Shown here: one piece after another, positions 1-64,000 of the stretch
How positions within the stretch are numbered: position 1 is the first letter of the stretch
Layout of the letters: every line of letters begins with the position of its first letter
Assembly (NCBI GenBank): GCA_002490525.1
Contig: DKUE01000037.1
Location: 62,014 to 126,013, forward strand
DNA length: 64,000 nucleotides
Direction: 5' to 3'
Origin: Ruminococcaceae bacterium UBA7212
GTDB lineage: Bacteria > Bacillota > Clostridia > Oscillospirales > Acutalibacteraceae
Notes under the pieces: model-generated
Told to the model about the DNA's origin: nothing
Databases searched by the model: none
What the model saw: the letters and a program-made list of their open reading frames with translations, nothing else
Program-made: the position numbers and the translations under genes

Positions 1-333
1 ATCGAAGATATGAAGCAGGCAGCGAAATTCCGCGGCGGCGAATGTCTCTCCGAGTCCATGACCAAAGGCGACATGGCAGCCAAGTTGAAATGGAAATGCG
101 GTCACTGCGGTGCAGAATTTGAAGCAAGCCCCGCTCTGATTCTGTTGGGCGGTCACTGGTGCCCCGAGTGCTATGTTCCGCAGAAAGCTTGGGATTATGA
201 CTCGATTGCAAAGTCCAATCCGTTCTTTGCACAGGTTTGGTATCCGAGCCACAGAGAAGACGAGCACAACCGCTACGAGTTCGACGATTTGTTCCACATC
301 AACGGTGTTGCCTGGGATGATATTAAGAGATAA
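1..333 (+). CDS. C-terminal fragment of a hypothetical zinc-ribbon protein (5' end outside window)
   Basis: Frame 1 is open from base 1. Double CxxC motif (KWKCGHCGAEF...HWCPECY). Stop at 331-333 is followed by a hairpin. Confidence 0.4.
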   Translation: MEDMKQAAKFRGGECLSESMTKGDMAAKLKWKCGHCGAEFEASPALILLGGHWCPECYVPQKAWDYDSIAKSNPFFAQVWYPSHREDEHNRYEFDDLFHINGVAWDDIKR

Positions 334-352
334 TTTTGTCTTCTACATAGGA

Positions 353-382
353 AAGACCTGCCTTTCGGCGGGTCTTTTTCTT
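353..382 (+). terminator. Rho-independent terminator
   Basis: AAGACCTGCC / GGCGGGTCTT stem (one mismatch), loop TTTC, then a T-run. Confidence 0.5.
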
Positions 383-406
383 CCCAAAGCTTTTTAGGAG
401 TATAAA

Positions 407-2557
407 ATGGATATTCAACAGACACTCGCGCAGGAATGCAACCTGCAAGCATGGCAGGTTGCCGCAGTAGTTTCCTTGTATGATGAAGGATGTACGGTAC
501 CGTTTATTGCACGGTATCGCAAAGAAGCACACGGTGCACTGGACGACCAAACCATTCATAAAATTTTGGAACGTCTAGAGTATCTTCGGAATTTTACGAC
601 GCGCCGCGATGAAATACACACCGCCATCGACACGCTCGGAAAAATGACCGATGCAATCGCCGCCGCACTGCAAGGTGCAAAAACGCTTTCGGAATTAGAG
701 GATATTTACCGTCCCTACCGTCCGAAAAGACGTACACGCGCAACAATCGCGCGGGAAAAGGGCTTGGAATCGCTTGCCGAATTTTTAGCGGCACAGGCAA
801 AGAACTGTGACCCGTATCACGAGGCGAAACGGTATATCAATGCAGAAAACGGTGTGCACACGGTGGAAGAGGCCCTGGCAGGTGCACAGGATATTTTAGC
901 AGAACAGCTTTCGGACCATGCAGACCTGCGTCGCAGACTGCGCAACCTGTATGCAGTAACGGGAACTCTATATTCCAAAGCGGCAAATCAGGATGCGGAA
1001 AGCGTATACACGATTTATTACGACTATCAGGAAGCGGTGGAAAAGATTCCCGGTCACCGTATACTTGCCGTGAACCGCGGCGAAAAAGAGGGATTTTTAA
1101 AAGTCAGTGTTTCTATGGATGAGGCAAAGGCGCTGCAGCTTGCCGCTCGGGAAATGATTACACAGCCCGCTTCCCCCTGCGCACCGTTTTTGGAAGCCGT
1201 TTGCAAAGACAGTTATACCCGTTTGATTGCGCCCTCCATTGAACGGGAGACGCGCAATATGCTGACCGACCGCGCGGCGGCAGGCGCAATCCAGAATTTC
1301 GGCGCAAATTTAAAGGAACTGCTCATGCAGCCACCCGTCAGAAATCAAGTCACCATGGGGCTTGACCCCGGATACCGCACCGGATGCAAGTGCGCCGTTG
1401 TGGACGGTACAGGCAAAGTGCTTGCAACGGATGTGCTGTATATTACCCATTCCGAAGCACAAAAGCAAACTGCCGCCGCGAAGGTGAAATCGCTGATACA
1501 AAGACACGGTGTCGGCGTCATTGCCATCGGTAACGGTACGGCAAGCAAAGAGACGGAAATTTTTGTCTGCGATTTACTGAAAACGGTTTCGCAAAAGGTT
1601 TCCTATATGGTGGTCAGCGAGGCAGGCGCTTCCGTATATTCCGCAAGTAAATTGGCTGCTGAAGAATTCCCGCAGTTTGATTTGACCCTGCGCAGTGCAG
1701 TCAGCATCGCACGCCGTCTGCAAGACCCGTTGGCAGAGCTTGTCAAAATCGAACCGAAAGCCATCGGCGTTGGGCAATACCAGCATGACATGCCGAAAAA
1801 GGAATTGGAAACGGAACTGAACTTTGTGGTGGAATCCTGTGTGAACGCAGTCGGGGCAGACTTAAACACAGCCTCTGTGCCCTTGCTTACACGGGTTTCC
1901 GGCATTACGTCGTCAATCGCCAAAAACATTGTCGCCTACCGTGAAGAAAACGGACGGTTTGAAAGCCGCGCACAGCTAAAAAAAGTGCCGAAGCTCGGTC
2001 CGAAGGCATTTGAACAGTGTGCGGGATTTCTGCGCATTGCAGACGGAAAAAATCCGCTGGACAAAACCGCCGTGCATCCCGAAAGCTATGCGGCGGCACA
2101 GCAATTGTTAGATACACTCGGCTTTCAAAAAAACGACATCGGCACACAGAAGCTTGCAGAATTACAGGCACGCGCCGACACATTCGGCGAAAATGCACTT
2201 GCCGAAAAAATCGGCATCGGACTGCCGACCTTACGGGATATGATATCTGAGCTTACCCGCCCCGGACGCGACCCGCGTGACGAGCTTCCGCCGCCGATGC
2301 TGCGCACGGATGTTTTGGACATGAATGACTTGAAGGTCGGTATGGAATTACAGGGAACCGTGCGCAACGTGATTGATTTCGGTGCGTTTGTGGACATTGG
2401 CGTGCACCAGGACGGACTTGTACACATTTCACAGATTTGCGACCGCTTTATTAAGCATCCGAATGAGGTGTTAAAGGTCGGAGAAACCGTCAAAGTGCGC
2501 GTGCTTGCCGTAGATGAGAAAAAAGGGCGTATCAGCCTAACCATGAAAGACCTGTAA
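407..2557 (+). CDS. tex: Tex-like transcription accessory protein (YqgF/RNase H-like, HhH and C-terminal S1 domains)
   Basis: 716 aa. N-terminal VPFIARYRKE motif, C-terminal S1 domain (GTVRNVIDFGAFVDIG...GLVHISQ). RBS TAGGAG upstream. Confidence 0.9.
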   Translation: MDIQQTLAQECNLQAWQVAAVVSLYDEGCTVPFIARYRKEAHGALDDQTIHKILERLEYLRNFTTRRDEIHTAIDTLGKMTDAIAAALQGAKTLSELEDIYRPYRPKRRTRATIAREKGLESLAEFLAAQAKNCDPYHEAKRYINAENGVHTVEEALAGAQDILAEQLSDHADLRRRLRNLYAVTGTLYSKAANQDAESVYTIYYDYQEAVEKIPGHRILAVNRGEKEGFLKVSVSMDEAKALQLAAREMITQPASPCAPFLEAVCKDSYTRLIAPSIERETRNMLTDRAAAGAIQNFGANLKELLMQPPVRNQVTMGLDPGYRTGCKCAVVDGTGKVLATDVLYITHSEAQKQTAAAKVKSLIQRHGVGVIAIGNGTASKETEIFVCDLLKTVSQKVSYMVVSEAGASVYSASKLAAEEFPQFDLTLRSAVSIARRLQDPLAELVKIEPKAIGVGQYQHDMPKKELETELNFVVESCVNAVGADLNTASVPLLTRVSGITSSIAKNIVAYREENGRFESRAQLKKVPKLGPKAFEQCAGFLRIADGKNPLDKTAVHPESYAAAQQLLDTLGFQKNDIGTQKLAELQARADTFGENALAEKIGIGLPTLRDMISELTRPGRDPRDELPPPMLRTDVLDMNDLKVGMELQGTVRNVIDFGAFVDIGVHQDGLVHISQICDRFIKHPNEVLKVGETVKVRVLAVDEKKGRISLTMKDL

Positions 2558-2562
2558 TTCTG

Positions 2563-3549
2563 TTACGGATTTCCTTTTTCTAAAATATACGAATCCACAA
2601 AAATAATTTCAGGCGCGGCAGTCGGTTCGGCTACCGCGCCGCTTTGGACTGCACTGTACATTTCACGAAGGGTTCTTGCACCGATTTCAGCAAAATCGAC
2701 GGCAATGGTTGCGGTCAGAACACCGTTTTCGATACTTTTACGCGCCGCCTCTGTTCCGCCCGTACCGACAATTAAAACTTCCTCGGATTTCCCCACGTTT
2801 TGCACTGCCCGACACACTTCAAGTGCAGTTTTATCATTACAGCAGTAAAATGCCTTTAAATCTGCATTTTTGCTTATCAGCTGTTCCGCACGGCTTTTCA
2901 AAGCGTTTCCTTCCGCAGATACGGTTTTGGTGTCTATCAGACGGACACCTGTCGCACCCCGCACAGCGTTTTCCGCCCCCTGTTTCAGCTTTTCCTCTGT
3001 CAAGCTTTCAGACAAAACGGCAACCGCGCCGCCTTTTGTCAGCTTACTCACAATATAGTTTGCGCCTTGCGCGCCCAGTTGTTCGGCATTCACGGTTACC
3101 GCGGCAAAAACGCCGCTGGCCTCCTGTATCGTCGACAAATTCACAGTATCTCCGAAAAGCACCGTATAAATTCCTTTTTTCTCGGTGACAGAAAGTCCTT
3201 CCGAAAGGTCGTCATCCGTTGTCAGCGGCGCAATTCCAATCGCCTTATAGCCCTTTTCTATACAATCTTTCAGAATTTGAAGCTGTCCGTGAATATCCGC
3301 CGCATCATTTGCATAAAAAATATCCACCGTAATCCCCAGCCGCACCGCCTCCTCCTCTACGCCCCTGCGTGCGGTTTCCGTAAACGGGTCGGAAAGGGAT
3401 TTAAATATCACAGCATATACCGTGTGCGGTTCCGCGTCTTTTTCCGACTTCGGCGCACGTACCTCTTTTCCGCATCCCGTAAAAACGGTTCCCAGCAAAA
3501 ACAAACACACGGCAAAAATGCCGCCTACCGAAACTTTATTTCTTTTCAT
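2563..3549 (-). CDS. Sugar ABC-type periplasmic binding lipoprotein (RbsB/Peripla_BP_4-like), no transporter partner nearby
   Basis: Signal peptide plus lipobox (LLGTVFTGC). Periplasmic-binding fold sequence throughout. Start moved to the internal Met (MKRNKVS). Confidence 0.75.
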   Translation of the reverse strand: MKRNKVSVGGIFAVCLFLLGTVFTGCGKEVRAPKSEKDAEPHTVYAVIFKSLSDPFTETARRGVEEEAVRLGITVDIFYANDAADIHGQLQILKDCIEKGYKAIGIAPLTTDDDLSEGLSVTEKKGIYTVLFGDTVNLSTIQEASGVFAAVTVNAEQLGAQGANYIVSKLTKGGAVAVLSESLTEEKLKQGAENAVRGATGVRLIDTKTVSAEGNALKSRAEQLISKNADLKAFYCCNDKTALEVCRAVQNVGKSEEVLIVGTGGTEAARKSIENGVLTATIAVDFAEIGARTLREMYSAVQSGAVAEPTAAPEIIFVDSYILEKGNP

Positions 3550-3874
3550 AAGCGCATCCTTCCGCAGTATGCGTCTGCACCGAAACATGTAAGCCCAGTT
3601 TTTCGGAAAGCCCGCGTTCCAACGCCGTATTTTGCAGATTCCCGAGACCGCTGTCCGCCTTAGGCAGACAGATGTTCACCGCACGTACACGGTTTGCAAT
3701 ACCGTGCCGTACCATGTAGCCCAACAGCACATGCGACAGCACCTCCTCCGCTCCCGGATTTTTCAGCATACATGCAGAATGCGTTTCAAAATCCCGCATT
3801 TCCCCATTGCGAAGCCTTGTCCCGATTTGAAAATTCGTATCGCCTATATCGGCGCCGACTGTCAGAAATTCCAT
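3536..3874 (-). CDS. ROK-family N-terminal stub (112 aa), possibly a gene remnant
   Basis: ADIGDTNFQIG and ICLPKADSG...LGLHVSVQ resemble the first ~100 aa of ROK kinases/repressors. The ORF then ends and overlaps the next gene's start. Confidence 0.4.
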   Translation of the reverse strand: MEFLTVGADIGDTNFQIGTRLRNGEMRDFETHSACMLKNPGAEEVLSHVLLGYMVRHGIANRVRAVNICLPKADSGLGNLQNTALERGLSEKLGLHVSVQTHTAEGCAYEKK

Positions 3875-3966
3875 ATTGCAACCTTCTTCAATTGAAAATA
3901 GTTGCTCATATTGTTTGTTAACGCTTTTTCAATATGCAATTTTCACAAAAAAAGTTCGTTTCTCGG

Positions 3967-3995
3967 TTGACACCGTTTTTGCAGAATACTATAAT
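3967..3995 (+). promoter_or_regulatory. Sigma-70/SigA-type promoter upstream of alr
   Basis: TTGACA, 17 nt, TATAAT (both hexamers consensus), about 70 nt upstream of the alr ATG. Confidence 0.5.
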
Positions 3996-4063
3996 TAAAA
4001 TGGAGTTGGAGCACATTTTCGTGTATACTGCTTTTCAAAAAACTTTAAGAAGGTTCACACTTT

Positions 4064-5218
4064 ATGAAACTGCCGAAACGCGTTTACGCGCAAATTGATT
4101 TGGATGCAATTTGTCAAAACATACAAAACGTGATGCAAAAAGTCGGTACAGAAACCAAAGTCATGGCAGTCATTAAGACCGACGCCTATGGGCACGGAGC
4201 TGTGTCGGTGGCGCGGGCGTTGGAAAGCATCGGTACACACGCCTTTGCAGTAGCAACCGCAGAGGAAGCCTTAGAACTGCGCGCAGCAGGCATCACCGTA
4301 CCGATTTTGATATTAGGTTATATTTTTCCCGAAGATTTTCCACGCCTTTTGAAAAACGATATTATGCTGACAGTTTTCCGATATGAAACCGCAAAAGAGA
4401 TTTCTGCATGTGCCGAACAACTCGGGATTTGTGCACAGGTACATGTCAAAATAGACACCGGTATGGGGCGCATCGGTTTTCTGCCGAATACGGAAAGTCT
4501 TTCTGAAATCGAAAAGATTGCCAACCTTCCCTCTGTTTCCATTGACGGAATCTTTACGCATTTTGCCTGCGCGGATGAAGCGGATAAGACCTCCTGTAAT
4601 CGGCAAAAGCAGAAATTCCTTGATTTTTTACAGGCATTAGAGATGCGCGGCATACACATTTCATGCCGGCACATGCATAACAGCGCGGGGATTATTGAAT
4701 TTTCCGACGGATTCCTCAATATGGTACGCAGCGGGATTATGACCTATGGGTTATATCCGTCTGAAGAGGTTTTGAAAGAAAGCTTCCCACTTTCCCCCGC
4801 TTTACAGCTGAAAAGCCACGTATCTTTCGTGAAAACGGTCAGCAAGGGTTTTACCGTCAGCTATGGTTCCACCTATACCACCGACAAAGAGAAAACCGTA
4901 ATTGCCACAATCCCCGTCGGGTACGGAGACGGATACCCGCGGGCGCTTTCAAATGCCGGACGTATACTCGTGCACGGACAATATGCACCGATTATCGGGC
5001 GGGTATGCATGGACCAGTTTATGGCAGACGTAACGGAAATTCCGAATGTACAGGCAGGAGACAGCGTAACACTGATTGGCACAGACGGCGCAAACCGCAT
5101 TTCTGTCGAGGAGGTCGCAGAGCTCGCGCACAGCTTCAACTATGAATTCTGCTGCGGTATTAACAAGCGTGTGCCGCGCGTATATTTTCGAAACGGAACA
5201 TTGCAGGACATTACATAA
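4064..5218 (+). CDS. alr: Alanine racemase
   Basis: 384 aa. PLP-lysine motif VIKTDAYGHGAV. Full-length similarity pattern to Alr. Confidence 0.9.
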   Translation: MKLPKRVYAQIDLDAICQNIQNVMQKVGTETKVMAVIKTDAYGHGAVSVARALESIGTHAFAVATAEEALELRAAGITVPILILGYIFPEDFPRLLKNDIMLTVFRYETAKEISACAEQLGICAQVHVKIDTGMGRIGFLPNTESLSEIEKIANLPSVSIDGIFTHFACADEADKTSCNRQKQKFLDFLQALEMRGIHISCRHMHNSAGIIEFSDGFLNMVRSGIMTYGLYPSEEVLKESFPLSPALQLKSHVSFVKTVSKGFTVSYGSTYTTDKEKTVIATIPVGYGDGYPRALSNAGRILVHGQYAPIIGRVCMDQFMADVTEIPNVQAGDSVTLIGTDGANRISVEEVAELAHSFNYEFCCGINKRVPRVYFRNGTLQDIT

Positions 5219-5238
5219 AACCGAAACGGGGTATCCAT

Positions 5239-5802
5239 ATGGAATTTGATAAATTTGACGCATTTGATGCAGGTATTGAACTTGGCGGACTGCGCAACCG
5301 CAACGAAATTCGTCTGTTGGTTTGTTATCTTTTGAAAGCGATTGATAAACCGATTCCGCGTTCGCTTGTGGTGGACGCCATTTTGAACGACGGGCTTGCA
5401 AACTATTTTGAAATCAACGAAGCCATTGCCGAGCTGTTAAAGGGCGGCAACATTGACCGCGACATTGCGGACGGTGAGGAAATTTTGACCGTCACCGCGC
5501 GTGGACGTAATTCGGCAGAGCTTTTGGAAACAACACTCCCGAAAACCGTACGCGAAAAATCCGTAAATGCGGCAATCAAGCTGACCACTCTGGCACAAAA
5601 TAAACGGGAAAACGAAATTCTTACCGAAAAACTGCCTGACGGCGGCTACAATGTGACATTTGTGCTCGGCAGTCAAGGTGACGAGCTGATGCGCTTAACA
5701 GTATTTGTAGCCGACGGCATGCAGTTAGAGGTTGTTAAGAACAACTTCCTGGAAGACCCTGTCAAGCTGTATTCGAGTATTATTACCGCATTAACGATTT
5801 AA
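5239..5802 (+). CDS. DUF4364-like hypothetical protein
   Basis: 187 aa. The pattern EIRLLVCYLL...YFEINEAIAELL resembles clostridial DUF4364 proteins, from memory of the family and not searched. Confidence 0.5.
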   Translation: MEFDKFDAFDAGIELGGLRNRNEIRLLVCYLLKAIDKPIPRSLVVDAILNDGLANYFEINEAIAELLKGGNIDRDIADGEEILTVTARGRNSAELLETTLPKTVREKSVNAAIKLTTLAQNKRENEILTEKLPDGGYNVTFVLGSQGDELMRLTVFVADGMQLEVVKNNFLEDPVKLYSSIITALTI

Positions 5803-5833
5803 ATGCCTTCTTGAGAAATCGGAGAAATATAAT

Positions 5834-6298
5834 ATGGAATATATTACTGCAACCCCGGATATGGTTGATGCAATACACTATTGTTTACATACAACCATTC
5901 ATACTGTATATCCAAAATATTATCCGCAAGAGGTCGTGGATTTCTTTTGCCGACATCACAGTAAGGAACATATTTCAGAGGGCATCGTTTCCGGAAATAT
6001 GGGTGTATTGTTAAACGATGGTGCAATTGTGGGCACAGGATGTTTTGATGAAAACCACATCACAGGCTTATATGTACTGCCCGACTGTCAAAATCAAGGC
6101 TTTGGCTCACAAATTCTGAATTGTTTGGAAGCAAAAATTGCCGGAAAGCATTCTACCGCCCGCTTAGATGCCTCTCTGCCGGCGGTTTGTTTGTATGAAC
6201 ACAGAGGGTATAAAACAGTGGGACACGGAATATACACATTAGAAAATGATGTGAAGTTGGTTTATGAAATTATGGAGAAAAACCTGAAAGCAAATTAA
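5834..6298 (+). CDS. GNAT family N-acetyltransferase
   Basis: 154 aa. Acetyl-CoA motif region LYVLPDCQNQGFGSQIL. Confidence 0.75.
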   Translation: MEYITATPDMVDAIHYCLHTTIHTVYPKYYPQEVVDFFCRHHSKEHISEGIVSGNMGVLLNDGAIVGTGCFDENHITGLYVLPDCQNQGFGSQILNCLEAKIAGKHSTARLDASLPAVCLYEHRGYKTVGHGIYTLENDVKLVYEIMEKNLKAN

Positions 6299-6335
6299 AC
6301 ACAGGCAAGGCATCCTATCTATAGGGTTGACCGAC

Positions 6336-6366
6336 AAAAGCCGAACGCGTCTTGCGTTCGGCTTTT
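6336..6366. terminator. Bidirectional hairpin terminator (GNAT gene on +, 5S rRNA on -)
   Basis: GCCGAACGC / GCGTTCGGC perfect 9-bp stem flanked by AAAA and TTTT. Confidence 0.6.
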
Positions 6367-6427
6367 AAAATATTTTCCTGAGAAAGCAAAAAAATAGCCC
6401 CCCTATTGGGGAACTACTTTCAAAAAT

Positions 6428-6543
<116 letters not shown>

Positions 6544-6584
6544 TTGAGAAACCGTGCAACGCACATCTCTCAACTGCGAGACAT

Positions 6585-6613
6585 AGTATAGCACAGTCTT
6601 TCACAGAATGCAA
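6585..6613 (-). promoter_or_regulatory. Putative promoter of the orphan 5S gene
   Basis: Minus strand TTGCAT, 17 nt, TATACT, about 40 nt upstream of the mature 5S 5' end. Confidence 0.45.
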
Positions 6614-6666
6614 GTGTTTTTTGCAAAAAAATTCAAAAAAATCTAATTTTTTTGAATTCTGCTGCC

Positions 6667-7167
6667 TCATTCGCTTACCAGCACTTTTTCTATTACGCCG
6701 ACATACATTCTGTGATAATCCTTTGCGGCATAGGTATCCATAATAGAGGCATCCAAAAAGCCCGCGGGATCAAGGTCCTGAAAAGCGGCCTTTCGGCAAA
6801 CCAAAACCGTTTTCGCCTGCTCGAAAGTAACTGCACCCTCTGCCTCTATGGGAATCAAACCGGTTTCTTTGCATTTGTCAATATCTCTGCCCGACCTTGC
6901 ACCGCAGACCCCCAGTTCTTTTTTACATTCTCCGCCGAAAAAGCTCAAGGTAAAATATGTGCTTTTTTCCATGAATTCATATGTGTAACGTTGCGGACGA
7001 ACAAATACGAAAGCAACATCCTTGCCCCAAAGCTCACCGACCCCTCCCCAGCTGACGGTCATGGTATTAAACGCCGACTTGTCGCCCGCCGTAAGCAATG
7101 CCCAGTCTTCTGCAATCATTTTTACGGGGGAAACATTCAGTTCCCGCATGGTTGTTTCCTGAAACAT
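6667..7167 (-). CDS. Flavin reductase family protein (FMN-binding split barrel)
   Basis: 166 aa. MTVSWGGVGELWGKDVAFVFVRPQRYT is typical of the flavin reductase-like domain. RBS AAGGAG. Confidence 0.75.
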   Translation of the reverse strand: MFQETTMRELNVSPVKMIAEDWALLTAGDKSAFNTMTVSWGGVGELWGKDVAFVFVRPQRYTYEFMEKSTYFTLSFFGGECKKELGVCGARSGRDIDKCKETGLIPIEAEGAVTFEQAKTVLVCRKAAFQDLDPAGFLDASIMDTYAAKDYHRMYVGVIEKVLVSE

Positions 7168-7500
7168 ACCGTATCACTCCTTAGGTTTCTAATCATAATC
7201 TATTTTATTCCGAAATGCAAGGAAAATTTACCGAAAGATACCGCAGAAGTGTTCGGTGATTTCAGCGACGTTTCTGTGCAAGAATGCAGGGATACACCAC
7301 AGGGACACCCCTCGTAACTTTCCGCCTTCAGTCGGCATGAGTGCAATACATCCCCTTCCTCTTCGTTCCCTGCTCCTGCACTTGCTCCCGTTTGACTTCT
7401 CTCTGCACCTTTACCTTTTTTCACACATATTGGACAATACTTTGAAATAGGGATTATTCTCCATCCTGTAGATATTTGACGATAGATTTGCGCTCGCACA

Positions 7501-7537
7501 TAAAATCTCTCCGAACTCGAAAAAGGGTTCAGAGAGA
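7501..7537 (-). terminator. Possible terminator downstream of the HTH/TM gene
   Basis: Minus strand TCTCTCTGAAC / GTTCGGAGAGA stem (10 of 11 bp) followed by TTTTA. Confidence 0.35.
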
Positions 7538-7645
7538 AATTACAATTTCATCTGTGCATGTTTATCCGCCTGCAAAACACCGTTTTTATTTCGCAGACTG
7601 TGCGTTCTGATAAAATGAACGCGTGGTTATTGTTATAAAGCTGCT

Positions 7646-8170
7646 TTATGCCAATTTATCTTTCTCCCGTGTCAAGAAAATTCCAACGATTGCCCCTATA
7701 AGCGTAATCGGTGCTGCCCTAATAAACAGCCATTCGAAAGCATGCAAAGTTACTCCGGCAACAGCGGTTTCAGGAGCACTGTAATTCCAACCTAAATAGG
7801 AACTATTTAATTCTATTAAGACTGCTGAAATTGTTACTATGACCGCACACAATAAGATAAGTGACCAATGAAACGCTTTTCGTCTTGCAGTCTTCCTTCG
7901 TGCGAGCTGCAAGTTTATAATTTCCCGTTTTTCGGAAATCGCCTTTAAATCATCAACCTTCGGCTCGGCAACAGTTTCTCCAAGCAAAGTACCCACAGGC
8001 GTTTCAAGCACTTCGGATAGAGAAATCAGCATATCAGAATCGGGAACGGACAAGCCTTGCTCCCATTTAGAGATTGTTTGGCGCACCACATTGAGTTTGA
8101 TAGCAAGCTCCGCTTGTGAAAGTCCTTTTGATTTTCTGATTGCTTTAATGTTTTCGTTTAACATTCGCAT
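7646..8170 (-). CDS. XRE-family HTH protein with C-terminal transmembrane segments
   Basis: N-terminal LSQAELAIKLNVVRQTISKWEQG (Cro/C1 HTH). Two hydrophobic helices in the C-terminal half. RBS AAGGAGG. Confidence 0.75.
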   Translation of the reverse strand: MRMLNENIKAIRKSKGLSQAELAIKLNVVRQTISKWEQGLSVPDSDMLISLSEVLETPVGTLLGETVAEPKVDDLKAISEKREIINLQLARRKTARRKAFHWSLILLCAVIVTISAVLIELNSSYLGWNYSAPETAVAGVTLHAFEWLFIRAAPITLIGAIVGIFLTREKDKLA

Positions 8171-8436
8171 AATCCTCCTTTTTTATGATTATATATCAAA
8201 ACTTCCCGTTGCCACAAGCAACGCAGGTTAACATCCGCAGAAAACAGACAAAGAGGCAGAGATTTCTCTTGCCGTCCTTGCCTGCCGATATGTAAATAAT
8301 TTCCCTATTCGCAATCGCCATAACACACACCCGAATACGGTTTATCACTCTGCCCATTCCAAAGCGTTTCCGGTAAGATTATATTCCGTTATTGGGTTAC
8401 GGTAATGGGGCGGGTGCGAATTTGAATCCTACGGGT

Positions 8437-8471
8437 AAAATTGACGAAGCACCGGCGCTTTGCGCCGATGC
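8437..8471 (-). terminator. Possible terminator downstream of htrA
   Basis: GCATCGGCGC / GCGCCGGTGC stem on the minus strand, T-rich tail. Confidence 0.4.
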
Positions 8472-8532
8472 TCCACTTTTATCTATGTGAATATCCGTGG
8501 TGCGTGCATGCACCTTCGCTTGCGGAAACTGA

Positions 8533-10068
8533 TTAGTTCCCGTAGCCGTAAGCACCAAACGGATTATAATAACTGCTTTGCGTTGTTGATTCCGCGACTG
8601 CGGAATTGCCCTTGTCTTCTACCAGCTTAACCGTTACATCGAATTCAGAAATCGAATAGTTATTCTTGGTGTCGACACGGCAAATGGTTAAGGTCAACTC
8701 GTCGCCGACATTTGCCTCTTCAATCATATTGGGAAGGATATCCGTAGAATCCAGCGGTTTTCCGTTCGCCTTAATAATCATATCGCCCTGCTGTACTTCC
8801 GTACCCATAAGCGGACTGTCCGTTGTGACGGACTGAATGACAATTGTACCTGCGGGCAACTGATTTGCACCGACAATCATACTGTACATTTGATTGGATG
8901 AGGCAGAGAAGTAATTGATGCCCAGTTTGGCACGGTTGGTAACATAACCGTTTTTCACAATTTCGTCAAAAACCTCTTTTACGGTCACACTCGGTACGGC
9001 AAAGCCCATACCTTCATATTCCGTATTCGCGATTTTCGAGGAATTGATGCCGATTACCTGCCCGTAAGCATTGACCAGCGCACCGCCGGAATTACCGGGA
9101 TTAATTGCCGCTGTATGCTGAATACAAAGCATTTCATAGCCTATTTGGCTGTCAATCGGGCGGGAAATTGCAGACACCATGCCGTTTGTAAAGGAACCTG
9201 CAAACGCCACACCGCCGGGATTGCCTATGGCGTATACGGTTTCGCCGACGGAAAGCGCATCGGAATCGCCGAACTGCGCCGCTTTTAAACCGTTTGCGCG
9301 GATGCGCAGTACACCGATATCCGTACGGGAATCCATCCCGACAACGGCGGCATCGTACTGTGTTTCATCATGCATCTGTACCTTTACCGTTTTGCCGCCT
9401 TCAATGACATGCGCACAGGTTACTATATAGGTATAATTACCTGTCGAATCCTCGCCGACAATTACACCTGTCCCCTCACCTGCCAGCGCCTGATTGTTAA
9501 AACCGCTGTTGGCATATACCAATATACCTACCGAGCTTTCCTGCACCTTTTCATAAACACCTTTCGCGGTCAGCTCGCCGTTGGCATCAGTCAGTGCCGC
9601 CGTCGGTGTTTCCTGAATAGAAGCAGAGGGCAATTCATCGGCGGAAGGCTTTTTGATGACACGGTTCTTTGCAGAAACACCGATAACCACCGCCGCAATT
9701 GCCAAAACCAAACAGCCCGCCACTGCGGCAAAGAAAATTTTTAAGCCTTTATTCTTATGCTTGGAATTGTTTTGGTTCACCTGTTTTTTTTGCGGGGACT
9801 GCGGTGTACCGTAATAGGTGTAATTCTGCGCACTGTTTTGCGCGTAGCCGTTACCGTACGGCGGCGGAGTATGCACGCCGCCGGAGTACGGATAGCCGTA
9901 ATTCGGCGGCGCCGAACCGTAGTACGGGTTGGTGTTCGGCGCGCCTGACGGATTTGATGCACGGTTCTGTTCCTCTGCGGCAGACACCTGTGCCGCGTCC
10001 GGTGCCGTTTCCCGATTCGGCTCGTTCGGTGTATCTTCAAAAAATTCTTTATTGGTTTCTTCGCTCAT
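8533..10068 (-). CDS. htrA: HtrA/DegP-family trypsin-like serine protease with PDZ domain, membrane anchored, Pro/Tyr/Gly-rich N-terminus
   Basis: Catalytic motifs TCAHV and GNSGGAL. C-terminal PDZ. One TM helix. Start placed at MSEETNK, 6 nt after GGAGG. Confidence 0.85.
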   Translation of the reverse strand: MSEETNKEFFEDTPNEPNRETAPDAAQVSAAEEQNRASNPSGAPNTNPYYGSAPPNYGYPYSGGVHTPPPYGNGYAQNSAQNYTYYGTPQSPQKKQVNQNNSKHKNKGLKIFFAAVAGCLVLAIAAVVIGVSAKNRVIKKPSADELPSASIQETPTAALTDANGELTAKGVYEKVQESSVGILVYANSGFNNQALAGEGTGVIVGEDSTGNYTYIVTCAHVIEGGKTVKVQMHDETQYDAAVVGMDSRTDIGVLRIRANGLKAAQFGDSDALSVGETVYAIGNPGGVAFAGSFTNGMVSAISRPIDSQIGYEMLCIQHTAAINPGNSGGALVNAYGQVIGINSSKIANTEYEGMGFAVPSVTVKEVFDEIVKNGYVTNRAKLGINYFSASSNQMYSMIVGANQLPAGTIVIQSVTTDSPLMGTEVQQGDMIIKANGKPLDSTDILPNMIEEANVGDELTLTICRVDTKNNYSISEFDVTVKLVEDKGNSAVAESTTQSSYYNPFGAYGYGN

Positions 10069-10206
10069 AAAGCGCCTCCAACTTTTTTCTATTCGCAGTA
10101 TGTGCGGTTGCTTATCTTGCTTGTAATCATAAGCACTGCTTGTTAACTGCATATGAACTGCTTTTTAAAAATCTGCATAAAAGTATGAACAAATTTCATT
10201 CGGCGT

Positions 10207-11727
10207 TTATTCCGGCTGTCGGGTCGGAATCGTGAAAGAAAACTCCACGAAATCTTCACCGTCACTTTGCGCATGGATTGTGCCGCCGTGCATTTCGATA
10301 ATCGTTTTACAGATATACAAGCCCAGACCCGCGCCCTTTACATCATAGCTTCTGGATTTATCCACCTTATAAAACCGTTCAAACACGCGAGAAAGCTCTT
10401 CTGAGGAAATTCCCGATGTACCCGTATTGCGAATGGCTACCGTGGTTTCTTCCGCTGTCTGCAAAACGCGCACGGCAATCATCCCGTTTTCCGTAAATTT
10501 CACGGCATTATCCACCAAATTGTAAATCACCTGATGCAGCATGTCGCGGTCCGCGTAAATCACTGTCGGCTGTAAGGTATCCAGTCCCGCAATTTCAATA
10601 TGCTTTTTATCAATAATCTGCTCAAAATTGAGCATTGTATTAAAAATTTCCTGACAAATATCAAACGGCTTCGGCTGCAGATGCAATTCGCCCGCCTCAA
10701 TTTTCGCCATATTGAGCATGGAAGTTACCAATCTGGACAGGCGTTTAGTCTCTGTAGAAACGATTTCCAGATAGTGCTTTTCCTGCTCGGGCGGAATTGT
10801 GCCGTCCAAAATCCCGTCGATAAATCCACCTATGGTCGTCATTGGTGTTTTCAGTTCATGTGATACATTCGCTACGAAGCTTCGTCTGGAGCTTTCCTGT
10901 ATTGCCAGAGATGCCGCCATACGGTTAAACGCCGCCGTCAGCTCCGACAACTCATCACTGCCGCTTACAGATACGCGCGGACTGAAATCGCCCATAGCAT
11001 ATGCCTTTGTCGCCTTATACATCTCCCGCAGGGGACGGGTCAAATTCACGGTAAACAGATAAATGACGATAAACCCAATAGCAAGCGCCATCAATGCCGC
11101 AAACAAAAACATACGCATGATGTTAAACACGAAGCCTTTAAAGCTACCGCCTGTCGGCTCTGCGGCAAATATGATACCCACAACCTGCCCGTTCACCGTA
11201 ACGGGCTCGGCGGCGACAATGTGTTCCTCCGTAAACATGCCGTCTAATTTGCCGCGCTCATAATATTGCCCGCACAGGGCGCTGTCCAGCACCGACTGCG
11301 GAATCTGATACTGTGCATGAATCGTGCACTCGCCGTTTTTCTGCACCTCAAAATTCGAGGATATCAGCTCCTTGCAAAGAATCACTTTGCCGTTTGGGTC
11401 GCATATAAACACATCTGCATCAATTGCTTCGGATACATTTGTCAGGTTGTTGCAGATAAACAGCACAGAACCCTGCGGTTCGTTTCGCAGCCAAGAGGAC
11501 AGCACTTCGGAAGTAGAGGCGGCCACACTTTTGGCATTTTCTTTCAAAAGAACCGCTTTTTGCGCCGTCCAGTAATTGGTGACAAACACACCGAGCGTCA
11601 GACCCAACACTAAAAAACAAATAAATACAATCAAGTTGAAAACCAAAAAGTATTTTACAAACAACGACTGATGGCTGAATTTTCGCCAAGCCTTTCGCAA
11701 AAGCGATTTTATTTTGCCGTCACGCAT
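10207..11727 (-). CDS. Sensor histidine kinase (two TM helices, extracellular loop, HAMP, HisKA, HATPase_c)
   Basis: H-box VSHELKTPMTTI, N box DNAVKF, G box GAGLGLYI. Confidence 0.85.
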   Translation of the reverse strand: MRDGKIKSLLRKAWRKFSHQSLFVKYFLVFNLIVFICFLVLGLTLGVFVTNYWTAQKAVLLKENAKSVAASTSEVLSSWLRNEPQGSVLFICNNLTNVSEAIDADVFICDPNGKVILCKELISSNFEVQKNGECTIHAQYQIPQSVLDSALCGQYYERGKLDGMFTEEHIVAAEPVTVNGQVVGIIFAAEPTGGSFKGFVFNIMRMFLFAALMALAIGFIVIYLFTVNLTRPLREMYKATKAYAMGDFSPRVSVSGSDELSELTAAFNRMAASLAIQESSRRSFVANVSHELKTPMTTIGGFIDGILDGTIPPEQEKHYLEIVSTETKRLSRLVTSMLNMAKIEAGELHLQPKPFDICQEIFNTMLNFEQIIDKKHIEIAGLDTLQPTVIYADRDMLHQVIYNLVDNAVKFTENGMIAVRVLQTAEETTVAIRNTGTSGISSEELSRVFERFYKVDKSRSYDVKGAGLGLYICKTIIEMHGGTIHAQSDGEDFVEFSFTIPTRQPE

Positions 11728-11732
11728 GCTTT

Positions 11733-12425
11733 TTATTCCTTTGTTTCAAATTTGTAGCCGACGCCCCAAACAGTTTTCAGCTCCCATTTTGCAGAAACGC
11801 CCTCTAACTTTTCACGAAGCCGCTTGACATGGACATCCACCGTGCGCGAATCTCCGTAGTAATCAAAGCCCCATACTTCGTCAAGAAGCTGGTCGCGTGT
11901 AAACACGCGGTTCGGATTGGAGGCCAAATGATATATCAGCTCCAGCTCCTTCGGCGGTGTATCCACAGCTGTGCCGTTGACCTTCATTTCATAGTTTGTC
12001 AAATTGACGCTCAGATTTTCAAAGTTCACTTCTTTTACGGCTTCGCCCGCCGCCGCAGAACCCGTACGGCGCAAAACCGCCTTGATACGGGCAACCATTT
12101 CTTTGGTGTCAAACGGCTTTGTCATATAATCGTCCGCGCCGAGTTCCAGTCCCAGCACCTTGTCAAAGGTTTCGCCCTTTGCGGTGAGCATGATAATCGG
12201 TTTGTCGGAAAATTTACGAATTTCACGACAGACCTGCCAGCCGTCCAATTTCGGCAGCATAATATCTAAAATCATCAAATCGGGATTTTCCTGTTTGAAT
12301 GCGTTCACTGCCGATACACCGTCATTCACAATTTTAACTGCATACCCTTCCTTTTCCAAATAAAGCCGCAGAAGCTCACAGATATTTTGGTCATCATCGA
12401 CCACTAAAATTTTTTCGTTTGGCAT
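11733..12425 (-). CDS. OmpR/PhoB-family response regulator
   Basis: Receiver domain (ILVVDDD, MILDIMLP) plus winged-helix output (VWGVGYKF). Start moved to MPNEK. Confidence 0.9.
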   Translation of the reverse strand: MPNEKILVVDDDQNICELLRLYLEKEGYAVKIVNDGVSAVNAFKQENPDLMILDIMLPKLDGWQVCREIRKFSDKPIIMLTAKGETFDKVLGLELGADDYMTKPFDTKEMVARIKAVLRRTGSAAAGEAVKEVNFENLSVNLTNYEMKVNGTAVDTPPKELELIYHLASNPNRVFTRDQLLDEVWGFDYYGDSRTVDVHVKRLREKLEGVSAKWELKTVWGVGYKFETKE

Positions 12426-12640
12426 ATTTTTCACCCTTCCGCACAACATGTGCATTTCCAATATGTATTTTAAAGGGAATTTGCAAATAGGTTATGAACA
12501 AAAAAGAAAGTGTTTGTAAAAATACCACCTAAACTTTGAAGAATACAGGATTTCAACTGCAAGAGCAAGCTCTCCCTCCGACATCAGAGGGAGAAAACAG
12601 GAATTGCATATTCTGCAAAAGATTAGGTGGTATTTCCATT

Positions 12641-13120
12641 TTATTTCAGCGATGCCAAAAGTCCGCCTTTTTGAATAATATTCTGAATAAAAGGCGGGAA
12701 CGGCTCCGCTTTAAAGGTTTCACCTGTGGTCACATCGGTAATAACGCCGCTGTCAAAATCCACTGCGACCTCATCGCCGTTTTGAATTGCCTCTCCCGCT
12801 TCGGGACATTCGAGAATCGGCAAGCCGATATTCAGCGCATTACGATAGAAGATACGTGCAAAATTCTTGGCAATTACGCAGGAAACGCCTGAAGCCTTGA
12901 TTGCAATCGGCGCATGCTCACGAGAAGAACCGCACCCGAAGTTTACGCCCGCCACCATAATATCACCCGTCTGCACCTTCCCGACAAAATCCTTGTCGAT
13001 ATCTTCCATGCAATGTGCCGCCAGCTCTTCGGGCTTTGCGGTATTGAGATAACGCGCGGGAATAATAACGTCTGTATCCACGTGGTCGCCGTATTTATGT
13101 ACTTTTCCCTGAATTTTCAT
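12641..13120 (-). CDS. leuD: 3-isopropylmalate dehydratase small subunit
   Basis: 159 aa. [15 protein letters not shown] and [10 protein letters not shown] motifs of the aconitase swivel domain. Confidence 0.85.
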
Positions 13121-13136
13121 AATCCGTACTGTCCTT

Positions 13137-14399
13137 TCAGTCTAATTCACACGGGCAGGAGATTTTACCTGTTACCGCGCTTGCCGCCGCCACAAAGGGA
13201 GAGGCAAGATATACTTCGCTCGTCGGATGCCCCATGCGCCCGACAAAGTTACGGTTCGTTGTTGAGACGGCGCGTTCTCCTGCCGCCAAAATACCCATAT
13301 GCCCGCCGAGGCACGGTCCGCAGGTCGGTGTAGAAACGATTGCGCCCGCCTCCACAAAAATCTTTGTAAGTCCTTCTTCAATACACTGCATATATACCGT
13401 TTGCGTCGCGGGAATTACAATACAGCGCACGCCGTCTGCAACCGTTCTGCCTTTCAAAACGGATGCCGCCGCACGCATATCCTCGATTCTGCCGTTGGTA
13501 CACGAACCAATAACCACCTGGTCAATCGGGATTTCATCAATTTCATCTACCGTGTGTGTATTTTCCGGCAAGTGCGGGAAAGAAACGGTCGGTTTCAGTT
13601 CGTCCAGATTGATTTCGATAACCTCATCATACTCTGCGTCCGCATCCGCTTCAAAAATCACCGGTTTGCGGTCGGTTCTGCCGGCCATGTAAGCAAGCGT
13701 TTTTTCGTCCACGGGGAAAATGCCGTTTTTTGCGCCGCACTCAATTGCCATGTTGGCAATGCAGAAGCGATCGTCCATAGAAAGATTCCGAATGCCGTCG
13801 CCTGTAAATTCCAAAGAACGGTACCGCGCGCCGTCCACACCGATTTTGCCGATTAAGTGGAGAATCACATCTTTACCGCTGACATACTTTTGGAAATTGC
13901 CTGTAATAACAATTTTTAAAGCCGACGGCACTTTAAACCATGCCTTGCCGGAAATCATCCCCGCCGCCATATCGGTAGAACCGACGCCTGTAGAAAATGC
14001 GCCGAGCGCACCGTAAGTGCAGGTATGGGAGTCCGCCCCAATCACGGTATCGCCGGAAATAACTAACCCTTTTTCAGGCAGAAGGGCATGCTCAATGCCC
14101 ATTTTGCCGACATCAAAGAAGTTTTTAATGCCGTATTCCTTTGCAAAAGTGCGCACCTGCTTGCAGTTTTCGGCGGATTTAATATCTTTATTGGGTGTAA
14201 AATGGTCCATAACCAATGCAATACGGTTATTGTCAAATACGTTTTCAAAGCCCTTGCTTTCCATTTCGTGAATTGCCACGGGAGAAGTGACATCATTGCC
14301 CATCACCAAATCGAGATTGACCTCGATTAACTGTCCCGCAGAAACACTGTCGAGCCCTGCGTGCGCGGCAAGGATTTTTTGTGTCATTGTCATTGCCAT
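13137..14399 (-). CDS. leuC: 3-isopropylmalate dehydratase large subunit
   Basis: 420 aa. Aconitase-family Fe-S cluster Cys motifs ([14 protein letters not shown]). Confidence 0.9.
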
Positions 14400-14413
14400 T
14401 AGAAATTGCTCCT

Positions 14414-14941
14414 TTACTCTGCGATACCGTTGATATTGGTGTCGCCTTTTTCAAGCGCGGTAAGACCCGAACGTGAAAGCTCTATAATCCCGTGCTTGGT
14501 CATTTTATCAATAAATTTGTCAATCAGCGACGGAAGACCCGTCAGCTCTGCCGTAATGGTGATGTGCCCGATATCCTTCACCTTTGCACCGAAACCGTTG
14601 ATGGTTTTTAAGACAGCGGTTCTTTGGCTGTTGGTCGCATGCACCTTAATGAGCAGGAGTTCGCTGGAAGTCAGCTTACCTTCATTGAGCTTGACGACTT
14701 TGATAACGTCCTCCAGCTTGGAAAGCTGCTGTTCCACCTGTAAAACCTTATAGGCTTCAACATCGGAAACTATCGTGACGCGCGAGTACAGCGGATTTTC
14801 CGTTTCCGCAACCGTTAGGCTTGTGATGTTGTAGCCGCGGCGTGCAAACAAGCTGACCACGCGCAGCAAGACACCTGTGCGGTTGTATACTAATGCGGAA
14901 AGGAAAAGTCTTTCTAAATTTTCATTTTTTTGTTCAGACAT
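14414..14941 (-). CDS. ilvN: Acetolactate synthase small (regulatory) subunit
   Basis: ACT domain start [26 protein letters not shown]. Start set at MSEQK, preceded by AGAGG. The longer track ORF overlaps galM. Confidence 0.85.
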
Positions 14942-14954
14942 AACGTTAAACCTC

Positions 14955-16013
14955 TTATTCTGCGGAGAATTGATACACCGTGGTTGAAACAAACGGCTTT
15001 TCGGGTGTAAACAAACACGGCATGAATTCCGCATGATTGAGTGCGTCGGGGAAATACTGCGTTTCCAGACAGAACCCACAGCGGAAATGCAGAGGCTTGC
15101 CCGCCTTACCGATTTGCGTACCGTCCATATAGTTACCGATATAGAACTGCACACCGGGTAAATCCGTATAGCCGCGCATCACTCGCCCGCTCTTCGCCTC
15201 GCGTACAACCGCAAACAGCTGTTTTGTGCCGTCATACTTTTCGATGCGGAAATTGTGGTCAAAGCCTCTGCCGATTTTCAGCTGTTCGTCATCCGCGTTA
15301 ACATCTCTGCCGATTTTCTTCGGCATCCGAAAGTCAAACGGTGTGCCCTCGACAGCGCGAATTTCACCCGTCGGAATCGCATTTTCATCCGTGGGCGTAT
15401 AGGCATCGCACAACAGCTGGATTTCGTGTTCCAAAACCTGACCGCCGTCAAAGCCTTCCAAATTAAAATAGGCATGATTGGTCACATTGATTGCCGTCGC
15501 GCGGTCAGGGGTGCACACATACTGAATGGCAACAGCGTTTTCTTCGTCAAAGGAGAATATAACCTCGTTATGTACATTTCCCGGAAAGCCCTCGTTGCCG
15601 TCCTTGCTGTCATAGGTGAAACGGACGCTGTCCTCGCCTATAATTTCTGCATCCCAAACAGCTTTTGCATATTCGTGATTGCCGTGGAGCGTGAATTTGC
15701 CGTCCACATTTTTCGTAATCTGATAATTCTGTCCGTCAATCGTAATCCCCTTGCCCGCAATGCGGTTGGCAACTCTGCCGACGGTGCGCCCCTGTGAATC
15801 TGTGCAAAGTTCCTGCCCCGCCATAGTATCAAAGCCCACTAAAACGTCGGAAAGCTGACCGTTTTTGTCGGGCACGACAATTTTATTTAAGGTTGCGCCG
15901 TAAGCGACAAGCTCAATATATGCACCACTCGAATTGGTTATGGTAAACGACGGAACCGCCATACCGTCTGCGGTTGTGCCGTAAAGCGTCTGTATGATTT
16001 TCAACCTTTCCAC
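14955..16013 (-). CDS. galM: Aldose 1-epimerase (galactose mutarotase)
   Basis: 352 aa. Mutarotase pattern (VAYGATL..., HGNHEY..., FCLETQYFPDA). GTG start. Confidence 0.8.
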   Translation of the reverse strand: MERLKIIQTLYGTTADGMAVPSFTITNSSGAYIELVAYGATLNKIVVPDKNGQLSDVLVGFDTMAGQELCTDSQGRTVGRVANRIAGKGITIDGQNYQITKNVDGKFTLHGNHEYAKAVWDAEIIGEDSVRFTYDSKDGNEGFPGNVHNEVIFSFDEENAVAIQYVCTPDRATAINVTNHAYFNLEGFDGGQVLEHEIQLLCDAYTPTDENAIPTGEIRAVEGTPFDFRMPKKIGRDVNADDEQLKIGRGFDHNFRIEKYDGTKQLFAVVREAKSGRVMRGYTDLPGVQFYIGNYMDGTQIGKAGKPLHFRCGFCLETQYFPDALNHAEFMPCLFTPEKPFVSTTVYQFSAE

Positions 16014-16034
16014 CCCATTATAAGTATTTCAATA

Positions 16035-16064
16035 AGTATACTATTCTCCGATTGGATTTGTCAA
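16035..16064 (-). promoter_or_regulatory. Putative promoter of galM-ilvN-leuCD
   Basis: Minus strand TTGACA, 18 nt, TATACT. Confidence 0.4.
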
Positions 16065-16087
16065 GAAAGCACAGGGAAAAATGCAAG

Positions 16088-16115
16088 AAAAACCGCCTTT
16101 TTCAGGGCGGTTTTT
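16088..16115. terminator. Hairpin terminator
   Basis: AAAACCGCC / GGCGGTTTT stem with A- and T-runs on either side. Confidence 0.55.
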
Positions 16116-16148
16116 CCGTGAGCGATATAGGATATGAAATTTTTTGTA

Positions 16149-16352
16149 CTATTTATTTCTGTTTTTTACGATGATATAAATCAGACCGATATCAATTGAA
16201 GCGCCAATCACCCAGCTTGAAAAATGTTGCTCTCCTAATAGAAAAGCAAGTACCAATAGTAAACATATTACAACAACAATAATAAGCCAAAGCCATTCTC
16301 TCATAAGATCCCCCAAAGCTACATCCCAAGCGTATAATTCCGTGTACTCCAA
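16149..16352 (-). CDS. Small hydrophobic hypothetical protein (start uncertain, possibly the internal MREW at 16304)
   Basis: Two predicted TM helices. No homology recognised. A TGgTATAAT motif lies upstream. Confidence 0.3.
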   Translation of the reverse strand: MEYTELYAWDVALGDLMREWLWLIIVVVICLLLVLAFLLGEQHFSSWVIGASIDIGLIYIIVKNRNK

Positions 16353-16368
16353 AGCACTTAAGATTTGT

Positions 16369-16401
16369 GATTTCTTAGAGATTCGTGGGGTTATTATACC
16401 A
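16369..16401. repeat. 33-nt exact repeat, copy 1 (identical to 62222-62254)
   Basis: GATTTCTTAGAGATTCGTGGGGTTATTATACCA is identical letter for letter at both loci. Its reverse complement begins TGGTATAAT. Confidence 0.8.
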
Positions 16402-16481
16402 CATCCGCCAATGATTTATATGAAAATTTTATGATGGATACTTGGCTCTGTCGAACAGCCGAGACACATTTCCTGCAATTT

Positions 16482-16838
16482 CTATACAAACACCGCCGCA
16501 TTGGCACGGACGGGTTCGGCGGTCGTTTGAAATTCGGCGCAAACGGTTTGATTGCCCCACACCAAACGCAGACGCAAGGTACCGAACCGAACTTTGTCGG
16601 TCATATCCTTGCCGTTGACCGAAACGCTTTGTAATGTGCTGCCTTCGCCGTTCTCATAATTCGGCACGGCGCGGATACGCACGCTCTCAAACGGATGCAC
16701 GCGCAGTTTTTCTGCCTGCAAGTTGCCGTTGCCCGTCACTTGCAGCGTAATTTCAAAGGTAACGGTACAATAAAGGATGAGACACAAAGAAAAAATGAGA
16801 ATAAACGCCGCACATAAAATAAAAAACCGCCTTTTCAT
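16482..16838 (-). CDS. Hypothetical membrane-anchored protein
   Basis: Start at MKRRFFIL, 6 nt after AAAGGAG. N-terminal TM helix. No recognised domain. Confidence 0.5.
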   Translation of the reverse strand: MKRRFFILCAAFILIFSLCLILYCTVTFEITLQVTGNGNLQAEKLRVHPFESVRIRAVPNYENGEGSTLQSVSVNGKDMTDKVRFGTLRLRLVWGNQTVCAEFQTTAEPVRANAAVFV

Positions 16839-16932
16839 TGCTTGCTCCTTTTCTGTGATGGTATCGGTTTGTGATGTTTCGTGTGCAGGGGCGGATGACA
16901 CGCTCGCACATTTCAATCTGATGGAATTCTGC

Positions 16933-17015
16933 GGAACAACACAGAGGTTATTCCCTACGGATTCTCAAATTCACTGTGAGGGATGTGAGATTCTTCGCTG
17001 TCGCTCAGAATGACA
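16933..17015 (-). repeat. REP-like element, family A, full copy
   Basis: The minus strand reads ...GCGAAGAATCTC...GTAG-GGAATAAC-CTCTGT-GTTGTTCC. Homologous by eye to 37624-37706 and 36496-36562. Confidence 0.65.
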
Positions 17016-17122
17016 AATTTGCAGAATCCTAAAGAAACGGATTGTCTAATCTGCGCAGGAGATTTGTGTGCACACCCCCTGTCTCTTCTCGGAACGGCTT
17101 CTCGATTTCCCGTTCTAACATC

Positions 17123-17150
17123 TTGCAATCGATGAAAAAAATGGTATACT
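17123..17150 (+). promoter_or_regulatory. Putative promoter of the ABC exporter operon
   Basis: TTGCAA, 16 nt, TATACT, with TG at the extended -10 position. Confidence 0.45.
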
Positions 17151-17183
17151 ATTACCGAATATTTACAGGAGAAAGCTAACTGC

Positions 17184-18908
17184 ATGAAAAAGTACTATGC
17201 GCAGTACAAACTGCAATTTATTATGGGACCCGCCTTCAAGCTGGCGGAAGCGATTTTGGAGCTTTTGGTGCCGCTTGTGATGGCGCGCATCATTGATGTC
17301 GGCGTGAAAAACGGCGATGTGCCCTATATTTTAAAAATGGGCGGCGTTATGTTCCTGCTCGGCGCGGTCGGTTTGGGCTTTGCCGTCATCTGCCAATACA
17401 GCGCGGCAGTGGCACAGCAAGGTGTGGGTACGGCGCTTCGGCGGGATTTGTTCAAAAAAATCAACGAACTATCAGCATCCGACCGTGCGAAATTCTCGAA
17501 TGCCACATTGATTACACGCATTACAAACGATGTCAACCAAATACAGTCCGGCGTTGCCATGCTCATTCGCCTAATGTTCCGTTCCCCTTTTTTGATTGCG
17601 GGCTCGCTCGTCATGGCAATGGCACTGGATTTAAAAATGTCGGTTATCTTCTTTGTTGCCGGTTTCATTGTCAGCGGCGTGATGTATTATGTTCTGAGCC
17701 GTTCCTTGCCGCTGTACCGAAAAATCCAGAAAAAACTGGACGTACTTTCCCGCATTACGGGTGAAATGCTTTCGGGCGTGCGGGTTATCCGCGCATTCGG
17801 AAAAAACAGTCATGAAAAAAAGCGGTTCGGCGATGCAAATACAGATGTGACAAAAGTGTGTGTGCGTGTTGCAAAGCTGAATGCGTACTTGAATCCCCTC
17901 ACCTTTGCCGTCATCAATCTCGGCATTGTGGCAATTCTATATTTCGGCGGTAAAAATGTCGACCTCGGCAATTTCATGCAGGGTGAAGTCATTGCCTTTA
18001 CCAATTATATGACACAAATCTCACTTTCTATTATTGTATTTGCCAATGTTATTGTGGTTTTTACCAAAGCGGCGGCAAGCATTGACCGCGTCAAAGAAGT
18101 TTTGGAAACAGAAAGCTCTATGGCAGAAGGCAGACTCAGCACAGTGCACACAGAAGCGGAAACTGCAATTTCTTTTCGAAATGTCGGATTCTCCTTTACG
18201 GATTCCGAAGAACAAGTGCTTTCCGATATAAATTTGGAAATCCGAAAAGGCCAGACCGTCGGTATTATCGGCGGTACGGGATCCGGAAAGACCGCACTTG
18301 TCAATCTGATTTTGCGGCTGTATGACGCAAACAGCGGCGAGGTGCTTGTATGCGGAGAAAATGTAAAAAACTATACCTATAAAGCCCTGCGCGGCACAGT
18401 GCATATTGTTTCGCAGGGCAACAGGCTTTTTAAGGGCACAGTTCGCGAAAACCTGCTTTGCGGCAAAACAGATATTTCCGACATCGAATTGGAAACTGCA
18501 CTCACTGTTTCGCAAAGTGCGGAATTTGTCAAGAAGCTGCCCAAAGGCTTAGATACGGAAGTGGAAGAAGGCGGCAAAAACTTTTCGGGCGGACAGAAGC
18601 AGAGATTATCAGTTGCCCGCGCTTTGGTCGGCAATCCTGATATATTGATTTTAGACGATGCCTCAAGCGCACTTGATTATGCAACGGATGCAAAAATGCG
18701 GCGCGAAATTGCCGCGCTTTACAAGGAAAAAACCGTTATTTTGGTTTCCCAGCGCATCAGTTCCGTAAAATCGGCGGATAAAATCGTATTGATAGATGAC
18801 GGGCGCATCTGCGGCGAAGGCACACACGATGTGCTTTACCGTGAAAATGCACTGTACCGCGAAATCTGCGATTCTCAGCTTTCCGAAAGTGAGGGGACAG
18901 TCCAATGA
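17184..18908 (+). CDS. ABC exporter half-transporter (TMD-NBD), chain with a non-canonical Walker B
   Basis: 6-TM domain plus NBD. Walker A GGTGSGKT, signature FSGGQKQR, Walker B ILILDDA (Asp where the catalytic Glu is expected). Confidence 0.9.
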   Translation: MKKYYAQYKLQFIMGPAFKLAEAILELLVPLVMARIIDVGVKNGDVPYILKMGGVMFLLGAVGLGFAVICQYSAAVAQQGVGTALRRDLFKKINELSASDRAKFSNATLITRITNDVNQIQSGVAMLIRLMFRSPFLIAGSLVMAMALDLKMSVIFFVAGFIVSGVMYYVLSRSLPLYRKIQKKLDVLSRITGEMLSGVRVIRAFGKNSHEKKRFGDANTDVTKVCVRVAKLNAYLNPLTFAVINLGIVAILYFGGKNVDLGNFMQGEVIAFTNYMTQISLSIIVFANVIVVFTKAAASIDRVKEVLETESSMAEGRLSTVHTEAETAISFRNVGFSFTDSEEQVLSDINLEIRKGQTVGIIGGTGSGKTALVNLILRLYDANSGEVLVCGENVKNYTYKALRGTVHIVSQGNRLFKGTVRENLLCGKTDISDIELETALTVSQSAEFVKKLPKGLDTEVEEGGKNFSGGQKQRLSVARALVGNPDILILDDASSALDYATDAKMRREIAALYKEKTVILVSQRISSVKSADKIVLIDDGRICGEGTHDVLYRENALYREICDSQLSESEGTVQ

Positions 18909-20638
18909 AAACCTTTAAACGATTGTTAGAGTTCATAAAACCATTTAAGAAAAACTTGATTCTTGCCATTGTATCGGCTTTTATCGGCATTGTGTGCTCC
19001 CTTCTTGTACCCGTATTCATCGGTTGGGGCGTAGACTGCATGGTCGGCGCGGGCGATGTAGACTTTCCGCACCTTTACAAAATCGCAGGCGGTCTTATCG
19101 CGGTAATTTTACTGTCCGCTTTGTTCCAATGGATTATGACCTATCACTCCAACAAACTGTCTTATTATACGGTAGAGCGCATGCGCAACGATGTATTCAA
19201 AAAGCTGACACGCGTACCGCTTGCCTACATTGATTGCACCGCGCATGGCGATATCATCAATACTGCCGTTACAGATATCGACATTGTCGGCACAGGGCTT
19301 CTGCAAGGCTTTACGCAGGTATTTTCAGGCGTGGTGACTATTCTCGGCACGCTGATTTTCATGTTCGTGTTAAATCCCTGGATTGCCCTGGTCGTGGTGG
19401 TTTTAACACCGCTGTCCTTCTTTGTTTCCTCCTTTATCGCAAAAGGCTCTCATGACAAATACCGCGAACAGGCAAAGCTACGCGGTAAAATGACGGGCTT
19501 CGCCTCGGAAATGATTGACGGCGAAACGCTTGTCAAAGCCTATTCCATGGAAGACAGCAGTGCCGAAATATTCGATGAAATGAACCGAAAACTGCAAAAA
19601 GTCGGCATCATTGCACATTTTTATTCGGCACTTTCCAATCCCTGCACGCGATTTGTGAATGCTACCGTGTATGCGGGTGTGGCAATTGCAGGCGCATACC
19701 TTTGTGTAAAAGGCAGTCTTTCCGTGGGCGAGCTGACCTCATTCCTCGCCTACTGTTCACAATACACAAAGCCGTTCAACGAAATTTCAGGCGTAGTCGC
19801 AGAATTCCAAAACGCCTTGGCAAGCGCCAACCGCGTATTTCGTCTTTTGGATGCTGAAGAGGAAAACGACGACAGTGACTTGCCGAAATTGCAGGTTAAA
19901 AACGGCAGTGTGGATTTTTCCGATGTGCATTTCTCATACAGCGAGACAAAGCCGCTGATTCGCGATTTTTCTTTGGATGTGAAAAGCGGACAGACGGTAG
20001 CGGTAGTCGGTCCGACCGGATGCGGCAAAACGACGTTAATCAATCTGTTAATGCGCTTTTACGATGTAAAACACGGGCATATTACGGTAGACGGGCAGGA
20101 TGTACGCACCGTGACACGTGACAGTCTGCGCAGTGCATTCGGTATGGTTTTGCAGGACACTTGGCTGTTTGAAGGTACAGTGCGCGAAAACATTGCCTAC
20201 GGTGTGGAAAACGCAACAGAAGAAGAAATTGTTGCGGCAGCAAAAGCTGCTTATGCACACGGCTTCATCAAGCGGTTACCGCAAGGGTATGACACGATAC
20301 TGACTGAAAACGGCGATAATATTTCCGAAGGACAAAAGCAGCTGCTTTCCATTGCGCGGGTGATGCTCAAAAAACCGCCGATGCTCATTTTGGACGAAGC
20401 GACCAGCAACATTGACACACGCACTGAAGTACGGATTCAAAAAGCCTTTGCCGAGTTGATGGAAGGACGCACCAGCTTTATTGTGGCGCACCGGCTTTCG
20501 ACCATTCGAAATGCGGACGTCATTCTTGTGATGCGCAATGGACAGATTTTAGAACAGGGTACACACAGTGACCTTCTCTCTGAAAAAGGCTTTTATTACG
20601 AATTGTACAACAGCCAGTTTGCAAAAACAGAAGCTTAA
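18905..20638 (+). CDS. ABC exporter half-transporter (TMD-NBD), chain with a non-canonical signature motif
   Basis: Walker A GPTGCGKT, signature ISEGQKQ (not LSGGQ), Walker B MLILDEA. 4-nt overlap with the upstream gene. Confidence 0.9.
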   Translation: MKTFKRLLEFIKPFKKNLILAIVSAFIGIVCSLLVPVFIGWGVDCMVGAGDVDFPHLYKIAGGLIAVILLSALFQWIMTYHSNKLSYYTVERMRNDVFKKLTRVPLAYIDCTAHGDIINTAVTDIDIVGTGLLQGFTQVFSGVVTILGTLIFMFVLNPWIALVVVVLTPLSFFVSSFIAKGSHDKYREQAKLRGKMTGFASEMIDGETLVKAYSMEDSSAEIFDEMNRKLQKVGIIAHFYSALSNPCTRFVNATVYAGVAIAGAYLCVKGSLSVGELTSFLAYCSQYTKPFNEISGVVAEFQNALASANRVFRLLDAEEENDDSDLPKLQVKNGSVDFSDVHFSYSETKPLIRDFSLDVKSGQTVAVVGPTGCGKTTLINLLMRFYDVKHGHITVDGQDVRTVTRDSLRSAFGMVLQDTWLFEGTVRENIAYGVENATEEEIVAAAKAAYAHGFIKRLPQGYDTILTENGDNISEGQKQLLSIARVMLKKPPMLILDEATSNIDTRTEVRIQKAFAELMEGRTSFIVAHRLSTIRNADVILVMRNGQILEQGTHSDLLSEKGFYYELYNSQFAKTEA

Positions 20639-20681
20639 AAACCCCCGTAAATTACACTGTACGTAATTTACGGGGGTTTCA
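20637..20681. terminator. Bidirectional terminator
   Basis: Perfect 15-bp stem ACCCCCGTAAATTAC / GTAATTTACGGGGGT flanked by AAAA and TTT. Confidence 0.7.
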
Positions 20682-20685
20682 TTCT

Positions 20686-21033
20686 CTACTCCGCATGCAA
20701 ACCGTCGGTAAAACCCAGCGGTACGGTTAAAAATACGCCGGTATTTTCTCGGTTCAGACCGCCTGTAATCTCCAACACGATTTTGTGTGCAAGCTTTATA
20801 TTTTCTGCCGTCATTGCCGACAGGAGCAGTTTGCTTTTCTCCTTGCTTTCAGGGTTCAGATATCTCTGCAAAGAACTGAACACGGGCGGTTTGGCAAGCG
20901 TGCTGTCTGCCAGCGCCTGCAAAGCGCCTTCGCAGTCGAGCAAGGTGCCGCCGCGAATCCCTGCTTCCATCATACGCACCAAAATTTCGTCCATCACCGC
21001 GGAGTCGTGCATAACCAATATCAAAAGCTCCAT
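20686..21033 (-). CDS. Hypothetical small protein, possibly PII/DarA-like fold
   Basis: 115 aa. The beta-alpha-beta spacing of hydrophobic residues resembles PII-like signal proteins. Weak, by eye only. Confidence 0.35.
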   Translation of the reverse strand: MELLILVMHDSAVMDEILVRMMEAGIRGGTLLDCEGALQALADSTLAKPPVFSSLQRYLNPESKEKSKLLLSAMTAENIKLAHKIVLEITGGLNRENTGVFLTVPLGFTDGLHAE

Positions 21034-21108
21034 CGCTTGCCTCCGTGAAAAAGTTATGGTATCATTTTATATAAATTTATAAAGAATTGCAAGTCCCGAG
21101 GTGAAAAA

Positions 21109-21975
21109 ATGGCAAGGCAACTGGAATTTCTGATTGACGCGCGTTTCAACGGCAAAAAAATCCGAGAGTATTTGAAAAGTGAGGCGAAGGTATCGCACCG
21201 CATGCTGTGCATACTCAAGCGCACGCCGCTCGGCATCACAGTCAACGGTGCACATGCGCGAACCGTTGACCTCCTGCATACGGGAGACACACTTGTTTTG
21301 ACGCTCCCGAATGATGAAGTTTCCGCCACGCCGACACCAACGGATATTCCGATTGAAATCTTATATATGGACGATGATTTGATTGTTGTCAATAAACAGG
21401 CCGGACTTGCGATGCACGAAACGCACAACCATCAGGGGGACGCCCTTTCGAACGCACTGGCATATTATCTCATACAGCGCGGTGAACCTGCCGTATTCCG
21501 CGCAGTCGGCAGACTTGACAAAGGAACATCCGGTATTGTAGTCTGTGCACGCAACAAATACTGTGCCGCACGGCTTTCCGGGCAGATTCAAAAGACATAT
21601 TTCGCAGTAGCAGATGGCGTATTTACGGACAGCGGCACAATAGATGCGCCGATTTTCCGTCCCGACCCAAACAAAACCCTGCGTGCAGTCGGTGAAAACG
21701 GGGAACGGGCAGTCACACACTGGGAAGCGATTCGCACGGACGGCAAATGCACCTTACTGCGAATTCATTTGGAAACAGGACGCACACACCAAATCCGCGT
21801 GCATTTTGCACATCTCGGGGCGCCGCTCGTAGGCGATGATATGTACGGCAGTACAGATTTACGGCTGACACACCAAGCACTGCACTGCGGGGAATGCCTT
21901 TTCATGCATCCCGTCTCAGGAAAAGCTTTGACCGTTACTGCACCGATGCCTGAAGATCTGCAAAGGTTGGTGTAA
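21109..21975 (+). CDS. RluA-family pseudouridine synthase with S4-like N-terminus
   Basis: Catalytic motif GRLDKGTSG and HQIRVH. Confidence 0.85.
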   Translation: MARQLEFLIDARFNGKKIREYLKSEAKVSHRMLCILKRTPLGITVNGAHARTVDLLHTGDTLVLTLPNDEVSATPTPTDIPIEILYMDDDLIVVNKQAGLAMHETHNHQGDALSNALAYYLIQRGEPAVFRAVGRLDKGTSGIVVCARNKYCAARLSGQIQKTYFAVADGVFTDSGTIDAPIFRPDPNKTLRAVGENGERAVTHWEAIRTDGKCTLLRIHLETGRTHQIRVHFAHLGAPLVGDDMYGSTDLRLTHQALHCGECLFMHPVSGKALTVTAPMPEDLQRLV

Positions 21976-21986
21976 AGAAAATAAAA

Positions 21987-22445
21987 ATGCATACAAAAAT
22001 TATCGAAGTCACACAAAATAAAAAAGAATATCTTCCCCTTCTGCTCCTCGGCGACGAACAGGAAAATATGATTGACCGCTATCTTGCACACGGCACAATG
22101 CTTTTACTGCAAACGGATAACGCCCCTGTCGGCGTATGTGTATTTACGGACGAGGGAAACGGCGTTTTTGAAGTCAAAAATATCGCCGTCTCTAACGCTT
22201 TTCAGCGGTGCGGATACGGCAAACAGCTACTGACAGCCGCCGAAAACGTATGCCGTGCGTGCGGCGGAACGGTTTTACAAGTCGGCACGGGCGAAAGTCC
22301 GCTGACCGTACCGTTTTATGAAGCTTGCGGCTTTTGCTATTCGCACCGCATTCCGAATTTTTTCACGGATAATTATGACCATCCGATTTTTGAGGGCGGT
22401 GTACAATTGCGGGATATGGTGTATTTGAGAAAGGATTTGCTGTAA
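21987..22445 (+). CDS. GNAT family N-acetyltransferase
   Basis: 152 aa. NIAVSNAFQRCGYGKQLL acetyl-CoA binding region. Confidence 0.75.
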   Translation: MHTKIIEVTQNKKEYLPLLLLGDEQENMIDRYLAHGTMLLLQTDNAPVGVCVFTDEGNGVFEVKNIAVSNAFQRCGYGKQLLTAAENVCRACGGTVLQVGTGESPLTVPFYEACGFCYSHRIPNFFTDNYDHPIFEGGVQLRDMVYLRKDLL

Positions 22446-22446
22446 G

Positions 22447-22564
22447 TTTCTCTCCGACTGCGGGCCGTTGAGGTTACTGCTTCGCCATTACCCTTTTGTC
22501 GCTTCATGACATTTCCCCTAAACGGGGAATCTGCGCCGACCCCTACAAAGTTCATACAGAATCC
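22447..22564 (-). repeat. Intergenic hairpin-rich repeat-like element (different from family A)
   Basis: The minus strand contains GTAG followed by GGGG...CCCC and CCCC-GTTTA-GGGG hairpins. It ends with the CAGAATCC motif also seen at family A borders. Confidence 0.4.
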
Positions 22565-22671
22565 AAAAACAAAAAATGACAGAATTGTAAGTTGAAATTC
22601 ACCGAAGTGTAAGAATGTTTTTATAAAATGGTGTCATCAAAGGCAAAAAGCCCTCGAAAGGAGACAACACA

Positions 22672-23355
22672 ATGAAAATTGTAACGGTTGAACATCTCTC
22701 AAAGGTTTACGGCAAAGGTGACACCGCCGTGCACGCATTGGACGATGTTTCATTTTCCATCGAACAAGGACAGTTTGTGGCAATTGTCGGTCCGTCGGGT
22801 TCCGGAAAATCTACATTACTGCATATTTTGGGCGGTGTAGATACCCCCACAAGCGGCAAGGTACAAATCGGCGATACAGACATAAGCAAATTGGATGAAA
22901 CCGCGCTTGCCATTTTCCGCAGACGGCAAATCGGTCTGATTTACCAGTTTTATAACCTGATTCCGATTTTGACCGTAGAGGAAAATATGACTCTTCCCCT
23001 GCTGTTGGACGGGAAAAAGCCCGACCGGCAGATGCTGCACACCTTAGTATCTACCTTAGGTCTTTCCGAGCGCCTGCACCACCTGCCCAATCAACTTTCA
23101 GGCGGTCAGCAGCAGCGTGTTTCCATCGGCAGAGCGTTACTTAACAATCCCGCGCTGATGCTTGCCGACGAACCTACAGGCAATTTGGACAGTGAAAACA
23201 GCAAAGAAATTATCGCGCTGTTGCGGCGGTTTAACCGCGAATTCAATCAAACCGTCATCATTATCACACATGATGAGCGCATCGCCCTTTCCGCTGACCG
23301 CGTGATCTCGGTACAGGACGGCAAAATCGTCAGAGACGAGGTGCGTATACCGTGA
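22672..23355 (+). CDS. ABC transporter ATP-binding protein (MacB/LolD/FtsE-like)
   Basis: Walker A GPSGSGKST, signature LSGGQQQR, Walker B MLADEPT. Confidence 0.9.
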   Translation: MKIVTVEHLSKVYGKGDTAVHALDDVSFSIEQGQFVAIVGPSGSGKSTLLHILGGVDTPTSGKVQIGDTDISKLDETALAIFRRRQIGLIYQFYNLIPILTVEENMTLPLLLDGKKPDRQMLHTLVSTLGLSERLHHLPNQLSGGQQQRVSIGRALLNNPALMLADEPTGNLDSENSKEIIALLRRFNREFNQTVIIITHDERIALSADRVISVQDGKIVRDEVRIP

Positions 23356-25883
23356 ATATCGTCAACAAATTAACGCTTCGGCATTTAAAAGAAAATAAAA
23401 AGCGTACAGTAATCACGGTTATCGGCATCATTATTTCCGTGGCAATGATTACTGCCACCTGCGTATCGGTCACCTCGCTGTTGAGTCTCTTTGAAAAATC
23501 CACACGCTACAACAGCGGCGACTGGCACTGTCAACTGCTTTCCGCAACTGCAGAGCAGGTGCAGAAGCTTTCGGAAAACCGAGATTTAAAATATGTCGCA
23601 CTGTATACAAATCACGAGGAAGAAGGCTACGGCTTCAATATCCACAACCGGGAGCGGGAATCGCTCGGTGTGGGCAGTATCGGTGCAGGCAACCGCGATT
23701 ACTTCTCGGCATTTTTGACGGCCCCTTATACGGGCAATGTCCCTTCCAACGAAAATGAAATTATGGTCACGCAGGACTTTTTGACAAAAAACAAGCTCGA
23801 CTGGAAGCTCGGCGATGTCGTGACGATAGATATAGGTAAACGCACACAAGTCTACGAAGACGGTGTAGTCGAACCGATTGTCGGCAAATACAGCATCGGG
23901 GAAACCTTCCAAAGTATCGGCGAAAAAAAGTTCACGGTTGTCGGTATTTTGCAGGAGAAAAACGAACCGACAAGAAGTATTCCGATTTTGCGCGGACTCG
24001 CCACAGGCGAAGACAACAACGCTTCCGTGTTTATAACCGCAAATACTTTAAACAAAGATACGGAATCTCTGATAAAAAATGCCGTGCAAACTGTAGGCAT
24101 TTCGGAAGAGTCCATGAATTTTCACAGAGATTTGTTCCGATACAATCTGATTCTTCGCGATGCTGACCCTGCGCTGACAACGATTGCAGGCTTCTCTTTG
24201 ATTATATTAGTCATCATTGTGATTGCTTCGGTTATGCTCATTTACAATGCGTTCGGCATTTCGATTTCCGAGCGTTCCCGTTACCTCGGTATGCTTGCCT
24301 CCGTCGGTGCAACGCGTGCGCAAAAGCGGAATTCCGTCTATTTTGAAGGCTTCGTTTTAGGGCTTATCGGCATTCCCTTGGGCTTCGGCGCGGGTATTTT
24401 GGGGATGTTCATCACATTTCAAGCTTTGCAGCCGCTGATTGCAGAATCGGGCTTGAACATAAGTGATTCTGCGGCCTTGGTCTTAGACTTTCCGTGGTGG
24501 ATTCTGCTTGTAATTGCGGCGGTCAGCGCCGTTACCATTGCCATCTCGGCATTTATTCCCGCAAAGCGCGCTTCCAAAACCACCCCGATTGATTCGCTTC
24601 GGCAAAATACGGACATCAAGGTAAAGGCAAAGCATTTGCGCTCCCCGCGCATTGTGCGCACGATTTTCGGCTATGAGGGAGAGCTTGCTTACAAAAATAT
24701 GAAGCGCAACGGCAAAAAATCCCGTGTGATTACAAGCTCTTTGGTACTGTCTATCATTCTGTTTTTATCAGTCAACACCTTCTGTTCCATGTTTATGGAA
24801 GCGAATAAAATGTCCACAGCCATTCCCTATCAGATTTCTGTTAACATCTTAGACAAACACGCCGAACAGTTCCGCGCGGATGCGGCAAAATTAGACAGTG
24901 CGGACAAAATGTACGGCGTTGAAAATCTGATGCTGCATGTCAAAACCGACAAAGCAAATTACAAAAGCGCCTATGCTGACAGATATGAAGAGAAAGGCTT
25001 TACCATATATGTTGCTGTGGTAGACGACATCGACTTTAATATCTTCTGCCGAGAAAACGGTATGGACCACAAAGCCTTTTACGACACCTCAGCTGGCTTG
25101 CCGATTCTGCTTCTCAACGGTATGGACCGCACAGAAACTGCCGCAAAGGTTTTTGAGGACTGCATTGTGGGCACATCTCTCTCCACAGGTGAAGACGGCA
25201 TATTGCCGCCGTTGGATGTCAAAGGTCTCATCAGTTATAAAAACAGTGACAATTATTGCTACGATCTTCTGCCTGCGGGTGTAATTTGCGCCTATGCACC
25301 GAAAAGCGCGGTGGAAGAAAAAGAGATGATGGCTTCGGATATCATCGGCTTTGAGACAGACGACCATGAAAAGCTCTATAACGATTTAATGCTGCTCGGT
25401 GAAAGCGGCGAATACGGCAAAATCAACGTAGTGGATTATCAAGAGCAAATGCGTATGATGAATTCCACGCTGATGATTATGCAGGTATTTATTTACGGCT
25501 TTATCGCGCTGATGACGCTGATTGCGGCGGCAAATATTTTCAACACCGTTTCCACCAGCATCGACCTGCGCCGCAAGGAATTCGCTATGCTGAAATCCGT
25601 AGGCGTTACACCGAAGGGCTTCCGCCGTATGCTGCAATTCGAAAGTCTGTTTTACGGACTGAAAGCGCTGATTTACGGGCTGCCTTTAAGCATCGGCATC
25701 AGCTTCCTGATGTGGTACGCTTTAAATGAAGGCTCTATGACCATTCCGTTCCATCTCAACTGGCGCATTTATCTCGCCGTTATCGCTGCGGTGTTCCTGA
25801 TTGTCGGGCTTTCTATGCTGTACTCTACGGCAAAGGTCAAAAAGGATACGATTATTTCCACACTGAAATCCGATATTATTTAG
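23352..25883 (+). CDS. FtsX-family ABC permease with two FtsX domains and a large extracytoplasmic region
   Basis: 843 aa. TM clusters at both ends and mid-protein. 4-nt overlap with the ATPase gene. Confidence 0.85.
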   Translation: MNIVNKLTLRHLKENKKRTVITVIGIIISVAMITATCVSVTSLLSLFEKSTRYNSGDWHCQLLSATAEQVQKLSENRDLKYVALYTNHEEEGYGFNIHNRERESLGVGSIGAGNRDYFSAFLTAPYTGNVPSNENEIMVTQDFLTKNKLDWKLGDVVTIDIGKRTQVYEDGVVEPIVGKYSIGETFQSIGEKKFTVVGILQEKNEPTRSIPILRGLATGEDNNASVFITANTLNKDTESLIKNAVQTVGISEESMNFHRDLFRYNLILRDADPALTTIAGFSLIILVIIVIASVMLIYNAFGISISERSRYLGMLASVGATRAQKRNSVYFEGFVLGLIGIPLGFGAGILGMFITFQALQPLIAESGLNISDSAALVLDFPWWILLVIAAVSAVTIAISAFIPAKRASKTTPIDSLRQNTDIKVKAKHLRSPRIVRTIFGYEGELAYKNMKRNGKKSRVITSSLVLSIILFLSVNTFCSMFMEANKMSTAIPYQISVNILDKHAEQFRADAAKLDSADKMYGVENLMLHVKTDKANYKSAYADRYEEKGFTIYVAVVDDIDFNIFCRENGMDHKAFYDTSAGLPILLLNGMDRTETAAKVFEDCIVGTSLSTGEDGILPPLDVKGLISYKNSDNYCYDLLPAGVICAYAPKSAVEEKEMMASDIIGFETDDHEKLYNDLMLLGESGEYGKINVVDYQEQMRMMNSTLMIMQVFIYGFIALMTLIAAANIFNTVSTSIDLRRKEFAMLKSVGVTPKGFRRMLQFESLFYGLKALIYGLPLSIGISFLMWYALNEGSMTIPFHLNWRIYLAVIAAVFLIVGLSMLYSTAKVKKDTIISTLKSDII

Positions 25884-25939
25884 AAACGCTACATTCCCTT
25901 TCTCTTAGCCGGACGGCTATACCCTTATACACACAAGCG

Positions 25940-25980
25940 AAACGCGCAGAGCAGAAATGTTCTGTGCGTTTTGCTTTTTT
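25940..25980 (+). terminator. Rho-independent terminator
   Basis: AACGCGCAGAGC / GTTCTGTGCGTT stem (with G-U pairs) followed by TTGCTTTTTT. Confidence 0.5.
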
Positions 25981-25981
25981 C

Positions 25982-26012
25982 GGTATACCGCGGACAGGAG
26001 TTGCATAGAAAT
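25982..26012 (+). promoter_or_regulatory. Possible mother-cell (SigE-type) promoter
   Basis: GTATACC, 14 nt, CATAGAAAT resembles the kmATATT / CATACA-T SigE consensus. Inference only. Confidence 0.3.
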
Positions 26013-26044
26013 GTGTAGAAAGAATTTAACGAGGAGCGGTTGAA

Positions 26045-27577
26045 ATGGACTTTTGCAAAAATACAAACGCGCTGAGCTGCCGGCGCACGCTTTTTGAAGG
26101 CGCAGCGGAACAGCCTGTAGACAGCGACATCACTCTGCCCGAATACTTCCCTGACGTGGTACGCGTATTAAAATGCACACTGACCCCGCGCATCACAAGC
26201 GTACAGGGGACGGCGGACCGCATTACCGCCGAAGGCTCGGCACTTTTGCGTATATTGTATCTAAGCGAAGAAAACTGTGTGCGCTGTTTTGAACAAAACA
26301 TCCCGTTTTCAAAATACATGGAATGCAAAGCGGCTGAAAATTCCTGTGTCAGCGCACACGCCAAAACGGGATATGTCAACTGCCGCGTGCAGTCTCCGCG
26401 GCGCATAGACATTCACGGCAGTCTTTCGATTGCATTTTCTATGTACTGCCGCGAAAGTACGCCGCTTATTTGCAACTGTACGGGCGGCGGCATTCAAATG
26501 CGCAAAAAAAAGATTACATACAGCAATCTCGCAGGCTGTACCGAAAAACTGTTTTCGATGCACGAGACACTGGAACTCGGCAATGCAAAGCCGTCCATAG
26601 CGCAAATCGTAAAATGTGACGCCGCCGCACTGATTGAAGATGTTAAGCTGGTGGCGGGCAAGGCGCTTGTAAAAGGTGAGCTGATTGTGCGCACACTGTA
26701 CATTGCTGACAATGAGGAAAACGACATTCAAAGCATGGAGCACTCCATGCCGATTAGTCAAATCATTGAAATTGACGGTGCCCAAGAGGACTGCACGGCG
26801 GATGCAGCACTGACGGTATCCTCTTTGGAGATTGCCGCAAAAACCGATGCCACAGGCGCACTGCGGCTCTTGGATACAAGCGTTTGCCTTTGCGCAAAGC
26901 TGTCTCTGTATACCGAATGTGAATCCGACTTCATCACCGATGCCTACTCCACGCAGTATGAAATCGGTATGCAAAAACGAAATGTAGAACTCAGAAGTAT
27001 TTGCGACCGCTTTTCGGACACCTATCTTTGCCGCGGCACACCGGACACCGCGGGAAGCGGTATCGGGCAAATTGTCGATATGACCTGTCAGGAGCTGCAA
27101 TATACCGCTTCGGTTGCCGACAGCGCTTTAACGGTCAGCGGTACGGTGCGTATCGGCATTTTATACCGTGACCGTGAAAACCAGTGGGGCTTTACCGACC
27201 GCAGCTTTGATTTTACCTATACACGCGCAGTGGCAGCATCGGGTGAACATCTCACCTGCGAGCCGCACATTACCGTCAGCGGTGTCAGCTTCCTTTTGGG
27301 CGCAGAGGATAAGGTGGACGCACGTGTGGAGTTAGACATCAGCGGCGTGGTATTCTCGGCGCAAACCGTGCAGGTGCTTTCTGATATTCAAATTGACGAG
27401 GAAAACCGAAAACGGCAAAAGCATGCCGCTCTGACTATTTATTTCGCACAGGAAGGCGAAAGCATTTGGGAAATTGCACGGCGCTACAACACCACTGCTG
27501 AGGCAATCACTTCGGAAAACAAGCTGACGGGTGACACTGTAGAAACCAAATGCAAACTGCTGATTCCGAGAGTTTGA
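26045..27577 (+). CDS. SipL-like spore morphogenetic protein (DUF3794/SPOCS-type repeats plus C-terminal LysM)
   Basis: 510 aa. The C-terminal LTIYFAQEGESIWEIARRYNTTAEAITSENKL is a LysM domain. Size and architecture are like C. difficile SipL, from memory. Confidence 0.6.
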   Translation: MDFCKNTNALSCRRTLFEGAAEQPVDSDITLPEYFPDVVRVLKCTLTPRITSVQGTADRITAEGSALLRILYLSEENCVRCFEQNIPFSKYMECKAAENSCVSAHAKTGYVNCRVQSPRRIDIHGSLSIAFSMYCRESTPLICNCTGGGIQMRKKKITYSNLAGCTEKLFSMHETLELGNAKPSIAQIVKCDAAALIEDVKLVAGKALVKGELIVRTLYIADNEENDIQSMEHSMPISQIIEIDGAQEDCTADAALTVSSLEIAAKTDATGALRLLDTSVCLCAKLSLYTECESDFITDAYSTQYEIGMQKRNVELRSICDRFSDTYLCRGTPDTAGSGIGQIVDMTCQELQYTASVADSALTVSGTVRIGILYRDRENQWGFTDRSFDFTYTRAVAASGEHLTCEPHITVSGVSFLLGAEDKVDARVELDISGVVFSAQTVQVLSDIQIDEENRKRQKHAALTIYFAQEGESIWEIARRYNTTAEAITSENKLTGDTVETKCKLLIPRV

Positions 27578-27591
27578 GGAGGAACATCAAA

Positions 27592-29070
27592 ATGGAAAAA
27601 CGAAGCATTTACAATGACATTGCCGAACGCACACAAGGCGATATATACGTCGGCGTAGTCGGTCCCGTGCGCACAGGAAAATCCACCTTTATCAAACGCT
27701 TTATGGATACGCTGGTGCTGCCGAACATTGAAGAAGGCGCGATGCATGACCGTGCGGTAGATGAGATGCCGCAGTCCTCGGCAGGGCGCACCATTATGAC
27801 CACCGAGCCGAAATTCATTCCCGAAAACGCCGTTGAAGTGCATCTGCCCGACAACGCATCTTTTTCCGTACGCATGATAGACTGCGTCGGCTATATTGTA
27901 CCAAGCTCACTCGGCTACATTGAAGGGGATAAACCGCGCATGGTTCACACTCCGTGGTTTGACCATGAAATTCCGTTCGATACCGCCGCTGAAATCGGCA
28001 CACAAAAGGTCATCACAGAACATTCTACAATCGGGCTGGTCATTACTACCGACGGCAGTATTTCCGACATTCCGCGTGAAGAATACGAAGAAGCGGAAGC
28101 GCGCGTTATCCGCGAGTTAAAAGAACTCGACAAACCGTTTGTTGTGCTTTTGAACTGTACCTATCCGCAGTCAGACAGCGCGAGACGGCTCGCAGAACAG
28201 CTTTGTGCACAATACGCCGTCCCCGTACTCCCCGTTAACTGCTTAGAGCTGACGGAAAACGATATAAAAGAAATTCTCACACAGGTGCTGTTCGAATTTC
28301 CGATTCGGGAAATTGCAGTAGACTTCCCCTCTTGGCTTGTTTCCTTGCCTGCGGAGCACAAACTGCGCACTGCCGCTTATGCGGCAGTCAGCGCCGCCTC
28401 AGAAAAAATGAATCTTGTGCGCGATGTGGCGATTCTGACAGAAGAATTGAAAGGCTGTGAGTATATCACGGACGCTAAGGTCAGCGCCATGCAATTAGGG
28501 CAAGGCACAGCATGGATTTCAGTCACAATGAACGGGGATTTGTTCTATCAGGTGCTGGCAGAAAAAACGGGTCTGCCCATTGACGGCGAGCAAAGTCTTG
28601 TGACACAGATGTGCGCTTTGGCGGCAATGCAAAAAGAGTATGCAAAACTCAAATGCGCACTTGACGAGGTAGAGGCCACTGGCTACGGCATCGTGATGCC
28701 TTCGATTGATGAACTGACTCTTGACGAACCCGAAATTGTCAAACAGGGCGGGCGTTACGGCGTAAAACTTTCCGCTTCGGCGCCATCGATTCACATGTTG
28801 AAAGCCAACATTCAAACCGAGGTTGCGCCCATTGTCGGCAGCGAAAGCCAATCCGAAGAACTGGTAAAATATCTGCTCAAGGAATTTGAGGAAGACCCAA
28901 CAAAGATTTGGGACTCCAATATTTTCGGTAAATCCCTAAACGAGCTCGTAAACGAGGGCTTGCGCAATAAGCTGTTTCACATGCCGACCGATGCACGCAT
29001 GAAATTGCAGGAAACCTTGGAACGCGTCATCAACGAAGGCTGTAACGGACTGATTTGTATTATTTTGTAA
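27592..29070 (+). CDS. spoIVA: Stage IV sporulation protein A (spore coat basement-layer ATPase)
   Basis: 492 aa from MEKRSIYNDIAERT. Walker A GPVRTGKST. RBS GAGGAGG. Confidence 0.92.
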   Translation: MEKRSIYNDIAERTQGDIYVGVVGPVRTGKSTFIKRFMDTLVLPNIEEGAMHDRAVDEMPQSSAGRTIMTTEPKFIPENAVEVHLPDNASFSVRMIDCVGYIVPSSLGYIEGDKPRMVHTPWFDHEIPFDTAAEIGTQKVITEHSTIGLVITTDGSISDIPREEYEEAEARVIRELKELDKPFVVLLNCTYPQSDSARRLAEQLCAQYAVPVLPVNCLELTENDIKEILTQVLFEFPIREIAVDFPSWLVSLPAEHKLRTAAYAAVSAASEKMNLVRDVAILTEELKGCEYITDAKVSAMQLGQGTAWISVTMNGDLFYQVLAEKTGLPIDGEQSLVTQMCALAAMQKEYAKLKCALDEVEATGYGIVMPSIDELTLDEPEIVKQGGRYGVKLSASAPSIHMLKANIQTEVAPIVGSESQSEELVKYLLKEFEEDPTKIWDSNIFGKSLNELVNEGLRNKLFHMPTDARMKLQETLERVINEGCNGLICIIL

Positions 29071-29088
29071 GAATACATTTTATAAACC

Positions 29089-29121
29089 AAAAGGACGGTT
29101 CACATTGAACCGTCCTTTTTA
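29089..29121 (+). terminator. Rho-independent terminator
   Basis: GGACGGTTCA / TGAACCGTCC perfect stem, 3-nt loop, TTTTT. Confidence 0.7.
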
Positions 29122-29147
29122 TGTGAATGGCTTTTGGAAAATTGAAC

Positions 29148-29184
29148 GAAACAACACAGAGGTCGTTCTCTACTCAGAATGGCA
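29148..29184 (-). repeat. REP-like element, family A, internally deleted mini copy
   Basis: GAAACAAC-ACAGAG-GTCGTTCT-CTAC is joined directly to TCAGAATGGCA (the two ends of the long copies). Confidence 0.55.
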
Positions 29185-29198
29185 GGCGTTCAAAAAGC

Positions 29199-29513
29199 TC
29201 ACACAAGATCCGTATAGCGCTCCACTTTCATTTTTAAGCCGTACTTTTTGCGAAGCCGAGCAATTTCTGACATCATTTCCGACTTATGGTGCAGGTCAAT
29301 TGCCTCTTGATTTTTCCAGCGATCTATCAGCAATACGGATTCTTTGTCTTCCATAGGGAAAAAATATTCGTACCGCTCATTGCCTGCTTCGGCGCGTATT
29401 TTCTCCACAAGCCCCGAAGACAGCATCTCTTCTGCGAAGGCTTGTGCACTTCCGCCGCGCCCTGTATACAAAATATGAACCGTAATGTTCAAAATATCAC
29501 ATCCCTTATCCAT
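29199..29513 (-). CDS. Antibiotic-biosynthesis-monooxygenase (ABM/Dabb) family protein
   Basis: About 100 aa ferredoxin-like domain (LLIDRWKNQEAIDLHHKS). Start uncertain. Confidence 0.6.
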   Translation of the reverse strand: MDKGCDILNITVHILYTGRGGSAQAFAEEMLSSGLVEKIRAEAGNERYEYFFPMEDKESVLLIDRWKNQEAIDLHHKSEMMSEIARLRKKYGLKMKVERYTDLV

Positions 29514-30495
29514 GTGTAAAATCTGAATAAAGAATATCCGTTGTGTTTTGCCCCTGCCCATCGATGGTTGTCACAGCCATCAGACTTAATTTGAGCGATA
29601 AATCGTTCACAAAGTGCAGACGGATAGACGCAATGCCATTGTCGGACAGTGTAACGGTCAATAAAATATCAGATACACGGCTGTTCAAGTCACGGATGCT
29701 CATCTGTGTACCGACCTGTTCTTTCAGCGCCTGACTGATTTCGGCTTTGGTCGGAAATGCAGAAGTTACCTTAGAGAGCGTCTGCGTACCGCCTTTTTGC
29801 GGATTTTTACAGTCCTTCAAACGAAGGTACAGAACATTTCCCTCTTGTCGGTAGTCTGCAATATCCGCTTCCGTTACGGTAAACGCCTGTAAATCATAAC
29901 GTCCGACAGGCAGCTTTTCCCCTGTATGCACAGTATATTGCTGTTCACCGACGCCTAAGAAGCTGCCAACGACGGTATTCAAGCTTGCATTTGGGTCCAC
30001 GTTCTGAATAATTTGATTCAAAACCCCTGTAGAACCGCCTACATCCACATCTTTGGTGATTTTGCATGCACCGCTGACAGTATAGCCGCCTTTCGATGCC
30101 TGCTTTGTATATGCGCACAGCAATTCCGCCGCCTGCGCCTTGGAATAGGTCGGTACGCCGAGTGCCGACCGCTCGCCTGTGACAGTGTTCAGCACGATAT
30201 AACCACGCGAACCGGATGCCATCTGCAAAATATAGCGCGCATCGGTCGCTGTCAATTTGCCGTCGCCGTTGCAGTCAAACACCTGCAAATCCGCCGCGCG
30301 GTAAGTCCGCACACCCGATGCCGCCTGTAAAGCCCAGCGCGCGTCCACCGCAGTAATCTTACCGTTGCCATCCAAATCGCCGACCAAACAACGGTTTTCG
30401 GGCAGCGCCTCAGCGGCAAAGGCAGACACCCCGCCGCAGGACAAAATTCCCAACATCATAACCACAGTCAGCAATAAAGCAATATATTTTTTCAT
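29506..30495 (-). CDS. Secreted dockerin-containing protein with an uncharacterised C-terminal domain
   Basis: Signal peptide, then two dockerin Ca-binding repeats (GDLDGNGKITAVDA, DCNGDGKLTATDA). Confidence 0.75.
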   Translation of the reverse strand: MKKYIALLLTVVMMLGILSCGGVSAFAAEALPENRCLVGDLDGNGKITAVDARWALQAASGVRTYRAADLQVFDCNGDGKLTATDARYILQMASGSRGYIVLNTVTGERSALGVPTYSKAQAAELLCAYTKQASKGGYTVSGACKITKDVDVGGSTGVLNQIIQNVDPNASLNTVVGSFLGVGEQQYTVHTGEKLPVGRYDLQAFTVTEADIADYRQEGNVLYLRLKDCKNPQKGGTQTLSKVTSAFPTKAEISQALKEQVGTQMSIRDLNSRVSDILLTVTLSDNGIASIRLHFVNDLSLKLSLMAVTTIDGQGQNTTDILYSDFTHG

Positions 30496-30548
30496 ACATC
30501 CGCCTCCTTGTATATTTTATATTATTTTCAAAAGATTCCCTCAAAAAA

Positions 30549-30577
30549 ATTGTATCTTTTTTCCTGCGATTTGTCAA
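30549..30577 (-). promoter_or_regulatory. Putative promoter of the dockerin protein gene
   Basis: Minus strand TTGACA, 17 nt, TACAAT. Confidence 0.45.
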
Positions 30578-30627
30578 GTACTATAACGCCACATCAATAA
30601 ACCACCCCACAACAAAATAAAACTTAT

Positions 30628-30669
30628 CCAAAAACAGCCTTTCAGGTGCAACACCCTGAAAGGCTGTTC
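30628..30669 (-). terminator. Rho-independent terminator after the EEP gene
   Basis: AACAGCCTTTCAGG / CCTGAAAGGCTGTT 14-bp stem, T-run on the minus strand. Confidence 0.65.
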
Positions 30670-30670
30670 A

Positions 30671-31618
30671 CTATTCTAAAGAAATATCCGCGAAAATCGG
30701 ATAATGGTCGGACATATCCTGTAAAAACGGTTCGGAGCACACACGGAACGCAAGGATTTCAGCATCGCCGTCCATAAAAATATGGTCCCACGATGGATAC
30801 TCCCAGTCTTCCATTGAACCTGCGGATTGCATGCTTGCGAGAAATTTTGTATCCCGCAGGCGTTCGGCAAATATATCATAAATACCCGCGGCGGCAAAAA
30901 CGCCTTTTTCACTGTCATTTTCCATTGCGTTGTAATCGCCCGTGCAAAATACAGGACAGCCGTATTTTGCACGCAAGTCGTCAAGCAATGTAAAAAATTC
31001 CTCAGCTTGCCCGCGCATAACCGCAAACTCCGCTTCTTCTTTGCCTTCCCGAATCAAATCGAGATGTGTCGAGGTTGCAACAAACCGCTGTCCGTCCGCC
31101 AGAGTTTCAAACACACCCCAAGTGACAGCACGGTGCTTGGTGCCGTCCCCTTCCGAATAAGCCATCCGTCCGCTGTCTATGCACCGCAATGTTTCCGTAT
31201 TATAAAGCAGTGTGGTAAGGCTTTTTTCCACTATGTTATTTTGCGGATGCACAATTTTGTACTGCGGCAGATTTGCCTTTAAGCAAGCATGCCAATCCCC
31301 GCACACCTCCTGTGCACCAATCACATCGGGCGCGGTCTTGGTCACAAATTCCACAAACTGTTTGGCACGGGGCTTCACGGGCTCGCCACCCCAGCTTTTG
31401 TAGCTAACCAACAGATTTGCGCTCATAATACGGATGTCTGCATCCTCCGCCCGCTGTATGCCGTCAAAACCGGCCAATTCGGAAGAAAACCCTTCCGGCA
31501 ACGGCGTATGCGACAAGTTCCCGCGTAAAAAAAGTCCTGTCGGCACAGCAATCGCCGCCGCAAGCAAAATTGCCGCCGATGCTATCACAGCTTTTTTCAA
31601 ATTTCTCTGCTTTGCCAT
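30671..31618 (-). CDS. Endonuclease/exonuclease/phosphatase (EEP) family protein, N-terminal membrane anchor
   Basis: IMSANLL..., GDYN and C-terminal SDHYPIFADI motifs of the EEP fold. Confidence 0.8.
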   Translation of the reverse strand: MAKQRNLKKAVIASAAILLAAAIAVPTGLFLRGNLSHTPLPEGFSSELAGFDGIQRAEDADIRIMSANLLVSYKSWGGEPVKPRAKQFVEFVTKTAPDVIGAQEVCGDWHACLKANLPQYKIVHPQNNIVEKSLTTLLYNTETLRCIDSGRMAYSEGDGTKHRAVTWGVFETLADGQRFVATSTHLDLIREGKEEAEFAVMRGQAEEFFTLLDDLRAKYGCPVFCTGDYNAMENDSEKGVFAAAGIYDIFAERLRDTKFLASMQSAGSMEDWEYPSWDHIFMDGDAEILAFRVCSEPFLQDMSDHYPIFADISLE

Positions 31619-31629
31619 TAAACATCACC

Positions 31630-31998
31630 CTACTTATATCTTTCCATATGCCGGCACAGTGCCGTAAAAGTTTCGTCGCTGATATCGTGCTCTATTTTGC
31701 ACGCATCCGCCGCCGCAATTTCGGATGGTACGCCTAAGGCTGTCAGCACCTCTGTCAATACCGTGTGGCGTGTATAAATCTTTTCCGCAATTTTCCGCCC
31801 TGTACCGGTCAGACAGATATGCCCGTCCGTATCCACGGTAATCAAACCGCCGTTTTTCAAAAGCCCAACCGCACGGCTGACACTCGGCTTGCTGAAATGC
31901 ATATATTCCCCGATATCTATAGCGCGCACAGACGGTTTCTCTTTTGACAAAATCAAAATGGTTTCGAGATACATCTCGCCTGACTCCTGTAAATGCAT
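31630..31998 (-). CDS. DtxR/MntR-family metal-dependent transcriptional regulator
   Basis: ESGEMYLETILIL...SVSRAVGLLKNGGLI (wHTH) plus a dimerisation domain. Start at MHLQ after GGAGG. Confidence 0.85.
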   Translation of the reverse strand: MHLQESGEMYLETILILSKEKPSVRAIDIGEYMHFSKPSVSRAVGLLKNGGLITVDTDGHICLTGTGRKIAEKIYTRHTVLTEVLTALGVPSEIAAADACKIEHDISDETFTALCRHMERYK

Positions 31999-32199
31999 AA
32001 CAGCACCTCCTACAGCAAAAGTATACCATACTCCCCTGCGCAAAGCAATCTAAATGGCATATATCCTGCACAAAATTCCATGCTCTGAATTGAATTTTGC
32101 GGCCGTGCGGAAATTTGTGCAACACGCTCTTTCAGTTTGCTCTTGCTAACCATGTTTTTAAGTATTTTGCCAAAAATAGGGAATTACTTCAAAAATGTA

Positions 32200-32228
32200 T
32201 TGACTTTCACTGATAAACGGCGTATTCT
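32200..32228 (+). promoter_or_regulatory. Putative feo operon promoter
   Basis: TTGACT, 17 nt, TATTCT. Confidence 0.45.
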
Positions 32229-32234
32229 AATAGC

Positions 32235-32252
32235 GGTTAGCGGGCGCTAACC
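32235..32252. promoter_or_regulatory. DtxR-type operator candidate 1
   Basis: GGTTAGC-GGGC-GCTAACC perfect 7-4-7 palindrome just downstream of the -10. Confidence 0.45.
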
Positions 32253-32268
32253 AATTAATTCGGTATAT

Positions 32269-32286
32269 AGTTAGTCTGAGCTAACT
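32269..32286. promoter_or_regulatory. DtxR-type operator candidate 2
   Basis: AGTTAGT-CTGA-GCTAACT (one mismatch), 17 nt after site 1. Confidence 0.4.
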
Positions 32287-32308
32287 GTCATGAAAGGAAG
32301 TCAGATAT

Positions 32309-32521
32309 ATGATGCCTTTAACACTCGCAACCCGTGGAGAAGAACATATTATCCGCCGTGTCAGCGGCAGTCCCGCGCTTAAAAAGCATTTGGAAAATCT
32401 CGGCTTTGCCGCCGGTGGCAATGTCACGGTCGTTTCGGTAAACGGCGGTAATTTGATTGTCAATGTCAAGGGCGCACGTATCGCAGTCAGCCATGAAACA
32501 GCCAATAAAATTTTTATATAA
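32309..32521 (+). CDS. feoA: FeoA family protein
   Basis: 70 aa SH3-like FeoA (MPLTLATRGEEHIIRRVSG...). Confidence 0.85.
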   Translation: MMPLTLATRGEEHIIRRVSGSPALKKHLENLGFAAGGNVTVVSVNGGNLIVNVKGARIAVSHETANKIFI

Positions 32522-32535
32522 AGGAGCAGTTATTT

Positions 32536-32757
32536 ATGAAAACACTCAAAACAGCATCGGTCGGTACGGCTTGCAAAGTCGTAAAACTGCACGGTGCGGG
32601 CGCGGTTAAGCGCCGCATTATGGATATGGGTATCACCAAAGGCGTAAACATCCATGTGCGCAAAATCGCCCCGCTCGGCGACCCGATAGAAGTGACGGTG
32701 CGCGGCTACGAGTTGTCACTCCGCAAGGCGGATGCGGAGATGATTGAAGTAGAATAA
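32536..32757 (+). CDS. feoA: FeoA family protein (second copy)
   Basis: 73 aa. VVKLHGAGAVKRRIMDMGITKG. Confidence 0.85.
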   Translation: MKTLKTASVGTACKVVKLHGAGAVKRRIMDMGITKGVNIHVRKIAPLGDPIEVTVRGYELSLRKADAEMIEVE

Positions 32758-32782
32758 ATTCCGTCTTTTTATTTTTGCCGGC

Positions 32783-32800
32783 AGTTAGCAATAACTAACC
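32783..32800. promoter_or_regulatory. DtxR-type operator candidate 3 (between feoA2 and feoB)
   Basis: AGTTAGC-AATA-ACTAACC, imperfect palindrome with the same GTTAG/CTAAC half-sites. Confidence 0.3.
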
Positions 32801-32829
32801 GCAAATGCATAAACGAAAGGAAGAGTGAA

Positions 32830-35223
32830 ATGGAAATACGCATCGCGCTTGCAGGCAATCCAAACAGCGGCAAAACGACTTTGTTTAACGCACTGACAGG
32901 CTCCAACCAATTTGTCGGCAACTGGCCCGGCGTAACTGTAGAAAAAAAGGAGGGCAGACTCAAAAAGCACAACAATGTAATCATTGCCGATTTACCGGGC
33001 GTCTATTCCCTTTCCCCGTATACCTTGGAGGAGGTAGTCGCGCGCAATTATCTTTTAGAGGAACGCCCAAATGCAATTTTAAATATTGTGGACGGCACAA
33101 ATTTAGAACGCAACCTTTATTTGACCACACAGCTTACCGAATTAGGCATTCCCGTGGTCGTTGCCGTCAACATGATGGATGTTGTAAAGAAAAACGGCGA
33201 CAAAATCCATATTTCAGAGCTTTCCCGCATGCTCGGTTGTAAGGTTGTGGAAATTTCCGCATTAAAGGGTACAGGCGTACAGGAAGTCGCAGAAGCCGCA
33301 ATGGCAGCTGCAAAAGGTACGGCAGCCGTTCCACAGCACAGCTTTTCGGGTACGGTGGAGCACGCGCTCGCACATATTGAAGAAGCCGCGGTACACGACA
33401 TGCCTGCCGAACAGCAAAGATGGTATGCAATTAAGATTTTTGAGCGTGACGAAAAGGTACTTGCCCGTTTAAATCCGGATAAAGCCCTGCTTGCGCACAT
33501 TGAAACAGACATTGCCGATGCGGAGAAAGAACTGGACGATGATGCGGAAAGCATCATCACAAACGAACGGTACATATACATTGCCTCGATTATAAAAGGC
33601 TGTTACCAAAAGAAGCACGCAGGACAAATGACTACCTCGGATAAAATTGACCGCATCGTCACCAACCGCGTTTTGGCATTACCGATTTTTGCGGTTGTGA
33701 TGTTCATTGTCTATTTTGTATCTGTCACCACGGTCGGCACTTGGGCTACAGACCGGGCAAACGATGGTGTGTTCGGCGACGGCTGGCATATAACCGGCGG
33801 CGCGGCTTATGAAGAAGCGGTCAAAGCATATGCAGAACCCGCCGCAATTATCGAAGCCTTTGAAGCGGCGGCAGAGGAAGCAGACCTCACCCCTGCGGAT
33901 GCATTCTCTGTAACAGCAACCGCGTATTTGTATGACGAAGACGGCAATGCGGAAGGAGAAATTCCCGTTGATTTCTCCGCATACACCGAAGCCGCCGCTG
34001 CAGAAAAACCCGCGCCTGAGGACTTCGGCATTTGGGTGCCGGGTATCCCTGTACTCATCGGCAACAGCTTAGAAGAAATTCACTGCGCCGAATGGCTGCA
34101 AAGCTTAATTTTAGACGGCATTGTCGGCGGCGTGGGCGCGGTGCTCGGTTTCGTGCCGCAAATGCTCGTGCTGTTTATCTTTCTTGCATTCTTAGAATCC
34201 TGCGGGTATATGGCGCGTGTGGCGTTTGTGATGGACAGATTCTTCCGCAAGTTCGGACTTTCGGGCAAATCGTTCATCCCAATGCTCATCGGCACGGGCT
34301 GCGGCGTGCCCGGCATTATGGCTTCCCGTACCATTGAAAACGAACGCGACCGCCGTATGACGATTATGACGACTACCTTTATCCCCTGCAGCGCAAAGCT
34401 GCCGATTATTGCACTGATTGCGGGCGCACTGTTTGGCGGCGCATGGTGGGTTGCACCGAGTGCGTACTTTGTCGGCATTACCGCGATTATTCTGTCGGGC
34501 ATTATGCTGAAAAAGACAAAACTTTTCTCCGGTGACCCTGCGCCGTTTGTAATGGAACTGCCCGCTTACCATCTGCCGACAGTCGGCAACATCCTACGTT
34601 CCATGTGGGAACGCGCATGGTCGTTCATAAAAAAAGCAGGCACCGTTATTTTACTCTCCTCTGTCATTTTGTGGTTCTTGCAGGGCTTCGGTACGGAGAA
34701 CGGCTCGTTCGGTATGGTTGAAGATATCAACAGTTCTATTCTTGCGGTCATCGGCAGTGCAATTGCATGGATTTTCACACCTTTGGGCTTCGGCAACTGG
34801 CAGAGCGCCGTAGCCGCCATCACAGGTCTGATTGCCAAAGAAAACGTGGTCAGCACCTTCGGCGTGCTGTTCGGCGGGTTTGACGAGGTTGCGGAAAACG
34901 GCTGGCAGATTTGGAGCAATGTGCGCGAAGTCTTCTCTCCGCTCGCGGCGTATTCTTTCTTGGTATTCAACCTGCTTTGTGCGCCGTGCTTTGCGGCAAT
35001 GGGTGCAATCCGCCGCGAAATGCACAACGGCAAATGGACGGCATTTGCGATAGGCTATCAATGTCTGTTCGCCTATGCGGTAAGCCTGGTCATTTATCAG
35101 CTCGGCATGCTTTTCACAGGCGCAGGCAATGTGTTCGGCGTGACTGTTGCTTTTCTGATTGTCGCATTCTTCATCTTTATGCTGGTTCGTCCCGAAAAGA
35201 ACAAATCCCCTCTAAAAAAGTAA
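32830..35223 (+). CDS. feoB: Ferrous iron transporter FeoB
   Basis: 797 aa. N-terminal G-domain GNPNSGKTTLFN and DLPG, then a polytopic membrane domain. Confidence 0.95.
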   Translation: MEIRIALAGNPNSGKTTLFNALTGSNQFVGNWPGVTVEKKEGRLKKHNNVIIADLPGVYSLSPYTLEEVVARNYLLEERPNAILNIVDGTNLERNLYLTTQLTELGIPVVVAVNMMDVVKKNGDKIHISELSRMLGCKVVEISALKGTGVQEVAEAAMAAAKGTAAVPQHSFSGTVEHALAHIEEAAVHDMPAEQQRWYAIKIFERDEKVLARLNPDKALLAHIETDIADAEKELDDDAESIITNERYIYIASIIKGCYQKKHAGQMTTSDKIDRIVTNRVLALPIFAVVMFIVYFVSVTTVGTWATDRANDGVFGDGWHITGGAAYEEAVKAYAEPAAIIEAFEAAAEEADLTPADAFSVTATAYLYDEDGNAEGEIPVDFSAYTEAAAAEKPAPEDFGIWVPGIPVLIGNSLEEIHCAEWLQSLILDGIVGGVGAVLGFVPQMLVLFIFLAFLESCGYMARVAFVMDRFFRKFGLSGKSFIPMLIGTGCGVPGIMASRTIENERDRRMTIMTTTFIPCSAKLPIIALIAGALFGGAWWVAPSAYFVGITAIILSGIMLKKTKLFSGDPAPFVMELPAYHLPTVGNILRSMWERAWSFIKKAGTVILLSSVILWFLQGFGTENGSFGMVEDINSSILAVIGSAIAWIFTPLGFGNWQSAVAAITGLIAKENVVSTFGVLFGGFDEVAENGWQIWSNVREVFSPLAAYSFLVFNLLCAPCFAAMGAIRREMHNGKWTAFAIGYQCLFAYAVSLVIYQLGMLFTGAGNVFGVTVAFLIVAFFIFMLVRPEKNKSPLKK

Positions 35224-35238
35224 CAAGGAGTGTTTAAA

Positions 35239-35415
35239 ATGCTTGCATTTCTGCAAAATAATCTTGCAAATATTCTCATTCTTCTCGCGCTCGCGGCGGT
35301 TGTGTTTCTGATTGTGCTTTCCATGCGAAAAAATAAAAAGGAAGGCAAATCCGCCTGCGGCTGTGGCTGTTCGTCCTGCCCGATGTCGCGTGAATGTCAC
35401 AGCGCGAAGAAATAA
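35239..35415 (+). CDS. FeoB-associated Cys-rich small membrane protein
   Basis: One TM helix followed by CGCGCSSCP. ATG lies 8 nt after AAGGAG. Confidence 0.6.
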   Translation: MLAFLQNNLANILILLALAAVVFLIVLSMRKNKKEGKSACGCGCSSCPMSRECHSAKK

Positions 35416-35524
35416 AGCGTATTCGTATTTCGATATGCCTTAGGAAATACCGTGTTCTATACAATCCTCCCCTTGAAAAGAAACGCCTTGTCAAATGATG
35501 AGGTGTTGTAGAGAAGAGAAAGTT

Positions 35525-35565
35525 AAAAACCGATGCAGAGTCCGGTGACCCCGCATCGGTTTTTA
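35525..35565 (+). terminator. Rho-independent terminator of the feo operon
   Basis: ACCGATGC / GCATCGGT stem flanked by AAAA and TTTT. Confidence 0.65.
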
Positions 35566-35742
35566 CTGTATATTTATCTTCTGAAAGTATAGAATCCACT
35601 ATAACACTTTCGAACAGCGTCCACAAAGATACCATATAGGAGATTATAAATACTTACTGCGCTGAGTTGATGCAAATCAACGTATCATTGACAACAGATT
35701 CAGTTTATATTCTGTTTGAAAATTTCAATTAAAGATATAGTT

Positions 35743-36377
35743 TCATTTACCAGGATACTGAAAACTTTCATATATGCTAAGAACCGTCTTTCCAAAATTT
35801 GCGCCGAATTCCTCGTTATCTTCGTCATCAAGTAAATAAGAAAAATCACTTTTAGGTTTTCCAACGCGGCTATCTGCAAAATCAAGAATTCCGCACACCA
35901 CATTTTTATCATTAAACAATATGTGGTTAAGGCTGAAGTCACCGTGCAGCAAAACCAAATTTTTTCTTTTGATGGGCAAAATATTTTTTGGTTATGCAGA
36001 CAATACAAGAAATTTGCTATGATTTCTGCATTTTGAAAAAGAGTTCTTTCATCCGGCATCAGGAACTCTGCTTTAGATAATTTTTTGCCGTACAATCGTT
36101 TGGAAGCAAAGTACACGAACTCTTCGTGACCGACAGAAAAGGTATTATTAAAAATAACATTCGGAATGTCTAACGGCACTTTTTGCTCCAAGCCTTGCAA
36201 TACCTGCATTTCGACTTTTAAGCATTTGCTTGCTTTGCGGTGCTTTGGGAGCTTCACAACCATTTCATTATTAATGCAAAAAGCTTCGGAGTGATTTCCG
36301 CATCCAATAAACTCTATGGATCTTACTTGAATTGACTTTGAGATTATATTTCTTGCGCGCTCTATAGAATACTTCAT
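35743..36377 (-). pseudogene. APH(2'')-like aminoglycoside phosphotransferase relic (frameshifted, apparently shortened)
   Basis: The N-terminal frame (IGCGNHSEAF...) and the downstream frame (LLHGDFSLNHILF, ILDFADSRVG, YLLDDEDNEEFGANFG) are joined only by adding 1 nt in an A6 run near 35981-35986. Confidence 0.65.
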
Positions 36378-36495
36378 TTGTCAGCTCTTGTCCATTATAA
36401 AAATATGAACTGTGAAAAAGCGTCTTCCTATCATTAAATGAAGACTTCGTTATTGTACCTTGTCAAAGCGACAGGCGTTTCTTTGCATTTGCGTA

Positions 36496-36562
36496 AAGGT
36501 CGTTCCCTGCAAAATGTCCAATTTCATTCTGTTTGCGATTCTTCGCTGCGCTCAGAATAACA
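36496..36562 (-). repeat. REP-like element, family A, copy lacking one hairpin arm
   Basis: AGGTCGTTCCCTGC...GATTCTTCGCTGCGCTCAGAATAACA aligns by eye with 16947-17015. Confidence 0.55.
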
Positions 36563-36619
36563 AAACAGCGGTAGCTGAACGCAGCCCGCTCCAAAAAATC
36601 CCCCTTATTTAGATTGTAT

Positions 36620-37075
36620 TCAACCGTAATATGAATACGGCTCGTGCTCGCGTTCACACATATAAGGGCGTTTTTGAAAGCCTTTTTCTTCAGCAGAGCG
36701 AATCGCCCATTTGGTAAGCTCGGGCACATCTTCATGCGCGAGTGCGGTGGAAATATCCATCCAAAGAATTTCGCTGTTTTCACCGTCACAGGGGTGGGCT
36801 TCCCCCGAAACATATTCCGCACGGAATATCAGATACCAGTCCTTGGCATTTGTCCGCACGCCTACAATCCCTGTCGGACGCACCAAAACACCGGTTTCCT
36901 CCTGCGTTTCACGCACAACGGCTTCCTCCACCGCTTCGCCGAGATTCATATAACCGCCGGGTAAAATCAAATATCCTTTGCCGTCACCGTAGGTATGCCG
37001 TCCCAAAAGCACTTTGCCGTCACGAAAGACAACAGCGGCAACAGATTTTCCCCAGTCTGTATTTCCCGATTCCAT
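36620..37075 (-). CDS. NUDIX hydrolase
   Basis: Nudix box GGYMNLGEAVEEAVVRETQEETG. ATG start after GTGAGG. Confidence 0.8.
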   Translation of the reverse strand: MESGNTDWGKSVAAVVFRDGKVLLGRHTYGDGKGYLILPGGYMNLGEAVEEAVVRETQEETGVLVRPTGIVGVRTNAKDWYLIFRAEYVSGEAHPCDGENSEILWMDISTALAHEDVPELTKWAIRSAEEKGFQKRPYMCEREHEPYSYYG

Positions 37076-37102
37076 GCTGCATACCTCACTTTTCAAAATG
37101 GA

Positions 37103-37540
37103 TTACAGCCACTGTATAAAGGCGGTTTTGTCCCCGCAGTTATAACCTGCCTTTTGATAAAACCGCAGAGTTTCTGCATCCTTTGCACCTGTTAACAGCA
37201 TCATTTTATAGCAGTTGCTATCCTCTGCCGTCTGTTTCGCTTTTTGCAAAACCGCAGTGGCAAAGCCGCGGTTTCGATACGCTTTATGCGTCACCACATT
37301 TTCTATAAATGCATAGGGACGCACCTCGCGCGTCAAATTCGGAATCACCACACACACGCAGGACGATACCAGCTGACCGTTTTCTTCCGCGACAAAAATG
37401 TGATGGTTCCTGTCCTCTGTAATTGTTTGCCAAGTGCGTTCGAGATATTCCGTATTTTCGGGAATTTCGGTTTCGTGCAAATGCAAATACAATTCCAAGA
37501 GTGCATTTAATTCGTCTGCGCGGATTTCACGGACGGTCAT
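37103..37540 (-). CDS. GNAT family N-acetyltransferase
   Basis: VVTHKAYRNRGFATAVL motif A. Start at MTVREI. Confidence 0.8.
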   Translation of the reverse strand: MTVREIRADELNALLELYLHLHETEIPENTEYLERTWQTITEDRNHHIFVAEENGQLVSSCVCVVIPNLTREVRPYAFIENVVTHKAYRNRGFATAVLQKAKQTAEDSNCYKMMLLTGAKDAETLRFYQKAGYNCGDKTAFIQWL

Positions 37541-37580
37541 GGGTTTCATCCCCTTTTCAATAGTTCTATATACAAAGCAG

Positions 37581-37599
37581 GGGCGAACTGTGTTCGCCC
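37581..37599 (-). terminator. Possible terminator hairpin of the parE-parC operon
   Basis: GGGCGAAC / GTTCGCCC stem, weak T-tail. Confidence 0.35.
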
Positions 37600-37623
37600 G
37601 TTGGAGTCGGATGGGGTTTTGGC

Positions 37624-37706
37624 GAAACAACACAATGGTTGTTCCCTACGCGTGCAACCGATTCACTTTGTGCGAAGGGAGATTCTTCGCTTCGCTCGGA
37701 ATGACA
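37624..37706 (-). repeat. REP-like element, family A, full copy abutting the parC stop codon
   Basis: GAAACAAC-ACAATG-GTTGTTCC-CTAC...AGATTCTTCGCTTCGCTCGGAATGACA ends 1 nt before the parC stop. Confidence 0.65.
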
Positions 37707-39944
37707 TTATAAGGTCAGCTGTTCGCCTGCATCCTCCGCAGACAGCAGTGCGCCGGCGGCAGGAAGTGTGCGGGTGCGGTAGCGGGCGGGCTTTTGGAAT
37801 TCACCGTCTTTGTAAGCACGCACGCTCGCGACTCTGTGTCCTTTTTTAAGTGTCATCACCGACACACCCTGTGTATCCTTTGTTGTTTTCGGCGTGATTG
37901 CACCTGTATTCAATAGAAGAATCCGCCCTGCAGTGGACTGCATAACCAATTCACAGTCCTCGGCAATTTGATACATCGCCGCCAGCGGGAATTTTTCACA
38001 ATACGCTTTAATCAGTTTTTTACGATTGGTCTTGGTCTCATAGGCGGTCAAATCCACCTTTGCCACCTTACCGTTTTCAAAGAAAAAGAGCATATACCCC
38101 TTGTAGTCGGTCGTTACTGCCATATAAATTGCGGATTCACCCGCATCCATATGCAATTTGGATGCAACAAAGTCGCCTAAAACGCTTGCTTTACTGTCGT
38201 CAAAGTCCGCCGCTTTCGCCTTATAAACCTGACAACGGTCGGTAAAGAACAACAAATCGGTATTATTGGTCGCCTCCAACGTCTCTATAATGCTGTCGCC
38301 CTCTTTGAGCTTCTGCTCACCGCTCATGCGCAGAGACTGCGGGGTGATTTTTTTGAAATACCCCTCTTTGGTAAAGAACAAATGCACAGGATAATCAGGG
38401 ATTTCCTCGATTTCCGCATCCTCTTCCTCGGCGGCAGCATAAATAATCTCGGTACGGCGGGGCTTATTATATTTCTCAACAACCGTTTCCAATTCGTTTA
38501 CAATAATCTTTTTAATGCGCGCCTTGCTCGAGAGAATATCCTCCATATCCTCAATATTTTTGCGCAGTTCTTCGATATCCTTGGTGCGCTTGAGGATATA
38601 TTCGCGGTTCAAATGGCGCAGTTTGATTTCCGCAACATATTCCGCCTGAATTTTGTCGATGCCGAAGCCAATCATCAAGTTCGGCACGACTTCAGCTTCT
38701 TCCTCGGTGGAGCGGATAATGCGAATCGCTTTGTCAATATCGAGAAGAATCTTCTGCAAGCCCTCTAGCAGGTGCAAACGGTCCTTTGCTTTTGATAAAT
38801 CAAAATAGACACGGCGGCTGACACATTCCATGCGGAAAGCAATCCACTCGAGAAGCAAATCCCGCACACCCAAAACGCGCGGTACGCCCGCAATCAACAC
38901 GTTAAAGTTGCAGGCAAAGGAATCCTCCAGCGGTGTGGATTTAAACAGCTTGCGCATCAGTTTTTCAGGGTCCGTGCTGCGCTTCAAATCTATTGTAATT
39001 TTTAAGCCTTTTTTATCGGTCTCATCACGGACATCGGCGATTTCCCGTGCCGCACCGCTTTTCACTTTTTCAATAATTTTATCAATAATCGCCTCGGCGG
39101 TAGTGGTCGGCGGAATTTCGGTAATATCGATACAGTTGTTGGGCTTGTCGTAAGCATATTTGGAACGCACCTTAAAGCTGCCGCGTCCCGTGCGGAAGAT
39201 TTCACGCATCTGTGCGTCATCATACACAATCTGCCCGCCGCCGATAAAATCCGGTGCCTTTACCGCTTCGTTAATATCACAGTCAGGATTTTTAATCAAA
39301 CCCACCGTGGCATCGCAAATCTCTTTTAAATTAAAGGAGCAAATGGACGATGCCATACCGACGGCGATACCCGTATTTGCATTGACAAGCACGGACGGGA
39401 ATGTCACGGGAAAGAGCGTCGGCTCTTTCATAGTATTGTCGTAGTTATCTACAAAATCGACGGTATCCTTGTCAATATCGGCAAACAGCTCGGCGGCAAT
39501 CGGCTCCAACTTCGCCTCGGTATAACGGGATGCCGCATACTGCATATTCCTTGAATACGCTTTACCGAAGTTTCCTTTGGAAAGGACATACGGATATAAA
39601 AGTGCTTCGTTGCCGCGCGACAGGCGCACCATGGTTTCATAAATTGTCGCGTCACCGTGCGGATTCAACTGCATAGTGCGCCCGACGATATTCGCCGATT
39701 TAATCGTCGAACCGTTTAACAGTCCCATTTTATACATCGTATAGAGCAGCTTTCTGTGCGAGGGCTTAAAGCCATCGATTTCGGGAATCGCACGCGACAT
39801 AATCACACTCATGGCATATGGCATATAGTTCGTTTCGAGCGTTTCTGTAATGAACTGCTCCACGACCTCGCCCGCGCCTAAAATGTGCGCGTTCGGCTGT
39901 AATGCTTCCTCTTGTGTTTCTTTTTTCTTCGGTTTTCTGGGCAT
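37707..39944 (-). CDS. parC: Type IIA topoisomerase subunit A, topoisomerase IV ParC-like
   Basis: 745 aa. YAMSVIMSRAIPEIDGFKPSHRK with the active-site region. Short C-terminal domain, and I see no GyrA-box (QRRGGKG). Confidence 0.8.
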   Translation of the reverse strand: MPRKPKKKETQEEALQPNAHILGAGEVVEQFITETLETNYMPYAMSVIMSRAIPEIDGFKPSHRKLLYTMYKMGLLNGSTIKSANIVGRTMQLNPHGDATIYETMVRLSRGNEALLYPYVLSKGNFGKAYSRNMQYAASRYTEAKLEPIAAELFADIDKDTVDFVDNYDNTMKEPTLFPVTFPSVLVNANTGIAVGMASSICSFNLKEICDATVGLIKNPDCDINEAVKAPDFIGGGQIVYDDAQMREIFRTGRGSFKVRSKYAYDKPNNCIDITEIPPTTTAEAIIDKIIEKVKSGAAREIADVRDETDKKGLKITIDLKRSTDPEKLMRKLFKSTPLEDSFACNFNVLIAGVPRVLGVRDLLLEWIAFRMECVSRRVYFDLSKAKDRLHLLEGLQKILLDIDKAIRIIRSTEEEAEVVPNLMIGFGIDKIQAEYVAEIKLRHLNREYILKRTKDIEELRKNIEDMEDILSSKARIKKIIVNELETVVEKYNKPRRTEIIYAAAEEEDAEIEEIPDYPVHLFFTKEGYFKKITPQSLRMSGEQKLKEGDSIIETLEATNNTDLLFFTDRCQVYKAKAADFDDSKASVLGDFVASKLHMDAGESAIYMAVTTDYKGYMLFFFENGKVAKVDLTAYETKTNRKKLIKAYCEKFPLAAMYQIAEDCELVMQSTAGRILLLNTGAITPKTTKDTQGVSVMTLKKGHRVASVRAYKDGEFQKPARYRTRTLPAAGALLSAEDAGEQLTL

Positions 39945-39986
39945 TGGATTTTACTCCTTATTCATACGGTATGAAAAAAATATACG

Positions 39987-40056
39987 GGATTCTGTAAAAC
40001 TGTCATTCTGCACCGTCAGGCAAGATTCGCACATCCTACAATCTGTCATTCTGAGC
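39987..40056 (+). repeat. REP-like element, family A, partial copy in opposite orientation (parE-parC spacer)
   Basis: The reverse complement reads GCTCAGAATGACA-gattgta-GGATGTGCGAATCTTGCCTGACGGTGCAGAATGACA, preceded by GGATTCTG. Confidence 0.5.
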
Positions 40057-40062
40057 CTTATG

Positions 40063-42051
40063 TTACGACACATCCGTCAAATCAAGATACATATATCCGT
40101 TTTCGGCAATGTAGTCTTTGCGCCCCTGTAAATTGTCGCCCAACAACAAATCAAATTTATCGGCAACCGCTTCGGGGGAATAGTCGGGTTCGACCTTAAT
40201 CAGACGGCGGGTTTTCGGGTTCATGGTGGTCAGCCACATCATATCCGCCTCGTTTTCACCGAGTCCCTTAGAACGCTGAATGGTGAATTTACGGTCACCG
40301 ATTTCCGCGAGCGCCTCCTGCTTTTCCTTCTCGGTATAGCAGAACCATGTTTCGTCTTTTGTGTTAATCTCGTAAAGCGGAGATTCGGCAATATACACCT
40401 TACCCTCACGAATCAGCGTCGGCATCAATCTATAAATCATCGTCAAAATCAGCGTGCGAATCTGGAACCCGTCCACGTCGGCATCGGTGCAAATGATGAC
40501 CTTGCTCCAGCGCAGATTGTCCAGATTAAAGGATGAAAGCTCCTTGCTTGCCTTGCCCGTGACTTCCACGCCGCAGCCAAGCACCTTAATTAAATCCGTA
40601 ATAATCTCACTTTTGAAAATTTTGTTATACTCCGCTTTTAAGCAGTTGAGAATTTTACCGCGCACGGGGATAATCGCCTGAAAAGCTGAATCCCGTGCCT
40701 GCTTACAGGCACCGAGTGCCGAATCGCCTTCCACAATAAAAATCTCGCGCTCGTTTACATCCTTAGAGCGGCAATCCACAAATTTTTCCACACGGTTTGA
40801 GAGGTCGTTGCCGCTTTGCAACGTTTTTTTGATGTTTAAGCGGGTCGTTTCCGCTTTGATGCGCGAGCGCATATTAATCAGCACCTGATTGGCAACCTTT
40901 TCGCCGTCCAGCGGGTTTTCTAAGAAATAGACCTCTAACTGATGACGGAAAAATTCCGTCATAGCCTCTTGAATAAATTTATTTGTAATCGCTTTTTTAG
41001 TTTGGTTTTCATAAGAAGTTTGCGTGGAGAACGAAGACACCACCAGCACCAAACAATCCTCAATATCCTGAAAATTCACCTTGCTGTCGGTTTTTAAGTA
41101 TTTGCCGTTCGCCTTTAAATACGCGTCAATCTGCGAAACGAACGCACTGCGCACCGCTTTTTCGGGCGCACCGCCGTGCTCCAAGAAACTGGAATTGTGG
41201 TAATATTCCTTTAACTGTTTTTTATTGGAAAAACAAAGCGCCGCATTGATTTTCACCTTGTATTCAGGCTTGTCCGCACGGTCGCGCCCCTTGCGCTCCG
41301 TCTGCCAAAACTGCACATCGGAAAGGGTCTCGGTATCGCCGACAAATTCCTTTACATAATCCGTTATACCGTTTTCATAAATGTATTCATAGGTATCAAA
41401 GGTATTGGCGGTAACCTGGTCTTTTAAAATAAACCGTACGCCCGCATTGACAACGGATTGGCGGCGAATCGTCTCCTGATAATATTCCAGCGGAATATCA
41501 ATATCGGTAAAGACCTTTAAGTCGGGCTTCCAGCGAATCCGCGAACCGGTATCTTTTTTATGGTAAGGCTCGCGCTGTAATTCCCCATCGGGATTTCCCT
41601 CTTTAAAGCGCATCACATAACGCGTACCGTTTTTGTGAATTTCCGCTTCCATATATTCCGAAGCATACTGCGTAGAGCAAAGTCCCAAGCCGTTGAGTCC
41701 TAAAGAATACTCATAGCTGCCGCCGTCGTTGGTATTGTATTTGCCGCCCGCGTACATCTCGCAGAAAACCAGTTCCCAGTTATAACGCTGTTCGTTTTCA
41801 TTAAAGTCCATCGGAATACCGCGTCCGAAGTCCTGCACCTCAATGGATTTGTCCAAGTAGCGCGTGACAATAATTCTGTCGCCGTGCCCCTCTCGTGCCT
41901 CGTCTATGGAATTGGAGAGAATCTCAAACACCGCATGCTGACAGCCGTCAATACCGTCCGAGCCGAAAATGACGGCAGGACGTTTGCGGACACGGTCCGC
42001 GCCCTTTAACTGTGATATGCTTTCTTCGGTATACGCCGCTTTTTTTGCCAT
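40063..42051 (-). CDS. parE: Type IIA topoisomerase subunit B, ParE-like
   Basis: 662 aa. GHKL ATPase (EILSNSIDEA), Toprim (EIFIVEGDSA) and PLRGKILN-type motifs. Confidence 0.85.
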   Translation of the reverse strand: MAKKAAYTEESISQLKGADRVRKRPAVIFGSDGIDGCQHAVFEILSNSIDEAREGHGDRIIVTRYLDKSIEVQDFGRGIPMDFNENEQRYNWELVFCEMYAGGKYNTNDGGSYEYSLGLNGLGLCSTQYASEYMEAEIHKNGTRYVMRFKEGNPDGELQREPYHKKDTGSRIRWKPDLKVFTDIDIPLEYYQETIRRQSVVNAGVRFILKDQVTANTFDTYEYIYENGITDYVKEFVGDTETLSDVQFWQTERKGRDRADKPEYKVKINAALCFSNKKQLKEYYHNSSFLEHGGAPEKAVRSAFVSQIDAYLKANGKYLKTDSKVNFQDIEDCLVLVVSSFSTQTSYENQTKKAITNKFIQEAMTEFFRHQLEVYFLENPLDGEKVANQVLINMRSRIKAETTRLNIKKTLQSGNDLSNRVEKFVDCRSKDVNEREIFIVEGDSALGACKQARDSAFQAIIPVRGKILNCLKAEYNKIFKSEIITDLIKVLGCGVEVTGKASKELSSFNLDNLRWSKVIICTDADVDGFQIRTLILTMIYRLMPTLIREGKVYIAESPLYEINTKDETWFCYTEKEKQEALAEIGDRKFTIQRSKGLGENEADMMWLTTMNPKTRRLIKVEPDYSPEAVADKFDLLLGDNLQGRKDYIAENGYMYLDLTDVS

Positions 42052-42147
42052 TGCTTCAATGCATCCTTTTTCAGAAATTCAAATTGCAAAATTTTACCGC
42101 TATATATTTTACACGATATATAGCGGTTTCGTCAAGGTTATATAGTT

Positions 42148-42384
42148 TTATTTTGTGCTTTTTGCCGTTTCACCGATATATGTAAATCGGCTTTGCCTTA
42201 TACCGTTCCGCTCCATGGTTTCATTCCACATCGAAAGCGGACGCGCCCACACGCCGCCATCGCCGTACAGTGCGCGATACACGACCATCGGTTCCAAAGT
42301 TTCACTGTGCGTTGCAACCGCGAGCACTTCATATTCATTTCCTTTAAAATGGCGATATCTGCCGAGTTTTACAGATTCATTCAT
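42148..42384 (-). CDS. DUF1653 family protein
   Basis: YRHFKGNEYEVLAVATHSETLEPMVVYRALYG is the typical DUF1653 core. Confidence 0.7.
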   Translation of the reverse strand: MNESVKLGRYRHFKGNEYEVLAVATHSETLEPMVVYRALYGDGGVWARPLSMWNETMERNGIRQSRFTYIGETAKSTK

Positions 42385-42590
42385 TTGGGCTTTCTCTCCA
42401 ATTTCCGCCTGTTGCCGTGTTCGTCCACAAGATAGGTGTTATCCAGTTGTGCACGCAGTCCGCGTTTAAAGGACTCCACATACTCACGGCGCAGTACCGC
42501 CTGCTCTTCTTTTTCCGCTTCGGTCAAGCCCTCGGGTGTTTTCGACTTCTTTGCCAAAAAATTGATTCTGTCTACTTTTGCCTGTTCCAT
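42381..42590 (-). CDS. DUF896 (UPF0291) family protein
   Basis: INFLAKKSKTPEGLTEAEKEEQAVLRREY pattern. Start at MEQAKV after AGAGGGA. Confidence 0.7.
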   Translation of the reverse strand: MEQAKVDRINFLAKKSKTPEGLTEAEKEEQAVLRREYVESFKRGLRAQLDNTYLVDEHGNRRKLERKPK

Positions 42591-42712
42591 CTTTTTCCCT
42601 CTTTGTAAATATTCTGACAAAATTAGTATACCCGATTTCTTTTTGGTTGTAAATAGGTAAGGTTTTGTGGTAGAATACCTATTAAGTATTCTGTGCGAAA
42701 GAGGAACGGAAA

Positions 42713-44044
42713 ATGCCCGAAATCAAAGCGCCCGAACAAGTGAAAACCGCCTTGCGGCTGCTGCAGGACAATGGTTTTGAAAGCTATGCCGTGGGCGGCT
42801 GCGTGCGCGACTGCCTGCTGGGCGGCACGCCTGCGGATTGGGATATTACAACCTCTGCCCGCCCGCAGGAAACAGAAAGGGTGTTTCAAAATTACCGCAT
42901 CATTGAAACCGGCTTACAGCATGGCACGGTCACTGTAATTTTGGAAGATATGCCGCTGGAAATTACAACCTTTCGCATAGACGGTAACTATCTCGATACA
43001 CGTCACCCAAAAAACGTAACCTTTACGCGCACCCTATGGGATGACCTTGCACGGCGGGACTTTACGGTCAACACGCTTTGTTGGAATGAAACGGACGGCA
43101 TTGTGGATTTATTCGGCGGCACAGCGGATTTGCAAAAGAAAATCCTGCGTACGGTCGGCGACCCCGATATGCGGTTTCAAGAGGACGCCCTGCGGATTCT
43201 GCGCGGGATTCGGTTTGCCTCCGTGCTCGGCTTTACCTTAGAAGAAGAAACCGCAGACAGTATTCTTCGAAACCGTCAGCTGTTGTCCGCCGTTGCCAAC
43301 GAGCGTATTCGCACAGAATTCGGGAAGCTTCTCTGCGGACAAAACGCCTCGCAGATTTTAGAGCGATTTCACGGGGTTGTTGAGATTTTCATCCCCGAAC
43401 TGCGCCCTTTGGTCGGCTGTCCGCAAAATACACATTACCACTGCTTTGACGTGTTTCACCACACACTTACAGCACTTGAAAACATTCCGGCTTTAGAAAT
43501 TCCGCGGCTTTGTATGTTTTTTCACGATTTCGGCAAGCCCGACTGTCGGCGCACCGATGCGGATGGGACAGACCATTTCAAGGGGCACGAGCAAACAAGC
43601 GCAGAAATCGCCGAGCGGGTTTTGCGGCGGTTACGGTATGACAACCGTACCGTAAAAACTGTAACCGAACGGATTCGGATTCACGACACAAAATCAGCTG
43701 TGACGAAAATACAGGCAAAGAAACTGCTTGCAAAAATCGGTGTGGAAAACTACTGCGCACTTATGGATATCAAACTTGCGGACTGCCGCGGAAAAGCCGC
43801 TCCGCACGCCATAGATGAAAAACTCAAAAAAATGGATGCGCTTTTACAGGAAATTCTCACAAACTGCGAATGTTTTTCGCTGAAACAGCTCGCTGTAAAC
43901 GGCAATGATTTAAAGGCAGTCGGCATCACGGACGGCAAACTCATACACAATGCTTTAGAGAACTTACTCCTCGCAGTTATAGAAGAACGGTGTCCGAATG
44001 AAAAAACGGCATTGTTGGAATTTGCAAAGCAATTGTCTTTCTAA
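42713..44044 (+). CDS. cca: CCA-adding tRNA nucleotidyltransferase with HD domain
   Basis: GGCVRDCLLG...DWDITT polymerase-beta head, RDFTVN, HD region HDFGK. Confidence 0.85.
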   Translation: MPEIKAPEQVKTALRLLQDNGFESYAVGGCVRDCLLGGTPADWDITTSARPQETERVFQNYRIIETGLQHGTVTVILEDMPLEITTFRIDGNYLDTRHPKNVTFTRTLWDDLARRDFTVNTLCWNETDGIVDLFGGTADLQKKILRTVGDPDMRFQEDALRILRGIRFASVLGFTLEEETADSILRNRQLLSAVANERIRTEFGKLLCGQNASQILERFHGVVEIFIPELRPLVGCPQNTHYHCFDVFHHTLTALENIPALEIPRLCMFFHDFGKPDCRRTDADGTDHFKGHEQTSAEIAERVLRRLRYDNRTVKTVTERIRIHDTKSAVTKIQAKKLLAKIGVENYCALMDIKLADCRGKAAPHAIDEKLKKMDALLQEILTNCECFSLKQLAVNGNDLKAVGITDGKLIHNALENLLLAVIEERCPNEKTALLEFAKQLSF

Positions 44045-44097
44045 GCTGAGCGCTTTCTTTCTCTATGTTATTCTGAACCGCAGGTGAAGAACGACAA

Positions 44098-44179
44098 GTA
44101 GGGAACGACCTCTGTGTCGTTCCGTAGGGGGGAACAGATTTCCGCGTTTGCTCGGGCGAATGCAGGCATCCGCCCCTAC
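44098..44179. repeat. Inverted doublet of GTAG-hairpin elements (REPIN-like)
   Basis: Plus strand: GTAG-GGAACGAC-CTCTGT-GTCGTTCC at 44098-44123. Minus strand: GTAG-GGGCGGATGC-CT-GCATTCGCCC at 44179-44154. Confidence 0.6.
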
Positions 44180-44182
44180 TTA

Positions 44183-44222
44183 TAAAAAATAAGCACGCGG
44201 CTCTTTTCGAAACTGCGTGCTC
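44183..44222 (-). terminator. Terminator of the rubrerythrin gene
   Basis: AGCACGC / GCGTGCT stem followed on the minus strand by TATTTTTT. Confidence 0.5.
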
Positions 44223-44257
44223 ATTTCTATTTTTCAAGTAAGCGTACAACAAATAGA

Positions 44258-44803
44258 TTATTTGAAATAACGAGCGAGAAGGCCTTCAAAAGCTTTGCCG
44301 TGGCGAGCTTCGTCACGTGCCATTTCGTGAACGGTGTCGTGAATTGCGTCCAGTCCCTCTTCTTTTGCGCGCTTTGCAAGCTCAAACTTGCCCATAGTTG
44401 CGCCGTTTTCTGCCTCTACGCGCATTTCCAAGTTCTTTTTGGTGCTGTCGGTAACCACTTCGCCAAGCAGTTCCGCAAATTTTGCAGCGTGCTCTGCCTC
44501 TTCATAAGCCGCTTTTTCCCAATACAGACCGATTTCAGGATAGCCTTCTCTGTGTGCAACGCGAGCCATGGCAAGATACATACCGACCTCGGTGCATTCA
44601 CCGCTGAAGTTTGCACGAAGTCCTTCCATAATATCTTCGGGAGCGCCGTTGGCAACGCCGACAACATGCTCAGCCGCCCAAGTCTTAGAATTTTCTTCTA
44701 CAACCTTGAATTTCGAGCCGGGTACGCCGCACTGGGGGCATTTTTCGGGCGGGGTGTCGCCTTCATGGACATAACCGCAAACGGGGCAAACAAATTTTTT
44801 CAT
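44258..44803 (-). CDS. rbr: Reverse rubrerythrin (N-terminal rubredoxin-like domain, C-terminal diiron ferritin-like domain)
   Basis: CPVCGY...CPQCG comes first, then ExxH diiron motifs ([18 protein letters not shown]). Confidence 0.9.
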
Positions 44804-44831
44804 AACAATTCCTCCAAAAAATTATAATACA

Positions 44832-45230
44832 TTATATATTTTGTTCGGTTTGTCTGTGGCAATTCGCACAGACGCCGAAAAAAATCAAGTTACAGCCGTA
44901 TATTTCGCCGGCATATGCAGAATTCCGCGGCAAAGCCTCTAACGCGTCATTCAAATCAGGTAAATCGTAAAATCGACCGCAGCGTGTACATTTTAAATGT
45001 GCGTGACTGTGCGCCGTGGCGTCGTAGTGTTCTTCTCCGCCGTCGGAAAGGCGCAGAATCTGCCCGCTTTCACACAATGTATTCAAATTGCGGTACATGG
45101 TACCGAGACTTAAATTGGGGATTTCCTCCCGCACGGAAAGATACAGTTCCATCGCCGTGGGGTGGTCGCAGCGGTTTTGCAGATTGCATAAAATTGCATC
45201 GCGCTGTCGGCTTTTTCTGACCTGGGGCAT
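44832..45230 (-). CDS. perR: Fur-family repressor, PerR-like
   Basis: RQRDAILCNL...HPTAMELY wHTH, HAHLKCTRCG and CANC zinc sites. Start at MPQVRK. Confidence 0.8.
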   Translation of the reverse strand: MPQVRKSRQRDAILCNLQNRCDHPTAMELYLSVREEIPNLSLGTMYRNLNTLCESGQILRLSDGGEEHYDATAHSHAHLKCTRCGRFYDLPDLNDALEALPRNSAYAGEIYGCNLIFFGVCANCHRQTEQNI

Positions 45231-45253
45231 GGAAACCGTCCTTTCAAAATCAA

Positions 45254-45268
45254 TAATAATAATTATTA
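45254..45268. promoter_or_regulatory. Fur/PerR-box candidate
   Basis: TAATAAT-A-ATTATTA perfect 7-1-7 palindrome just downstream of the -10. Confidence 0.45.
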
Positions 45269-45273
45269 CTGTT

Positions 45274-45301
45274 ATTATAACAGGATTTTTAGAATTGTCA
45301 A
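45274..45301 (-). promoter_or_regulatory. Putative perR-rbr promoter
   Basis: Minus strand TTGACA, 16 nt, TATAAT. Confidence 0.5.
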
Positions 45302-45431
45302 GCAAATTTTTCCGTTTTTTTAATTTTTTCCAATGTTTTGCAAGTCTAAACAGTTCTCTAAGACTTTCCGTACCATAGAGAACGACCGATGAAGCGTTCC
45401 GAAAAGATTTACAAATAAATCAGATTCACCC

Positions 45432-45460
45432 ATAGTGGACGCCGACTCGGCGCCACTACT
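45432..45460 (-). repeat. Solitary GTAG-hairpin (REP-like, different stem sequence)
   Basis: Minus strand GTAG-TGGCGCCG-AGT-CGGCGTCCA-CTAT. Confidence 0.3.
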
Positions 45461-45576
45461 GTTTTGTACCTTTTAACAATGATGAAAAACGGACTGTTTT
45501 TACGCTACAGCGTATTTTCTATGTTGTAACGTATACGTTGAAACGTAGAATTGGATACACTTGTATTGGTGATAAT

Positions 45577-45819
45577 ATGAGTGTAAAAGATGCTATCGTA
45601 CAAAGACTTGACCAATTATGTGCAGAACGTCAACTGACTTACAATGCTTTGGCAACAATTTCGGGGATTACGCCTTCAACCGTATATAGTCTAATGAAAA
45701 ACGGCTATCGAGATTTAACGGTTGTTACGCTGAAAAAACTCTGTGACGGGTTGGAAATCACGCTTGGTGAATTTTTCTCTACGCCCGAATTTGATGCATT
45801 GGAACAGGAAATCAAATGA
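45577..45819 (+). CDS. XRE-family HTH transcriptional regulator
   Basis: LTYNALATISGITPSTVYSLMKNG HTH. Its stop overlaps the comFC start (ATGA). Confidence 0.7.
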   Translation: MSVKDAIVQRLDQLCAERQLTYNALATISGITPSTVYSLMKNGYRDLTVVTLKKLCDGLEITLGEFFSTPEFDALEQEIK

Positions 45820-46568
45820 ACACTGTAAAACTGCAAAAAAGGATTGACCGCGCGCTGTGTGCGGTGTTTCCGCGGCGGTGTCGCTACTGCGGCAAAGTCA
45901 TTATACCCGAACGGCAGATTTGCGAAGACTGCGAAACAAATCTGCCGCACATTCCTGTGCCCGTCTGTCCTTTGTGCGGACACACAAAGACGGACTGCAC
46001 CTGCAAACAAAAGAAACACAAATACAAGTCGATCTGCGCGCCGTTTTATTATGAAGATGCAATCGTACAGGCGATTCACCGTTTAAAATTTGAAAACAAG
46101 GACTTTTTAGCAGAACCTTTTGCCGCAGATATGGCGGCGTGTATACGGCGCGAATATGCGGACATTACGTTTGATTCGGTGACCTTTGTACCGTTTACCA
46201 AACGGCAAATGCGTATTCGCGAATGGAATCCGAGTGAAGCACTTGCAAAAGCACTTGCGGAACATCTTGGCTTACCGCTTGAAGCTCTGCTCGTCAAGCT
46301 TTACGAAACCAAAACACAGCATACGCTGGCAAGCAATATGCGTACGGGTAATGTGTTCGGCGTATTCGACATCGCCGACCCAAACGCCGTTGCAGGTAAA
46401 ACCGTTTTACTGGTCGATGACATCAAAACCACAGGCGCGACGCTTTCGGAATGTGCAAAAATGCTGATGTTAGCCGATGCAAAAGCGGTATACGCCTGCG
46501 CCTTCGCAATTACCAAGCGAAAGACAGTCGGTAAAAAAACAGCGGATATAAAATCACGTACTCCCTAA
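45816..46568 (+). CDS. comFC: ComF family protein (ComFC-like, zinc finger plus phosphoribosyltransferase domain)
   Basis: N-terminal CxxC pairs. PRTase motif VLLVDDIKTTGATL. Confidence 0.8.
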   Translation: MNTVKLQKRIDRALCAVFPRRCRYCGKVIIPERQICEDCETNLPHIPVPVCPLCGHTKTDCTCKQKKHKYKSICAPFYYEDAIVQAIHRLKFENKDFLAEPFAADMAACIRREYADITFDSVTFVPFTKRQMRIREWNPSEALAKALAEHLGLPLEALLVKLYETKTQHTLASNMRTGNVFGVFDIADPNAVAGKTVLLVDDIKTTGATLSECAKMLMLADAKAVYACAFAITKRKTVGKKTADIKSRTP

Positions 46569-46577
46569 TAAATCTGC

Positions 46578-46606
46578 TTGACAAACGCCGAAAATACTGT
46601 TATTCT
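46578..46606 (+). promoter_or_regulatory. Putative promoter of the T-box leader
   Basis: TTGACA, 17 nt, TATTCT. Confidence 0.45.
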
Positions 46607-46612
46607 TAAATT

Positions 46613-46881
46613 CATAATTGCATAACAGAAAACGCTTTGACAAAGAGTAAGACTGTATTGTGCTTCCAAGAGAGCCGCCGTAAGGTGTGAGGGCGGCAAG
46701 CGCTGAGGTCCGCGTCGCTTTTGAGCGGTTTTTCCGAAACGGGCAATTTTTACATCTTGCCCGCGTGTAAGAAAGAACGGTCTCCGCCGTTATCGGGTTT
46801 AAGCGGTTCGCGTAAGCTACGCGGGCAATTTGAGTGGTACCACGGATTTTTTCGCCTCATACTTTGTATGGGGCGATTTTT
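46613..46881 (+). promoter_or_regulatory. T-box riboswitch leader (presumably tRNA-Val)
   Basis: AGAGAG bulge (46669-74), distal GGTGTGA (46684-90), F-box CCGTTA (46787-92) and T-box core TGAGTGGTACCACGG (46831-45). Terminator TCGCCTCAT / ATGGGGCGA plus TTTTT. Confidence 0.85.
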
Positions 46882-46898
46882 GATGTGTGGGGTGCAAT

Positions 46899-47285
46899 AT
46901 GAGCTTACCGAAAAGGGAGCATCCAAGATTAAAAAACTTTGATTACAGTCAAAACGGATGTTATCATATCATCATTTGCGTAAAAGACGAAAGCGTTCGT
47001 CTCTCAACGGTAGGGCGGGGGCTCGCCTCCGCCGAAGCAACCGTACGGCTGACAAAATACGGAGAAACATTCAAATCAGAGTTATTGGATTTGGAAGACA
47101 GATTTAATTGCGTAAAGATTGACAAATACTGTATCATGCCCAACCATATTCATATTTTATTGTCTATCGAAAATGCGGAAACTACTTACGACGAAATTAT
47201 CGGCAGTGTTTCTTATTATGAACAAGTTTGGCGCTATATCGATGAAAATCCAAGCAAATGGTTAATTACGCATCATAAAACATGA
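46899..47285 (+). mobile_element. Short RAYT-like / IS200-IS605-type Y1 HUH transposase homologue (128 aa)
   Basis: PKREHPRLKNFDYSQNGCYHIIICV N-terminus, HUH motif MPNHIHILL, C-terminal SYYEQVWRYIDENPSKW. The segment between the HUH and YY motifs is unusually short. Confidence 0.65.
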
Positions 47286-47314
47286 GAAAAGATTTTTGGA
47301 ACGGAGGAAAATGC

Positions 47315-49948
47315 ATGTCCAAAGAACTTGAAAAACAGTACAACCCCAAAAACGTGGAGGACAGGCTTTACAAAACCTGGCTTGACAAAAAATACTTCCA
47401 CGCAAAACGAGAGGCCGATAAGGAAACTTACACCATCGTCATCCCGCCTCCCAACATCACAGGGCAGCTCCACATGGGGCACGCACTCGACAACACACTT
47501 CAGGATATTTTAATCCGCTATCACCGTATGGCGGGGTATGACACCCTTTGGCTGCCCGGTACAGACCACGCGTCTATTGCAACCGAAGCGAAAATCGTGG
47601 AAGCAATGAAAAAAGAGGGCTTAACGAAAGAAGACCTGGGACGCGAAAAATTCTTGGAACGCGCATGGGATTGGAAAGCCCGATACGGCGGCAGAATTAT
47701 TGAACAGCTTAAGAAAATGGGCTCTTCCTGCGACTGGGACAGAGAGCGCTTCACCCTCGATACGGGCTGTAACAAGGCGGTCAACGAGGTATTCTGCAAT
47801 CTGTATGAAAAAGGGCTCATCTATCGCGGAGAGCGGATTATCAACTGGTGTCCGCACTGCTTAACCTCTATTTCCGATGCCGAAGTGGAATATGAAGATC
47901 AAGCGGGTCATTTCTGGCATCTGCGCTATCCGTTCAAGGACGGCAGCGGCTATTTGGAATTGGCAACCACACGTCCCGAAACGCTTTTAGGCGATACGGC
48001 AGTCGCGGTCAATCCGAACGACGAGCGTTATAAGGATATGGTCGGCAAAACGCTGATTCTGCCCCTCGTACATCGCGAAATTCCCGTGGTTGCCGACGAT
48101 TACGTGGAAATGGATTTCGGTACAGGTGTGGTAAAAATTACGCCCGCACACGACCCGAACGACTTTGAGGTCGGTCTTCGCCACAATTTAGAGGTTATCA
48201 ATGTGCTGACCCCCGATGCGAAAATTACCGAGGATTACCCTGCCTATGCGGGTATGGACCGTTATGAGGCGCGCAAGGCGATTGTCAAGGACCTTAAAAA
48301 AGAGGGCGCGCTTGTAGAAATTGAGGATTACAGCCATAATGTCGGCACCTGCTACCGCTGCGGTACAACGGTTGAACCGCGTGTTTCCAAACAGTGGTTT
48401 GTGAAAATGAAACCCCTGGCAGGTCCCGCGATTGACGCTGTGAAAACAGGTGAAACCAAATTTATCCCACAGCGTTTTGAAAAAGTGTATTTCCACTGGC
48501 TTGAAAATATCCGTGACTGGTGCATTTCACGTCAGCTTTGGTGGGGGCACCGCATCCCCGCTTGGTACTGTGCTGACTGCGGCGAAATTACCGTTTCGCG
48601 TACCGCACCTGACGCATGCGCGCACTGCGGCAGCAAGAATATCACACAAGACCCCGACACCTTAGATACCTGGTTCTCCTCGGCACTGTGGCCGTTTTCC
48701 ACACTCGGTTGGCCTGAAGAAACAGAAGATTTAAAGCACTATTACCCGACCAACACCTTGGTAACGGGCTATGATATTATCCCGTTTTGGGTAATGCGCA
48801 TGATGTTCTCCGGTATTGAGCAGACAGGAAAAGCGCCGTTTGACACCGTGCTCATTCACGGACTGGTGCGCGATGCACAGGGGCGCAAAATGTCGAAATC
48901 CTTGGGCAACGGCATTGACCCCTTGGAAATCATTGACAAATACGGCGCAGACGCACTGCGCTTTACACTTGCCACAGGCAACAGCCCCGGGAACGATATG
49001 CGCTTTTCAGACGAGCGCGTAGAAGCAAGCCGTAACTTCGCCAATAAAATTTGGAATGCGGCGCGGTTCATCCTGATGAATCTCGGCGAAAACGAACCCA
49101 CACCGCATATTCCCGCCAACCTTATTTTAGAGGACAAATGGATTTTAAGCCTTTACAATGCGCTGGTTGCCGATGTAACGGATTGTCTGGAAAAATTCGA
49201 ACTCGGCATGGCAGTGCAGAAGCTCTATGATTTCATTTGGGATGTATTTTGCGACTGGTATATCGAAATTGCCAAAATCCGCCTGAACGGTGAAGATGAA
49301 GCGGCAAAATCCACTGTAAAAGCGGTGCTTGTGTATGTGATGTCAAACACTTTAAAGCTTTTGCATCCGTTTATGCCGTTCATCACTGAAGAGATTTGGC
49401 AGACCCTGCCGCACGAAGGCGAAAGTATTATGATTTCATCTTGGCCGAAAGCAGACGATGCCTTAAATTACACCGCAGAGGAAGCACAGATGGAACGCAT
49501 TATGATTGCGATTAAAGCCGTACGGAACCGCCGTGCGGAAATGAATGTTGCTCCCTCGAAGAAAGCAAAGGTATTCATTGAGACAGCATACGGTAACACC
49601 TTCCAAAACGGTACCGTATTTTTCAATCGTTTGGCATCCGCCAGCGAGGTACAGGTCGCCGAAGCCTTTGACGGTATGGACGATGCAGTCTCCATCATCA
49701 CAGAAAGTGCAAGAATCTATATCCCAATGGATGAGTTGGTCGATTTTAAAGCAGAGCTTGCGCGCTTGGAAAAGGAAAAAGCCGCTGTGCAAAAAGAGCT
49801 GGATTTTGTCAACAGCAAGCTGAACAATGAAAATTTTGTCTCAAAGGCTCCCGCTGCCGTCGTTGAAAAACAGCGTCAGGCAAAAATGCAATTGGAAGAA
49901 AAAACGGCGCTTATTGAGGAAAGTATTCAAAAGCTCGCGAAGAAATAA
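47315..49948 (+). CDS. valS: Valine--tRNA ligase
   Basis: HIGH-type motif [17 protein letters not shown] present, C-terminal coiled coil. ATG lies 7 nt after GGAGG. Confidence 0.95.
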
Positions 49949-49996
49949 CCCCAAAAAGGTGAAATAAATCCTTGCGGACTTTTGACCCAACCGATA

Positions 49997-50046
49997 AACG
50001 CTCCGCCCGAAGCAAGAAAACTGTTTCCGGCGGGGCGTTTTATATT
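49997..50046 (+). terminator. Terminator of valS
   Basis: AACGCTCCGCCCGAA / TTCCGGCGGGGCGTT (13 of 15 bp) followed by a T-rich tail. Confidence 0.5.
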
Positions 50047-50255
50047 TATTTTACGGAAGAGATTTGCACATACAGTGAAACCGTATGAATAACTCAGGCA
50101 TGCAGTATAAAACAAAGCCGAGTGACAAACGGAACTGTTGACTTTCTTGATTTGTGTCTGATATACTTGGTTTGGATAAAAACCGATACAGTGCCCTAGA
50201 AAAACCGTAAAAACAGGAGATTATCGTCGGTGCCACTGCCGGTTGGATTATAGCG

Positions 50256-50489
50256 TTGACCGGGACAGTCCTTCTTCTTTTGGAATACTGCTCACTTTTC
50301 TTTTTGCGTGCTATAGCTATCCGATCGGACGTTGAACAGGGTAATAGCCTTGGCTATTACAATGCTCCGATGCAATACATGCCTATTATTTTTGGAGTTA
50401 CTATGGCTGTGATTGTGATTGGAATAGTGATTGCAGTATATAATGCCGGTTTTATGCGTACTAAAGAAAAAATCATAGCGTCATATTAG
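50256..50489 (+). CDS. Hypothetical small membrane protein or gene fragment
   Basis: Hydrophobic 77-aa ORF with a TTG start and no clear RBS. The frame is open upstream to 50211. Confidence 0.2.
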   Translation: MTGTVLLLLEYCSLFFLRAIAIRSDVEQGNSLGYYNAPMQYMPIIFGVTMAVIVIGIVIAVYNAGFMRTKEKIIASY

Positions 50490-50628
50490 CATTTGCGGAA
50501 CAAATAGAGCACAGGACATATAATCCGGCCCCTTGCTGAACGTACCCTGAAGCCATTGATACAATCGGCTTTCAAACGCCCAAACGGTAACAGTCCGACC
50601 GTGGAATATAAACAGAAAGGATAAGAAA

Positions 50629-52734
50629 ATGATTTCTAAATATGATTTCAAATATAAAGGTCTTATGAAAAGCGCAATGCAGTCTATTCCCCTCGGCAAT
50701 GGTGATTTGGGTGCAAATATATGGGCAGACGAAAATTCTGTTTCTATCCTGCTTTCCAAAACAGATGCTTTCAGTCGTTTGCACCGTCTTCTTAAAACAG
50801 GATATATTAGATTAAAATTCCCAAAAGGCGTCTTGAATGAAAACCTTTGTTTTCATCTCGTTTTAAATGAAGGTATATTGAAAATCCATAACAAGAACAT
50901 CCGCATACAAATTTATGCGGATGCTTTCTTGCCTGTTTATCAAATTGAAGTTGACGGGAAATTTGCAGATAAACTATGCCTGGAAATTGTGAATTACAGA
51001 GCGCACCCGGAGCGTCTTGCGCATGATGACCGCAGTAATTATCCATTAAACTGCGAGGCAGACGAAGATATCGGGTTTGACTGCACCGAGGATAATGACA
51101 TAGTTTTTACACAGGAAAAATCTGCAATCGGACAGATGCACAAAAATACAACCTCTCTTTATAATTTCAGTCTTCAGCATCAGCACCTTGCAGATTATCC
51201 GAATAAATCGGATGTTCTTACAGGACTTACTTTCGGTTTTTTGGCTGCGAGTAATGATATGTGTGCCGATACAAATACGCTTACCGCAAAGCAAGGCGTT
51301 AAAAGCTTATCTATATCTATTCATTCTCTTACATGTGCAAATGCAGAAGAATGGATGAAAAAAATAAATCAAATTCCCGAAAGTGATATTGACAGGCACA
51401 AGGCCTATTGGAGATCTGTCTGGGAAAAAAGCTATGTCTATATTTCGGGGAATAAAAAAGCTGAAAACATAACGCAGGGTTACATTTTGCAAAGATATAT
51501 GAATATTTGTGCAGGAAAGGGTCGTTTTCCCGTAAAGTTCAACGGTTCTATCTTCTCTTGTCAGCCCTCTCCCCATAATTCTGAAAATTATGATTACCGA
51601 CTGTGGGGCAGCTATTATTGGTTCCAAAACACACGGCTGATTTACTGGGGTATGCTGTTTTCAGGCGATTACGATTTGATGCTTCCGTTTTTTCGACTTT
51701 ATTTGGACAATCTTGATTTTGCGAAATACAGAACGGAAAAATATTTTGGACATTCAGGCGCATTTTACCCTGAAACTTTAAGCCTTTTTGCGGCTTATGC
51801 AGATGCAAACTACGGTTGGAACAGAAGTCATCTTGCAGACGGCACAACTTTGAATACATACATTCGTTACTACTACTGTTCCGGACTTGAACTCGCTTTT
51901 ATGATGCTTTTGTATTGCAGAAATGCACAGGATTTTGATTTCCTGCAAAACGAGTGTCTGCCCTTTGTAAAAGAAATTTTGCTGTTCTTTTATGAGCACT
52001 ACAAGCAAAACGACGGTCCTATTTGTTTCAAACCGACATCTTCGCTTGAAACATGGCAAAACTGCATAAATGACACGCCCAATATTGCCGGTATGCGTGC
52101 GGTCTGCGATTTTGTTCTGCATATGGAGCAAGTGCCAAAGAATCTTATGCTATTATGCAAAAAAATCGAAGCATCTCTGCCGTCCGTTCCCGTAGGTCGT
52201 AAGCATTTGTGCAAAACGGTTCTGCCCTTTGAAAAGAACATAGAGAAAGTAAAACGCAACTGTGAAAACCCCGAGCTTTACACAGTGTTCCCATATGCTT
52301 TATATAAAATAGGCAATCCTGATTTAAAAATCGGTGTCAGCACATTTAAAATGCGTGCCGAAAGAGCCTCGTGCGGCTGGCAGCAGCACGGCGTACAGGC
52401 GGCATTTCTCGGTCTTCGCAAAAGTGCGTATAAAGAAATTGTAAAAAACTCTGAGAATACAAATAAAGGCTGTATTTTCCCTGCTTTTTACGGTCCAAAT
52501 TATGATTGGTTACCTGATCAGGATAACGGTGCAAATTTAATGATGACGATAACAAAATCTCTTGTGCAGGAGAACGGTGAAAAAATCTTTCTTCTGCCTG
52601 CTTGGAATAAAAAACTGGATGTTTCATTCCGTTTGCCTGTGGGTAATAATTTTATAAATGTGACTTACCAAAAAGGTAAAAAACCGAAATATTCTTTTGA
52701 TAAACCGGAGCACAGAGAAATTATTATCCTGTGA
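50629..52734 (+). CDS. Putative glycoside hydrolase (DUF5703 / GH95-like N-terminal domain)
   Basis: 701 aa. The N-terminal SIPLGNGDLGANIWADENSVSILLSKTDAF resembles DUF5703/GH95-type proteins, from memory and not searched. Confidence 0.55.
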   Translation: MISKYDFKYKGLMKSAMQSIPLGNGDLGANIWADENSVSILLSKTDAFSRLHRLLKTGYIRLKFPKGVLNENLCFHLVLNEGILKIHNKNIRIQIYADAFLPVYQIEVDGKFADKLCLEIVNYRAHPERLAHDDRSNYPLNCEADEDIGFDCTEDNDIVFTQEKSAIGQMHKNTTSLYNFSLQHQHLADYPNKSDVLTGLTFGFLAASNDMCADTNTLTAKQGVKSLSISIHSLTCANAEEWMKKINQIPESDIDRHKAYWRSVWEKSYVYISGNKKAENITQGYILQRYMNICAGKGRFPVKFNGSIFSCQPSPHNSENYDYRLWGSYYWFQNTRLIYWGMLFSGDYDLMLPFFRLYLDNLDFAKYRTEKYFGHSGAFYPETLSLFAAYADANYGWNRSHLADGTTLNTYIRYYYCSGLELAFMMLLYCRNAQDFDFLQNECLPFVKEILLFFYEHYKQNDGPICFKPTSSLETWQNCINDTPNIAGMRAVCDFVLHMEQVPKNLMLLCKKIEASLPSVPVGRKHLCKTVLPFEKNIEKVKRNCENPELYTVFPYALYKIGNPDLKIGVSTFKMRAERASCGWQQHGVQAAFLGLRKSAYKEIVKNSENTNKGCIFPAFYGPNYDWLPDQDNGANLMMTITKSLVQENGEKIFLLPAWNKKLDVSFRLPVGNNFINVTYQKGKKPKYSFDKPEHREIIIL

Positions 52735-52787
52735 ATATTGACTATACCGGTGCATATTTAACAACTTTAATATTTGAGGAGAATATT

Positions 52788-52823
52788 TAAACTCCCTTGC
52801 TGTACTGCAAGGGAGTGATTTTA
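52788..52823. terminator. Hairpin between the convergent hydrolase genes
   Basis: CTCCCTTGC / GCAAGGGAG stem followed by TGATTTT. Confidence 0.45.
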
Positions 52824-52920
52824 TGTCAACACTACAAGAATATTACGGCACGGAAATGTTACACCATCTTCTTCCCTAAAGGATGATAATCCGAACGCAT
52901 TTGAAAAGTATGTGAGTTAC

Positions 52921-55900
52921 TTACACTTCGAACCGCAAGGTGACAAGTTCATACGGTTTGAATGTCAGCTTTACATTTCTGCCGTCATTTTCAAGCGTTG
53001 TTTCTGTATTTTCTAATAAATCACACACCGACACACGCTTAAAATCAAAGCCCGCGGTTACGGTAACATCCGCACGCCGGCGGTAAGCTTCATACAGACG
53101 CACGATGACCGCATTGCCTTTTTCTGCTTTTTTCACAGTTTCTGCAATTACATTTTCGCAGTCTACCGAAAGCAGAGACAAGGTTTCAGGCAAATTACCG
53201 CTCTGTGCTCCGATTCTTTGCGCCGTCAGCGGATTGTTAAGCAAATATGCCTGCTGTACCGTGCCCGCCGCACGGTAATCGCCTGCGTGCGGATACAAAG
53301 AATAGGTAAAGGTATGCGCGCCTCTGTCTGCGGTTTCATCGGGATAGGTCCCGCACTTCAGAAGCGTTAAGCACATTACCCCGTTATGAATATCATGTCC
53401 GTACTTACAGTCGTTTAAAAGGCTTACACCGTAGCCGTACTCGGACAAATCAGCGTATTTGTGTGCACAAACCTCAAATTTTGCCGCATCCCAGCTGGTA
53501 TTGGTGTGCGTTGGACGCTCCACCGCGCCGAACTGAATTTCATAAGTCGCCTTATCCGAAAGCACATCCACAGGGAACGCGGTTTTTAAAATCAAATGGC
53601 TCTCGTTCCAATCAATATCCGTATCAAAATCGATACGCGCCACATCGTCATACAGCCAAATTTTTTGTGTAATTGTGCTGTGCATAAAAATCTTTTTAAC
53701 CTCTACGCCTGCGCGTGCACCATCTGCAATCGACGTAATTTCCGCGTTTTCGGAAAGCTTCCACGATTTTTCTTTATAATAATTGCTGATTTCCCAGTTG
53801 TCATAGTCGCGCGGATAATCCTCATAAGCGGTCATCACGTTGCCCTGCGCGCCCGATTTCAGCACTTCACGGCCATTTTTCTTATCGTAGATTCGTGTAA
53901 ATGCGCCGCTGTCGGAAAGCTCCAAAACGAAGAAATCATTTTCGATTTTCTTTCCATATACCCGCACAGTCCTTCGCGGCGTTGTTTCGGCTATAACTTT
54001 ATAGCCCTTCGCCGGAACATGCTCCGCATATCGGGTCTCGCCGTCTACCGTTACCGTACCGCTGGCTTCGAAAGCGTTCGGATTCCAAACGAGAATACCG
54101 CCGTTCGTACCGATATTTTCGGCAATGTGCGCCGCCGCATCCGCACAGATTTGCGTACCGACTTTTCCTATAGCTTCATACTGCGCATGCGAAACCTCGT
54201 ACACCTCGTGAATAGATGACCCGGGAATAATGTCGTGGAACTGATTCAAAAGAATCATTTCCCAGCCGTCGTGCAGAGATTTTTCGGGATATGCCGTACC
54301 GTTTAAGAGGGTGTCTGCCAGCGCAATGCTTTCTGCATTTTGATACAGAAACTCGCTTTTGCGGTTATATCGCTTGTTTTTCGCCTGCGAGGTGTATGTG
54401 CCGCGGTGATATTCGAGATACAGTTCTCCTTGCCAGCGCGGCGTTTTGGGGTTCGCTTCTGCTTTTTTGCGCATCCGCGCAAGCAGCTCGCCCGCAAATT
54501 CCATTTTTGCTTTCGGCACTGCGGGCAGACCCTTTTTCAGAATGTGATAGTATTCCAAATCCTTGCGCACAGGACCGCCGCCGCCGTCCCCGTAACCGAA
54601 GGTAATCAGCACTTCGTTCTGTAAATTTTTCTGCTGATAACGGTCCCACGCACCCATCAGCTGACAGGGATTGAGCTTTGCATTATAGGTCACATTGCGG
54701 GCGGGCTTCTGCCCGCGCACCCTGTCCTGTGCGGTCATAAAGAACGAGAAAATGTCCGTGCCGTCAATCCCCTGCCACCAAAATGTGTCGTAGGGCATAC
54801 GGTTGCTTTCATTCCAGCCGATTTTAGAGGTAACAAACGATTCCACGCCGCTTTTTTTGAGAATCTGCGGCAATGCAGCGGAATAGCCGAACACATCGGG
54901 AAGCCAAAGCACCTTGCAGTCCACACCGAATTCTTCTTTAAAGAAAGCTTTGCCGTACAGGATTTGCCGCACCAAGCTCTCACCCGAAGAAAGGTTGCAG
55001 TCCGCTTCGACCCACATTGCGCCTTCGACTTCCCAGCACCCCTGTTTCACCATTTCCTTGACCTCGGCGTACAGCTCGGGAGATTCCTCTTTTAAATATT
55101 TATAAAGCTGCGCCTGGCTCGACATAAACTTGTATTCAGGATATTTCTTCATCAGCGCCAGCACCGTAGAAAACGAGCGCAGAACCTTTTCCCGTGTTTG
55201 TGCAAGCGTCCAAAGCCATGCAACGTCAATATGCGTGTGCCCGATGCAAATCGCGTTCACGCCGAAATCGGGATATATACCGCTAAACAGTGCAGAATCC
55301 AAATATTGCTGTGCCGCACGCACCGAGTCCATACATTTTTGGGAATACGGTTCACGCAAATCAAGCATATTTACGGCGTGCTCCAAACCGTTTTGCATAT
55401 CGACATATGCCTTTTCGTGCGGGTCTAACAACAGCGTTGCCTCATATGGCACGCAAAGGCTGTAATACAGCTTGCGGATTTCTTCGTTATACACACGCAA
55501 ATCGGCATTAAATTCCAAATGATTGGCCTCTTTACCGCCGTAGGCATACACATAAATTTCATATTCCGATTTTGCACGGTCTAAAAATACCTCGCGGTGG
55601 TTTGTGTCCAAACCCTGTACGAGTACGCCGTCCACATATACAATAAACTGCGGATTGACGGCGTCCCATCCGTCTAACTGTGTGGAAATGCAAAGCTCAA
55701 CATTTTTGCCGCACATGTCTTCGGGAATTTCGAGATGTTTATAGAACCACGCGTGGCAATCCTTTTCCCCGCCCCAGCGTTCGTAACGACCGAATTCGCG
55801 GAAGCTTTCATCCACCTCGGGCAATACATTGCCTGTTTTATAGCCGCAGGGCTTCATCAAAAATCCGTCTAACGGTATATCCTGTTCACATGCGGCATTT

Positions 55901-55971
55901 TTCAGCATATCCAAATAAACACGCAATCTGTCTTCATAAAAATCTGTTTGCATAAAGTTTTCCTCATCCAT
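52921..55971 (-). CDS. GH38 alpha-mannosidase
   Basis: 1016 aa. GH38 catalytic-domain motifs (IGHTHIDVAWLW, ...WLPDVFGY). Confidence 0.9.
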   Translation of the reverse strand: MDEENFMQTDFYEDRLRVYLDMLKNAACEQDIPLDGFLMKPCGYKTGNVLPEVDESFREFGRYERWGGEKDCHAWFYKHLEIPEDMCGKNVELCISTQLDGWDAVNPQFIVYVDGVLVQGLDTNHREVFLDRAKSEYEIYVYAYGGKEANHLEFNADLRVYNEEIRKLYYSLCVPYEATLLLDPHEKAYVDMQNGLEHAVNMLDLREPYSQKCMDSVRAAQQYLDSALFSGIYPDFGVNAICIGHTHIDVAWLWTLAQTREKVLRSFSTVLALMKKYPEYKFMSSQAQLYKYLKEESPELYAEVKEMVKQGCWEVEGAMWVEADCNLSSGESLVRQILYGKAFFKEEFGVDCKVLWLPDVFGYSAALPQILKKSGVESFVTSKIGWNESNRMPYDTFWWQGIDGTDIFSFFMTAQDRVRGQKPARNVTYNAKLNPCQLMGAWDRYQQKNLQNEVLITFGYGDGGGGPVRKDLEYYHILKKGLPAVPKAKMEFAGELLARMRKKAEANPKTPRWQGELYLEYHRGTYTSQAKNKRYNRKSEFLYQNAESIALADTLLNGTAYPEKSLHDGWEMILLNQFHDIIPGSSIHEVYEVSHAQYEAIGKVGTQICADAAAHIAENIGTNGGILVWNPNAFEASGTVTVDGETRYAEHVPAKGYKVIAETTPRRTVRVYGKKIENDFFVLELSDSGAFTRIYDKKNGREVLKSGAQGNVMTAYEDYPRDYDNWEISNYYKEKSWKLSENAEITSIADGARAGVEVKKIFMHSTITQKIWLYDDVARIDFDTDIDWNESHLILKTAFPVDVLSDKATYEIQFGAVERPTHTNTSWDAAKFEVCAHKYADLSEYGYGVSLLNDCKYGHDIHNGVMCLTLLKCGTYPDETADRGAHTFTYSLYPHAGDYRAAGTVQQAYLLNNPLTAQRIGAQSGNLPETLSLLSVDCENVIAETVKKAEKGNAVIVRLYEAYRRRADVTVTAGFDFKRVSVCDLLENTETTLENDGRNVKLTFKPYELVTLRFEV

Positions 55972-56018
55972 AGAATTTTGGGTATTGTATCACATTTTCA
56001 GGCAATTCTGCAAGCGGT

Positions 56019-57287
56019 TTACGAGAATAAATCCGACAGCAAATAAAAGGACCCGCACACAAGCACCAGCCCATCCTTCGGTGCGGCGTTTTTGGCACGC
56101 TCCAGTGCAGATTTCGGGTTTTCGTCCGTAAAGGCTTTTACGTTTACATTGCTGACCGAATCCCGAAGCATCGCCGGTGCGGCGGACCTTGGATTGTCCG
56201 GCTTTGTAAAGTAAATTTCTTTACAGTGTGGTGCAACTTTTTCCAAATATCGTCCCGTATCTTTGTCCGCCATCATACCGATAACCGCCGTAATATGCGG
56301 CAGCGCAAAACGTTTCAGAACTTCACTGAGCGCCTCGGCACATTCGGGATTGTGCCCACCGTCCAAAAGCATCGGCGGTGTACCCGCACGGTACTCCATA
56401 CGTCCGCGCATAACGGTATTTTGAAGGCCTTCTCGGATATGCGCGTCCGTTACGCCTGCAATCCGCTTTGCCGCTTCGACAACCCCTACCGCATTTTCAA
56501 TCTGATGCCGTCCCGGAAGATGTATTGTGTAGGTTTCGCCGTGATAAGAAAATACGGTTTCCGTAATTCTTTCTGAAATCACCTGCGCCGCATCCGCATC
56601 CGCCACGGTCAGCGCACAACCCTGTCTTTCCGCGGTCTCCCGAATTACCGAAAGCGCTGTCAGGTCCTGACGTGTGGTGGTTACGCATACACTCCCCCGT
56701 TTTAAAATTCCCGCCTTTTCCAATGCAATCTGCGCCACGGTATCGCCGAGAATCTGTGTATGGTCAAGCGATACAGAAGTAATTACGCACACTTCGGGTG
56801 TGGGAATGATATTCGTCGAATCGTACCGTCCGCCGAGCCCGACCTCCATTACGGCATACTCGCACTGCTGTTCTTTGAAATACAGCAACGCCGCAGCGGT
56901 AATAACTTCGAACTCCGTCGGCACTATGCCTTCGGCGTTCAGCGACTCTACCGCGGATTTTACGCGTGCAACCACATTTGCCAAATCCGTCTCGGAAACA
57001 TTTTCATTATTGATTTGTATGCGCTCGCAAAACGAAAACACATAGGGCGATGTAAATAGTCCGGTTTTATACCCTGCCGCTTTTAAAATGTAGGAAAGCA
57101 TGGTTGAGGTTGAACCCTTGCCGTTTGTGCCCGCCACATGAATAAACCGCAGGCCGTTTTGCGGATTGCCGAGCGCTGTGAGGAGCGCACGAATTCGCTG
57201 AAGCCCCGGTTTGATACCGAACGCTAACAGAGAATGAATATAATCAACTGCTTCTTGGTAATGCATGGTATTTTTATCCTCAAACAT
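56019..57287 (-). CDS. folC: Folylpolyglutamate synthase / dihydrofolate synthase
   Basis: Mur-ligase P-loop HVAGTNGKGST. 422 aa. Confidence 0.9.
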   Translation of the reverse strand: MFEDKNTMHYQEAVDYIHSLLAFGIKPGLQRIRALLTALGNPQNGLRFIHVAGTNGKGSTSTMLSYILKAAGYKTGLFTSPYVFSFCERIQINNENVSETDLANVVARVKSAVESLNAEGIVPTEFEVITAAALLYFKEQQCEYAVMEVGLGGRYDSTNIIPTPEVCVITSVSLDHTQILGDTVAQIALEKAGILKRGSVCVTTTRQDLTALSVIRETAERQGCALTVADADAAQVISERITETVFSYHGETYTIHLPGRHQIENAVGVVEAAKRIAGVTDAHIREGLQNTVMRGRMEYRAGTPPMLLDGGHNPECAEALSEVLKRFALPHITAVIGMMADKDTGRYLEKVAPHCKEIYFTKPDNPRSAAPAMLRDSVSNVNVKAFTDENPKSALERAKNAAPKDGLVLVCGSFYLLSDLFS

Positions 57288-58038
57288 CTAAAATCAATTC
57301 AACGGGACAGTGGTCCGAACCGAAAATCTCACTGTGAATCGAAGCGCTGACAATTTTTTCAGCCAGACGGTCGGAAACACAGAAATAGTCAATCCGCCAC
57401 CCCGCATTGTTTTTGCGGGCGTTAAAGCGATATGACCACCATGAATATGCCCCTGTCAAATCGGGATACAGACAGCGGAACGAATCTGTAAAGCCGCTTT
57501 CCAGCAAGGTTGTAAACTTTTCGCGTTCTTCATCGGAAAAGCCTGCGTTCCCACGGTTGGTTTTCGGATTTTTCAGGTCGATTTCCTGATGCGCCACATT
57601 CAAATCCCCGCAGAAAATCACGGGCTTCTTTGCGTCCAGAGACAAGAGATATCCTCGGAATTTATCGTCCCAGCTCATACGGTATTCCAGCCTCTTCAAT
57701 CCGTCCTGCGCATTCGGCGTATAGCAGGTTACCACAAAATATTCGTCATACTCCAGTGTAATTACGCGCCCCTCGCTGTCATAGTAGGCATCGTTCATCC
57801 CGTAATATACGGCGTTCGGCGCTTCTTTTGCAAAAATCGCCGTGCCCGAATACCCTTTTTTTTCAGCGTAATTCCAAAAAGAACAGTACCCTTCAAACTG
57901 TAAATCAATTTGCCCTTCCTGTAATTTTGTTTCCTGTAAGCAGAAGAAGTCCGCATCTAAGTTCCGAAATTCCTCTTCGAAATTTTTGCCGACGCAAGCA
58001 CGCAAGCCGTTGACATTCCACGAAATCAGCTTTTTCAT
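57280..58038 (-). CDS. xth: Exodeoxyribonuclease III
   Basis: LISWNVNGLRA, FCLQETK, GDLNVAH and SDHCPV motifs. Confidence 0.9.
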   Translation of the reverse strand: MKKLISWNVNGLRACVGKNFEEEFRNLDADFFCLQETKLQEGQIDLQFEGYCSFWNYAEKKGYSGTAIFAKEAPNAVYYGMNDAYYDSEGRVITLEYDEYFVVTCYTPNAQDGLKRLEYRMSWDDKFRGYLLSLDAKKPVIFCGDLNVAHQEIDLKNPKTNRGNAGFSDEEREKFTTLLESGFTDSFRCLYPDLTGAYSWWSYRFNARKNNAGWRIDYFCVSDRLAEKIVSASIHSEIFGSDHCPVELILDV

Positions 58039-58190
58039 TGCAAATATCCTCCTGAAAATCCAACATTTTCTCTCGGCTTATTGTAGCACTATGCACACAA
58101 AAAATCCATATCTTTTCATTGACTTTTCAAAATATTCGCTGTAAGATACATCTTAACAGAAGTTTCACAAAGCGGATACGGAGCAACAGT

Positions 58191-59081
58191 ATGCATTTTA
58201 CACGAAACAACAAAACGACAGATAAAAAAAGTCTTTGGAAGATATTTTTTGATATGTTTGAAAAGGCGGGCTTTTTGTTTCTGTTTTTCTTTTTGGTTTA
58301 TATGGCAGTCTATATCGCAAACACCCAAGGCTTGTATGCTGTTGCGGACAGCACGGCACTGTTACCTGCGAACGGACTGCCCGCTGTTTTAGATGTTTAT
58401 ATACCCGCCGTAACGGAAACCGAATCGAATGGCGGCGGCGAAACCCTTCTGCCGGCAGTAGGCTTCAGCCGATCGCCGGAGGGCATGGAAGAAATCGCCG
58501 CATATTATGCCGCCGCGCTGAACCGTGTCAAAACGGATGCCGTCTCTGTAACCCTTACGCAGAAAAGCGGCTCCAATTATAACGGTGTTGTGGAAGCAGG
58601 CGACAATGCATTTCTGTCGTCCGTAGCAAAATCGCTGATGCGCTCCTTTTTAAAAGAAGAAAACCCAAATACCGTTTTTACAAGTCGGAATGAGATACAG
58701 GAAAATTTTATTCCGCGCGGTACGGAAAGTCATCTGACTGCCGATGCCCTTGCGGATGCTGTCTGCAAAGAGGACAGTGCATATTACTTGATTACCGTCC
58801 GTTTAAAGCCTGACCGCAATCCGAAACCGGGATACGGTTCGGGTGCCGTCGGCTCGATTATTACCAAAGAAGAAATTGAAAACGCTGTAAACGGCAAAAT
58901 CAAAATGGAAAATCCGGTTTGCGCCTATGACGGCGCCGTATCGGAAATTAAGGTGGAAAAGGCAACCGGAAAGCTTGTGGAAATCCACACTGCTTTACCG
59001 ATGTATTTATATCTGACCAGCTTAGGGTTGGAATGCCGCATCGGTCTTCGCTTCGATGAAGTTTGGACGGTGCAATGGTAA
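58191..59081 (+). CDS. Hypothetical membrane-anchored protein
   Basis: Start at MHFTRNN after ACGGAG. One TM helix. No recognised domain. Confidence 0.5.
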   Translation: MHFTRNNKTTDKKSLWKIFFDMFEKAGFLFLFFFLVYMAVYIANTQGLYAVADSTALLPANGLPAVLDVYIPAVTETESNGGGETLLPAVGFSRSPEGMEEIAAYYAAALNRVKTDAVSVTLTQKSGSNYNGVVEAGDNAFLSSVAKSLMRSFLKEENPNTVFTSRNEIQENFIPRGTESHLTADALADAVCKEDSAYYLITVRLKPDRNPKPGYGSGAVGSIITKEEIENAVNGKIKMENPVCAYDGAVSEIKVEKATGKLVEIHTALPMYLYLTSLGLECRIGLRFDEVWTVQW

Positions 59082-59180
59082 AAAATACAGCGCCAAAAAG
59101 AAAAGGTGTCCTTCGCCTTTTCTTTTTTTATAGTCTGTGATAAAATAAACATTGATTATGTACGGAAAGAGAGACACAGT

Positions 59181-59966
59181 ATGCAAAACTCCTGTTTTAA
59201 CAAAACAAAGTATTTTATTATTGACATGGACGGTACTTTTTACCTGGACGGTAACCTGATTGACGGTGCGCTGGATTTTTTAACCCGTGTGAAGGAAGTC
59301 GGCAAAGATTTTTGCTTTTTTACCAACAATTCTTCCAACAATGTTGCAGTCTGCCGCGAAAAGCTCCATAAAATGGGTTGCGACGTGCCCGAAGATAAAA
59401 TTGTGATTTCCTCGCACGTGACAGCGGATTTCTTAAACCGTAACCGTGCAGGCAAAACCGTGTATCTGCTCGGCAATGAGCGGCTGACCGCTGATTTCGA
59501 ATCAGCGGGGATTCCGCTCGCGGAGAAGAATCCCGATATTGTGGTACTGGGCTTTGACACAACGCTTACCTATCAAAAACTGTGGGACGCCTGCAAATAT
59601 ATTGCCAACGGCGCGGAATACATTGCAACACATCCCGATTTCAACTGCCCGACAGCAGACGGTTTTATGCCCGACACGGGTTCAATGATGGCGTTAATAA
59701 AAGCATCCACGGGAAAAGAGCCGCTTGTAATGGGCAAACCGCACAGCTTTACGGTAGATTATTTAACCAATCGCTTCCGCTGTGAAAAAGACGAGCTGTG
59801 CTTTATCGGTGACCGATTGGAAACGGATATTTTAATCGGGCAAAAACACAATATTCCGTCCGTGTTGGTTTTGACAGGCGTTACAGATATGGATTTATAC
59901 AATCAAAGCACCGTTCGCGCCAGTGCGGTAGAGGCTTCGCTGAAATCCTTCGCGGCACACATTTGA
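59181..59966 (+). CDS. HAD-IIA family hydrolase (NagD-like)
   Basis: DMDGTFY nucleophile motif, [14 protein letters not shown]. Confidence 0.8.
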
Positions 59967-59974
59967 GGAAAACT

Positions 59975-60433
59975 ATGGGTACAGAAAAAACAAAAGTAGA
60001 ATTATTCACCGACGGTGCGTGCTCGGGAAATCCCGGTCCCGGCGGCTGGGGCGCAATTTTACGCTGTAACGGCACTGAAAAAGCACTTTCAGGCGGCAGT
60101 GCGCAAACCACCAACAATAAAATGGAACTGACCGCCGTAATTGAAGGCCTGAAAGCACTGAAACGTCCGTGCAATGTTACATTATATACCGATTCCAAAT
60201 ACGTTTCGGACGGGATTTCAAAGGGATGGGCGGCTTCGTGGAAAGCGCGCGGCTGGAAGAAGAAGGATGGAAAGCCCGCACTGAATCCTGACCTTTGGGA
60301 TTCACTTTTAACACTGACACATATTCACGACGTACATATTGTATGGATTAAAGGACACGCGGGGCATCCCGAAAACGAACGCTGTGATGCTATGGCGGTC
60401 ACAGAATCGAAAAAATATACAAAAATTTCATGA
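59975..60433 (+). CDS. rnhA: Ribonuclease HI
   Basis: [27 protein letters not shown] and [11 protein letters not shown] motifs. Confidence 0.9.
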
Positions 60434-60463
60434 AAATTTGTATAAAAAATTTTTTCTCTAATC

Positions 60464-60492
60464 TTGAACAGATACAGAGAATGTGTTAAGAT
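60464..60492 (+). promoter_or_regulatory. Putative promoter of the GPH transporter gene
   Basis: TTGAAC, 17 nt, TAAGAT. This implies the annotated long ORF start at 60464 is not used. Confidence 0.4.
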
Positions 60493-60553
60493 AAAAATTG
60501 GTATACTTAGGGGGAACTACAACCGAACCCTTACACATAAAGGATGTGATTTT

Positions 60554-62104
60554 TTGGCGGATACGACAGTCGCAACGCAGGAAGAATACGTTGAAACCGA
60601 AGTGGAGCAACAGGTCGAGAAAGCCTCAGCGCAAAACAGACGGTATCTCCGTCTGCGAGAAATGATTGCCTTTTTGCTTACGGCATTCGGTCAAAAAAAC
60701 TTAAACGAATTTGTCAACGGAAACCGACAGTTCTTCATGATTAGCTTCCTTGGCATCTCGGGTAAAGCTTACGGCTCCATTATGTTTTTGGAAACGCTGT
60801 ATGACGCACTGGACGACTCGATTTCCGGATTGATTATCGACCGCACGCGTACGCGCTGGGGTAAGCTACGTCCCTACTTCATTGTAACAACCCCGATTTG
60901 GGCAATAGCAATTTTGATGCTGTTCACAACACCGTCCTTTTTGACAACGCCGATCGCAAAGGTCGTGTGGGCGGTTATCGCGATTTTTGCCCACAACCTC
61001 GGCATGAGTTACTTCGGCGTTTGGCAGATTATGCCTTTTGATATCACGCCGAACGTCAACGAACGAAACAATTTGCTGGCTTCGCAGAAATTTATGGAGC
61101 TGTTCGGTGCGTGGTTGCCCGCGCTATTGCCGTTCTTCATCGACCTGCTTCCCAAACAGACAAACAACGCAATCGGGATGCAGGATGTCTACTCAGGCTA
61201 TGCACTGATTATGGTCATTATCTCCGCCGTAACCGCCATTTACGGGTTCTTTGTGATGCGCGAGCGCGTGCCGCTGGCATCGAAAGAGCAAATGAAAGAA
61301 ATCGGCATCATTGAATCCTTTAAAATCGCGATTAAAAACCGCCCAATGTTGGTTTTACAGCTCAACTATTTCTTCAACGGGTTAAAAGGCATCGGTGCAT
61401 CCAATGAAAAATTCTTCTGGATTCACAATGCGGGGGCCATGTCTTACAGCAGTATCGCCAGTATCTTCACGGGGATGCCCGCCTTCATTATTACACCGCT
61501 CACGCCGAAGCTGATTCGGAAATTCGGTGCAAGAAATGTCGGTATTGCCGCAGGTATTTTCGGCGGTGCGATGTATACGCTGATGTTTTTAATCGGCTAT
61601 AAGCCTTTCGGAGCATGGGACAAAGCCGGTCATATCATCCCAAATCTTATTTATATGACCATTATGCTTACGCTCTGCGGTCTGCCGAACGGTGTCATTA
61701 ACGTGGTCGGCACCATCTTACAGGGCGATGTGTATGACTACGGCGAATGGAAATACGGTGTGCGCAATGAGGCACTGATTGCAACGGTTTCGGGCTATTT
61801 TCAAAAGCTTGCCAATTCTATCAACAACGGACTTTCCGGTTTTGTCATTTCGTGGATTGGCTATGTTGCACACAAAGATGTGTTCGGCAACATCGTCCGC
61901 GAAACGGATAACAGCGTACTTTCGGGATTTTGGTTCATTTTCTGTATTATGCCCGCCATTGCACGTTTCCTGTACGGTGTTTCACTGATTTTCTTCAATG
62001 TACACGGTAAATTCAAAGCTCAAATGCTTGCGGACTTGGAAGTTCGCCGCAGAGAACAGGTTCGTCAAATGCAGACAGAAAACCAATCCGCCAATGGAGA
62101 ATAA
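60554..62104 (+). CDS. Glycoside-pentoside-hexuronide (GPH):cation symporter family transporter
   Basis: GPH signature DRTRTRWGKLRPYF and 12 TM-like segments. The start is uncertain (TTG at 60554 after AAGGA is proposed). Confidence 0.75.
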   Translation: MADTTVATQEEYVETEVEQQVEKASAQNRRYLRLREMIAFLLTAFGQKNLNEFVNGNRQFFMISFLGISGKAYGSIMFLETLYDALDDSISGLIIDRTRTRWGKLRPYFIVTTPIWAIAILMLFTTPSFLTTPIAKVVWAVIAIFAHNLGMSYFGVWQIMPFDITPNVNERNNLLASQKFMELFGAWLPALLPFFIDLLPKQTNNAIGMQDVYSGYALIMVIISAVTAIYGFFVMRERVPLASKEQMKEIGIIESFKIAIKNRPMLVLQLNYFFNGLKGIGASNEKFFWIHNAGAMSYSSIASIFTGMPAFIITPLTPKLIRKFGARNVGIAAGIFGGAMYTLMFLIGYKPFGAWDKAGHIIPNLIYMTIMLTLCGLPNGVINVVGTILQGDVYDYGEWKYGVRNEALIATVSGYFQKLANSINNGLSGFVISWIGYVAHKDVFGNIVRETDNSVLSGFWFIFCIMPAIARFLYGVSLIFFNVHGKFKAQMLADLEVRRREQVRQMQTENQSANGE

Positions 62105-62133
62105 CCCCCCCGAAAGGCTTTATACCACAATTT

Positions 62134-62152
62134 CATTGTGCAATGCACAATG
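62134..62152. repeat. Perfect 9-1-9 palindrome
   Basis: CATTGTGCA-A-TGCACAATG. Confidence 0.6.
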
Positions 62153-62202
62153 GGCGGCGAAGCCGCAGGGCGTCAGCCCAAATTGATGATTCAATGTTCT
62201 CC

Positions 62203-62237
62203 GAATCTCTAAGAAATCGAAGATTTCTTAGAGATTC
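62203..62237. repeat. Perfect 16-bp inverted repeat with 3-nt loop
   Basis: GAATCTCTAAGAAATC-GAA-GATTTCTTAGAGATTC. The right arm belongs to the 33-nt repeat. Confidence 0.7.
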
Positions 62238-62254
62238 GTGGGGTTATTATACCA
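62222..62254. repeat. 33-nt exact repeat, copy 2 (identical to 16369-16401)
   Basis: Letter-for-letter identity with copy 1. Confidence 0.8.
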
Positions 62255-62256
62255 TC

Positions 62257-62291
62257 TAAAAAATCCCACCCGCTTTTACGGGTGGGATTTC
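62257..62291. terminator. Bidirectional terminator
   Basis: AAATCCCACCCG / CGGGTGGGATTT 12-bp stem flanked by A- and T-runs. Confidence 0.65.
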
Positions 62292-62300
62292 ATTATGCTG

Positions 62301-63035
62301 TTATTTGTAAAACCGTTTTCCTGTATTGATATTGGCTTTTCTTGCCTGGCTGTGCTGTTCGCGGCGTGGGATTTTATAAATCCTGCCGTCTTTTTGAAAA
62401 TGTGCGCCTGTCTGCTGAAACCAAAACGGAATATGATGCCGCACACACTGCGCTCGAATTTGTAAAATCCAATCGTAATCACACAGCCGCGCCTGCGCCC
62501 CTGACTCCCCTGCCGCCGTCACGCCCTCAATTTCCGCTGTCAAAAAGCGCTCCAAATCAATCTGCTCCAAAAGCGGCGAGCAAACGATTTCCTTGTGCTT
62601 TGCCTTTGCGGACAATAAATACGGCAGTCGGTAATCGGCGCGTTCCTGACTCTCCACCGTACAGCAAACCACCACATTATCATACCCGCCGCCCCAGTCA
62701 GGCGGCACACACTGCATAAATCGGTCAATCCGTTTGGTGATAAACAAAAATGTGCAATCCCCCCGCTCCCGAATCATATCCCATGCCTCCTGCCGCCAGG
62801 CATCCGCATCCTCCAGCAGAAAATCCGAGGTAAAACAAGTGTAAATGCACGTACCCGATGGAATTTTGTAGTTTCCGCTTCGGTCCTTTTTCACGGGAAG
62901 ATTGAAATTCTGCGTCTTATGCACTTCGGCACTGTTTCGGTCATATCTTGCATCGCTTCTGTACACATAGCAATGCTTACAGCCGGTACTGATTTTGTGA
63001 CAGCCGTGCCAAAGGTTCCAAGTCACAGAGCGCAT
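62301..63035 (-). CDS. DUF5131 (phage Gp37/Gp68-like) family protein
   Basis: The N-terminal TWNLWHGCHKISTGCKHCY is the family hallmark. Start at MRSVTWN after AAGGGGG. Confidence 0.75.
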   Translation of the reverse strand: MRSVTWNLWHGCHKISTGCKHCYVYRSDARYDRNSAEVHKTQNFNLPVKKDRSGNYKIPSGTCIYTCFTSDFLLEDADAWRQEAWDMIRERGDCTFLFITKRIDRFMQCVPPDWGGGYDNVVVCCTVESQERADYRLPYLLSAKAKHKEIVCSPLLEQIDLERFLTAEIEGVTAAGESGAQARLCDYDWILQIRAQCVRHHIPFWFQQTGAHFQKDGRIYKIPRREQHSQARKANINTGKRFYK

Positions 63036-63056
63036 TGGGAAGCCCCCTTGCATAAA

Positions 63057-64000
63057 TTACAATTTTTCAACCTTAAGCATATTGGTGGTACCCGAAACCC
63101 CCAGCGGGATACCGGCGGTAATCACGACCAGGTCGCCGCGGTTCACAAGACCGTTCTTTACAGCAACCTCTACGGCGTGCGCAAACAGTTCATCCGTGCT
63201 CTTCTTTTCTTCGCACATCAGCGGCACAATGCCCCAGGACATGCTCATCTGACGGTAAACGGTCTCATTGGTGGTACAGCCGATAATCATAGACTGCGGA
63301 CGGTGCTTGGAAATCATCCGTGCCGTTGAACCGCTTTTGGTCACGGTGATAATCGCTTTGGCACCGAGGTCATGCGCCGTAGTCACAGTGGCGTGCGAAA
63401 TCGCATTGGTGATGCTCTTATTCGCCTCGCTCGCCGACTTGAAATCCGTTACATAGTCAATTTGCCCTTCTGTGCTTTCGGCAATGAGCGCCATGGTTTC
63501 CACCGATTCTACGGGATGCGCACCTGCCGCCGTTTCACCTGACAGCATAATCGCAGAAGTTCCGTCATAAATCGCATTGGCAACATCCGTTATTTCCGCA
63601 CGTGTGGGGCGCGGATTGGTAATCATAGACTCCAGCATCTGTGTAGCAGTAATCACTTGCTTGCCTGCGCTGTATGCTTTTTTGATGATGCGTTTTTGAA
63701 TGGACGGAATCATTTCAAACGGGATTTCCACGCCCATATCGCCGCGAGCAACCATAATGCCGTCTGCTTCATTTATAATCTCATCAATATTTTGCACGCC
63801 GTCCATGTTTTCAATTTTTGCAATGATGCGCACATTACGCCAACCGAGGGCATTTGTGAATTTGCGTAAATATGCAATGTCCGCCGCAGAACGCACAAAA
63901 GACGCGGCTATAAAATCAAAGCCTAACTTTGCGCCGAATTCCAAATCGGACATATCGCGCTCTGAAAGATACGGCATGGAAAGCTCCACACCGGGTACGT
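63057..64000 (-). CDS. pyk: Pyruvate kinase (3' part; 5' end outside window)
   Basis: MVARGDMGVEIP, and the C-terminal regulatory domain ends at 63057. The ORF is open to the window edge. Confidence 0.9.
   Translation of the reverse strand, partial: VPGVELSMPYLSERDMSDLEFGAKLGFDFIAASFVRSAADIAYLRKFTNALGWRNVRIIAKIENMDGVQNIDEIINEADGIMVARGDMGVEIPFEMIPSIQKRIIKKAYSAGKQVITATQMLESMITNPRPTRAEITDVANAIYDGTSAIMLSGETAAGAHPVESVETMALIAESTEGQIDYVTDFKSASEANKSITNAISHATVTTAHDLGAKAIITVTKSGSTARMISKHRPQSMIIGCTTNETVYRQMSMSWGIVPLMCEEKKSTDELFAHAVEVAVKNGLVNRGDLVVITAGIPLGVSGTTNMLKVEKL

Follow-up and report, generated by a model that had tools for sequence, protein, structure and literature searches.

Class 2 TnpA_REP proteins, also known as REP-associated tyrosine transposases (RAYTs), are recognized by the tyrosine motif Y---NP (PMC6006769). 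Within this class, subclass 2.4 (Quentin, Siguier, Chandler & Fichant 2018, PMC6006769), equivalent to the Group 4 RAYTs (Bertels, Gallie & Rainey 2017, PMC5581495), is defined by a HuH motif of the form NH[IFV]H (Table 1, PMC6006769) and a conserved WQ motif before strand b4, in the region of GTAG recognition (PMC6006769). Its unique published hallmark is the presence of GTAG-footed REPs in frame inside the transposase gene itself (PMC6006769). The E. coli protein TnpA_REP (YafM/RayT; PDB entry 4ER8; Messing et al. 2012, PMC3479197; Ton-Hoang et al. 2012, PMC3333891) belongs to subclass 2.2, which differs in having a C-terminal extension and REPs that flank the gene rather than lying inside it; its W/F-Q stretch contacts the GTAG guide (PMC6006769).

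Here we describe a 128-aa ORF of the subclass 2.4 type, located between a valine-specific T-box riboswitch and valS, in a 64-kb stretch of DNA (the window) analysed throughout. We regard it as likely that this ORF is the decaying remnant of a single-copy, host-resident TnpA_REP of subclass 2.4 (a Bertels Group 4 RAYT), which resides in the valS leader of this Clostridia group as a passenger. A T-box-controlled aminoacyl-tRNA synthetase unit is not among the contexts described in the cited TnpA_REP literature, and a literature search for an association of T-boxes with transposases returned nothing relevant. The gene itself is of a known kind, found here at an unusual location, and does not amount to a new system.

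The valS leader and the gene it carries

The features of the locus, in window coordinates, are as follows.

46578 to 46606, + strand: sigma-70-like promoter of the valS leader (TTGACA-17-TATTCT, TG-extended, 10/12 matches)
46628 to 46862, + strand: Val-specific T-box riboswitch leader (RF00230, full length, 1-219)
46714 to 46716, + strand: specifier codon GUC (Val), followed by a purine, placed by alignment to the RF00230 consensus
46852 to 46881, + strand: intrinsic terminator of the T-box (11-bp stem, then TTTTT)
46889 to 46894, + strand: Shine-Dalgarno-like GGGGTG, 4 nt 5' of the ORF ATG, as read from the sequence
46899 to 47285, + strand: truncated TnpA_REP/RAYT-like ORF, 128 aa, subclass 2.4 / Group 4
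47010 to 47033, + strand: surviving intragenic REP arm, GTAG plus GC hairpin (GTAGGGCGGGGGCTCGCCTCCGCC), encoding VGRGLASA
47145 to 47153, + strand: HUH motif codons (H83-I84-H85), aligned to PEHMH of 4er8
47185/47186, no strand: junction of a 120-nt in-frame deletion, where the related locus L004 has 120 extra nt (DNA alignment A3 and protein alignments)
47235 to 47237, + strand: codon of Tyr113, in RYIDENP, corresponding to catalytic Tyr115 (YIYINP) of E. coli TnpA_REP in the family-profile alignment to 4er8
47303 to 47307, + strand: Shine-Dalgarno sequence of valS (GGAGG), conserved in L004
47315 to 49948, + strand: valS, valyl-tRNA synthetase, 877 aa (Pfam tRNA-synt_1, Anticodon_1, Val_tRNA-synt_C)

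An earlier reading of the sequence alone had called the leader a complete Val T-box. Its elements (AGAGAG, GGTGTGA, CCGTTA, TGAGTGGTACCACGG and a terminator ending at 46881) are all visible, and the leader scores 106 bits against the Rfam model RF00230 (gathering score 93, E=2e-23), with a specifier, a T-box sequence containing UGGU in TGAGTGGTACC, and a terminator/antiterminator pair. Among the orthologous leaders (alignment A4), the promoter TTGACA is kept, and the specifier column reads GTC in L004 and L090 and GTA in L088, all of them Val codons. The terminator hairpin (stem 46852-46876, T-run ending at 46881) is the same across four orthologous leaders, except for one stem base in L004. 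The arrangement resembles other T-box-regulated aminoacyl-tRNA synthetase operons of Firmicutes (RF00230) in having a complete Val leader, with antiterminator and terminator, that directly controls valS; it differs in that an unrelated, mobile-element-derived gene is interposed between terminator and synthetase gene.

This interposed ORF starts with an ATG at 46899, 17 nt past the terminator, and stops with TGA at 47283-47285; its Shine-Dalgarno counterpart in L004 is GGAGTG. The valS ATG follows 29 nt past the stop, with its own GGAGG. These coordinates agree throughout with the sequence-only reading, and the RAYT peptide motifs quoted there were found in the ORF translation. A scan of the sequence between the T-box and valS detected nothing resembling a terminator, and only one promoter-like match, a weak one inside the ORF (TTGATT-17-TATCAT, 46939-46967, 9/12). 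Judged from these signals, the ORF would therefore be transcribed only on T-box read-through and together with valS, as had been proposed, and its position between the Val T-box and valS would make it part of the starvation-induced valS transcript. By its sequence, the leader starts transcription at its promoter (46578-46606), and the T-box ends most transcripts at the terminator; uncharged tRNA-Val would promote read-through into a single mRNA carrying both the ORF and valS, each with its own ribosome-binding site.

Family assignment and linkage to valS

Taken alone, the ORF falls below the cut-offs of both relevant profiles, scoring 20.4 bits against Pfam Y1_Tnp (PF01797; gathering threshold 23) and 27.2 bits against NCBIfam NF047646 REP_Tyr_transpos (equivalog cut-off 80). 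The Pfam shortfall is attributable to the deletion, since the closest full-length relatives, P0002 (34.7 bits) and P0009 (36.1 bits), exceed the threshold; against NF047646 all full-length relatives tested score 47-76 bits, also below 80, and this was the best-scoring model each time. Yet the ORF has 343 homologues (E down to 5e-67), nearly all of 150-190 aa. A PDB sequence search with the 128-aa ORF as the lone query gave no significant match, and a family profile found E. coli TnpA_REP (4er8) as its best match (E=1.4e-7), with HUH motif and Tyr115 aligned despite an identity of ∼17%. The HUH motif is invariant, and the Tyr113 position nearly so (at least 90%), in alignments A1 and A2. The ORF carries NHIH, which fits the subclass 2.4 pattern, and the class 2 motif Y-I-D-E-N-P, not Y---Q. 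By sequence comparison it is beyond doubt a true homologue of the REP-associated tyrosine transposases (TnpA_REP subclass 2.4, RAYT Group 4), as had been claimed from its motifs.

Further traits shared with subclass 2.4 are a small protein that has no extra domain at its C-terminus, a low copy number, residence on the host chromosome, and in-frame REPs with a GTAG foot within the coding sequence, as seen both here and in the majority of relatives. Intragenic REP arms occupy two fixed sites in about 65/84 relatives; in full-length relatives a second, inverted arm lies ∼170 nt downstream of the one that survives here, and L004 has both inverted arms. The inverted pair was considered as a possible new feature and rejected, REP insertion inside tnpA_REP having already been described for subclass 2.4 (PMC6006769). 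The ORF departs from the subclass in lacking 40 residues, including the WQ motif region, and, across the window, in having no cognate REPs, either next to the gene (at up to about 1 kb) or scattered as in a REPtron. In the valS-linked clade, moreover, F/Y-Q takes the place of the canonical WQ, and DEIIG that of DHIIR, the nearest full-length relatives carrying F-Q or Y-Q at the position lost from the ORF. IS200/IS605 TnpA proteins (Y1, PF01797) share the HUH/Y1 fold, and the full-length relatives pass their Pfam gathering score, but here there are no IS ends, no tnpB, a single resident copy, and Y---NP instead of Y---Q.

Comparison of valS leaders placed a RAYT beside valS in related genomes, with the T-box in varying order: T-box>RAYT>valS, RAYT>T-box>valS, and RAYT>valS without a T-box (none was found in L006 or L007, even at a relaxed threshold). 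In L088, the RAYT lies 5' of the orthologous T-box, which directly precedes valS, so ‘inserted’, the word used in the sequence-only reading, is fair; the three layouts speak against a private, one-off event. Since the linkage recurs in these different orders, T-box control of the ORF is lineage-specific and probably incidental. The linkage itself is confined to a close clade, as valS was beside the RAYT in 0/80 more distant relatives (<=52% identity) in the genome collection, where the only extra match was a distant paralogue in L072. Use of host transcription, by comparison, is the family norm, a same-strand upstream neighbour being present in 70/86 family loci, at a median gap of 39 nt.

The close packing of the two genes could also mean that the ORF serves valS as an RNA or translated spacer (through translational coupling, protection from Rho or RNase, or an internal promoter), its protein being irrelevant. 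The RAYT-to-valS gap is tight in relatives as well (13-29 nt), and the ORF stop overlaps an ATG in the valS frame (ATGA, 47282-47285), 29 nt ahead of valS; this overlap is not kept in L004, which has TAA there, and the strong GGAGG belongs to valS itself. The promoter-like match inside the ORF would fit such a role, but it reaches only 9/12 positions and lies in a protein-constrained stretch. In L088, valS expression runs from the same T-box with no ORF in between. We consider a spacer function improbable.

The 120-nt deletion and the state of the protein

About 340 relatives are 150-190 aa long; the ORF is 40 residues shorter, the gap lying between the HUH and Tyr motifs, which bears out the earlier remark that it is abnormally short in this interval. 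Three independent SRA assemblies (contigs, up to 8.4 kb compared) agree with the window at every position (100% identity), so the deletion is not an assembly artefact; no polymorphism is present among these available copies. The missing segment corresponds to residues 97-136 of P0002 (168 aa), including a helix at 105-124, and comprises the REP-coded loop together with helix aC and the W/F-Q stretch. In the DNA alignment with L004, the missing stretch starts at the second intragenic REP hairpin, at its foot.

Y1 HUH transposases place the metal-binding HUH motif in a beta strand and the catalytic Tyr in the C-terminal helix of a b-a-b-b-a-b-a fold. The closest full-length relative, modelled with AF2 at a pLDDT of 83.9, matches IS200/IS605 TnpA and the TnpA_REP structure 4er8; of all structural matches, 4er8 scored best by both TM-score (0.61) and rmsd (3.4 A). 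The model of the 128-aa ORF has a pLDDT of 66 and a pTM of 0.49, with low confidence at the junction and in the Tyr helix, no helix aC and an unformed b4. Its N-terminal b-a-b-b core is predicted with confidence, which counts against decay and leaves room for a possible smaller folded protein.

The substitution record is short, and the 7 non-synonymous and 4 synonymous changes on the window branch are too few for a significant dN/dS test. Among them, K7E alters a position that is invariant in A2, and P44S, I57T and G94E replace residues on which all four aligned full-length relatives agree. Against decay, the frame, start codon, Shine-Dalgarno sequence, HUH motif and catalytic Tyr are intact, and the ORF contains no stop codon or frameshift at a DNA divergence from L004 of ∼8%; this absence of further lesions may mean that the deletion is recent.

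The sequence-only reading had left two options, a decaying gene or a minimal, domesticated one. In its fuller form, the second holds that the 128-aa product is a functional, minimal HUH-Tyr protein whose output is deliberately tied to tRNA-Val charging via the T-box, so that starvation would trigger an ssDNA or REP transaction. An in-frame deletion that spares the Shine-Dalgarno sequence, ATG, HUH motif and Tyr is compatible with this, as is the repeated occurrence of RAYT-valS linkage in several genomes, and the short ENAETT linker could in principle join strands b3 and b4. The short form is nevertheless known from one clone only, all other valS-linked relatives being full length, and T-box control of the RAYT is missing in the RAYT>T-box>valS and RAYT>valS layouts. 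In the protein, helix aC and the region of GTAG contact (PMC6006769) are gone, the catalytic helix is modelled at low confidence, and conserved residues have been replaced, all of which makes a minimal functional protein unlikely. Still less likely is the broader proposal that the valS-linked RAYT clade as a whole is a domesticated HUH-Tyr protein coupled to valS, T-box-gated here and working in its 128-aa form, with valine starvation switching on ssDNA/REP processing. A related but more modest idea, also unlikely, would see in the 120-nt deletion a mark left when the enzyme cut at the REP hairpin within its own gene.

The loss of helix aC and the W/F-Q stretch, the poor AF2 model and changes at invariant residues such as K7E favour decay, the first of the two options. 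Despite its HUH and Tyr motifs, the 128-aa protein most likely neither folds as a REP nuclease nor can work as one, and the ORF is probably an inactive, shortened RAYT copy. On the decaying-remnant account, 40 codons would have been lost in frame from the foot of the second, inverted REP hairpin, and the product would be a passenger, still transcribed and probably translated owing to its location. T-box control would then be a by-product of position, with no designed link between valine starvation and transposase activity.

Dispersed GTAG hairpins and wider implications

The dispersed GTAG-hairpin repeats noted in the sequence-only reading are real: the window holds 4 copies of GTAGRGAAYRACCNNTGTGTYGTTYC, with 0 expected by chance, and the repeats are of the GTAG hairpin type GTAGGGAACGACC...GTCGTTCCCTAC. 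That reading had also named the ORF as the only candidate partner of these repeats within the window. It is indeed the sole RAYT-like ORF in the 64-kb window, no other having been found by a six-frame HMM search; the partnership itself was not supported.

The gene's own arm GTAGGGCGGGGGCTCGCCTCCGCC has no second copy in the window, with <=3 mismatches allowed, and 11 of its first 22 positions differ from the dispersed repeat. Extragenic REP copies occur in 17/81 family loci and match the gene's own arms to within 0-4 of 22 positions, indicating that the cognate REP in this TnpA_REP family is that of the intragenic arms. The gene in L007 has a flanking copy on its upstream side. The different REP type of the repeats thus makes the ORF an unlikely partner for them. 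A metagenome scan for a RAYT with intragenic arms like the dispersed repeat (GTAGGGAAYRAC...GTYRTTCCCTAC) gave 12 loci, of which only L099 lies inside a RAYT-like ORF, and none comes from the window's organism, which leaves the scan uninformative. That the ORF encodes the enzyme spreading or maintaining the genome's dispersed repeats is highly improbable: the shared GTAGGG foot is followed by agreement at just 5/16 positions, which is the chance level, the GTAG-contacting segment of the protein is deleted, and several RAYT paralogues can coexist in one genome of this group (L006 has two within 5 kb).

In annotations, ‘truncated TnpA_REP-like gene’ is the appropriate label for the ORF, which should not be listed as an active transposase. 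For work on RAYT/REPIN evolution, the valS-linked clade is of some use in that a RAYT takes three different positions around a single orthologous T-box. The DNA identity of the RAYT gene (92%) exceeds that of its flanks (76-79%). This suggests that the gene either was laterally replaced not long ago or shares the unusually slow evolution that earlier work reported for Group 4. If the ORF is indeed a decaying, host-resident passenger, little would change in the general picture; the locus would provide a clear example of a RAYT riding host transcription within a riboswitch-controlled essential operon, and of RAYT erosion by a deletion that starts at the gene's own internal REP hairpin.

The RAYT-like gene between the T-box leader and valS

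A gene resembling REP-associated tyrosine transposases (RAYTs, or TnpA_REP) lies between a complete Val T-box leader and valS, at the spacings from the terminator and from the valS ATG, with its GGAGG, that the sequence-only reading had described:

46578-46606: sigma-70-like promoter (TTGACA-17-TATTCT), upstream of the T-box leader
46628-46862: full-length T-box leader (Rfam, 106 bits against a gathering score of 93, E=2e-23)
46714-46716: specifier GUC, followed by a purine
46852-46876: stem of the leader's intrinsic terminator, whose T-run ends at 46881
46899 (ATG) to 47283-47285 (TGA): 128-aa ORF, starting 17 nt past the terminator, with a Shine-Dalgarno-like GGGGTG 4 nt 5' of its ATG
47303-47307: GGAGG preceding valS
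47315: valS start, 29 nt past the ORF stop

The specifier column of the orthologous leader in L088, a relative's locus, reads GUA, which like GUC is a valine codon. Between the T-box terminator and valS there is no terminator-like site, and the sole same-strand promoter-like match is a 9/12 site (46939-46967) within a protein-constrained stretch; the ORF and valS would appear to be co-transcribed. The locus is 100% identical across three independent SRA assemblies, so the short ORF is not an assembly artefact. Its TGA overlaps an ATG in the valS frame (ATGA, 47282-47285), use of which would lengthen ValRS by 11 residues; this ATG is probably not used as the valS start, as the overlap is not conserved in L004, the locus of the closest relative.

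Membership in the RAYT family is borne out by 343 homologues retrieved from a large protein collection (E-values down to 5e-67; nearly all 150-190 aa) and by the family profile, whose best match among PDB sequences is E. coli TnpA_REP (4er8, E=1.4e-7), with PNHIH paired to PEHMH and RYIDENP to the catalytic DYIYINP. The Y1_Tnp check proposed from sequence gave a divided answer: the ORF alone scores just below the Pfam cut-off (20.4 bits against 23), whereas its closest full-length relatives exceed it (34.7 and 36.1 bits). The best NCBIfam model for the ORF is still REP_Tyr_transpos (27.2 bits, cut-off 80), the top model in every family member tested, none of which reaches this equivalog cut-off. 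The AlphaFold model of P0002, the nearest full-length relative (pLDDT 83.9, pTM 0.80), matches IS200/IS605 TnpA structures and 4er8, the latter ranking first by TM-score (0.61) and by rmsd (3.4 A). Judged by its motifs (NHIH, (W/F)Q, Y-I-x-x-N-P) and its lack of an extra C-terminal domain, the family falls in TnpA_REP subclass 2.4 (Quentin et al. 2018, PMC6006769), the same as Group 4 in Bertels et al. 2017 (PMC5581495).

A 40-residue deletion and its age

The ORF had been noted as shorter than other RAYTs between the HUH and Tyr segments, and alignment with relatives confirms a single 40-residue gap from the HUH strand to the YDEIIG...RYIDENP segment, where L004 carries 120 extra nt (window position 47185/47186). 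The absent segment corresponds to residues 97-136 of P0002, which in its model form a loop of low confidence, helix aC (residues 105-124) and the F-Q stretch. In E. coli TnpA_REP this region has its counterpart in W94-Q95, listed among the residues recognising the GTAG guide (PMC6006769). For the 128-aa protein, AlphaFold gives a poorer model (pLDDT 66, pTM 0.49): the N-terminal b-a-b-b unit is still confident, but strand b4 fails to form, and scores are 44-68 at the junction and in the tyrosine helix.

When differences between the window and L004 were polarised with three outgroups, 7 non-synonymous and 4 synonymous changes fell on the window branch, and 3 of each on the L004 branch. The former include K7E, at a position invariant in the family alignment, and P44S, I57T and G94E, at which the other residue is common to 4/4 full-length relatives aligned; given these small numbers, relaxed constraint on the ORF is only suggested. 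The window ValRS also lacks ~24 residues found in L004, L007 and L088 (877 aa vs 900 aa), a second in-frame deletion of the window lineage at about residues 300-310 (near 48220-48235).

Over 46800-47310, a block spanning the 3' end of the T-box plus the RAYT, the window and L004 share 90-96% DNA identity; the figure is 57-78% upstream of this block and drops to 55-72% deeper in valS, the flanking genes being 57-79% identical. The RAYT is AT-richer than host genes in both: GC3 is 40% in the window RAYT and 56% in the window valS, and the L004 values are 38% and 62%. This pattern suggests one of two histories: the block may have been exchanged laterally after the split of the two species, or it may, as reported for Group 4 RAYTs (PMC5581495), accumulate substitutions unusually slowly. 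Under either, the deletion is young compared with the locus itself, which weakens the case that the intact reading frame shows selection. Of the two fates initially proposed, decay or a minimal, domesticated form, decay is favoured as the probable one, and the ORF would have lost its function; that its product is a functional minimal protein, with an open frame and a confident N-terminal unit, is unlikely.

Three layouts among relatives

The RAYT-valS neighbourhood also occurs in other genomes, with three layouts observed:

Layout A (window, L004, L090): T-box > RAYT > valS
Layout B (L088, 4001-4861): DUF4364 - RAYT > T-box > valS
Layout C (L006, 5001-5538; L007, 5001-5517): DUF4364 - RAYT - 13 nt - valS

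The L004 RAYT is 89% identical to the window ORF in amino acids. Layouts A and B have orthologous leaders, with a near-identical terminator hairpin (one stem-base difference, in L004), and no T-box was found in layout C, even with a relaxed threshold. Comparison of valS leaders thus shows that a RAYT beside valS recurs, but that the T-box lies upstream of it just in layout A. Because the T-box follows the RAYT in B and is absent in C, T-box control of the RAYT is specific to layout A rather than conserved across the clade, and is probably incidental for the ORF. The recurrent proximity to valS notwithstanding, a cis role of the ORF in valS expression is improbable.

None of the more distant relatives (<=52% identity) adjoins valS. 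One such protein, P0013 (172 aa; L089 4001-4519), is encoded in an aromatic amino-acid (aro) operon, where its gene is flanked by a 3-dehydroquinate-synthase-like gene and the EPSP synthase gene and overlaps its neighbours at the start and stop codons. L006 has a second, distant Y1_Tnp-like gene (911-1453, 180 aa), located after yebC in the long operon whose last genes are the RAYT and valS.

REP hairpins and the family setting

The full-length L004 gene contains a 28-nt exact inverted repeat within its own coding sequence (L004 1874-2079): the first arm, ACGGTAGGGCGGGGGCTTGCCCCCGCCG, codes TVGRGLAPA, and the second, its reverse complement ~170 nt downstream, codes AGASPRPTV. Each arm is a REP-like, GTAG-footed GC hairpin, and the stretch between them codes helix aA and the HUH strand. 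In ~65/84 relatives of different species, two inverted GTAGGG-hairpin arms (exact over 10-31 nt) occupy the same two sites, which in L006, L007 and most of L008-L090 are gene nt ~112-117 and ~280-298; arm sequence varies between genomes, and the two arms within one gene match each other. We rejected this pair as a new feature, REP insertion in subclass 2.4 genes being already published (PMC6006769); the constancy of the two inverted sites and the match between the arms may merit further study. The window ORF keeps just the first arm (47010-47033, one stem mismatch), and its deletion starts 0-2 nt from the foot of the former second hairpin; that the deletion was hairpin-promoted or self-inflicted would be a reasonable inference.

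REPs also flank some of these genes. A copy in L007 (4964-4988, GTAGGGCGGGTGGCTTGCCCCCGCC), within the 39 nt that separate DUF4364 from the start of the RAYT, is nearer to the L004-type arm than to L007's own intragenic arms. Long BIME-like arrays of alternating REPs, matching or nearly matching the resident gene's arm, directly flank the RAYT in L076 (5348-5962 and 6512-6755; period about 82 nt) and L009 (5920-6801; about 42 nt).

Within the window, GTAGRGAAYRACCNNTGTGTYGTTYC occurs in 4 copies (0 expected by chance), and two intergenic clusters hold more GTAG or double-foot hairpins: a REPIN-like doublet at 37579-37649 (CAGGGGCGAACTGTGTTCGCCC ... GAAACAACACAATGGTTGTTCCCTAC), and a REP followed by a 'double-foot' element (GTAGGGG...CCCCTAC) at 44098-44179. 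A second short repeat family, GATTCTTCGCTxCGCTCRGAATRAC, adjoins some GTAG hairpins (16990-17013, 36538-36562, 37682-37706). The 64-kb window holds no other RAYT-like ORF. This one had been named the only candidate partner in the window for the dispersed repeats, but such a partnership is very unlikely, as the ORF is truncated and its arm shares just GTAGGG with them and has no second copy in the window. Seventeen family loci have extragenic copies, and comparing these with the arms of the gene at the same locus gives a match at 0-4 of 22 positions. By this rule of the family, the dispersed repeats would go with another RAYT, one that lies elsewhere in the genome or has been lost.

The ORF is probably a decaying subclass 2.4 / Group 4 RAYT in an unusual position, within a T-box-controlled valS transcription unit. 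Across the family, the upstream neighbour lies on the same strand in 70/86 loci, with a median gap of 39 nt, a pattern that fits the suggestion that RAYT expression depends on read-through from the upstream gene (PMC3733652), and on which borrowing of host promoters is the family norm. The family is a known one; its address inside a T-box-controlled valS unit is what is unusual.
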